Part shown: piece by piece, positions 1 through 64,000 of the stretch
Position numbering within the stretch: the first letter of the stretch is position 1
How the letters are laid out: every line of letters starts with the position of its first letter
Assembly (NCBI GenBank): GCA_977030845.1
Contig: OZ365115.1
Span: 7,564,001 to 7,628,000, forward strand
DNA length: 64,000 bases
Reading direction: 5' to 3'
DNA from: Fimbriosthenelais zetlandica
Taxonomy: Eukaryota
Translations under genes and position numbers: made by a program
Notes under the pieces: model-generated
Database searches by the model: none
What the model was told of the DNA's origin: nothing
Seen by the model: only the letters and a program-made list of their open reading frames with translations

Positions 1-124
1 AGACAGCGGGCGCGCGGTTGTTCATGAAGTCCTCATGTTGTTCCTTGGTATGGATGTAAGGATCAGGTTTGGCGTCAGGCGCTGGATACTGGGCTGAGAT
101 ACGCTGTTTGAAAAATTCCAACAC
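1..124 (-). CDS. DUF4062 gene exon, truncated by window edge (VLEFFKQRISAQYP...HEDFMNNRAPAV)
   Basis: tttcag acceptor at 125-130; open frame to position 1. Confidence 0.85.
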   Translation of the reverse strand, partial: MLEFFKQRISAQYPAPDAKPDPYIHTKEQHEDFMNNRAPAV

Positions 125-2923
125 CTGAAATAACAGTTAAACATATTAATTAGTTATTGCTTAGAATAGTTTAGAAATTTAATAATCAATGGCAATATAA
201 TGATTATATTGATAATTCTAATAAGTTAGTAATTTAGACCAACATTAATACTATGGTACCTTAAATTGTTGAGAAGTTAAGATAGATCTACCTTTGGAGC
301 GAAAAAATCATCCAGTCCACCAAGTTCGACTAGAGCTCTGTCTGGGTTGTAGCCAAGATATTCTACATTGTATGTGAAAATTCTGTCACCCTGGAAAAAA
401 ACAAATAAGTCCGGCCCCCATTACTTAGTAATTAAATATTAAGGAGAGAACTGTTTAGAGAATAATTAAGAAAAAATAGGAATGTAAATCACGGTTGATC
501 ATAATGGCATTAAGTCCATTATCTTTAATTTTTTTAACGCCGAATACTAAAAAAACAGAATTATTAGTGATATTAATGATTTGTCACGCATACTTTGCAT
601 TGCACTATCACGCAGGAATATTAGACTAGCCTATAATGTACAATCCCCATAAATAGATACCGTGTACACGCCTCAATCAGAATCAATGACTGTTAAAATA
701 TTAATAGGTCAACTTAAGCATTAGAGTGAATCTCCTGGCATCGCTATGTTACACCTAATCAATAATGCAGTCAGTAGAGCTACAAGATCTGAGCTAGAGA
801 AAAACAACAGAAAAATGCATTTTTTTAATGCAACAATTGGGCCTATAGTTCTTACATAATTAAATTGATAGTTCTCACAGATTTTTTTTCTCATAAAATT
901 TGTTTTCGCTGAAGATAATAGAGAAGTCAAGGGTAAGGATGATATCTGGATATTGTAGCTATGGTATATATGCTAAGCCTTGGCACCTGGTAGTTAGCGG
1001 GTGTATATTATATATACAGGTAGGCCTATCATTGATTAATAGATCTCTCACTAAATGATTGATTTAGTGCAGTCTTTCCATGTAGAGGAGGAGACTCACC
1101 GCGCCTGGCCGTGGGTGGAGGTGGTCACCGGTCAGATGATCCAGTGGTATCACATTCTGAACAAGCCATTTTAATGTGTCAACAACAGAGGGAATAAATA
1201 AAATAAATATAACTCGCTTATATTTACAACATCAAAAACAGACAGTTCACTCCCCCCTCTCCCTCACTCACCATCTACAGGTACCTACCGATATATCAAA
1301 TCATAAATATTTTTGGAGGAATGTCAATATCTTTATCATTACCCGGTATTATAGATCAGAGGGGGATAAAATAATATTTTAATCGGTAATGTGGAGATGG
1401 CAATATAAGTCGAAAATAGATAATAAAACCTAGCCTAGTCATGCAGCCACGACCAGCACCAGTTGTTTAATAGTTGTTACGTAGCCTAATAGTTCACTCA
1501 AATTCTATGACTATTAGATTCACCAGACCAGGGGAGAATTAAGATGATTGTTATACTCACCGGATACCTCTCACTGATCATCCGTTTCAGCGTGGCTAAC
1601 TTTACAGGAGCGATGTCTTTACTTTCAACGAAGATTTTCTGATATTCCTCAGGGACGTCTTTCAGGAATGAAGGGCTCCGGAGCATGAACAAAGCTGAAT
1701 GAAAGAGAGGACGATAGTATGAGCAGAAATATCGGTTTTATCATTTAAAAAAAAAGATAATCAAACCTATCCTTATAACTGTACCACATTGGAAATATAT
1801 TTTGGAAGACAAAGGTAATACGCAAAAGGCAAACGGAAAAATAATCCTCCTGCGTAGAATTATGTTTCTTTTAATATGGATAAGTCAGAAAGAGAGGATG
1901 CCTACCATTGGGGTTGTCTACCCTGTAGGCGGCATGTAAGATCTCCATCTCTGTTACAGATAAGCCATTAACCCATTTATATTCATCAGCTACAGCTTCA
2001 GGTATCTCTTCTGGTCCAGGTACCCAACCCAATCTTTCACTGTCAACGAGAGAATAGATATCGCTAATAAATTTATGACAATAATTATGACAGGTTCTAG
2101 TTACTTGCCTATTTACAGTTTTAATAAAAATATAAAATCATGTTATATCTCCGTTAAATGAACTGCGTTCGAAAACAAAGTTCCCAGTAGGCCCTACTAA
2201 CCTTGTCATATTGACAAAGAAGGGCATAACATTGTCCGAGTAGCATCGGTCAATTTCCCCCAGACAAGCCCTGATTGTGCTCTCCGTATTGGTATCTTTG
2301 GGAACGCCCTTGAATGGAATACATGTATATCAATTATTTTAATTAGAAATTTACGATTTACCCTGGTATACAAATTCTTGAGTCCAATGATAAGGAAACA
2401 CCATGTAGGCCTAAAAGGTAAAATTATTTATCTTACCCATCTTAAATCACATTCTACCAGTTGTAGTCGCAGACTCTCACACCAGAGGCGCAAGTCTGGA
2501 AATACCTGGAAAATTAAAATAGCAATTATATCATTGATATATATCAATATAATTATTAGATTAAACGGTATACAAGTACGGAAAAAGGTCCAGGGTTTCT
2601 TTAATATATTTTTTAATTTTTCATTAATTCAAAAATTAGCCTGAGGGATAATTATGCCTGCCCGGTAGCTATAGATATAATAGGCCTACCTTCTTTACAA
2701 GGACCTCTCGTTCTTGATGGAAGTCTCTGAATGTAGAAGAAACAAAGATCCTCACTGTTCTCCAGCCTGTTCTCCGTACTACCAGGTTCTTTATTTTGGC
2801 CTTAGTTCCAGGCCTTTTACCTGTTGTCTTCCACACTCTGTCCCACGTGTCATTCACCTCAATGTAGTGAGGGTTGTTGGAGAATTCATTGGGAGCCAAG
2901 TTTCTGGAAGCTCCACATCCCAT
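1..2923 (-). CDS. DUF4062-domain protein, TEP1/NWD/TTC41-related (5' part only; continues past left edge)
   Basis: Spliced exons 2690-2923, 2437-2505, 2202-2308, 1906-2039, 1561-1694, 292-390 and 1-124 join in frame with GT-AG ends. Translation includes WRTVRIFVSSTFRDFHQEREVLVKKVFPDLRLWCESLRLQLVECDLRWGVP...CLGEIDRC...ERLGWVP...SVTEMEILHAA, the DUF4062 signature of TEP1/NWD1/TTC41-type proteins. Downstream NACHT/TPR or WD40 domains are outside the window, so the subfamily cannot be fixed. Confidence 0.85.
292..390 (-). CDS. DUF4062 gene exon (GDRIFTYNVEYLG...FFAPK)
   Basis: ttttttccag acceptor, AAG|gtag donor; 99 nt. Confidence 0.85.
1100..1156 (-). other. Candidate 57-nt in-frame cassette exon of the DUF4062 gene (NVIPLDHLTGDHLHPRPGA)
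   Basis: GC-rich island in an AT-rich intron, bounded by cttgttcag and GCG|gtgagt; phase 0-0, no stop. Confidence 0.45.
1561..1694 (-). CDS. DUF4062 gene exon (LFMLRSPSFLKDVP...ISERYP)
   Basis: ctttcattcag acceptor, CCG|gtgagt donor; 134 nt. Confidence 0.9.
1906..2039 (-). CDS. DUF4062 gene exon (ERLGWVPG...EMEILHAAYRVDNPN)
   Basis: ttgacag acceptor, ATG|gtagg donor; 134 nt. Confidence 0.9.
2202..2308 (-). CDS. DUF4062 gene exon (GVPKDTN...PFFVNMT)
   Basis: ttcaag acceptor, AAG|gttagt donor; 107 nt, ends phase 2. Confidence 0.85.
2437..2505 (-). CDS. DUF4062 gene exon (VFPDLRLWCESLRLQLVECDLRW)
   Basis: ttttccag acceptor, TGG|gtaaga donor; 69 nt. Confidence 0.9.
2690..2923 (-). CDS. DUF4062 gene, first coding exon (MGCGAS...EVLVKK)
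   Basis: Acceptor tccacag directly precedes the ATG; donor AAG|gtagg; 234 nt, phase 0. Confidence 0.85.
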
Positions 2924-3179
2924 CTGTGGACATGGAAAAATGTTTTTTTTTGTAGTAAGGGCATGCCATTTGATTTAGACCTATATCAAGGAACCATCTT
3001 AAAAGTTCCCAAGTTCTTTTTCTAAATTTAAGACTTTTAATTTGGAGCCAGACCAATAGGCACTGCCTCACACTATATCTTCAACTAAAGTTGGTCAACT
3101 AAAGTTGGTCGTGTAATACGAATTTCGTGGATCAATTCGTTGACTAAATCTGCCCACTGTGACTAGGCCTACCAACACA

Positions 3180-3780
3180 ACTACCCCACCACCGGCAACA
3201 GGGGGAACTAACACTCAATGCTAAGTTAATGGAGCGTCTCTCGGAATATTCAGACAGCGTTTTTAGATTTATGAAAGCACTTCGGTAGATTTTCATGAAG
3301 AATTCATGGCATGCAAAAGAATTTCGCAAACGAAGGAACTAGGATTTAGTCATTTTTGGCCCCATGCGACTACCCCACCACCGGCAAAACTGGAAACTAT
3401 GCCTAATGGTCAATGATGGGGCGTCGCTTCGCTTGGAATGTTCAAACATCGTTTGTGGATCTAATAAGGCTCTCAAATGAGCCAAAACTAAAATCTGTTG
3501 GTGGATTTTCATGAAGAATTTATCGCATCCAAAAGAACAGAGCTACGCTGTGTGTAAAGCTGTAAATGGCGAGATAATGAAAGCGGTGTTTTGTGAGCGA
3601 TAATAGGAGATTTGGCCGCCGGGTCATAACAAGAACGAGTTGACCGTCCGGCGACCTATACGGCAAACAAAGGAACTACAAGTTTAGTCACTTTTGGCCC
3701 TGTTCGACTACCCCACAACCGGCAAAACTGGGAACTAATGGTCAATGGCGGGGCGTTTGGAATCATTTGTGGATCTAACC
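3180..3780. repeat. Degenerate three-copy tandem repeat (unit up to ~337 bp)
   Basis: actaccccac(c/a)accggcaa recurs at ~3180, ~3369 and ~3707; aaggaact...tttagtca.ttttggccc at 3333 and 3670; gattttcatgaagaatt at ~3289 and ~3504. Confidence 0.8.
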
Positions 3781-5243
3781 ATAGACATGATAGAGATAGG
3801 CTAGACCTCAGACCATCATCTAGCTATATTGCTTTAAAGGGCCCTAAATTTAGGAGAAAAACAACTTTATGAATAATGTTTGAGATATGGTACGTCTCTA
3901 GCTAAACACTAAATTAATCTAATAAAAAAGAAAAAGTACCGGTACCTAGGCCTACTCCATGCCTTTAGACAAAACTTAGGCATAATATAGTCATAGGCCC
4001 ATGTAAGGCCAAACAAAATAATACCGTACCGGAACCTTTGTTTGGGGTTTCACGACCGACGGTCATAAAAGGGTACAATTTGAAAGATAGGGTGGAATGG
4101 TTAATTGGCTTGTAGGTTCCAACCCCCACTCCCCTTGCCCATTAGACACGCAGAGGTGTGAAAGTTATAGGGCCAGCCCTTTACCTCGAACCCACCACCG
4201 GCGACGATCAGTATAACAACCCCCAACCCCATAATATTCGTAGCCTACCCCTACCCCGGTGCCTCTATACTAAACCCTATCCAATAGCTAGGTGTGAAAG
4301 CTTAGCTAGGTCAGTCCCCATGCACCAGCTAGGCCTACACCCCCATCCCACCGACTCTTAGCTTTTAGGCCTACCTGAAGCTTGCTTCACTGGTTTTCTC
4401 CAGTCCACCTGCTGATTTCCGTGTCTACAGGCCTATATAGGCTGCTATAGACACACACTTACATCACCACCTGATCGGCGGAGGAGGGTAGCTGGTGGCG
4501 GGTTCGAGGCACAGTCTGGGTCATAGCTTTTACTAGTACCCCTACCCCGGTGATTCTTCTAACTACGGTACACTAATTAATTTCATGTTACCCCAAACAA
4601 AGGCAGGCCTATTATTTGTTGGCATAATTAAAAGAATTGCAGGCATAGGCCTAGGCCTAAGCCTATATATAGCCTAAGCATTGGCCTAGGCCTATATAGG
4701 TCAATAGGCCCACAACCACCTGCTCATTGCTGCAGTGCAGCGTCCCATAGGCGTCAACCCAACAGAGGTAGGCTACGGTACATCTGAAAATTATAGCCAT
4801 TCCACCCAATAATAGCCTAATTAGGGCCTAATACAAGAACATGTTAAATAAAGCCAATACCGGGTATATGACTGGTTAAAATAATGATGAACCAACCTTT
4901 AGTTTATCCGAAACGACGTAAAACACTTGACAAACTTTGTTCAGATGGTGACTGCAACAGGTTTGTTTTGGTTGTCGCCTAGGTCGTGTACAGGCCTACC
5001 TCTAGTGGCGAGATCATGAACTCCTAGTCTTCCCATTATCCGCTTCGAGGCGCTAGTGTCCCATGAGAAGCACATGTATGCCTTAGGCTGCCCATAGACC
5101 GTCAAGGGCTGCCTAGATTATAAATATTGTTCCTTCTTGGCTTTTATCACCTTTGTGGCATTAATCAACATTGTACTAAGTTCACTACCGAACACAATAT
5201 GAGAAAATACACGTAAATGACAGTTCTTTTCACGTTGAGTTTG

Positions 5244-5340
5244 ACTTACCGGAAGTCTCGAGTTGCTTTCCCTTTCAGTGTTAATTTCGACCAATCAAAT
5301 TCATTCTTAGGCGGAAGTGCCGAAAAGATAAACATGGCGG
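5244..5340. promoter_or_regulatory. Putative bidirectional promoter shared by ICMT and the DUF4062 gene
   Basis: CCGGAAGT (5249-5256) and GCGGAAGT (5311-5318) ETS/GABP-type sites, GACCAATCA NF-Y box (5289-5297), YY1-like AACATGGCGG over the ICMT ATG, and a minus-strand CCG|GTAAGT donor at 5250/5249. Confidence 0.6.
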
Positions 5341-5522
5341 CGCTCTGCCCTCACGGCCAAATTTCCTTGATAAACTTTTCAGTTGGACTTTCTCCTATTA
5401 TAGTGTATTCGGTATTCACTTGGATCCCTTTCTTTGGACTCTTTGTTAGTTTCTTAACGTTGGCTTATGGGATTTTAATTCCCGTGGCTTTCGTTCAAAG
5501 ATACCAGCATTTTGACTTCAAG
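5334..5522 (+). CDS. ICMT: ICMT exon 1
   Basis: ATG in aacATGG context; AAG|gtaagt donor; 189 nt. Confidence 0.9.
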
Positions 5523-7023
5523 GTAAGTGAACTCGCCAGTCCCCTGCGCTCTAACCAGGTTACAGGTAGGAGGATAGCCTGACAGCTCGGGCCCTATGTT
5601 TACCTTCAAGTTTGTACATGCAGGAATAACTTAACCTGTGCTAAATGCCGATTTCAAGTTTGTCAATCCAACACTAAGTACTCATACGGTAGGCCTATGT
5701 TATAACCTACAGTAGATCCTAGATCTATCTTGTTCTTTGACTCATGTCAGTCATGATCATCAATGATGTGATGATTCATTTCTCCATTTCTGCCCTAGCC
5801 CCAGGTCTATTGGCATTGACAATGCAACATGTTATGAGACTGAGCTTATTGAAGATTTCTGTCTTTTCCTTTTTCAGGTAGCGGTCCGCGCCTTAGGTCT
5901 TGGTTTAGCCTTCAGTACAGGATTCATATGGAGCCTTTATTTCGACACCAACTGTCAACACTTTGCCTGGTACTTGACTGCCCTCAGCTTCTTTCATTGG
6001 TCCGAGTACTTCACCACAGCCTTGACAAATCCCAAGAATCTCTCTCTCGACTCCTACCTACTGGACCATAGTCGCGAGTACCATATTGCAGCCTTTCTCA
6101 GCTGCATAGAGTATAGCTTAGAATTGTATTTTCTTCCAGGTGAGTTCTGTACTTAACTTTTTTCTTTCAGATCCTTTCATTGATTCTTTATAAACTTCAA
6201 ATTGAACCGTGTTATATTTCTCAGGAAAGAAAGACTATAATATTAGGCCTAGCTTATTTATCCACTTTATTTTAACAATATTCAAGGGAGTTATTCATGG
6301 AAAATATTTCGCAATTTGCTCTATTTTTCTTTCCCTCATCTCATTCTCATGCTCTCTACTTGCAGGTATGAAAGGTAATTATTGGATCAGTCGGCTGGGA
6401 TTGTGCATGATCTTGGGAGGAGAGCTGCTACGCAAGTTGTCCATGTTTACAGCCTTGTCCAACTTTAATCACTACATCCAGAGAACCAAGGACTCCCAGC
6501 ACCGCCTTGTCACACACGGTGTCTACGGCTTCTTCAGACATCCGTCCTATGTGGGTTGGTTCTACTGGAGCGTGGGAACTCAAGTATGTATCACGTCCAC
6601 TATCCAATAGACTATATCCACACCAATCCATTTTAAGAGAAAAATGAAATATTGTAGTATTTAACGTTACTTCTCTAATTGGATTATATTTTTTTATCAT
6701 TAGATGTCATTTCATGAGGGCAACTATATTCCTTTGATTTAAACACATTTTTAAAATTAGGTAGACTATTTTCTTATAATAAATTACATTTTTCTCAGAT
6801 ATTAGATGGAGATTAAATATTTAATTCTGTCTTGCAGGTTATGTTAAGTAATCCTTTCTGTTTCCTCGGCTACGCCTGGGCCTCCTGGCGTTTCTTCAAA
6901 GCACGCATTGAGGACGAGGAAATTATGCTCATCACTTTCTTTGGTCAGGAATACCTCGACTACCAAAAGAAAGTGGGTACAGGACTACCCTTCATCGAGG
7001 GATGTCGTGTTGACCCACATTAA
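5334..7023 (+). CDS. ICMT: Protein-S-isoprenylcysteine O-methyltransferase
   Basis: Exons 5334-5522, 5878-6139, 6366-6583 and 6838-7023 total 855 nt = 284 aa + stop. Hallmark motifs: LSFFHWSEYFTTA, LLDHSREYHIAA, GGELLRKLSMFTALSNFNH, HRLVTHGVYGFFRHPSYVGWFYWSVGTQ, WRFFKARIEDEE..L..FFG.EY..Y.KKV.TGLPFI. Confidence 0.97.
5878..6139 (+). CDS. ICMT: ICMT exon 2
   Basis: cttttcctttttcag acceptor; CAG|gtgag donor; 262 nt. Confidence 0.95.
6366..6583 (+). CDS. ICMT: ICMT exon 3
   Basis: ctacttgcag acceptor; CAA|gtatgt donor; 218 nt; contains RHPSYVGWF. Confidence 0.97.
6838..7023 (+). CDS. ICMT: ICMT exon 4 (terminal)
   Basis: tgtcttgcag acceptor; stop TAA at 7021-7023. Confidence 0.97.
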   Translation, partial: VMLSNPFCFLGYAWASWRFFKARIEDEEIMLITFFGQEYLDYQKKVGTGLPFIEGCRVDPH

Positions 7024-8970
7024 GCATCTCCCCAGCTAGGCAATACTTGTTATCTGTGAACCACTCTAGTCTCTTGTTTTAGAGCTCATTTTGGGGTGGT
7101 CTATAAGATCTTCATGTAAATATCTTTTACCCTGATTACCACTGGCTGGTGAAAGGCAAGCGAAACCTAGATATATATATGGCTAAAATATCTTATAACA
7201 TATTCTTACAAGTTCTATTCAAGTTCTGGAACAATGTCCCAAATTTGTATGTCATATGGTTGTATTGAGACAAAGAAGTGAGCATGTAGACTTATTCTGC
7301 ATTATATTATGTAATCTCAGAGACAATTTAATTTTATAAAATGCTCCCAGTTATCATTCCAACTCATATGATTTCTGGTTTTCCCAACTTAGGTTGTCTG
7401 ATATTGTACTATTAAGCGTTCATATAAATTACACCATATATCTGGGTTTCATTGCATTCACCTGAGGATCTGCGGGTTTGCTTATTTTTATACTTTTCTA
7501 TATTTTTCTTTGCTCATCAGGTTATCTTAACTCCGTTGTTGTAATTTGGGCGCTTTAATTAATATGATACTCGTTGCAGCAGTTGCCGTTGTAATGCTAT
7601 GTGCGCATGCTAGCATCTGATGTCTAAGTTAACCAACCGTTTGCTATACTGATTGCTTAACGGTTCAAAGCAAAAGTGAGTCGGCGTTAGAAATATGCTA
7701 TTCGGAGTTACCAATATATACGAACGAATCGGAAGGAGCAAGTCCAGAGTGATATTTTTATGGGGGTATGGAGGGACAAATTATGACGTGTACAAAGTTT
7801 TTGCTCTAGTCAAAAGACTGAGTGTATATAGGATGGTAAAGTGTAATTATTTAATTTTATCACATAAGTCGTTTAGGTGCCTCAGGGGCCATTGACATTT
7901 ATCATTAGGGCATGTTGTACCAAAGCAGTTCCACGGGTGTTGAGGGACATCTATGTAAATCAGATCATGTGTGATGCCAACACTGCAATTAATTTACTTC
8001 ACTTCCATTTGAGAGTTTCAGTAAAACAACTACTGAGTGTTAAATGTCCAAGCACAAAGCTGGTCATTGATGCCTAAAGGTGAAGATAACGCAGCTTCAG
8101 TTTCCTTATATTGGGTACCTTATCATAGGTTGTTGGTCTGTTTCAATGAACCCTGCTTGTAAAAGGGGTAAATTATACCATAGACATAGAGATTCTATGT
8201 CTATGATTATACCTACATTGTTGTTGAAATGCTGTAATTTTCATTTGCAAGTAAGTTATATAATGTAGCTTGTTTCACTAACTTTTAAATGTGACCGTGT
8301 GATGATTGAATGTTTTAGGTTGGATCGCTATATGTATAACGTACATGCGGTGTGGAGGGAGAGTTGATACATATCATTTCTAACGCTTCATTGTTAATAA
8401 CTGCAATGAAAAAAGAAACTTAAACCTCTTCCTTAATTATGAGGAGGAGTTGATAAAAAGCCATATATTTTGTACGCGGATGAAGGCAAAACATTCAAAG
8501 GTAGAAAACTAGTTTTACCGATTTTAAAATATATAATCCTGGAGGTTGTAATTTCCATAAATTGTTTCCAGTTTTCAAAGATAATTATGGAACCGGGTCA
8601 TTCTATTACTGGATCTTGGTTATCCAGTACGTACTAAAACACGAGAACGTTTGCCAAGGAAATCAGGTTAGGCCATACCCTTGCCTGAAGGACTTTCGAT
8701 TGCTAATTGTTTCAAGTGTCTCAGCCTATGCCAATTGGTGACATCCTGGTGTTGTAATCATCCTGCCTCTGAGAAAAAACTGAATGTACAATTGAATGTA
8801 CTATATTATATAGTAGTCACCATCTCTCAAAATCCTTACGTGTGGTTTCACAAAAATCACTTTTTCTTAATCCAACGTTGTGAGAATATGTAGAATACAG
8901 CTATCCCAATGAGAAGTCTTGTGATAAATGAAGTGAATGAATTATGGCCTTAATCTACGTATTTCAGATC

Positions 8971-8976
8971 AATAAA
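8971..8976 (+). terminator. Candidate ICMT polyadenylation signal
   Basis: First AATAAA I found after the ICMT stop, followed by a GT-rich tract (tgtggtctgtatgtctg). Confidence 0.45.
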
Positions 8977-9116
8977 ATGTTATATCTATATCCCTGTGGT
9001 CTGTATGTCTGACAAACTGAAATCTTTACAGTAAGAACAGACCACTCATACCTTGAAAAAAAAGCCACAGGAATTCAGGAGAAGAAGTCGTGGCTAGAGT
9101 GTTGGATTGTTGGTGG

Positions 9117-9122
9117 TTTATT
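9117..9122 (-). terminator. Candidate distal calsyntenin polyadenylation signal
   Basis: AATAAA on the minus strand, followed by a pyrimidine/T-rich tract. A proximal minus-strand AATAAA also lies at 13977-13982. Confidence 0.35.
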
Positions 9123-12100
9123 GTAAAACGAGATTCATGTACAAGTCAGTGATTAAGGAACCAAGAAACCATTCATGTAACCCAAAGAAAAAACATTGTT
9201 AATCGGCTCAACTTAGGCATGAGATCAAACATTTTCAATTTAAAAAAGTAACATATTTCTTTAAAGATTCCCAGATCTGAACGATAAATCATCAAATCAC
9301 AATGAAGCAACTAATTTCCAGATAGGTGAACGTCATGATTCTGTTTCTTTACATTTCTTTTTGTGAGTAAATAAATCTATTCCATCCATCTTTACTTACT
9401 GTTAGCAATTCCCTATTGTTCAAGATTTTTGTTTTTAAAAAATTCCACAAGCTAGTATTTCTTTATATCATAAATACCACTGCGATCACATAGAAATGAC
9501 AGTCCTAAGACCGTTGTACCAATCAGTAAGTACAAGCTATAACACTATTATCTATGACGCGACGATAATCATACCAAAGACAAAATGGCTGGGAAACACT
9601 TGTACTATAATACTTTCATAATAATGATAATGAGACTAATTGATAATCATCGTACATGAACAAAATAATAATCATTACATAATACCTACAGCCTGTAGTA
9701 ATAATAAATAATCCATCATAAGCATTAGTCAAAGGAATTTTAACATCAGTTAGTTGTACATTAATATTCTGAAGCTGTCATGTGAATAGTTGCTAAAGAT
9801 AGTCCATCCTAAAAACCCTTAAGGTTTAAAATTTTTTTTTTTACATCGGGCAGTCAAAAGTGAACCTTTGAATCACATCAAACAAGGAGGCAGAAAAATT
9901 CCCCAAAACCTTTCTGTTAGTCTCGATAGATGAAAACAAATATCACTATAGATCACTTTCTTTTTTAGTGAAAAAATTATCCTGGAAAACTAAATGTAAA
10001 ACTGTGTTTCCATTTGTGGTGCGATCCAACCTCCTATATTTGTTAAGTAACCATAGTTATTTTGATCTAATCAACATGCTTTCCATTCAAAAGATTCACT
10101 TCTCACAAAACAATTTTTTTCCATGACTGTTGGCTTTTGTCCACTGTCATTTCAACTAAACACATTTTACCTTCCGACACTTGCCTTCCCAGTGGGTGTG
10201 TGAACCAACAATGCAATCTGTCCACCTTACCTCAACCCAATATGACCATGCCATCTCTCTAAATTATTCCAATCATCTTGCTGTCATGATTTGTCATGTT
10301 CATTTGACCAAACTGAGAGCTGTACAGGTACATATGCCCACTGGGCCCGTTCAACAACCGGCAAGGCATCATCTCTGTCCTAAATATACAATATATTATT
10401 TTTTGTATGTAAATATATACAAACATAGATTAAATAGCGTGTGGGGGTTAAAACAGTATCAGCTGAGGTTAAGCTATCCAAGATTGACCGTAATATTGAT
10501 GGATAGAGTGAACTTTGGTTAATAACCATCAGTTAGTTTCCAGCTTTTTTGACTTTTGTCACTTTGCTTTTGCTCTCACGCCAGTCTTTCACACGGACAG
10601 TGGTACCACAGTCATGGAAGGTCACAAATGCAAGCATATTCTTCTCTCTCTTATTCTATTCTGTACAGTTGGAGAGGACTGTTAACTAAATGGTAAAGGT
10701 ACAGTGGCAGTTTGCCAGCACATTTTGTCGACTCACAATAACCATGCAAAGCGCCAAAGGCGTAGAGAAACTAGTGACAGAAAATGTTCAAGGTCTATTT
10801 TACCGTTTGGAACTCACAAAAAGGGAATTGATTTTAATTACGGCTATATACCTGTGAATATTTTTTTTACCATATCGTTTCACATACGGAGTTAAAAAAG
10901 TATAGTTCAGGAATAGAGCGCCTGATAGATATGTACCCCTTTGTGTTACTTAGTTTGTCTAGGTGAACCCTCCCTCTTTGGAAAGATTATTCTTCTGAAG
11001 TCTGAGGTTACAAGAAATGATGATCATAATAACATTGCAGATATAGGAAGCATCAACGTACTACACTCAAGACAGGAGATTATATGTACCGTATTATTGT
11101 AGAGAGCATACAGATTTTACGTCTTATCAGGTTTAAAAACGTTATCATTGATTAGATATTGTTATCTCCATTAAGACGAGGAGTTATTTCTAGCAAGGAT
11201 TAAGTCCTTCGAATGTGTCGGCAGCTTTTTCTGTTTAATTCAGGGCGTGAAAAAAGCCAGAGAGTGGCAAGCCGACCACAATGTCTGTTGATAACGCACA
11301 CCAGCAAATCCAAGCTGATTGGATTCTAATCCAAAAATAATCAAAAAACAAGATTCATAACATCATTCCTCTGAGAGAGAAAAAGAGAAGCTAAAAAAAA
11401 CTCAAAGTAAAATCTTCATTGTCATCACACGGACCCCCCAATGGGGTGGATATAAGGACGTGCTATCAAAGCGCCCATCAGGATAAAACTAGCACAATCA
11501 CTGGAATGTAGATTACATGTATATGTTTATATGTATATAATATTGTAATATGTACGTACGCATTATTACACATGCCTCTGTAATAAACAAGGTAAAATAC
11601 AGTGCCTATCAAGAAATCCAGCATCTAAGAGCAGCCCTATTATTATACGCTATCCCTGTCAGACCTTGGCTGACTTAAAATGTATTGGTTGCTGCACAAA
11701 ATACAGACATGAAGCCGGGGTGATGGTCAGACACGAGCGCTCCTAGATAGTTCTTCCCCCAACTCTCACATGTATAGGTTATGTCTTTTTAACCCCTTTA
11801 TAATCCAACCCCAAGACCAGCACCTACCTCTCTAATGCTAGATTCTTATCCTGGGTTTCTTTCACTTTCATTTCACCATCCCTGATTATGTGGGTTTTCT
11901 TTTGTTCAATACATGACAATAGTGCCAAAATCGGTTATGTATTGCAATGGAATGTTTCAATTTCTATCTTTCGAGGCAAGAGCTTTCTATTTCGTATTGG
12001 TCCTGGATGTAATGGGAATGAAGTAGGAGGCTGGTCATGGGATAAGATGCACAAGGGGAATACACCATGCTGAGAATATTAATTATAATATTCACAAATG

Positions 12101-14096
12101 ATACAAGTTGTATGTATAATATATATAACCAATGCAAGGGGCAATGCAGCTTCTTATAACACAAGCAAAAACGATCACCGACCATTGAAAAAAGAAAGCG
12201 ACTGTTTTCTCACCCATGTGCTAGTAGGGAGAATATCTGCTCTAAGCCCATACTCTGCTCTTCCCTTGCCACCAATCTCACTACTTTCTCCCACAAAAAA
12301 TACCTCGACCGTATTCAACTTTACAGCTACAATCTGAACAATTCATTTTTCTCTGTCCCAAAGCAGATAAGTAAAAGTTTCGAGGTAATGGGTAAATTGC
12401 TGCCTAATCACAAAGATGACGTGCAAAGTTTTTATAACTAACAAAGAGGCATTCTGAACTGAAGAAACAGCAGTTTCAGGATCAATAATAAAAGACATTT
12501 TAAAAATATGTTGTCCTGTAGATAGGCTTAAAACAATCTAGTCCTTCAACTAACTCCCAAGACTTTGCTTTTCAATGCATTTTCATGATCCAAATATTAC
12601 CTACCAAGTCCAATTGACCAAATTTCATGGCATCATTTCATGTAAGCTTTATCTATTTTCGTTTCGGCATCTTTAAGTGTTATTGCTCAGAAGTGCGATT
12701 GGCGACAAGGAGAGAGACATGGGGAGAGAGGGAGTTAAGTTATATGAATTCATTCCCCTTTAATATGAGAGCTAGATCAGTTAACTAAGAACAAGGGAGG
12801 CATAGTTGATAATGTTAAACACACACGCACAAATCGAAGACACCACAGACAATGAACAGCTAGACTGGTAAGTTATCATCGCGTGAATGCATTCTTTGCT
12901 CAGTAAAGTCCTGCTACTTTTGCTCTGTGGGCCACAAGAGTATTTTCATCTCGCGGCATAGTGTCACGCAAAAACTGTCCCGGCTTCACCTCAACATCCG
13001 TCCCCCGCTTCACTATGTCTTAACACATAAAATCCATATCTTATTTGATCTTTTGTTTCATTTTTTCCACGATCACCACACTTTTAGGTTATATTGGTCA
13101 TCTACAACAAAACGGGGGGATAAAATCAATAGGTACACTTAATATCAATATGCATATGAAAAAATATGTTCTGGGGATAGAGGAGAGCGGGAGAGGGGGT
13201 CACTTTTGTAATGTGCCCCGCCCCCGGGTCACCCCCCTACCCCAGTGTGATCAAGCCCAAATAAAATTTGTGGCTTGTGTGGGTATCAATGGCATTGCCA
13301 TGGCAACAATGTTAATGAGTTTTAGCGCCTAACCAGCAGGTCCGCCCGGTAACAGTGTCCCTCCCTGGTGGGCCGAGTGTGTACTACAAACACCAAAGTG
13401 AGAGAGAGACTTCAGAGCGAGCAGACGATGGATCCTACAGCTACACGGCCCACCCTCCTCACAAACAATACCTATATAAAGGGCTTTTGGATGTGCTTAT
13501 TTGTTACCATGGAAACACTGACTGCTGGGGTTGGAAGGGTTTCTTTAGACTTTAGCACATGCTGCATGACACATCAAGCCATTTTTACTTCACAAGGATA
13601 AAACCATCCAAAATGTCTCTAATTTATATCTAGGATTTCTCCGTTTTTCTTTCCATCTCAATCTATTACTTTTCACTACTATGTCACCCTCATAAGAAGC
13701 AAGGGGATGATGTGTCACAAGATGTAAACATGGTTCATCCCAAGGCCAGCGCCAGATCAATATTGTCATGACAAAGATGTACAATGGAATCATAATATAT
13801 ATAGAGAGATAGAGAGCTGATATTTACACAATGCTAGAGGTACCAAACACTGGCAGCGACGATGGGACTTTATAAAGAATCCATTATAACATTATTTTAT
13901 ATTTCTGTTCTCATTCACTATAAGTATAGACATGATCATGCCCCATGTTATCGGTCCTAACTACACACCATTATTTTTTATTCTTTTTTCTGTCTCTCTC
14001 TCTCCACATTTCATCCCCCTTCATCATTATTTTATCTGTTAATATTAATATGTTGGTATGATGATACTAGTAGAATGTAGGTCTATGGGAGTGCTC

Positions 14097-14267
14097 TCAG
14101 AAGGTGAGTGTTGAGTCGTCCCACTCCAGTTCGCGGTCTTTCACTTTCTCTGATTCTTCCTCTGAAGATTCTAGCTCGTCGTGGTAACTGCTAGCATCGT
14201 CATCGTCTGTGTCCGAGTCCTCAGGACGCAGCACGTTAGGGTCGCGCTCGTCCTCGTACATGGCCGC
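14097..14267 (-). CDS. CLSTN1: Calsyntenin terminal exon (acidic tract, [11 protein letters not shown])
   Basis: ttttcttctccag acceptor; TGA at 14097-14099; 171 nt. Confidence 0.96.
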   Translation of the reverse strand, partial: AAMYEDERDPNVLRPEDSDTDDDDASSYHDELESSEEESEKVKDRELEWDDSTLTF

Positions 14268-17200
14268 CTGGAGAAGAAAATAATAACTAATCACTCAACT
14301 AGCCTCATGGGTCTCAGATCCATTTAGAACATATCTCAAGAAGGAGTTTTGCAATGGGCATGCACGAGAGTGCTTAACAGTGGAAAAAAGCTTAAGTTCT
14401 AATGTCCGGCCCACACAGAGGCGATTAGCCCAATCACACCGAATGATTGTAATTTTGTCAGTGGTTAGCCTGAGCTAGGTGTAAAGGACTGTTAAAATTA
14501 CAAGCATTGGGTGCGACTAAAAATATAGTATCGCGCTTCTATCGCTTGGAGAATCGCCTATATATGTGCCCCAAGCTTAAGTACTATAATAGACATTTAA
14601 AAGCAACGTTCTATGATTTATATTTATTGTGACTGACCTCTTGATCCATAGGGTTGACAGTGATGGTAAGAGCTGAGTTGTCCCATTCCATCTCTGGCCT
14701 CTCGTCTGGAGGCATCACCTGTGATCTATGGTGGGCGGCACGAATACGGATCACACCCAGAACGATCATGAAGAGCAGGAATCCCACACACACCACCACG
14801 ATCACCGTCACACCCACGCCTGCAACAATGACAAACCAATAATTTAAAGGGATACGAAACACTTTTAAAGGGATATGAAATACTTTTAAAGGAATATGAA
14901 CTACTTTTAAAGGGATATGAAACACTTTTAAAGGAATATGAACTACTTTTAAAGGGATATGAAACACTTTTCAAAGGATATGAAACACTTTTATAGGGGT
15001 ATGAAACATCTTTAAAGGGATATGAAACACCTTTAAAGGGATATGCAGGGCCTAACACTTAGGCCTACAATACATTAAGTAGGGCTTTATTTGTAGGCTG
15101 GCATGAGAATGGTACATTGAAAGTGACTTACTAGAAGCATTGGCGTGGCGCTTGAGGTTGTTAGGTGGTTGAAGAGTCTCAAACTTCTTGATAGGCTCAA
15201 CATTAAGGGGAGCCTTACGATGAGCCTGGGGTACTGATGGGTGGTGGATTGTGTGGATAACGTCCAACTGTGGAAAAAACAATAATGCATACATTTAACC
15301 TACAGTTCTATCACTTTATAATTTCAAATATATTTCAATGCAACTTTTTCAGAACTACAGTAAATTTACAGGATTAAAAGCTCCACCAATCCATGAAAAA
15401 ATGACGCTGTATGTTTTATGAATTAACCAAGTTGTATAATTTGAGATGACCGTCTTAGTAATTCACCTTGATGGAGAACTCATTAGAGATGAATCGTCCG
15501 TTCAGTTCTGAGCAGGTCAGAGTGAATGTACGTGAGTTGAAGTCCTGTGGTTTGCTGCTGAAGTAACGGATCTGTCTCAGCACCAACTCATAGTTGTACA
15601 CCTTATCAGCTCCTGTAACACACAAATTATACATTATAATCAACATTTCAACAACTAATGGCGAAAATAATTTAATGCAAAGGACATAAGAAATGCATGA
15701 GTCCAATAGGAAATATCTCCCATGAAACTAATGCCTAAAGGCCAGAATGCCAGGAGCAATTAAAGTTCCGAGCTTTAGACATGATTAATAACATTATGAG
15801 TGAGATTTTAGGGAATCAACTCACCGGAGACGATGACCCCCTGGTCACTGATGGAGCCTTCCAGGCCGAGCTCCTCGAGGAGTCGCTCGGGCAGCACCAT
15901 GTGCTCGGTGTTGGGGTCGAGTTTGGGTTCAGTCCTCATGATACATGAATCAAGGCGTTGATCAGTCGACATCTGGAAGCCGTCCGCGTCCTTGCTGGAA
16001 TCTTCGGAAGATTGTTCTCTGGATTTCTTATCATTGTCCTTGAAACAAATTAAAGTACCATTTAGTTACCATCCAACTACACGAGTATTCTAAATATCAT
16101 CCGCTAAAGTTACTCCAAAGTCAATTTTGGCAGTCTCAGATTCCTGGACCCCTTTTAAACTCGCACACTGCACTATAATAAACTCACATTATTTAACCGA
16201 CAATCGAAGTAAATGCATTATCAGCGTAGGAAGACGAAAAGGCATTATTGTTCCCCTTCAGATATATCTGTCTACGCCGACTTGTTTTTGGATATCTTCT
16301 CATTTCGGCTCATATTGCAAGGCAACCTTTACAAGGCCGGAAATGAAAGATGCCCGAGGTGGGGCTAACATAGCTGGGGCCTGTATCACGAACTATTCGT
16401 TTTTCATTAAGAAAAGGCTATGTTTCATATTGCAAGTATTTAATATAAAGACGATGAGTGAATGTGGCTCACCTTCTTGTCGGTCTCCTCGTTCTCTTCA
16501 CGCTCTTTACGTGTCTGTGACATGATGGTCACGTCGCGGAAGATCTTTTCACCTTGGCTCACTTCGTGTTCTGTACGGGCCAGGTGGTCAGATCCAGCCA
16601 GCGTGATGATGGGGCGCTCAGCCTGCGTGACCACGATCAGGGTGTTCATGTCCTGAACCTGGATGCTCCGTCCACTCTCACACCTACAGTCACAACGTCA
16701 TTATCATAGCGCGTCCATGTAGAAAACTCAAATCATTTATATTAAACCATAGCTATTTTAATCTAAATAGATTTATTCCCCATACTGCACATTTATAAGA
16801 CATTTATCAGACCATTGTACAACTATTAGCTCATCCATTTTTGTACAATGCCCTGATCTTGATATATAACACCTTTTTTTCCTTTTAGCAATTTGCGTTA
16901 ATTATTTTCATAATCAATATATATTTTTTTTAATGTTGATGAATCCGAAATACAGCTATTCATTCATTTTTTTAAAACAGAAATCAGTAGAAATATTTCA
17001 CAATTGTTAACGTAACTTTCTTGGATAAAGCTGTAGAATCAGGCAAAATTGGCACTAAAAGGCTTCATAATTATGTGAGTTAGACGTGAGGTAAGAAGTA
17101 GCGTTGAATAAAACTTACGTGACATCAGTCCTGATTTTGAGGGAGCGATGTCCAGGTGTAGGGAAGCTGCGGGTGTTAACGTAGCCAATACGGCGAACCA

Positions 17201-20200
17201 GGTTCTCTACTTCTGATCTGTTCCTACCGTTAATGGTGATCTCTGTCATCTCACTGTTGAAAGCCACAGACTGAAAAAGACAAGCTCACATTTACAACAT
17301 CCATATAAATGTGTTAACTATTTATATGTTATATAAGTGCCAATCAAAATATAACATGCTGGCTTAAAAGTATAGCAGTGCCTAAGCCATGTCATTTCCA
17401 CATATTGAAAAACAAAAGATGACAAATTTGCGATTGAAGGAAATAAATACTTCAGGTCACTTACCATGCCAGTCTGCATTTCACTCATGGCGTGGAACTC
17501 GAGTTTTTCCTTACAGTTGTTGAGACATTTGATCACACGGTCGCTCTCAGTCTTTCCACGGAGGATGTTCAGACCGGCGAGGTAACCTTTGAAGAAGTGA
17601 GACAGTTTCTGGGATCCTCCTGGAGAAAATGAGAAAAAGGTTAATAAAATCTCATAGAATTAAAAGCAAGCCCTACTGAAGCTTGAATGACAAAAATAAG
17701 TATCCAAAATAACAGAATTAGTGATTCCCCATTAGTTTTCAATGTATCCGTGAAGACGATTTTTGAGAGTTTGATTATTGGTTACAGGATATAGAATTTA
17801 GACTGGTTACAGGTTTCCTTTCCTTGAATTGAATTCAAGGGCAGGAGAAGTAAGAAATGCCACTCACCTTGCCAGCAGGCGCCCACCACAAAGCGGGTGA
17901 AGTGGATCTTCTTGCTGGGATGGAGAGGCCAGTCGTCAATGATTTCAGGGTTGTTCTTGGTGTTGACAAAGAGCTTTCCATCGATGTACAGTCGGACCTG
18001 GAAGCGGGGAAAGGAAGGGAAGCCATGAAGAACAGGTCTCATTTACAAGGTCAGCAGGAAATTAAAACATGGCACAGGTACACAAAGAATCCCTAAGACA
18101 GTGGAAGGAAACTCAACAAAAAACAGTCGCTTCCACAAGGTCAAGCACTTTGTCCAATACAATACCAAGGAGAAAAAGTTGCATTACAACTATCATTTTT
18201 TTTAATGGATAGAAACATCCAAACTTATCTAAATATTTTGGGTTCAGTTTCTAATTTCTACACAATGTTGCATAACTGTATAGCATAACTGAGGCTAACA
18301 AAATCCAGATTTCACATGTATTATGGTTATCATTAAATTACCTATTTATATACAAATGCCATGAGTGTCAATTACTAGGCTAGGATTAATGACGCAGGAG
18401 GAGATGAATGACATTGTGGACATAATGAGATTATAGGTTGTTACTATGGGAACATCTGGTGCAGGTAAAACCTGGTATTATTACATAAGCCATCTATCTG
18501 CTCTCCAATCACCAGATACCATTAATGCGTAGTAAGGCCAATCTGTATTATTCAATTCATTATTCATCCTCCTATTCAATCAATAATTCAATTAAAAATA
18601 TCGATCCCAGTGATTTAGTTCGTAGTTCATACATTTCATTATCACTAATAACATATTAGCCACTAATGGAAAATTTTTCATTAATTTTGGACTAGCTTGA
18701 ATGCATCTTAAAAAGTAAAAGTGACCAAGTAATTTCTGGGCATAATCAGAATACGCTCCCTGCCTTTGCCCTGCGGTAATAACAAACAGACTTGTTCAGG
18801 TAAAAACCTGTGTCCTCAGGTTTCCATGCCTCCAGCCTCCTGATAAAACACCTAATTTAATACCCCTCATTGAATTATTGCGTCACTAACACTTTCAATT
18901 TCCTCTTCTGCAGACTCTCGGATATGGCCTGGACACCTCCGACCTTGTTAACTCTCTATATCCTGTCAGTACCCGGATACCTGAACGCCGGTATTAACCC
19001 TATATTCCCCAGGGCTGCATTATTAAGAAGTAAATCATGGAAAGACGTAACCTTGTTATCATCTTTCTACCGCTTCTGAGAATTACATTCAGTTTGAAAT
19101 ATTTTTACCAAGAAAAACTGTCAGTACTGAATGAACAATATCTCCAAGTACTTTGGGGATTGGATTTCGAAGAACTTATTCATCAGTCTCTTATAGCAGT
19201 TCCATCAGTTTTGATGGATTTCTTGTTTTTTTTGTGCTACATCGGGAACTCATCACATAGAGACAGAGTTTGATTCAGGTCCTAAAGGACAGAGTTCAGT
19301 TTCCATAATAATTATCAGAGATACATGAGAAATGAGCATCGACTATGGCTTCATAATGTGAAGAGATAATTGCCATGGTAAGGTAACATATTGAATAGCA
19401 ATCAATTACCAGGTAATACCCACCATCTAGTGGAGTATTGGCCACGAAAATAACATTCACAAATAATACGCTCGGCTTTATGGGTGAGCAGGTAATTTGC
19501 TCTGATCCAGGTAATTCCCCTAGCTACATTCTGAGTGACTTTTTCTAGCCCATTCTTAGTATCACTTTGGAAACTATCCACGTAATTCTGTGAACACATG
19601 TTGGTGGAGAGTATAGTGGGGCATGGAGTAAATCAGGTGATCATTTACTGACCTGTAGTATACCATAACTACAGTAATTGCTTCATTAAGGTAGTAAACC
19701 ATCAGGTTATATACTGTGCCGGCCACTAATAAATCAGTAGCTTCACATAAGTCTGGTGTATAGTATGCCTCTGATGGGACTCGTCTGAACTAAAGTGGCC
19801 ACAGAGTATAGCTAGTTACACAGAGTATAGCTAGTTACCAAAACTCTATCACTGTGATACATTCAGCCAATCTTCCAGACAAAAGGCCCTTAATGAAGAC
19901 AACGGGCCCCTGGATTGAATCATCACATCTGTCCGTTCAAAAACACTTTCTTCTCTTCTCATGTTTTCCTGGCCTTTGCAAGAAAATCCACTTATTTCCA
20001 AGAAAATCCACACTTCATTTCAAACATCAGACTGAGATGAAGATAAGGCCAACAGATTTTCATTTTGATATAAAATTACATTCAATATCTCTCCATCCAT
20101 TTAAGTGGGTTCGCGATGACTGGGCTGATAACGTTTTTTAAAAGTGATTTTGACTTCGACACTTCATTTCAAAACCACAAATTGGCCATTAATATTAATG

Positions 20201-32200: not shown

Positions 32201-35200
32201 AAAAATTCAATAAAGAAACATAAAGATTAACAAGAACCATGTTCACCATTTTCAGATCTTCTGAGCTTTAGTTGTAGGCCTGAGCTGGTCTGTCATATCA
32301 TATATGAAATGAGAATAGCAAGGATGAATTATTTGTTTATAAGACATCATTTTCATATGTTCTGAGCGGTATACTTTAGATGCCTCATGAAATGAATTGC
32401 AAGACAGATCTGTTTCTTTGGGCGATATTTTAATAAGTACTGTTATCTTGTGTGGAAGCAGGGGCTCATAATAAGCAGCTCCTTCTCAGACTCTCGGTTG
32501 ACAGATCCAATTGGACTTTTTACATCTCATGCCTGATTTCCTGCGAGAGATTTTACTCGCGTTTTTAAAGGGAGACAAAGCAAAGTTTTAATAATCCCAT
32601 TATCTTAGAGAGACGTTCAATACCCGACCAAGGAGACAGAGAAGCAAGAGTTTATAAAAGACGTGCCGGCTACAATGAAAGATAGACACTTTTAAAACAC
32701 TGACGTTAATGTGTCAAACGAGACAATTGCATGTCTGCACAGACTCTCACCATCTCTCAAAATGCAATGTGCAATAACCGTCTCGCAAGATCTCTCTGGC
32801 AACTTCAATTCCAACTCAGCTCCTGACAAATCCTTTCCATCACATTGTAAATTGCTGTGAAGTTTTAGCACTTGAAATCTCGAGAGATTTTTGTCAAAAG
32901 TGATCTCAATTTGTCCCTCAAAGTCTCAATTCTGATACTTTCAGGAACGTCAACAACACAGATGAAAATTGTTGAGTGCATTACAGAATATTGTTCCTTT
33001 GAGAGGAGAAGTTTTGAAAACTCTAGCAATTGATAAATGTGTTAACGCTTTCAGGATCCAAATATAATATCCATAGAAAGATCTATAACACGAACTTCTA
33101 CAAATGCTTACAATTTTAGAAGGCATGGGTCATACCCTTACCCTTTCTTTCCACCTCCTAGCAAACAAGTCTGTAAAAGGAGTGGTATATTTGCATTTGT
33201 GTCTGGTGTAGGGAGTTCCAGCCCCAAGGAGGACAAACTAGAGTATAGATTTCTTGTATCGATGTCTTTCATCGTTTTCCCCCCTGAGCACATGCAGTCC
33301 CTGCTCCTCCATACACAAACCAAAAGATGTGCCCAGCCTTAATACTGGGCGCTGATTGCTCTAAACTCCTTACTGAGGGCCACTAGACGGAGGGCTTAAG
33401 TTAATTTACTGAGCAGCATACACCTAGATAGCAGTGGTGCGAGGTCTCAGGAGTAACTATATCTGTAATATACAACAAGGCCAAAGTGAATAAAGGAGAG
33501 CTGGTAGAAGCGTCCAAGAGCTGGATAGACGCAACCGTGAGCTGGTAGAAGCATCCGAGAGCTGGATAGACGCAACCGAGAGCTGGATAGACGCAACCGA
33601 GAGCTGGATAGACGCAACCGAGAGCTGGATAGACGCAACCGAGAGCTGGATAGACGCAACCGAGAGCTTGATAATTATAGAAACAACCAAGGTCTGGATA
33701 GAAGTATCCAAGAGCTTGATAGAAGCATATAAATAAAGCTAGTCCCGCAGACATCCACATATAAAACGAACATGCGAACATGCGAGCGAGGGGACCATAT
33801 ATATAGGCACAAAGAACCATGGATTGAACTTCACGATTAAATTGATCCAGACTGAATAAGGACATTCTAAGGAATCAAAAGCATGACATTTAGATTTTAT
33901 TTCCCTGAGTTCTAGAGTGATATATTGGGATGAGGGAAACTGTATGTGGAGGGAAGGGATGGATGTGGGGGATACATTGTACATGTTTACTGTATAGGGC
34001 GAGGACCGAGCATGTAATAAAGTTAATATTACCACCAGCCCTCCCCATGCAACAAGCTCATTAATACCTCCACTACATACCTCTCTCAGATTCCAAACAA
34101 CCAGTGGCTCAATGCCACAATACCTAAAACAGCTTTAATAGCTTTTTTTGGCAAGCAAGTCACATCCAAGTCTGTAATTAAGGTAGGGTCATTTCTAGCA
34201 GGAGAAATAGACAAAAAGACTTCCTCACGACGAATGATAAGAAAGAAAATTATCTTATCTAAGAGTACAACGTCATGCCAACAGTTGTCATGCCAACGGA
34301 GCATGATGGAGTATTCTTGAGGCGTTATTTTTACCGCTTTTTCTGATGTAGAAGAAGACGAGGACGTGACAAGGCCTAATGTGGGGTTGGATAATATTTC
34401 GCTGAACTGATCTTTGCCGTGGGGCGTGAGAGAATGAGCCTGGACAATTAAGCGCCAATGCGAACAAGGCGGTAACAAAAATAGCCAGAAAATTTATGTC
34501 GTCATCGAGCGAGCTCTGGGCAGAGGATTTGATTCTGTTGCTATTCATCATAGAATCTACCCAGCCGCCGACACCTGGTATTGAGAGTGGAATGAAATCT
34601 AGCATGGAACGGCAAGACGGACGACTGGGCTTATTAGCAGTTACACAAGCAACTGAAGGAATAGATCAAATTGGCTGTCCACGTTGATTGTAGGACTGTT
34701 TTCATTATTCCTCCTGAGCAACTCAATAGCTCAGACTTGTGCTCATAAAAACGGGCGGATATCTGCTCCACAGGCTCTGATTTTCTGCTTATTATTCGAC
34801 CATGAAAAGTTCTGCTGCCACGTAGAATGGGAATGACATGTATCTTCTCTTTCCCCGCATAGGTACATAGAGCTATTTTACCAGAGCAAAAATAACGGAA
34901 AATAACCCAACAGGAGCTGGAATGTCATGGAGGGAATTTGGGATGAAATGAGCCACTCAGGTGAAATTTCTTTAGCAGGGAAATGAACAAATTTATAAAT
35001 ACAAATGTTTATAAGTGATCAAATAGTAAGCATGACAATGTCAATTAACCTATTAGGTTACAAAAACATTTCTGAGACCAATATTTCACCATAGAAACAT
35101 GTAGCCCGATTATAGGTGCAGTGAGTATAAGTATGTGTGAGGTCTTTGGCACTCGGCTTAAAACAAGCCTTTAATATCCACCAGTATAAGACTACAAGGA

Positions 35201-38200
35201 CTTCCCACAGGAGAAGCACTTGCCTTTACTCATGGCGTCTTCTTCTTCAGCCATCAAGGCGCTCAATATTTAAAGCAAGATAGTGTCAAGTGTGAGCGGC
35301 GAGCCGCTGGTGGGACTGCAGCTCTTGCATGTCTAGCTTTTTTGCATGAATTGATAATTAATTCTTCAGTTGCGGCGCCAAGCGGTGTTTTATGGAAGGC
35401 GTGGAGATGTGAGTGACAGTGACTTCCACTGAGGCAGTAACAGGTCTGCTTTGAAGTAAGCTGGGCAGTGGTGGTAGTAGACAGAGAGGCATCAGACATT
35501 CTAATGCTTTAACGTTACCCAGAGCCTTGACTAGGAGAACAGGGCTCTGGTTCAAGCCAATCAATAAGGCAGTCAAATTGATTAACTCCAATGTACACAT
35601 CTTTGGTTTTCCTCACTTGAATTAAGCTGACAATGTCTTAAATGTACCTCTCAGACTCTTTAAGCTTTATGATAAGAAACCTAAGCTGATAAAAAAAGTA
35701 CATGTAAGAATGATTGAAGAGACATCAAGAGACAAGTACAGATCAAGGGTCTCCTCAAATATAGCCTGATGATCAGAAGATCCAAATTTCCTGATCTGTT
35801 TTTTTTTTTAAATTAAAATGAGTAAATTCAATTTCCAGATGAATTTATTTCTATAGTGGAAAAGGCCCTTGAATCGCTTATCATATATTTGTAGAATTGT
35901 TTTACTTACTTTCACCGTCGGAGTTACAGAGGAGGTGGTGTTTGCGGCCCTTCTTGGTATCATCTTCCAGATCTTGTTCATGCCTCATCCACGTAGAGAT
36001 GGTGAAGTGAGCATCAAGCGTCTGGTTGATCTTGGAGCTGGGAATGTCGATGGCATTGGTGGCTCCATCAAAGGCAAAGATCTGGTCTTGTTCCTGACCG
36101 TCGTCGGTGGGCAGTTCCTTGGTCCATGAGGACAGTGTTGGGGAGGGAAGGAGGTCCACGGATCCGGGAGCTGCACCTGTTAGCAAATACAAGAGGTCCA
36201 AAAATATAGGCAACATTCTGTATATATCATGTATGAGATTAGTAATTAGGAATAAAATAACTAACAGTAATAGGTAGCTTATACATGATAATGCCTTCAA
36301 GCTTGATAGTCATAATACGGGAAAACAACCTTATATTCATGTAGATTGTATACAATGTACATCCTTAATTACAGTTGTGAATTCTCGAAAAAGCTAAACT
36401 TGTTTCCTAGCTGGAAATATTTTTGTCCACAGTTCTTGGAAGAAGACTGCCTAATCTGAAGGAGCCAGGATTGGCTGCCTAAGTACTACCTAACTGACCC
36501 CTCATTACTAGCCCACCTGCCTACTTCATTTATAACTCCTGAAGAGAGTTTAATGCAGCCTGCCCTTTATAAAAACATATATCCCTCCAATTTATACCAT
36601 TTAGGTCTTGAACAATAAACTGGCCAATATTGTTTGGGAGGATGAGGGAGGGAGGATGAGCGGACTGGGGTTTATATGTTATTTGTGAGATATGTAGTGA
36701 GGTTGGGATGGCCATGTCCTATCACTGATCCTGTCTGTCACTTGGTCTTCTTTACCTTCCAGATCATAGTAACATTAAGCCCATACGCCCAGTGCCTTTA
36801 TATGTGTCAATACATTAGCAAAACCCTCCGACATTATCATTTGCGTGTGCTTATCTTCCAAGCCTTAAAATTTATCTTTAATGAATAACAACATTAAGCA
36901 GGCTGATGGGATTGGGTGGATGTGAGAATGTAGAAGTATTATTAATAGTTTGTCAGCACTTACCGCAGATTTTGCGCTGGCTCTGGATGGAGTAGGTGTC
37001 GCGGTCGCAGCCCTTACCGATGTGGTCGGTGGTGAGGTGGATCCTCGTCGACACCTGGGACTCCATACATTTAGGATCACACGTTTCCAGAGTGGCTGAA
37101 GGTCCCAAAAGCATCTGCTGACTGCCGGGAGTGTACTCAATACGCTCAGCAATTCCTGAAAAACATCCAATATAGTCACCGTTAATGTATGTGATTTTAA
37201 CCAATTATAAAGACAAATTTATCTAGGTTGGCACATGTAAAAGGCAATATTTTTATAGTTAGTTCTCCATCTTTCAAATCTGTAAAAAATACAAATGATG
37301 TGATTAGATCCTCTATTATAAAATCTAAAACCTGAAATTTTGGATCAATGTAACTCCATGTATACGAGTACGATGATACCAAATCGATTCTCTATTAAAT
37401 TTTGTCAGCATTCATCTCATTTGTTGAAGGGAGGTTTACATTTGACCCAAGAGTTACACATCGTAAATGACCACACAGGACGAGAATGACTCATATTATG
37501 AATTGCCATAGGCGTCTATAGACCTACATGAGACCACATCTTCTCTGACAGTGTCAGTGTGAACACTACTGGCAATCAGTTCGTGAGAGTCTGAGAAGAA
37601 GAATGAGAGTCTGGCGCCGAGCTCCTGCTAGGTAAACCAATAATGGTGCTCCAGCGCCGTAGATCCCTCTATTGTTATGGGTGATCCCATCTTACCGGAG
37701 ACAATGGTCATCACCTTTGTCCTGTATAACCTTCAACGACCTCTACCTCTCACATTAAATACTTATATATCACCTGCTGCGTTGCCTTTGAATAGGTTAT
37801 AAGAGTTCAGACTAGACCCTAGACCAAGGCTCCAGCTTCTTTCTTTTCAATTTGGCTTACAGGGAGCTCCAATTGGCGACAAAAAAATGGCTCCTGCACT
37901 TTTAGGTCAAGCTGGAGCCCTGCTAGACTAGGTGTGACAAGGGATGGCATTATAGATTGCACCACATGTACAAGACTTTTTGTATAGAATTCGAATTGTT
38001 AAAACACCTCAAATGTTCATCCTATCTCAGAGCAGTTTGCCCTCCACTCGTTTAGAAACTGTCAGATTAGTTCTGGCTCGGGTGGATGCAAATAAGTGAT
38101 GCCGCAGCACTTTAGCAGCAGAAATCTGTGTATGTACATGTATATGGATTAGTATGCTCACATTGATTATCCATAATTATGTAATCTAATACAGATAATG

Positions 38201-41200
38201 TATAATTCTTGTCAGTGAGGGCCTATACATATGGCAACATTATACACACTAGTCGTGTAATGGAGAGCCCGGCTGGGTCCGGCCTGTTGCATGAGAAATC
38301 AATTCTTCATATCCTTTGAAGTCTTAATCTACCTGACTTGTAAGCAAACATGTTCTACTGGTGGCTGGCAATCGATACTGAATTCAGAATTGAATTTCCA
38401 ATGACACGAGTGGGAGAAAAGTAGCACGCTATGAGGGGAGTTGGAGGTGGTCCTATATCAATGTCACACAATACACGTGCACATTGCCCATACATTGCCT
38501 ACACATATCCCCGGCCTCCAGGTAATGAAATCTTTTTCACTGGCTCCAAATGGCTGAACAAGCATCAGTCCTCATTAGTTAGACACACAACAAGACCTAG
38601 GAGCAGGAGACTAACTTCATGTTTCGTCCAACAAGCAGATATTTTCAACACGGATTTCCTCATTACAAATTTAAGGTCAGGTTATTTTCCAGTGGTGATC
38701 ATCGGCATAGGTCTTTATGTAAGGGGGAGTAAAGATATATGAATGTCAGTCAATGGGAAATGGGCTCATGTACTAAAGTAAGTGATTGAAATAAATCCCA
38801 TTAAATTATTCACAAATGATCAGAATTCTCTTCCTTCATGATAAATATAGGTGTAAATCCAATCCATTTTTGATTGATGGATAAAACAGCTTAGTGAATT
38901 TTAATCCCAACTACCAGCTAGATGTCTGCATGGCACCACAACACGCTGTATAGATCTATAGGTTATTGGTAGGCGACATACTGGAGGGATATAGGTAGAG
39001 GTGGTGGAGGAGGGCCTAGTCTATTGCATCATTGCCTCATCGATCATTCAATGGCCAGGCCAATTTCCCAGGCTATTTGTTAAGTTCCCCGCTTAATATC
39101 TAGGCCTTTGTTGGGGTTTCTCTAAGGGGGTGGGATTAGGTGGGGTAGGGGGGTGGGGGGTGGGGGGGGTTGCTACACAAGTGAGAAAGGGGATGGAGGT
39201 GGGAATTAGGATACACCTGTAAGGGGTGGTCTAAAAGGGGTGGGGTGTGTGTGGGGGGGGGGGGGGGGGGGAGTGGGGTGGTGGTTTTTATACATCTCCC
39301 TGGGTGTTGGGGATTGTGAACCACTTTCAATAACTCAGTTAGTGGTGGTCATGTGACAAGTTGTTTATGGAAACATTTTCCAGTCTCTGTTATTTACATT
39401 GGCATGAATTATTTATTGTTCGATACTTGGAATGAAAAAAATAAATTGTCAAATTCAGTTACGCATTTTCACTGGAAACAGCGAAGCCCCCGGACCCCTG
39501 CACCCACCCCCACACATCGACACTTGCCCTACACGTCCTATTTACATCATCTATATGTACATGTACCCTGCAGTCTTCGGTTACCATGGGAACAATATTA
39601 CATTTATAAAACACTAAGTAGACTACTCTTGTGAATCTGGTGGTATTACGTTACAACAATCCATTACACTGATAATGGATACGTGAATTACATGATATTC
39701 TTAATCAATATCTCAGCAAGGGCATTCACTTTCCTAATTCGATACAAAAAAGCCCAATTTGATCTTATCAAGGCAAATAATCCACCCTGTTTATGCCTTG
39801 ACCTTCCCCGCAAAGTCAATGAATTGGACCAGTGATGGGCAACCTTTTAACGGATAACCAACGCTGGGAAAAGCCGTACAGATCTTCATGATCATCTCCC
39901 AAATTGGAAAATCAAAATATGGAAATGAAGTTGTTTTTCATTCTTGAGGTATACAATACGACTTCTCAGACTGCACACTAAAACATCAAGACAAGAAAAG
40001 GTCTCCTTCCTAATTAGTACATGTAATGAGAAAAAATCCCATGTATATTTCTAAGATATGATTGAGCGGATGGTTTATCTGCAGTGAAGGATGGATGACT
40101 GTTAAGGGGAGCCTATTCTCCCTCATGTAATAAGAGCCTTGTTATAGGAACCATCTATCCTCAACCTTCTGTTACCGATCAGCCAGACAAATCATATTAC
40201 TATTATCTCCCATCAGTGAGAGGCAAGAGGCGACATGTGACACCCCTTACATAAACACAATACATACTCCACTAATACTAAGCATTGGTTTTAAGTTATT
40301 TTTTGTGAATTGTTCTGCAAAAGCTCGGATCAGTTTAAATCCATTTCTGTCTTTTTCTCAGGAGGGTATCTGTCAACTGGAGTCCAAGTTTCAATGAAAC
40401 AAAAATACGTCGTGAAGAAAAAAAGTGTCAAAGGGGAGGAAGCGATTAAAAATGGTGTCCCAGATGAGGAGAAATATTGACGATTATTTTTAATGTTCTC
40501 AATGATTAATGGATTTGAAGAGGAGGGGGCAGAAAGTGAAAGAAGGCTTTTTCTCTCTGGTCTTTCCGCTTTTTGTGGCGTTATTTTGGCTGGGAATCAG
40601 AGGAGCAGAACGCTGTGATGGTAAGGAGGGCACTTCAAAGGGAGCAAGATGGCTGCCGCCTCCACACGACAAGAAAATCTGCTCAGCCAGCTGAAAATAA
40701 CGAAGGACGCAAAAAATCGACAGCAATTGTAAACTGATTGGGGAAACGTGTAACAAGCATAGCCATGTAGTCAATGGGTGGTCGTGGTGGTAACAGCCAT
40801 GATGGCACAGGCACTAATAGGACAAATTTACATGACCGCTTGTCCCTCCAACCCACTTCTCCTACTCTGCTCTTTGCTGAAGACAAATAGCGTTTCCCTG
40901 GAGGGAAAGCTTTAGAATAGGTGTAAAATGATGGGTGGAAGATGCCCTAAAAGCGCTCGATCTGCCAATCTCTGAATCCAGAACCAACTTAGCCTGGAAT
41001 TCAATAGATCTCGTCCCCCATCACCGCGCGCCGTTCCACAAAACTGACAAAAATGGCCTTTTGGGCGAGGCGGGGTGGAAATGGTCTTAAGGTGCTGCTT
41101 GCTCCTGTAGGATTTTCAACAGCCTTGATGCTGTCTCCACATCATCTCTCTCTGTCTTGCCCAGCTTATTTTTCATTGATCCTTGGTCCAAAATGGAATA

Positions 41201-44200
41201 TTGGCTTTGGGGGAAATTAATTGAGAAGGCGAGATTTTCATTTGGATAATTATTTCAGTTTTCAGAAGGAAATTTCCTTTAGTGGAGATAATTTTCCATC
41301 TGTCCACGACAACCGTATTTTCAGTACCAATATTCCATTTCAATTTACACTTTAATGCAAAGACACAATTTTGAATTGATTTGAAAAATATTAACTGAGA
41401 TTGGCAAATATTTTCTTACCTCTCTGCCCATAAAGCATGAGAGTAGAAGTGTTTTCCCTTCCATCAAGCTCTTCGCTCTCATGCACTCAATGAGTGAACA
41501 TCTTTCCCCCCTACCCCCCGGGCCCACCCCCCTCCCCCCCCCCATCCGTGTTGAAAACCTTGGTACAAGAAACAAGGGGGCTTAACCACGCACCAAGGCA
41601 GACGCATCAGAAAAATATCCAAAAATATCCAAAATACAAAACAACATGGCAGTTCCAGGGCACCTTTGATTTTGAGATGAAAGAAGTTGAGTGATAGATT
41701 TTTGGTTAAAAATAGGTTGTTGAGGTTCAACCTTGACGTGAACTGATGGTCAGCGGGTATTAAAGTTATGTCCAGGGGTCGCAGGTGTGTGGCAACATAT
41801 ATATATAGCTTGAGCACGCCCTCCCCTTTCTACATGTACCAGCACTATACCACTCTCTGCCTCCCCAAGCCTTGTAGATATACATACTTCATGACATATT
41901 CTCTTCAAATTGGCACCATAAGGCAGGAAGACCAGGCAATGTCTGAACATGTGGCGACGCAGACTATAGACGGGCTGGGAGGGAGGTTTCTCCAGGGTCA
42001 AAGTCAAGGCTAAGGGTCTGTAGGGTGGTGTGAGGAGGTTAGAATCCAGCAAGATAAAGAAAAGCTTTGCTGCTTCTTTTTATATTCACTCGGAGGTGAC
42101 CCTGGTTCTGTCTTTCCTCCGCATTAATACCTAAATCATTTTATATCCTTAAAGTTTCAAGTTCAATACTTCTGAGACCAACATCTCTGCAACTTAAATA
42201 AACATTAGATATATAGGAAAAGAAGGTGAACTTTTTTCAGGGAATTCCTTTTTTGCTATCAAATAAATCTGGGCAAGTTTGGTCAATGTAATGATCATTG
42301 AACATTTCCCCCCCACTGATTAATCAGGGAGTATCAGGTGTCCGCATCCATTCTTAAGTCTTCACTAACACACCCTGGCTTCTGGTTCTAATTGGAGGGA
42401 GCAAGGTGGAATGACTAATTTCAGGAGTCACAGGAGGCCCCTGTACAGACGCCAGTAGAGTAACGAATGCTAAAAGGATAAGAAAACTTTCAACGAGGAC
42501 ATACCTAGAGTTACTGAGCGAGATTACAAGTCTGAGAGAGGCAAGTAAGGAGAGACCAGCAGACAAATGTCACTGTCCTTTCTTCGTATTGCTGCCTATA
42601 TATCTTTTTTCTCCTTTCTTGCTCGGCTCTATCGTATATTCTGAAGACTAGAGACAGACCTGCTATAAATACAAGCAGGCTGTACTTAACTCCAAACCAT
42701 ATCAGGAATTTACTCATACATGTAGTCTAAAGCTTAAGCTTGCTTGCTCATGCCCTTTGCCTTCTCATTTTGAAAGACAAAAATGCAGTAAGAGAAAGAA
42801 AAGAGAGGGAATTGGAGGGATAATTCCAGAGCCTACTGAGAAAAGCAGATTCTGTCTTCCCATGGGACTTCCATCTGTCATCCTATTCACGCTTTTAACA
42901 GTAGCTGTCAATTTTCACAGAGAAGCAAACAATTCAGGGAAGCAGAACATTCCTTGTCCGCTGGATTCCTATGATGATTTATCGGCACAAAATACTGCAG
43001 TGAAGTACTAAAAATTATGCGTCCATTCTCCAGCACCATTTCTCTTACGTTTGCACACGATGCAGGAACGTCACAATATTGTTTTTACACACAAGACATG
43101 CTTAAAACAACCAAGGTTTTTCAATTCATACACGTATCCTTGAGTTTTTTCTTGTACATATCCAAATTTACTAGAGAGTCGGCACTGAATATGAATTTAT
43201 TTATTCATTTTTTAAAATACTTTTTTTCGTCGCTGGAAAGAAATATGAGTAGAAAATATTGCTACATTTTGAGTATGTTTGGAGGTAAGCATAAAGTATG
43301 TGATATAGACGATACATCAAAGCCAGGACCTCCATTTTACTGATCGTCACACAACATGCAATGGAATCATCCGCCAATATGGAAGTCTCGCCCCCTCTGC
43401 CCTGCCTTCAGCCGGTCATAAAGGTTTAACCCTTTCTTGCCCTGTGCACGAGCCACTTGCGTGCAGGGAGAGTTATGTTTCGTGAGCCTTATACTCCCTG
43501 CCACCTTCTGTTTAGAGTAGATCTCCATAGGTTCAATAGCAACAGCCTTTGAAGTGCTGCAGCGAGCGCAGGTTGGCATGTAATATAGCCAGCCAAGATG
43601 GCTGTCCAAGTACGCACTAGCTTCAGCTTGGCTTTTTCCAGCCTCAGTATTTCATTTATTACGACAAGGGGATTCGGAAGGATGCAGCATCTATAGAGTT
43701 CTATACTTGGAGGTTCAATACTACTTAGTGGCAACAAGAATGCTTTCTCCGAAATAACTAGGAAAGAAATAAAGTAATCTCAGGAACAAGGAAGAAGAAA
43801 GTAGAGCTATGGCTTCTCATATGTATTTTTCATCCAATTTTCAGCCAAGGTTAATCAATAATGAGAAATCTGTTGATACATTTAAGTGAACAGCAGCATA
43901 GGAGGGCTTGAATATTAAACTGTATGACAGGTGGAAAATATGTATGATGTTCCCTCTGAGCCTACAGTCAGTCGTGCCTATAATATCCGTCTATTCCCCT
44001 GATCAAATCATCTCAACACTCATATTTTTAAGTGCACGCAACATTTCTCATTTGACTTAAAACACCGAGTAAGCAATATGTTATTAGAAATCGACTCTTT
44101 TCTAGATGCAGCAGACATAATGTCTGGCTTTTAAAAAAAAGCAATGCAATATGAACTGAAGTGGCTATGCGCAGTGCATCATCGCTGCCTGTTCCTCTCA

Positions 44201-47200
44201 AATAACGGCAATGATTCTTTTACATAGAGGTAGATAGAAACAGCCTAGCAAAACCCAACTATGCCTAGAGCAGGAAAACTGCTTATAAGACAGTCAGGGT
44301 ATAAGGTTAAATGATTTAGTTTCTAGTAAAACGTCCTGAACACCCACATGACATATCTTAACCCCCTGCTGGTGTAGAGCACCCCTTTTAATGTAGTGGT
44401 GCACGTCCTTAAGGCAGTCATCTCACTAGATATAACCTCCTGCTCTACACTATTTATACACTCACCCTCCTCCTACCCCTCAGGCACTGCCTGCCTATGT
44501 GAATTAGAAAAAAGTCAATAAACTATCGGTATTTTCCCAGGAATTAATTTCCATAAAGGAAGTTCATAGCGCACTGGGGGCATTCACATATAGGCAAGAG
44601 GGAACTTGTGAAGCAATTGGTGAAGAAGGCAGTGGCAGGCTTGGAGTTGGGCCAGGAGATGGATGCAGACATTGAGGTTATAAATAGTGTATGCACCCCT
44701 GCCAGGCAAATGATGCATCGAGGCTATTTTCTTCATACTTTTCTTCCTTTTTCCTTTCTTTCTTATTTTTACTTTTTCTTTGTGATATCAACCCCCCATC
44801 GATCTGTGTAGGGGCATGAGGATGGTCAATATATATAAGAGGGAGAAACACATATTATATTGTGGTGAGATTCATCACCATTTCCACCTGTTTTATCTGA
44901 AGGAATCTGATAAGACTACAATATCTCCTCCATCATTCTGCGAAGAAAGCCTGAAAAATAGACTTGTCCTCACCCATGTCAAAGCATTCTACTGTCGAAT
45001 AATCTTTGGCACTCTCCGACTACTTTAAAATTCGGGAATGCCTATAGATGACGGAGCGCAAAAATACCCAAGGTATAATTCTCCTTTGTCATAACAAATC
45101 ATGGAACATTCAAGTTGGATGGTCATTTTCATGATTTTTCCGTCTTTTAAGATTTATACTTATAAAGGGCACACTGCATGGAATGCTTGAACAAGTCTAG
45201 TTGGCAGAGGTAAGGTTTGTTGTCCACAATGTTTATGCAGAATACCCAATGGACATCTATAATTTGGAGCCAGCAGGGCAGAGGGAATGGCTTAAAAGCA
45301 AGACAACAGCTTTTCAGGCAGAATTAATAAATGTTGTTGCTTTTTTCAGCCCCTGGGACAAGCAGACCTTTATGTTATTCTTGCTTATTCGTATGATCAG
45401 CAACAATAATGGCATAGCACACCGGATCTCTACAATAATAGAATAGTAAATTGGATCTGATATAAAAAAAAGAATATATGTTATATGTCAGATAAGCGCG
45501 ATGCCACGGATGCGGGCAGGCAATGTCATAGTCATGCCACCAACGGATACAGGCTAACAACATGGGTAAAATAATGTCAACTCATATGTCTGGCCAGTTG
45601 TCCAGACCGATAATTCATTCACCGTATGAAGTATCATACTGTAAAGGATCATTATTTCTTTCGTTTTAGAATTAGATGTGATTAATATAACATAGCCGCA
45701 TTGACCATATGAGTTTAAAATAAACGGAGATTTTTCAAGTTTCCAGATCTGTCTCGTTATAACCAGAACGTACATACAGAGTGGAATCCAATACTTTGTA
45801 CCACCAGAGAGACTTGAGATACAACGAAGAGGAAAAAAGCTGGAACTGCAAATCCCTAGCACACCATGCAAATACAGACTGACCATTGGTCATCTGTATT
45901 CCTGGCATCACTAGTATCTGGTTTGGAGTCGTGGCCAAGCGGTCAGAGAAGGTATGGATCGAAAGCGTATCGCAAAGATCCAACTGTGTGCAGAATACAG
46001 CCAGATTTGGCAGTAAAACACAGACGTAGAGGTTTTGTTTTCTCCAGGTACAAATCCACACTAGCCTAATAATCAATATTACTATATATGATAATGTTTG
46101 CCCACCCACTGCACTTAAACACTCCCCTATATCTAGGGTGCTACAGATGGTAATGCAGATCACATCGATTTTGAAAGATAAATCAATTAATTCTTGAAAT
46201 AGGGAAGTGTAGAAGGCATTTGTGATGTATACACTTTATTGTCTGTGAGTATTCAGGTAGGCAGGGGCGGTGAATTATTACAACTATTGATTTCCCAATC
46301 CGTATGAATCATTGGGCACAATTCAGTACAACATTACTCATTCTTTCTCATGGGAGAAAAACGGAACTTCCAAACAACCCATCTCTCAAGTAGTAAAATA
46401 TTCATTCCCACTTCTGCAATAAACTCGCCTGGAAATCGGATGAAACGATTTATTTCCAAGCTCAGAGAAAGAGCCTATTACAGCAGCAATCTTTTTGAGC
46501 TTACACTATAGGTGATATCAAGTTTCCAATCCTTCTAAATCAAGAGGCTTAGATGAATTTTGAGTTAAAGACACAATACCCGATGTATTATTCATGTAGG
46601 TAAAGGTGAGTAATTCATACTTTTTGAATGAGTAGCTCTTACTGAAGGCAGCTCCACATAGAGTGGTTTGCCTGTAAGCGTGTGAAGTGGCATTCAATGA
46701 CATTTCACTCTTGCCTTGCACTTCAAGCAAGGGGCGTAACCCTTCCCACACCTCCCCCAATAACCACCCCTCCACAGGCCTTGGTCACACATATACTGCG
46801 ACAACAGTCATTCACAGATGGACATGAAAGGCTTTATACACCAAGCCTATGAATTTCTATCCAAACATGGTGTGGCAGGGAGTGTAGAATTTCCACAGTT
46901 GCCCACACATCACCACTGCGGCTGTCCCGCTGGTCCATTATAGTAAGCGATTTATGAGGTTTGTACAGAGCTTTGGGCATGTTCAACTGGAGAAGGAAGG
47001 AGGGTTCTGTGATAGTAGTGAGAAATATGGGGAGGGAAGGCACTATGGGCAATACACACGACATGGCCTACACCCACTGCCACACTGTCATGGCACAATC
47101 ATCCTACAGGCTCAAAGGCCACGGGTGCAGAGGGCAGCCTTGTAAGGAAAAATAGATAAATCTATTGAAAAATATTTTAAGCCAAAAGAGACATACTGAA

Positions 47201-50200
47201 GTGATTCAGCTACAGGGACGCTAAATGTCAGTGATTTCTCCGAGATTCTGAGAATCACGGCAGGTCATGCTTTGTCATTGCTATTTTAAGACTGAGATAT
47301 TGTGGAGCCTGAGTTTCATGACCAACTGATGGGCCTCTCACACCCAAGAGAGCCATAGAGTAGGTTGGCCATGGGTGGTGGTCCCTGTATATCAGTCATG
47401 GGGGAGAGATGGAGGAGAGGGAGACTAGAGGGCAAGACAAAGAAAGAAGAGAACGGGAAGAACATGTATAGTCACACATAAAGATAGATATGTGCTTTCA
47501 GGTTTTATCATATCCAAAAATGTTTAATAAACCAGAATTGAAGAATAATATAACCTCACCGAATATTAGGCTTCACCGGGGGGTATATCACCATCAGTTG
47601 GTGCAGGGTTAAGCATGTCCTCCATCCTCCCCTCACCCCCAGTCTACCAGTCCAGTCTCCCATCCCTCCTCAATGGTGCATCAGCACATTAAATATTTAC
47701 TTGAGTATCGGTACATTATACATCGTTATGCATGGGGAGGGCCACGGCAAAGATCACTCCATCATTACCTACAGAGACTATATTTACCATGGTCTGTGTG
47801 GCTGTACTGCTAGGGGAAAAAAGGTATTGATGAACGAGGGAATATGGTGAGACAAGGTATACAAGTTCTGGTATAAAATGGCATCAAATACTGAGAAAAT
47901 AGTACAGGTGAAAATATGGATTACGTTTAATGTGATGAGAGAAATGGTTGACTGGACGCTAAGCAACCATTACCCACTCAGTCACTTTCACTTTAAATGC
48001 TTGGGGTACCTTATATCAGAGACATCTTAAATGAGTTTAGCACTCTCAAACCCCCTTTTCTGTACCATTCATCAAATCCAGTAGCGCAGACCATTATTTA
48101 CTTATGTTAGCATGTACCAGAAAATGGTTGGTGCATTCTATGGTTTCTTTGTCAAAGCTTTGCGTTACTTTACTAAAGAGAATAAAGCACGTTGACTTTA
48201 GGGCTTCATTTCCTATGGGAGTCAGGATTCCACTGCATTCGGCCTCGAAACTCAAACTCTCATAGAAGGCGAGACCTCATGTCAACCTGTGCTCTATTCT
48301 CTAAGTGGAAGTATGGGTCTCTGAGGGAAGATGTATAATTTTCTGCTGGGATTATAAGACAGTAATCTACATGCATGAAGGAGGGATAGATGACATGAAA
48401 TATTGCTCAATTTAATCCTGACAACCTGCCACTTTCTTAAGGCGTTCAGTAGAGGGATCCATCATTGAGCCATCCATCATTTAGCGCCAGCAGCATTAGG
48501 CTTAATCAAACAAAGCGCTCATTTACTAGGCACCAGTGTATGGCCTTATGACAAAGTGGAGATTAGCTCAGAAATGAAGAGATTAAGTGCCATAACAACA
48601 GGCAGCACTCATGTATTAATGTCTAAGTTAATCTATCATCGTGTACTTAGCTAAGGAACCAATAGGTTTTCACATATATTTAAAATATATCATATATTAT
48701 CAATGGCCTTAAGGTAGGAAAGAGGTAGAGAATCTGATTATATATAGCACATAAGATGCTAACTTGAACCATAATCAGCGTTGACTCAATCAATAAATCA
48801 ATCAAGACACAAATCAGTCATCTTAATTTTGTAATCTAAGTCCCGTCTTTTCCTCATAGGCCTTGCTAAATGAATGAAATTCAATCAGCTTTGGTTCCAA
48901 CATAAGGACGGATAATTCAAAGCTAATCGTTTAATTTCCAAGGCTTGATCAAATCATCCAGACTCAATTGTTGTAGGGCCAGGTCCTTAGTATTCATAGG
49001 AAAGGAGATTTATGTTCTTAGTCGAGAGCGATTTTTTCTGTAGTGAGGGCAGAAGTCTTTGTCAAGAGGACTTTCAATGCCTTAACTGAATTGCAAATTT
49101 TTGATGCAGATATCGAGGCATTGCCTGAATCATTTTAGGACATCTAAGCAATTCAATAACTTATTTGAGGACATCAATGATTTGAGGACACCAATGATTT
49201 GATTTTGTGAAAATTCCATAAAGCTGTAGGGTCCATAGAATATGAAAAAAGACTATCAGAAGTTGACTAAACTAAAGGATCTAAGACAGTTTTTCCCATT
49301 GTTGTCTGGGATCAGTCTAGATCAGTCTAGCACTATAAGCTGGAGCCCCCAACTCCTCCTCACTCATACATCATCATTTGTTTACCTCCGTCTCTCCTAT
49401 TTATTTCAGCCAGGTATTAAGGCTGCCCTTATGAGACTATTAATCAGTTTACGTCTCGCCTCTCACTCGTGCCAACTCTCAGTGTATAACACACTCAGAA
49501 AACTTCGGACGTTCGAACCGTACACAAAAAAAGGTTGGAAAACTTATTGTAAACCTCAATTATAATAAATTTGAATATGTAAAGTAAGATGATTTTGGGA
49601 TCTAGGGATATTGTGCAATACTTGATAACATAACATTCCATTGTAAAGTCTATTCACAAAATATGCACAAGTGTTATTCATGGGATTGTATAGTCGGCGT
49701 ATATACTCAATATACTGGTGATTTATTATCAAGACAGGCCCTCTAAGGACAGGCTAAAAGATAAAATATCACCTGCTAGCTGAGAAAATTGGATTTAGTC
49801 TGGCGGTGATGTGAGTTGTGGAGGCGGTGGTGAGGGTGTGGAAGCATCAAGGTGAGGGCAGTACAAGTTTAACATGGGTCTCTCTAAGCCGGCCTGGCCC
49901 CTATCAACAGGCACAGCTTTAATTGAACCAAACACCAGACTTCCCAAGCTCCCTACTTTGTATGGACAACTTCTTGAAATTTCTTTTGCTAAAGTCCTGT
50001 AAAAAATTGTCAGGAGGAAGCGTTTTTCTGGAGGTAATATTATCCTAATATTTTATAGGAATGATGGACTGTATTTTTAAATCATTTCATTCGATATTAA
50101 TAGTCTCAGAGAAATCAAAGTTTCTTTCCAATCGGACATCAGCTGAACATTTTATAAATGAAAAACTCCTGATGTGATGGCTTTCTCTTTATGGTAAAAT

Positions 50201-53200
50201 CTTCACACACGATCCATGCCCTTATAAGGTTTGTGCTGGTCCAAAGACTCCTCTGTAGCTCCCCACCACCACCCACACCTTCCACACCACAGACATACTG
50301 ACTAGACAGCCAGCATCACCAGTCTATGTACAGGACTACCTCTCTGAGCCTCCCATCAAAAGACCAGCAAAGCCTGGCAATTTTATCAGCTCCTGTACTC
50401 TCCCCTACCTCCTCATCTATTCCACTATCTAACATTACATCATCTCGTCTGAATCCATCATCTTATTCCCGGTATATAGTGTGCGCAGGCTCTCAGCTTA
50501 CAGGGGAATGATATATTCCTCTCTCCTACTTCTCACACTAGCAGGTCTGTTTCACTATACCATTTGCTACTGACACAACCTACATATACCTGGCTCTTGT
50601 GCACATAGAGTTTGTCCTGTGCAAGCAGTGCGCAGGACATAGTGAAACAGTAGTATCCTCAGCATAAACAATACTTCAGAGAGGGGTTGAGAGAGAGGGA
50701 GGAATGAAAACACTTAAGGCACTCTTGCTCTGGCATCCAGCGGGTAAGAGAGACTAGAGAGAAAACACTACCAGTGTATACATATAGGTTTCCTTATCAA
50801 CAGCAACTATCAATAACCCCCAAAACAGCCAGGAGAGCTCTGAGCACCTCTCCTCTGGGACATATTGAGTTTATTCATATTATCAGCAGAGATACTGAAT
50901 AAAATGAGATACTGAAAAATGAGAAATTGTGTGGGCACCAATTACATAATATCTTGCATGATTACAGGCCTAGACTATGGAAAATTGGAGAACACTGATG
51001 CATTGTATACTGACACTTGACAAGGGGGTGGGTGTGTGTGTCTGTGGGGGCGGGATTGATCTGAAAATCTGAAACACTGTCAGATACACATAATGGCGCA
51101 TCTGATTTACTCCTGCCCATCGCTAGTATGTAGCAATGAAATAAACTTGGTTCAAACCGGTGTATACTGTCATAGTGGAACTTCAGTAGGATGGAAACAA
51201 TTCCTGATGTACTGGGGGGATTTGGTCACTCACTTAGCCGACCCTGATTACTGTGAGGGTGATAGTGAATTGAAGATGGCAAACTATCTGTACTGGTTTA
51301 ATTCCTTCCATGTCTCTACAAGTTCTGTCAATGTTGTGCATTGACGCTGCCACACGTCGTGACACGACATCGTATTGATCCATGTAACTGCTTTTAAGGC
51401 CTGATGATCAAACGTTTGTACATCCTCAGGGAATGCCATCCAGGCAATTACATTGGTGGATCACTGGTCATTGGTTGGACGCCAACGACCGCTAGACTAG
51501 CCGAGAGAGGCATCTGTGGGAGGAAGATAGGAGACTGGGAAGACTCCCATTTATCTGGCTGTTTCTGTGGCTCTCCTTAAACCACTGGTATTAGTATGAT
51601 TGCTTGGGATAATCCTGGTACGGCCAAACGCCCCCAGGATAAGACAGAGTCATGACACTGATACATGGACTTCTCAGGTCCTTTCATTCCCACAGTCTCC
51701 AGATCCATACCACCTGTTTATTATGTTCCTACTCTGCCAGGGTGAGACTATAAAGTACCAGATGATATCCCATCCAGAGGGAACCATCAGCCCTCGTGGA
51801 ATATGGCTGGTAGATTGTCTGGTTCACTCTTTGTTGTATGCTCGGGTAAAAAATAAATATGGTTCATTTTTTAGTAGGTTGGTATTATTGGATGTTATTT
51901 GGAGGGTATCACATCTTGATTGAGAGGAATGGTTGTGGGGGATGGGAATCAGGGCTGAGTGGTTGGTTTAGTGAGAGTGCAGCTGAAGAGTGTGGACAGG
52001 CACTCCAATACTGTGAGTGGTACTAGAACCCAACAATGATCCCGTCTAATGGTGGGATGAGGGTAAATACCAATAGAATGAGGATTGGTACAATTCATAC
52101 TTCATGAAGGAGATGGAGCAATAGGAGGAGAATATGGTCACTCCATGACTCAATTACCCTCCATATCAGAGAAAGCCCAGGGGGCGAAATATGAGCAAGC
52201 CATCTGAAAGTATTTTCTCTATGCATTACTTCAATGACTGTATCTTATATTGAAGCCTGCCCCGATGGGAAAACCCAAACATGCTTCAACGTTAAAGAGG
52301 CTGTTTTTAATCTATGTTCTTTGCCTTGAGTTCTGTGCCATTTACGACTGAAGTCCTATTACAAAAGTACTAATTTCAGACTCAAATATAGGAGTAGTAA
52401 TTTCAAACTCAAATATAGGAGGATGCGAGCGAGATGAAAAAGAAAATTGCAGCTGCAGGGAATCCCACATTTGGCTTGATGAAGCAGGAATTATATGTGA
52501 AAGAGAGATAGGTTTTGTCAAAAATCTAGGCCGAAATGCTTCTGAGGTACTGCTCGAGGGAGTTCAAAAACATGATCAAAAAGGAAGTAAATTCCCATCT
52601 AGCCTTCCGTGTAGGAGCCTCATTTTGCTGGCTAGCAGCCTTGCATAAGGCCAAGTCTATCAATGAGTAACAAATAATGCTTTTAAGCTAACTCGTGATT
52701 AACATCGATCTAGGAGAAAGATAGAATGGAGTATTAGAGGTGGTCATGTGAACGGCCATGTTAGACGAGCGGCCGTCCCTATGGAAACCATCAACTTCAT
52801 TTACTGCTACAGATTTTTGACAACATATGCTGAGCTGCTCCATCAATCACATGAGAAAACTATTGCCAGGCCTGTGCTACATTTAATATCTCATATCCCG
52901 GGAGATCTAGAAGGCTTTTTCTCAGCTGAATCTGCCTCTAACTCCCTGCCCATTTGTATCATCAACTATTAATTTTTCATATTACAGTATAACAAATGGG
53001 ACTGAATATTAAGGTGGGATTGTACTTTAAATTGCCTGTCCAAGGAGGGCTCTGGGGTTGGGAATTATATGTCAACATTATCCATATTTTATTAGCGTGG
53101 TGAATGTGTGGTAGGTGGAGGCAGAGGTCCCATATTTTCAGGCTAATTAATCGCCTCTCTCTTATGTAAGGCACAAATAGATCGATGCCAACCAGTGGCC

Positions 53201-56200
53201 AGGCCTAATCCCCACCTCAACCATGCATAATCCTGGCCTGCACCGACAGCCAACACAAAGGTACTGACATTTATTGATGACTTCATTTGACATTTGGAAC
53301 ATATCTAGGTTACAGGCCAGAAAAGTGTCCTGCTTCCATGAACAGTAAGGGATCCAGGTTTCATGTTTGTATACAGAGGCATTAAATATGTGACAAAATT
53401 GATTAGTGACCACAATATTCACGACCAGCTGGGTCCAGGTGTTACTATATGATATTTATCTTCTGCCGATTATAGCTTAATGCAACAATAATGTGAAATT
53501 TTTAAATATTAAAATTACATTTTGTAATGTTTTTTTTCACGGTGTCGTGCTTGGCCATTTTGGAACCAGGAAGGCATTCACTGATGCAGTTTTCTGAGCA
53601 ATAATTTAGTCATTCAGGGTTAGCTAACTGCTTAATCACGCCAAGCGATGCTCTGTGCAGCTCTGGTGGTACGTGCCTCCAAGCTCAGTGATTAGCGCTC
53701 TGTTCCACACGTGTCACCAAGGTTACAGCCCTAATCAGTTCCCACAGTACTGCAGCCTTCCACCCACCAACCACAACTTGTATCCTCACAAACACCCTTA
53801 TGCACAAGCATCTTCCTATTTTTAATTCATTTACTCGCCGTTCCTGACAGGGACAGTATTCAATGCCAATTTTCTTAATATTCTGGCAAGAGTAGGAAGG
53901 CCGGTGGGTTTGAACTTGGCACACATTATCTGCACACCCCCTGAGCCTGCAGGGTCCGGCCTATTGATTGAGGAAGGCAAAGCCTTATTGCTGCAGCCAT
54001 CGAGACAAGCACACTAACCCACTCAGCCACCCCCTCCCGCTTCCTTCTCCTCCTAGTGCTAAAACAGCCTCCAGACAGAGAGCTTGCCAACCAGCAACAC
54101 TTCCAAATTTGCCATTCATTGGCATTCCTCAATCGCTTTTTCAATCCCAACAACAAAGCATTGCAGTCGCAAACGATTCCGTCTACGCCTTCTGACACTT
54201 GTCCTCGCAGCAATCTGATGAGCCTGGCGAAGGTTGTAAACGGGCCGGGCTGGGTAGAGAGAGGGGGGAGGGAAATATTAAAGGTCTGTAGGGAGGCTCT
54301 TGAGTAGACCTTTATGGCTGTTTATTTGAACGTGTAAGGGGGTCGGGAAGAGAGCTGTTATCTAGATGGCATCTCTGTCCAACCTAGCAGTGCAATACCA
54401 CCCAGGAATGAAGTGCTGGCCTCCTAGACGAGCTTTACTCCAGGGCTGGGCTGGAGGGTGCTTTCTTCTTGTATTGGTGCCAGTAAAAAAGCTAGAGGCT
54501 TTGAGTAAAGATGAGGAAGGCATCTACAATCTATATACACACACAGTCCTATTGTTAGGAAAATAAGTTCTTGCATATTTGTTGCATATAGAAACATTTC
54601 AAACCTTTCAAATGTCATTCTGGCACTAATTTACGCCTAATGCTAGAGTGAAGGGCAATGAGGTAGGTTTACTTTAGCCTTTAGGGATTCAAATCCAGAC
54701 GTGCACTCAGCCTCATACTCCAGACATACATTAACCGCTCACCAGGGACACATTCCCCCATCTCACAGTACACCTATTATATCAACTGACTTTTCACCGA
54801 GCATTACCAGCTCTAATCTCAGACTGCGACATTCAAATTGTAAAATGCTGTTTCGCGCTAGCTCAGCAATTGCCACAATGTCTAAAGCAGCCGAAATAGC
54901 GAAATGTAAAGACGATGTCAAGGGGATTTGGCACTAATGTCTGAATCTATTACCGGTACAAGAGAACAATCATAATCGGTTTCGTTGACTACAATACAGG
55001 TTTCATGTTTGTTGCTGGATAATGCAAGCAATGTACGAAGGCAACATTATGCTCGAGAACACAACATTAATGGCTCTGTTCATCCCATATAATAGGCAAG
55101 TCTGCAGGACAAAATTTACACATGGCTTTAATGGGAGGGCAAACACACATAAATTCATGTGCAGCAGGGCGGATGATACCATAAATGCATGCAAACGCCA
55201 TTTGTATTTAGGCATTGTTTAAAACATGAACCTGCTACCTTTAAGGTAGAAATTTAGTACTCTTAATGGCACTTCTCTATCAGGCTAGTAATAATCCTCA
55301 TTAAGATATATTCTCATGAAAACATCGTATATTTGAATATATAAATGCATCTATAGGCAGCTGAAGGGACACAAAGACAAAGGCTGCACAATTAGGACCC
55401 AAGGCACAAGTAGATATAAACGTTGGTATTATATGCAATCAACTTAATTGCTATCCTAATCCAACAGCATGTAATAGAAAGTAAGCCTGCAAAGTGAGGC
55501 GAACGGGATAAAACATGACAATCCAAGCTGACATTGTGTAAACAATGATATGAATTTATCCTCGCTGGAGGCTATATATCAATTATGAGATGAAAAAATA
55601 GAGGAAAGGAGCGAGCGGTTGGTGCTGCAGTCTAATATATATTTACTCTGATAATAATGACTCGATAAAAAGTTTCAACCAGTCCCACCCAACCCTATTA
55701 TCCTATATATATATCCTTCCAGTTTCAATGGACTGAATTCATGAAAACTATTCCAGATTTCATGCCAGAGATAAATCTTTTCTCAAGACAAATACGACAT
55801 CACATTTGATATCTCTTGAACGGAGGATGTTATTTCTTCATTCATTAAACACTGGTTGCCGAAATACTTGAAATGCCAATAACATTCAATCAACAGCTGT
55901 TAAACAAGCACAGCTGTGGTCGTTTTCAATCATTTTCCTGAAGAAATATTGTCAATAGTACAAAGTGTTTTTGTCCCTTCATATTGATCAATTCATGTAT
56001 TTATGTTTAGCCCTGTCTTTTAAAGAGATCTGACAAGATAAATACATGTACCGTATTCATGCTCATTGTTGTATGGCGACTGTGAACTCTCCAAACAACT
56101 ATTTGTGGAGACTAAATGAATAGGCAGCTCTGGGTATTGCAAAATACACATCAAATATGTCAGCGATACTGCGTAAATCAATTGCACGGCCACTGGAGAG

Positions 56201-58358
56201 CAGCATCTCTAGCCGAACACTAGAAGTCGCCATTACATTTAATTTTGAACAATGAAGCGAGGGACGACACTGTGTTACACGATCGCAGGGAGCAATACAA
56301 GATTATTGTGTGAGCCACTCCAATTAATTGGCAATTTAATCTAACTCTCGGCATCTCAGGCAGGCAAATGACATGAATTCTCATTATGCCCAAGGTCTCT
56401 ATGGACAATTATCGAATTCAACTCCATGTCGTGGGCTGGGAAGATGGTGGTGTAGATTTTTACATTAGAGTACCATTTATATGCGCAAAGTGTTTCTACA
56501 AGCATCTGAACTTTTGACCTGAGAAACTTCTCCAAAGGCATGTAAGGCAGGTCGAAAATGGAAAACAGAAAAAAAATGTTTGTCTGGAAATGAGAGTAAG
56601 TGACATTAGATGCGCATTGAAACTCTGGATCAAATGGCCCACTCGAGGGAGCGATTTGGACAAATGAAACGGCTGGAAAAAAGGTTCATATTATCGATAC
56701 AGTCTGGTTGCTATGACAACATAATCCACCCGATCTGATATCCCCATACAGGCTTCACTAATCCTGAAGGGGAAGGATGTCAGTTCCCCATATATAGCAA
56801 ACAAAGGATTTTGCTAATAGCTTTACATGATGCAAGTCGTATGCAAACTAATCAAATAAATGTATATGACCGTAGGCTCTGAAAATGAAACCAATGTTCG
56901 GAACTTAACAGAAGCTTAACAAGATATATCAAGATATAAGACAAATCCAGGTAATAGTCTTGGGAAAGATTATAAAGATACATATAATTGAACAACACAG
57001 CACAAATGTCTTCAAGCAAAATGATGTAGAATATCTTGTTATAAAAGGAAATGATCCAAGAATTAAGGTACATAGGATTGGGAAGATTTTTATGAAAAAT
57101 TCAGTGAAATATAAGTTTCATGTGGGAAGATTTGAAGTTGGAAGGGTGTCAAAATGAGATAGATAAAGGGAGAGATGCTTACCTTTCCACCCGACCTTGC
57201 AAGCCTCCTTGACCTTGACATTAATCATGACTTTGTCCGAGGTCCTGGAGTGCTGCGGGCCTCCACAGTCCTCTACTCGTACCTCCAGAATGTAGTTATG
57301 ATTCTTAGAGTAGTCCAATGGCTCCGTGTTGTACAGCACACCTGCGACAGGAATAAGTCAATAATATTAATACAAACCGTCAAAGTGGCAGACAAAATAT
57401 ACCTTTTACCAACTATTCCCAGATATCTGGTATTAAAATCACGTAAATATTGACATATATTCTTCCAGGTAAATACTTAAACATTAGTCCTAAGATGTTT
57501 TCAGAGCGAATTATAAATAGAAGTTCCTAGGCTTTTCATTTTTATTTTGCATGTGAAAATGACATAAAAGATTTCGGTGAAAAGCTTCACTCACCATCAC
57601 TGTCTATCTTGAATGGTACATCCGGGGTGAGGATGTGGTAATGACAGATTGTGCTGTAATCTGTGGACCCGTCCTTGTCTTCCGCACGGAGAAGTAGGAT
57701 CTCATCGAAAAGTTGACCCTCAGCAACCTCCACCAAATAGGAATCCCGCTCAACATGGGGAGCAAACTCGTTCACATCACGCACCTCAATATGGACCTGC
57801 TCCCTGTGGAAGTGGAGTTAGGTGTTAATTTACATCACAATTCAATGGAATAGTAAAAAAGATAGTGATATTATAGACCAAGTTAGTGAATAGTTCAGGA
57901 ATACTTGATTTCCAACACTAAGAAAAAATATTATTGTCGAAATATTTTAATGAGCAACCAATGGATAGCCTAATTTCGCCAATAATGAAAATAATAAATG
58001 TTTAAGTTCTTCTAATTAATTATATAGGCTAACTTTGTGTGGCTTGTTTTGCTGCCTTATCTTAAAGGTCAGACATTTCCAGTATAGTGCCCCAGTAAGA
58101 GTAGAGGCGCCTGGATGCCACTCAAAACACTAAGGTAAAGGGTAGCCAGAAGGCACATTAAGACACACCTCATAGCATGTTTGCCACTCTCGCAGTCATG
58201 GGGTGCGATCTCAAAGTTGTACCGGTGTCTCCGCTCATAGTTCAGTTGATAGCCAGGGGCGAGGACGATTTTGGCTTTTCCCGTTTGCCTGTTCTGTAGC
58301 ACCACTTTGAACGGCAGTTCGCTGTGTGATTTATAGATTGTGAAACCACAAATCTCAT
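14097..58358 (-). CDS. CLSTN1: Calsyntenin (alcadein/CLSTN family); 5' exon(s) outside the window
   Basis: 15 exons join in frame (2693 nt, ~896 aa). They encode two cadherin repeats (EICGF..., [16 protein letters not shown]), a LamG/LNS domain ([46 protein letters not shown]), a TM helix, and a cytoplasmic tail with [15 protein letters not shown], an acidic tract and a terminal [10 protein letters not shown]. The symbol denotes the family; invertebrates usually have one calsyntenin, so CLSTN1 vs 2/3 orthology is not resolvable. Confidence 0.97.
14388..14582. mobile_element. Palindromic MITE-like element / long imperfect hairpin in the last calsyntenin intron
   Basis: Inner inverted repeat 14432-14462 vs 14488-14518 (25/31 complementary); outer cacacagaggcgatt vs aatcgcctatatatgtg; aagcttaagt direct repeats at 14388 and 14573. 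Confidence 0.55.
14638..14819 (-). CDS. CLSTN1: Calsyntenin exon: transmembrane helix plus first W-acidic/NP motifs
   Basis: cattgttgcag acceptor; GAG|gtcagt donor; 182 nt; [26 protein letters not shown]...[19 protein letters not shown]. Confidence 0.96.
14843..15045. repeat. 21-bp minisatellite (~9.5 copies, ttttaaagggatatgaaacac)
   Basis: Visible tandem array; it explains the spurious repetitive ORFs 14611-14967 (N-terminal part) and 14726-15058. Confidence 0.95.
15132..15267 (-). CDS. CLSTN1: Calsyntenin exon (LDVIHTIHH...KRHANAS), juxtamembrane stalk
   Basis: tttttccacag acceptor; CTA|gtaagt donor; 136 nt. Confidence 0.92.
15467..15612 (-). CDS. CLSTN1: Calsyntenin exon ([16 protein letters not shown]...NEFSIK)
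   Basis: tgttacag acceptor; AAG|gtgaat donor; 146 nt. Confidence 0.95.
15825..16038 (-). CDS. CLSTN1: Calsyntenin exon (DNDKKSRE...QGVIVS)
   Basis: tttgtttcaag acceptor; CCG|gtgagt donor; 214 nt. Confidence 0.9.
16473..16683 (-). CDS. CLSTN1: Calsyntenin exon (CESGRSIQV...EETDKK)
   Basis: gactgtag acceptor; AAG|gtgagc donor; 211 nt. Confidence 0.93.
17119..17270 (-). CDS. CLSTN1: Calsyntenin exon ([10 protein letters not shown]...KIRTDV)
   Basis: tctttttcag acceptor; CAC|gtaagt donor; 152 nt. Confidence 0.95.
17465..17619 (-). CDS. CLSTN1: Calsyntenin exon ([16 protein letters not shown]...MQTGM)
   Basis: ttttctccag acceptor; ATG|gtaagt donor; 155 nt. Confidence 0.95.
17868..17997 (-). 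CDS. CLSTN1: Calsyntenin exon (VRLYIDGK...GACWQ)
   Basis: ccgcttccag acceptor; AAG|gtgagt donor; 130 nt. Confidence 0.95.
20761..21180. repeat. 30-bp minisatellite, 14 copies, with 60-bp higher-order alternation
   Basis: Core ttcccaggctttccatgacc with alternating ggggg-aaacc and ctggg-aatca spacers. Confidence 0.97.
21219..21397 (-). CDS. CLSTN1: Calsyntenin exon (MNRHHYSLY...VSIDFPQ)
   Basis: tctgtattttcag acceptor; CAG|gtgagt donor; 179 nt. Confidence 0.95.
21470..21760. repeat. (ATGG)n microsatellite with duplicated purine-rich spacers
   Basis: 20 perfect ATGG copies at 21581-21660; gggttggagggtgagtgg(g/a)agggaggtt occurs twice. Confidence 0.97.
29501..29527 (-). other. Candidate 27-nt in-frame calsyntenin micro-exon ([10 protein letters not shown])
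   Basis: Acceptor cttgtatgtatattctcag, donor CTG|gtgagt; phase 1-1, no stop. Confidence 0.4.
29667..29687. repeat. (GGT)7 microsatellite
   Basis: Directly visible. Confidence 0.9.
30776..30995 (+). repeat. G-rich low-complexity tract (GGGGT-like)
   Basis: Many runs of 3-5 G separated by short loops. Confidence 0.9.
33496..33726. repeat. 21-bp minisatellite (gagagctggatagacgcaacc), 5 perfect copies at 33557-33661 plus degenerate flanks
   Basis: Directly visible; it explains ORFs 33401-33865, 33447-33659 and 33457-33711. Confidence 0.95.
35910..36176 (-). CDS. CLSTN1: Calsyntenin exon ([12 protein letters not shown]...LLCNSDGE), start of LamG domain
   Basis: tttgctaacag acceptor; AAA|gtaagt donor; 267 nt; followed by a 14,512-bp intron. 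Confidence 0.95.
36964..37155 (-). CDS. CLSTN1: Calsyntenin exon ([11 protein letters not shown]...QRKIC)
   Basis: gtttttcag acceptor; GCG|gtaagt donor; 192 nt. Confidence 0.95.
39126..39283 (+). repeat. G-rich tract including a G19 homopolymer (39253-39271)
   Basis: Directly visible. Confidence 0.9.
57183..57341 (-). CDS. CLSTN1: Calsyntenin exon ([10 protein letters not shown]...CKVGWK)
   Basis: cctgtcgcag acceptor; AAG|gtaagc donor; 159 nt; followed by a 20,027-bp intron. Confidence 0.95.
57595..57803 (-). CDS. CLSTN1: Calsyntenin exon ([15 protein letters not shown]...FKIDSD)
   Basis: cttccacag acceptor; ATG|gtgagt donor; 209 nt. Confidence 0.95.
58169..58358 (-). CDS. CLSTN1: Calsyntenin exon (EICGFTIYK...GKHAM), cadherin repeat 1
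   Basis: ttctgctttccag acceptor; AG|gtgtgt donor; 190 nt, phase 1 to 2. Confidence 0.93.
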
Positions 58359-59942
58359 CTGGAAAGCAGAAATCAATAAGAGCATTTAAATCTCATGTAA
58401 GCAAAGAAAAAAATACTTATCCTCATCCATTCCACTTGTTGTGAAGCGGCACTTGAGACTAAATCCAAAAGGATGGGCTTTTATGATTTTTTCCATTTAC
58501 TGATAGACTTGAATCGATCTTAATTGATACCCACTTATGCCCCATATTATGCCAGATGAGGGCCATTTAAGCATGTATTACCATTTTAATGGAATATCAA
58601 TACCAATTTTAGAACATTTTCCAAAGCCCTACCACCATTCCTATTGGCCTCAGTAGTATTACTTAAATTACCAGAAAGATATTCCAAATAATGTTCATAA
58701 TAAATCCGTGAAGGGACCCATTAGTGAATCCGGATAAATTTCAGTTTGAAACGCCTTGTACAAAACAGCTCAGACTTTTGAGAGAAATTTTAAGACAGAT
58801 TTGGACCTTATTTATGGACAGGAAACCGTGTTACTGTCTCTTAATATGGGAAAAATAATTGAGGCTCCCTTGGCTTGAGACCCTTGTACGACCCGAAATG
58901 ACCAGAGATGGGCAGAGTGGGGAGATTTTAAGACATTTCCCCCTTAAATACTCCAGCATCCAGCTGGCTTCACTGTCATGTAGGATCTAAACACAGCGGT
59001 GTAAATCAGCCGGCAAGCATAACTAAGTCCATATCTGTCATCCCTTTTTCCCCGCAGCGCTATTTTTCTCCATTTATAATGCATGGCGCGTGCAATCTTG
59101 CTCGTACTCTCCTCACGTGGGCTCAGCCTCGTTCTGAGGCCGAGGCACATCCTACAAGGCCGGGTTTCATTCCCGTTAATACAAGCCTGGCGCAGGAGAC
59201 ACTCTCATAAATAGAGTTGTCATTTCACATCATCAATAACTAGAGGCTAAAGGCGGGAGATGGAGAGACGACCTGAGCTGCTCGCTCAATGGATGAGTCA
59301 CTCAAGCATTACACAGCACTGGGTAACATAATCATCAAGGTTCATATATACCATACCAAACATATCCTAACAATGCTAAATATCAAGCACTCAACACTCA
59401 AACAGTACTACTTTCCAAACTCTACCTATTACTCTAAAATTAGAAATTCCCAGTTTTTCATAATGTCCTAGGAAGAAATGTTAAAATATTTTAAATTCTA
59501 CAAGTAGATGCACAAGGGGGGGTGATATATTAAACCTACATTATGATTCACCTATGACTAGACCTACTCCACTTAGACAAAGAAATTTAAAACTAGAAAT
59601 TTAAGACTTTCCAGTTTAGATATCTACAGTTACTGAATACTGGCAAACGCCGATATGTTCTCTCAACCAACTATAGTGGCCTCCCATTGACACTATGCAT
59701 ACTAATGGTAGATCTTGAGATCTAAATGTTGCAATTTCCCAAGGGCCATTACCTCCTAGGACTGCAGTCAACATTAAGAGCCTGTGTACAATCCAAAAGA
59801 GCTATACTACTTACTTCCTTAAAACAGCACAAGGCAAGTCTAAATTCTCCTCATCTAATGACTCTAAGATTTGGCTACAAAGTTCCACATTTATATCTTA
59901 TTTTTAAAGCCAATACAGATATTTTTTCTAGATGTCACATAC

Positions 59943-59972
59943 TTTCAAAAGTGGTCCATATTCTTCCATCCC
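59943..59972 (-). other. Candidate 30-nt in-frame calsyntenin cassette exon (xGG-DGRIWTTFE-N)
   Basis: Strong acceptor tttcctctcttcacattttgttccag, donor AAA|gtatgt; open in the phase-1 frame required by the downstream exon. Confidence 0.5.
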
Positions 59973-62900
59973 CTGGAACAAAATGTGAAGAGAGGAAACC
60001 TCATGGGTATATAGAAGGAAATAATTGCTAATGCGCTAAATACATATTCTTAATGGCATGACATTTAACATCGTAGAAGCATGAGAGACTATTTTTGCAC
60101 TTCAACTGTAAGGTTCATGTTTTACAGGAGAAATGCAGACTCGACATTCCTCTTATACCTTCTAGCTTCTGACATTCATTTTTAGCCAACAACAAAGTGA
60201 AAATATTATTGAATATTTCATGCTCTGCCAAGATTTTCTGCTTATAGAGAAAGTACACTGATGTACAATCGTGAATATTAAAACCATAGTCAATCCGGCA
60301 TGGGAAATGACATCAGAATTTGAAATTTAAACAGAGCAGATAGGGATGAGATTATTGACAACTTTGGTAATACTGTTGCCTTGCAAATGAGGTTTAGAAA
60401 AAAGTTAATGACACTTCTTTTCACTTGTAGTTCAGATTCACGCCTCCCTGAAGCAACCTTTTTAAAAGACTGCCATAAAAATGCAAAACCTATTTTCAGG
60501 CTGGCTAACATAAACCCCAGTGCACCAAAAAACCAATGGCGCATTCGCCAGCCATAATCAAATGTCCTTGGTGCACTTGGCAACTCTGCACGCCCCCAGA
60601 CAACCCAATCCAGTCAACTCTGACTAACGGAGAATCGATATTTCATAGAAGACACAGAGGCCTTCCTCAGAAATTCTCCGCCGTAACGGAGCCAATGGAA
60701 CGAGGTGGAGATCCATAGAAAGAGGCTTTTGTGGTTCGTGTAAATATAGGATAAAAAGTGGGGAGCTGGGGCTGAGATCGAGGTATAGCTTGGGTGTGTG
60801 AGCGGGGGACGGGAGGGAAGAAAGGTTTTGTATATAGTGTAGGTTCAGACATTAATGGGAAGAGGCGGAGGAGGGGGGAAGGGGAAGGCTTCACCTGTAT
60901 CCTGTTTGTGATAACAGGATGGGTGAAGTACTCTCAATATGTACACTGCTTTATACAGACTAAACGCACCTGGGCCTTATGTTAATGGCTTAAAATGCAG
61001 GTGAGGTATTGTGTAGGTGACATCCCGTTTGAATAGATAGGATTTAGGGAAGGAGTAAGGAGTAAGAAGAGAGACGGGCAAAGAAACAAGAAGGAGAACT
61101 AGAAAACTAAAGTAGCAGGGAAAAAGCTACAGACAGACGGATACATCCCAATAGACTAGCTATAAAGCAGGGAGGACAATGTATCAGGATGTAAGAGAGG
61201 GCGGGGGCAGCGTTAAAGTGGGAGAAGGCAATGTTTATTAATTTATAGAGGCAATCTCAACTTAAAAGCCTACTTGACGGAGAGAGAGGTCGAACAGGTT
61301 GAACGGAGTGGGGGAGTTGACAATTTAGATAAAATACATGTGGGACGTGAATATAACCTCTAAACTCGGCATTATATTCGTGGACTGAATCCGATAGGAC
61401 TAGATCACAAGGGGGAGCTGCAATTTATATTTTCGTCACGTATAAAAAAGATTTCACCACTCATCCGGGTAGCATTATGGACCATGTCGAACGATTATTC
61501 TTTCAAGTATGAGGAAAGGACAAAAAAGCGGAGGGGGCGTATGAACTAAACAGGGGTGTAGATTTAAGCCGGAATTGACCATCACCATCTACTACTACTC
61601 GAATTGGGAGCTAAATTCCAATTTCCTTTCAAAATCAGAATGTTTTTGAAAGGATAGATATTTAACGTACAAATTTTAATGTAAGTTAATCCAACACTGG
61701 ACCTCTAATGGGAATGGAGAATGACATTTCCAGTACATTTCCCCACATCCACGTGTACCCCCCCCCCTTATATAGACCCCCGCCCCTTTTCTCGGTTGTA
61801 TAGATCTCTAGCTCACCTGAGGACCATCTGTCGGTGCTTTGTTATGCCACATTCCAGACAGACCCAGTCATAAGTCAACTGGTGTGTGGAGGCAGTCACA
61901 ACACCTCTATATCCTACACACCCGCTCCTCCACTACCCTCATACATACATGTCATTAACTCACCCCCTCAACCATCACACCCGCCTCTCATTTAACGCAT
62001 AATTTCAATTTCAACAGACGAGAATGATTCATGTACAAGTTCACCTCTTCTCACATCCAAGATCATCTCTTGAAATTCCAAATGACTTGTTTTTCACTTT
62101 AGAGTGAACTCCCCTTGTGTCATCAATCATATTATGCAGTCTGAGCTATCTGCCGCATACCAGAACATTTTTCGCTTCGTATTTCTCATTTTTTTCATCT
62201 CCTTGACACATCTTCACGCGTGTGAAGCAGACAGTAGGATCGTCCATCAAGTTGTAAGCTACTTCTCACAGCCTGTAACTTCATACCACTGTATATATCT
62301 ACAGTATATACCTGTCCATCGCCGCCATGTCCACTCATACCTTTAGAAACCTGACTCTCTGCTATTTTTACTCCAATATTCTATTGTGTATTTATACAGA
62401 AATATATTTTGGATATGATGCAAAAATAATGCAGAAATAATGGAGCATAATCAGCATTGCTTTAAGGAAAACCTCGCTGAGCAGATGGCTCATTTGTACA
62501 TTTAAGCCTCCACAGATAATTTCGAGATAGATTTAATATAAAATAATGGTAGAGACCATACATTAGTTTACAATGTACAAAAAATCCAGTTTCCAAAAGG
62601 ATTCATATATCCAAACTAGTATCCATAAACGGGAAAGGAATCAAATTAGAAGGCAAATGTTATGGTTTGAGAGAAAAGGGGGCAATATTGGACCTTGAAG
62701 CCAATTGATTTGATTTTACCAAGTGGCTATTCTCTACCCTACTACATCTTCACTGGTCCATGTCAAGGATCTGAGATGATCTGGGTCAGGTGTAAAAAGA
62801 ACCAGCATACTGCTGATCTAAAATCCACGAAGCTGTGTCCCCACAAGTGGGTCAAAGTACGGTATAACAGGTAAAGAGAGCCAGTGGGATTCAGTGATGG

Positions 62901-64000
62901 GGAAGATTGGAGACAGGTGCCAGGTGCGGTTTTCAGAATACAGGAAATTAATATTCCGATATATAGTGAGGTCTATATTTGATTTTCTGTATATGATCAG
63001 ATCCCTTTTACAGGAGGTAAATAGATAGATGTATAACCATGAGAACAATTAACATGGGTAACAATTCATAATCGGGAAATTTATACTTGTATTAGTTAAT
63101 TTCTGTGATAAATATTGCCAAGAAGATGTATCTATATGAACACTACTGTAGTACAGGGTGCATCAAACTGTAGGTCTGCCATTATACATTGTCCCAACTG
63201 CTATCATTTTTAATACTACATGTAGCTGATAGCGTTTTAAAGCACCAATTTGATCCCGGGCCAGATTTAATGCTGTATCGCATGATGGCTTCTCCTATAA
63301 CGGTGAACAGGAGAGAGCAGTTGGTGGACATACAGTCTCCATGTGGAGGTTTAACCTAGACTAAATATACTAGTATCAGGTGGACTAATATAACCTGGCC
63401 GCACTAAACCACTTTTTCTAACCAGGCAACAGAAATATTTATTACCCTGCCAACGGGATGCCAATCAGTCGATCAAATATTCTATTGATTATCAATTGAA
63501 TCAATTGAATAATGATCAAATCAATTGATCAAATATAGATAATATAATACTGTGTTAATTGAACTGGTTTTCGGACGTTAAAACAACCGGCTCAGTGTGC
63601 CGTCGACCTCAGTAAAAACCAGTGTATTTTGTTGGTTTTACATGATACCAGACACTAGTATATATCTTGGTGTATTGGGGGGAGCCTGCGGCACCATTAA
63701 AAGTCACCCGGGCTCTAGGTATGACAATATATCACCAGGTCGGGCAGGGAATGTGACTTTCATATATGACACATGTAAGGCCTGGGGCCCATATAACCAA
63801 CCACACAACTCTATAGCTTACACCTATGTCAGTGTTCAGTAGAGTAACAGATACAGCAGGCCCCTGGTTCAGTTGATCGATCAATTTTGGCCACTCATAA
63901 AAACCTTTTTTCCAACTTGTAAATCATAGAACTCTGAACTGTTTTAAATTGAAACGTCATAATTTAAAATAATAAAACCGTCCCGTTAAAGATCTAAAGG

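What the first reader, a model, noticed from the sequence alone, without database searches (positions are those of the whole stretch)
59943..59972. 30-nt cassette exon candidate at the site of the vertebrate CLSTN1 10-aa insert
Seen: in the intron immediately before the EICGF exon, tttcctctcttcacattttgttccag|GGGATGGAAGAATATGGACCACTTTTGAAA|gtatgtg has an excellent pyrimidine tract. It is exactly 30 nt and open in the required phase-1 frame (xGG-D-G-R-I-W-T-T-F-E-N-EICGF). Established: human CLSTN1 isoforms (alcadein alpha1, 971 aa; alpha2, 981 aa) differ by a 10-aa insert just before GEICGF in cadherin repeat 1. Inference: an equal-length alternative exon at the same intron position in an invertebrate, either deep homology or convergent gain. 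The peptide sequences are not obviously similar.
Basis: partly seen in the sequence, partly recalled or inferred. Interest (0 to 1): 0.7.

Follow-up and report, generated by a model that had tools for sequence, protein, structure and literature searches.

The report
Likely decoy exon in calsyntenin intron
A 30-base stretch that looks like a small optional exon sits in an intron of an invertebrate calsyntenin gene, but no relative has an insert there and RNA could not be checked, so it is most likely an unused look-alike.

Summary
The sequence is as described. On the minus strand, 59972..59943 is a 30-nt block flanked by an excellent acceptor (17/20 pyrimidines, CAG|G) and a moderate donor (AAA|GTATGT). 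It lies 1.6 kb upstream of the calsyntenin EICGF exon. It is open in the phase-1 frame, and that phase is confirmed at the orthologous intron of a relative (G|AT). Its splice signals are as good as those of the gene's 11 placed real junctions. Chance gives about 0.2 such frame-preserving blocks per 64 kb.

Nothing beyond the motif supports use. About 20 transcript-derived calsyntenins of the nearest clade carry no insert before (E)ICG(Y/F). Neither do the 38 aligned invertebrate N-termini, nor the isoform pairs of the 13 species where the motif could be placed (18 compared, all differing elsewhere). One relative's orthologous intron is only 172 nt. There is no UGC motif near the acceptor, no GCAUG downstream, and the only consensus branch point is at −14.

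RNA evidence could not be obtained. No run was listed, and the run-finding tool then closed.

My estimate is decoy pseudo-exon about 0.7, real lineage-specific cassette about 0.2, and deep homology with the vertebrate Alcα2 insert about 0.02. Interest is low until junction reads exist. The scan has not found this on other DNA.

The parts
59943..59972 (-). The 30-nt candidate cassette. In phase 1 it would add G-DGRIWTTFE and change the junction Asp to Asn.
   Evidence: contains a GAAGAA purine run.
59973..59998 (-). Acceptor-like signal TTTCCTCTCTTCACATTTTGTTCCAG.
   Evidence: 17/20 pyrimidines, the only yTnAy branch-point match is at -14, an AG lies at -29, and there is no TGC within 86 nt upstream.
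59937..59942 (-). Donor-like signal GTATGT, preceded by AAA.
   Evidence: 5 of 7 consensus positions. The gene's real donors score 5-7.
59809..59814 (-). Second donor-like site GAA|GTAAGT. With the same acceptor it would make a 158-nt exon that is out of frame and carries stops.
58359..59942 (-). Intron segment between the candidate and the next real exon.
   Evidence: no coding similarity.
58169..58358 (-). Real calsyntenin exon (D/N)[23 protein letters not shown]..., cadherin-like domain 1, which starts in phase 1 with AT.

Best explanation
The block is most likely a pseudo-exon: a strong acceptor-like tract and a moderate donor-like hexamer that happen to lie 30 nt apart inside a long (at least 5.6 kb) intron of a calsyntenin gene. 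It would be either unused or spliced in only at noise level. The gene's normal product joins the upstream exon (outside the window, ending in phase 1, probably with G) directly to the exon at 58358, giving ...G-D-EICGF as in all relatives. Shown here: the sequence, its frame, the strength of the signals relative to the gene's real sites, and the absence of any insert in relatives. Inferred: non-use in this species.
For: All transcript-derived calsyntenins of the nearest clade (57-65% identical to the window's exons) read ...L.G(D/G)(E/D)|(I/V)CGY with no insert, including every member of their 90% clusters. The 38-sequence N-terminal alignment has no insert of about 10 aa at the site. In 18 invertebrate species with several annotated or assembled isoforms, the isoforms differ at other places; the motif could be placed in 13 of them, and none has an insert there. 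In relative L001 the orthologous intron is 172 nt and has no room for a cassette. L002 has no similar block in 2.1 kb upstream, but it does have its own chance 30-nt open AG..GT block. A degenerate scan for a DGRIWTTFE-coding stretch in JGI metagenome contigs found nothing. Cis-signals expected for regulated neural microexons are missing: no TGC within 86 nt upstream, no GCATG within 300 nt downstream, the only consensus branch point is 14 nt from the AG, and the donor mismatches at -1 and +4. Openness of a 27-nt frame is expected by chance, and 2 of 3 frames are open.
Against: The acceptor (0.85 pyrimidine) is better than the median real acceptor of this gene (0.65). The donor score of 5/7 equals the weakest real donors. 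At these thresholds chance gives only about 0.2 frame-preserving blocks per 64 kb, or about 0.02 in the 5.6 kb of this intron that is visible. The block contains GAAGAA, a classic purine-rich enhancer; this rests on my own knowledge. The frame fits the conserved phase-1 intron. The insertion point lies in a surface loop of variable length. Assembled transcripts and cluster representatives favour major isoforms, so a minor or lineage-specific isoform would be missed. No RNA of this species was examined.
Confidence: 0.7

Rival explanations
1. It is a real, lineage-specific, alternatively spliced 30-nt cassette exon. It would lengthen the A-B loop of cadherin-like domain 1 by 10 residues (G-DGRIWTTFE, Asp to Asn at the junction). 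That would be convergent with the vertebrate Alc-alpha2 insert and might tune an extracellular interaction.
For: The splice signals are as good as real ones. The chance expectation in this intron is low. The block preserves the frame in the phase confirmed in an orthologue. It contains a GAAGAA run. The site is a loop two residues before strand 67-73 in a confident model, pLDDT 89.7, and that loop varies by up to 7 residues among invertebrates. Calsyntenins of other invertebrates do use small alternative segments elsewhere.
Against: There is no transcript evidence at all. No relative has an insert here. No UGC or GCAUG motifs are present, the branch point is short and the donor is weak at -1 and +4. 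The coincidence of size and site was noticed after scanning all introns.
Confidence: 0.2
2. It is a deep homologue of the vertebrate CLSTN1 30-nt exon, retained from the bilaterian ancestor.
For: It has the same length. It apparently sits at the same codon before EICG(F/Y), though the vertebrate exon structure comes from memory and was not tested. Vertebrate Alc-alpha2 does have 10 extra N-terminal extracellular residues (PMC3414480).
Against: The peptides are not similar. Annelid, mollusc, brachiopod, nemertean, arthropod, hemichordate and unnamed sequences show no insert at this site. The orthologous intron is 172 nt in one relative.
Confidence: 0.02
3. The acceptor is used, but unproductively. 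Paired with the GTAAGT donor at 59814 it would make a 158-nt stop-containing poison exon, or the site may serve another transcript.
For: A second donor, GAA|GTAAGT, lies 158 nt from the acceptor; that exon shifts the frame and has stops.
Against: There is no RNA evidence. No Rfam family and no coding similarity is found in the region.
Confidence: 0.05

Closest known systems
Vertebrate CLSTN1 / alcadein-alpha splice variant Alc-alpha2 (10 extra residues)
   Same: [quoted passage not shown] From memory, it sits directly before GEICGF, which corresponds to the junction studied here.
   Different: The vertebrate exon is expressed and annotated, whereas this one has no RNA support. The peptides are unrelated. 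No intermediate invertebrate lineage shows an insert.
Intronic pseudo-exons (decoy exons)
   Same: An AG...GT pair with good consensus in a long intron, with no conservation and no transcript support.
   Different: The signals are stronger than typical chance pairs in this window, and the block happens to preserve the frame.
Neural microexons dependent on SRRM4 / the eMIC domain
   Same: It is short, preserves the frame, sits in a neuronal adhesion gene, has a strong UC-rich pyrimidine tract and falls in a surface loop.
   Different: There is no UGC motif next to the acceptor. At 30 nt it is at or above the usual size limit. Tissue regulation is unknown.
Annotated small alternative segments of invertebrate calsyntenins (Lingula 8 aa, Lineus 6-7 aa, scallop VREK, Mytilus 41 aa)
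   Same: They show that invertebrate calsyntenins do undergo small frame-preserving alternative splicing.
   Different: All of them lie elsewhere in the protein, in the laminin-G region, juxtamembrane region or cytoplasmic tail, and none before ICG(Y/F).

Membership tests
Expressed alternative cassette exon | Junction reads into both splice sites alongside skipping reads | not testable with these tools
Expressed alternative cassette exon | Splice-site signals comparable to real exons of the gene | tested here: met
   Acceptor 0.85 against 0.45-0.95 for real sites; donor 5/7 against 5-7.
Expressed alternative cassette exon | Length divisible by 3 and open in the phase of the host intron | tested here: met
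   30 nt, and DGRIWTTFE is open. Phase 1 with G|AT is shown at the orthologous intron of L001. The window's own upstream exon was not seen.
Expressed alternative cassette exon | Presence in transcripts or conservation in related genomes | tested here: not met
   The relatives available are only 57-79% identical, so nothing is known for close relatives.
SRRM4/eMIC-type neural microexon | UGC motif close upstream of the acceptor, after a UC-rich tract (feature taken from my own knowledge of the literature) | tested here: not met
   The nearest TGC is 86 nt upstream.
SRRM4/eMIC-type neural microexon | Neural-specific inclusion | not testable with these tools
   No RNA data were reachable.
Orthologue of the vertebrate CLSTN1 30-nt exon | Same intron position and phase | tested here: inconclusive
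   The invertebrate side is shown. The vertebrate exon boundaries are recalled from memory only. The paper confirms only 10 extra N-terminal residues.
Orthologue of the vertebrate CLSTN1 30-nt exon | Peptide similarity, or presence in intermediate lineages | tested here: not met
   No insert in any invertebrate examined. The peptide has no match in JGI contigs.
Recursive-splicing exon | Exon start regenerates a GT donor after joining the upstream exon | tested here: not met
   The block starts GGGATG, so no GT is regenerated.

The most novel reading that the evidence does not exclude
A lophotrochozoan (possibly annelid) calsyntenin has independently evolved a 30-nt alternative exon. It would lengthen the same A-B loop of cadherin-like domain 1 by the same 10 residues as the vertebrate Alc-alpha2 variant, which would point to a recurrent functional need to tune that loop.
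Probability: 0.17. Interest if true: 0.5.

Novelty: not a real feature. Interest (0 to 1): 0.15.

Why it matters
If the exon were used, it would be a neat case of convergent or retained alternative splicing at one loop of a synaptic adhesion protein. It would also single out that loop, whose role is unstudied even in vertebrates, as functionally tunable. As it stands, it mainly shows how convincing a chance exon can look. Good splice signals, an open frame and a suggestive coincidence with a vertebrate isoform are not enough without RNA or conservation.

Tried and rejected
1. RNA runs. A search with 57500-60200 listed none.
2. Same-species contigs in JGI metagenomes. An exact 26-mer from the EICGF exon start gave 0 hits. 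A degenerate DGRIWTTFE-coding pattern also gave 0 hits.
3. Upstream exon inside the window. Six-frame reading and low-stringency tblastn with 15 N-termini found nothing. The weak match LDEENLDLP at 59858-59832 (E 0.5 among 15 queries) has no YHG motif, the wrong phase and a stop just upstream, so I rejected it as chance.
4. P0042 appeared to have a 20-residue insert before ICGY. I read it as a gene caller running through a short in-frame intron (GGT GAG ... TTAG|AT), not as an insert. This is an inference.
5. Repeat or transposon origin. The region has no second copy in the window.
6. Structured RNA. There are no Rfam matches anywhere in the window.
7. Solved calsyntenin structure. None was found by sequence. 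Foldseek only confirms tandem cadherin domains.
8. Identity of the organism. A paper search for the L002 assembly accession gave nothing, and the Atlas taxa were uninformative.
9. Folding the inclusion isoform itself. This was not attempted, because a spliced sequence is not an accepted input.

Full report
**Observation**

The window carries a calsyntenin gene on the minus strand. Thirteen coding exons run from 58358 down to the stop at 14100 (…[10 protein letters not shown]), placed by tblastn with full-length relatives. Eleven of the junctions between them were resolved.

The finding is at 59972..59943 on that strand. It reads TTTCCTCTCTTCACATTTTGTTCCAG|GGGATGGAAGAATATGGACCACTTTTGAAA|GTATGTGA. 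The block is exactly 30 nt. Its third frame reads DGRIWTTFE without a stop.

The next real exon starts 1,585 nt downstream at 58358 with AT GAG ATT TGT GGT TTC. It therefore needs one base from the preceding exon. If the block were included, the junctions would read x|GG (Gly if x is G), then D-G-R-I-W-T-T-F-E, then A|AT (Asn), then EICGF.

No calsyntenin exon lies between 59973 and 64000. The upstream exon is therefore outside the window, and the intron is at least 5.6 kb long.

**Is it more than chance?**

An open 27-nt frame means nothing, and two of the three frames are open. The weight rests on the splice signals.
- The acceptor has 17 of 20 pyrimidines and CAG|G.
- The donor AAA|GTATGT matches 5 of 7 consensus positions.
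- For the 11 real junctions I could place in this gene, acceptor pyrimidine content is 0.45-0.95 (median about 0.65) and donors score 5-7.

The candidate is therefore as good as a real exon of the same gene.

At the candidate's own thresholds the window holds two such blocks of 9-90 nt on the minus strand and none on the plus strand. First-order Markov simulations give 1.15 per 64 kb, of which 0.2 are frame-preserving and open. With slightly looser thresholds the counts are 7 and 2, with 2 and 1 frame-preserving.

For the 5.6 kb of this intron that is visible, chance expectation is about 0.02-0.1. That figure flatters the candidate.

**Phase of the host intron**

I could not see the window's own upstream exon. 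A relative on a marine metagenome scaffold (L001, 79% identical in this exon) has both exons. The upstream exon ends …ATT GGA G|gtcagt at L001:1225. The intron is 1226-1397, and the next exon starts AT GAG ATA TGC GGC TAC.

The intron is therefore phase 1 and splits a GAT codon as G|AT. This matches the …G-D-E-I-C-G-Y seen in nearly all transcripts of the clade.

**Comparative evidence**

- A full scan of 1.84 billion representative proteins with the EICGF exon gave 59 relatives.
- A search with the Owenia fusiformis calsyntenin gave 120 listed full-length invertebrate proteins.
- The nearest to the window (57-65% identity over about 900 residues) are unnamed proteins on 3-9 kb intron-free contigs, which means they are transcripts.
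- All of these, and all members of their 90% clusters, read …L-x-G-(D/G)-(E/D)|(I/V)CGY with nothing inserted.
- An alignment of 38 N-termini shows that the segment just before ICG(Y/F) varies by up to seven residues. None has an insert of about ten.
- I compared isoforms in 18 species (nemerteans, a brachiopod, scallops, mussels, abalones, insects and a scorpion). They differ at other places: around residue 320 or 400-415, at 676, 928 or 954, near the N-terminus in a mayfly, or by an N-terminal truncation in the scorpion. In the 13 species where the ICG(Y/F) motif could be placed, none has an insert before it.
- The orthologous intron is only 172 nt in L001, which leaves no room for a cassette.
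- A second relative (L002, an NCBI assembly contig) has 2.1 kb of upstream intron with no similar sequence. It does have an unrelated open 30-nt AG…GT block of its own, which is a reminder of how easily these arise.
- Scans of JGI metagenome contigs for the exon start and for any DGRIWTTFE-coding stretch found nothing.

The limits are clear. No relative closer than about 80% was available, and assembled transcripts favour major isoforms. Deep homology is thus poorly supported, but a private exon is not excluded.

**Cis-elements**

- There is no TGC within 86 nt upstream of the acceptor. From my own knowledge of the literature, SRRM4/eMIC-dependent microexons typically have UGC close to the acceptor.
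- There is no GCATG within 300 nt downstream.
- The only yTnAy match in the last 70 nt puts the branch adenosine at −14, with an AG at −29.
- The donor mismatches U1 at −1 and +4.
- In favour of use, the block contains GAAGAA, a classic purine-rich enhancer (my own knowledge).
- The same acceptor could also pair with GAA|GTAAGT 158 nt downstream. That would give a frame-shifting exon with stops.
- The block does not regenerate a GT at its start, so it is not a recursive-splicing exon.

**Where the insert would sit**

An AlphaFold2 model of residues 1-270 of relative P0063 is confident (mean pLDDT 89.7). It matches tandem cadherin EC domains in the PDB (E about 1e-14).

The split codon corresponds to D65. 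It lies in the long coil between strand 33-39 and strand 67-73 (ICGYTLY), two residues before the latter. An insertion there is structurally plausible. This is consistent with the length variation in the alignment, but it proves nothing about use.

**The vertebrate comparison**

[quoted passage not shown] The placement of those residues directly before GEICGF, and the phase of that intron, I know only from memory and did not test.

**RNA**

The first search for RNA runs listed none. No statement about expression in this species can be made.

**Verdict**

I take a prior of one or two percent for a real small cassette in a given intron of a neuronal adhesion gene. The splice signals give a likelihood ratio of roughly ten. 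The comparative and motif evidence is mildly negative.

On that basis my estimates are:
- about 0.7 that this is an unused pseudo-exon;
- about 0.2 that it is a real, lineage-specific cassette convergent with the vertebrate one;
- about 0.02 for deep homology;
- the remainder for unproductive use of the acceptor.

Noticed in passing
window 29501-29527 (minus), intron between exons ending 35910 and starting 21397: This is the other first-stage candidate (27 nt, ctcag|GGGAAATGG...GCTG|gtgagt, open in all three frames). It lies in the intron that splits ...CNSDGE|(K)MNRHH. Lingula anatina isoforms X1 and X2 differ by an 8-residue segment at exactly that junction (CNSDGE-IDYTSPSE-DMNRHH against CNSDGE-NMNRHH), and Tubulanus isoforms differ by GE there. 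That candidate therefore has a precedent that mine lacks.
   Followed up: partly
L001:1103-1397 compared with window 58359-64000: The orthologous phase-1 intron is 172 nt in the marine metagenome relative but more than 5.6 kb here. The gene as a whole spans more than 50 kb, with introns of up to 20 kb.
   Followed up: partly
window 20700-21900, 33400-33870 and 14730-15060 (minus-strand reading): Long in-frame-looking tandem repeats (HPSI..., PGHGKPG..., ALGCVYP..., SYPFKSV...) lie in introns right next to real exons. They produce long spurious open reading frames and are probably minisatellites.
   Followed up: no
window 1870-2980 (minus): Open frames here include ...VRIFVSSTFRDFHQEREVLVKKV..., which from memory resembles the N-terminal DUF4062-type module of NACHT/TPR-like proteins. 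This would be a second gene downstream of calsyntenin. It was not searched.
   Followed up: no
window 59858-59815 (minus): A short open stretch SLDEENLDLPCAVLR is followed by a perfect GTAAGT. It weakly resembles the ELDLPILARDK part of the upstream exon of one relative (E 0.5). I judged it chance because the phase is wrong, there is no YHG motif and a stop lies just upstream.
   Followed up: yes
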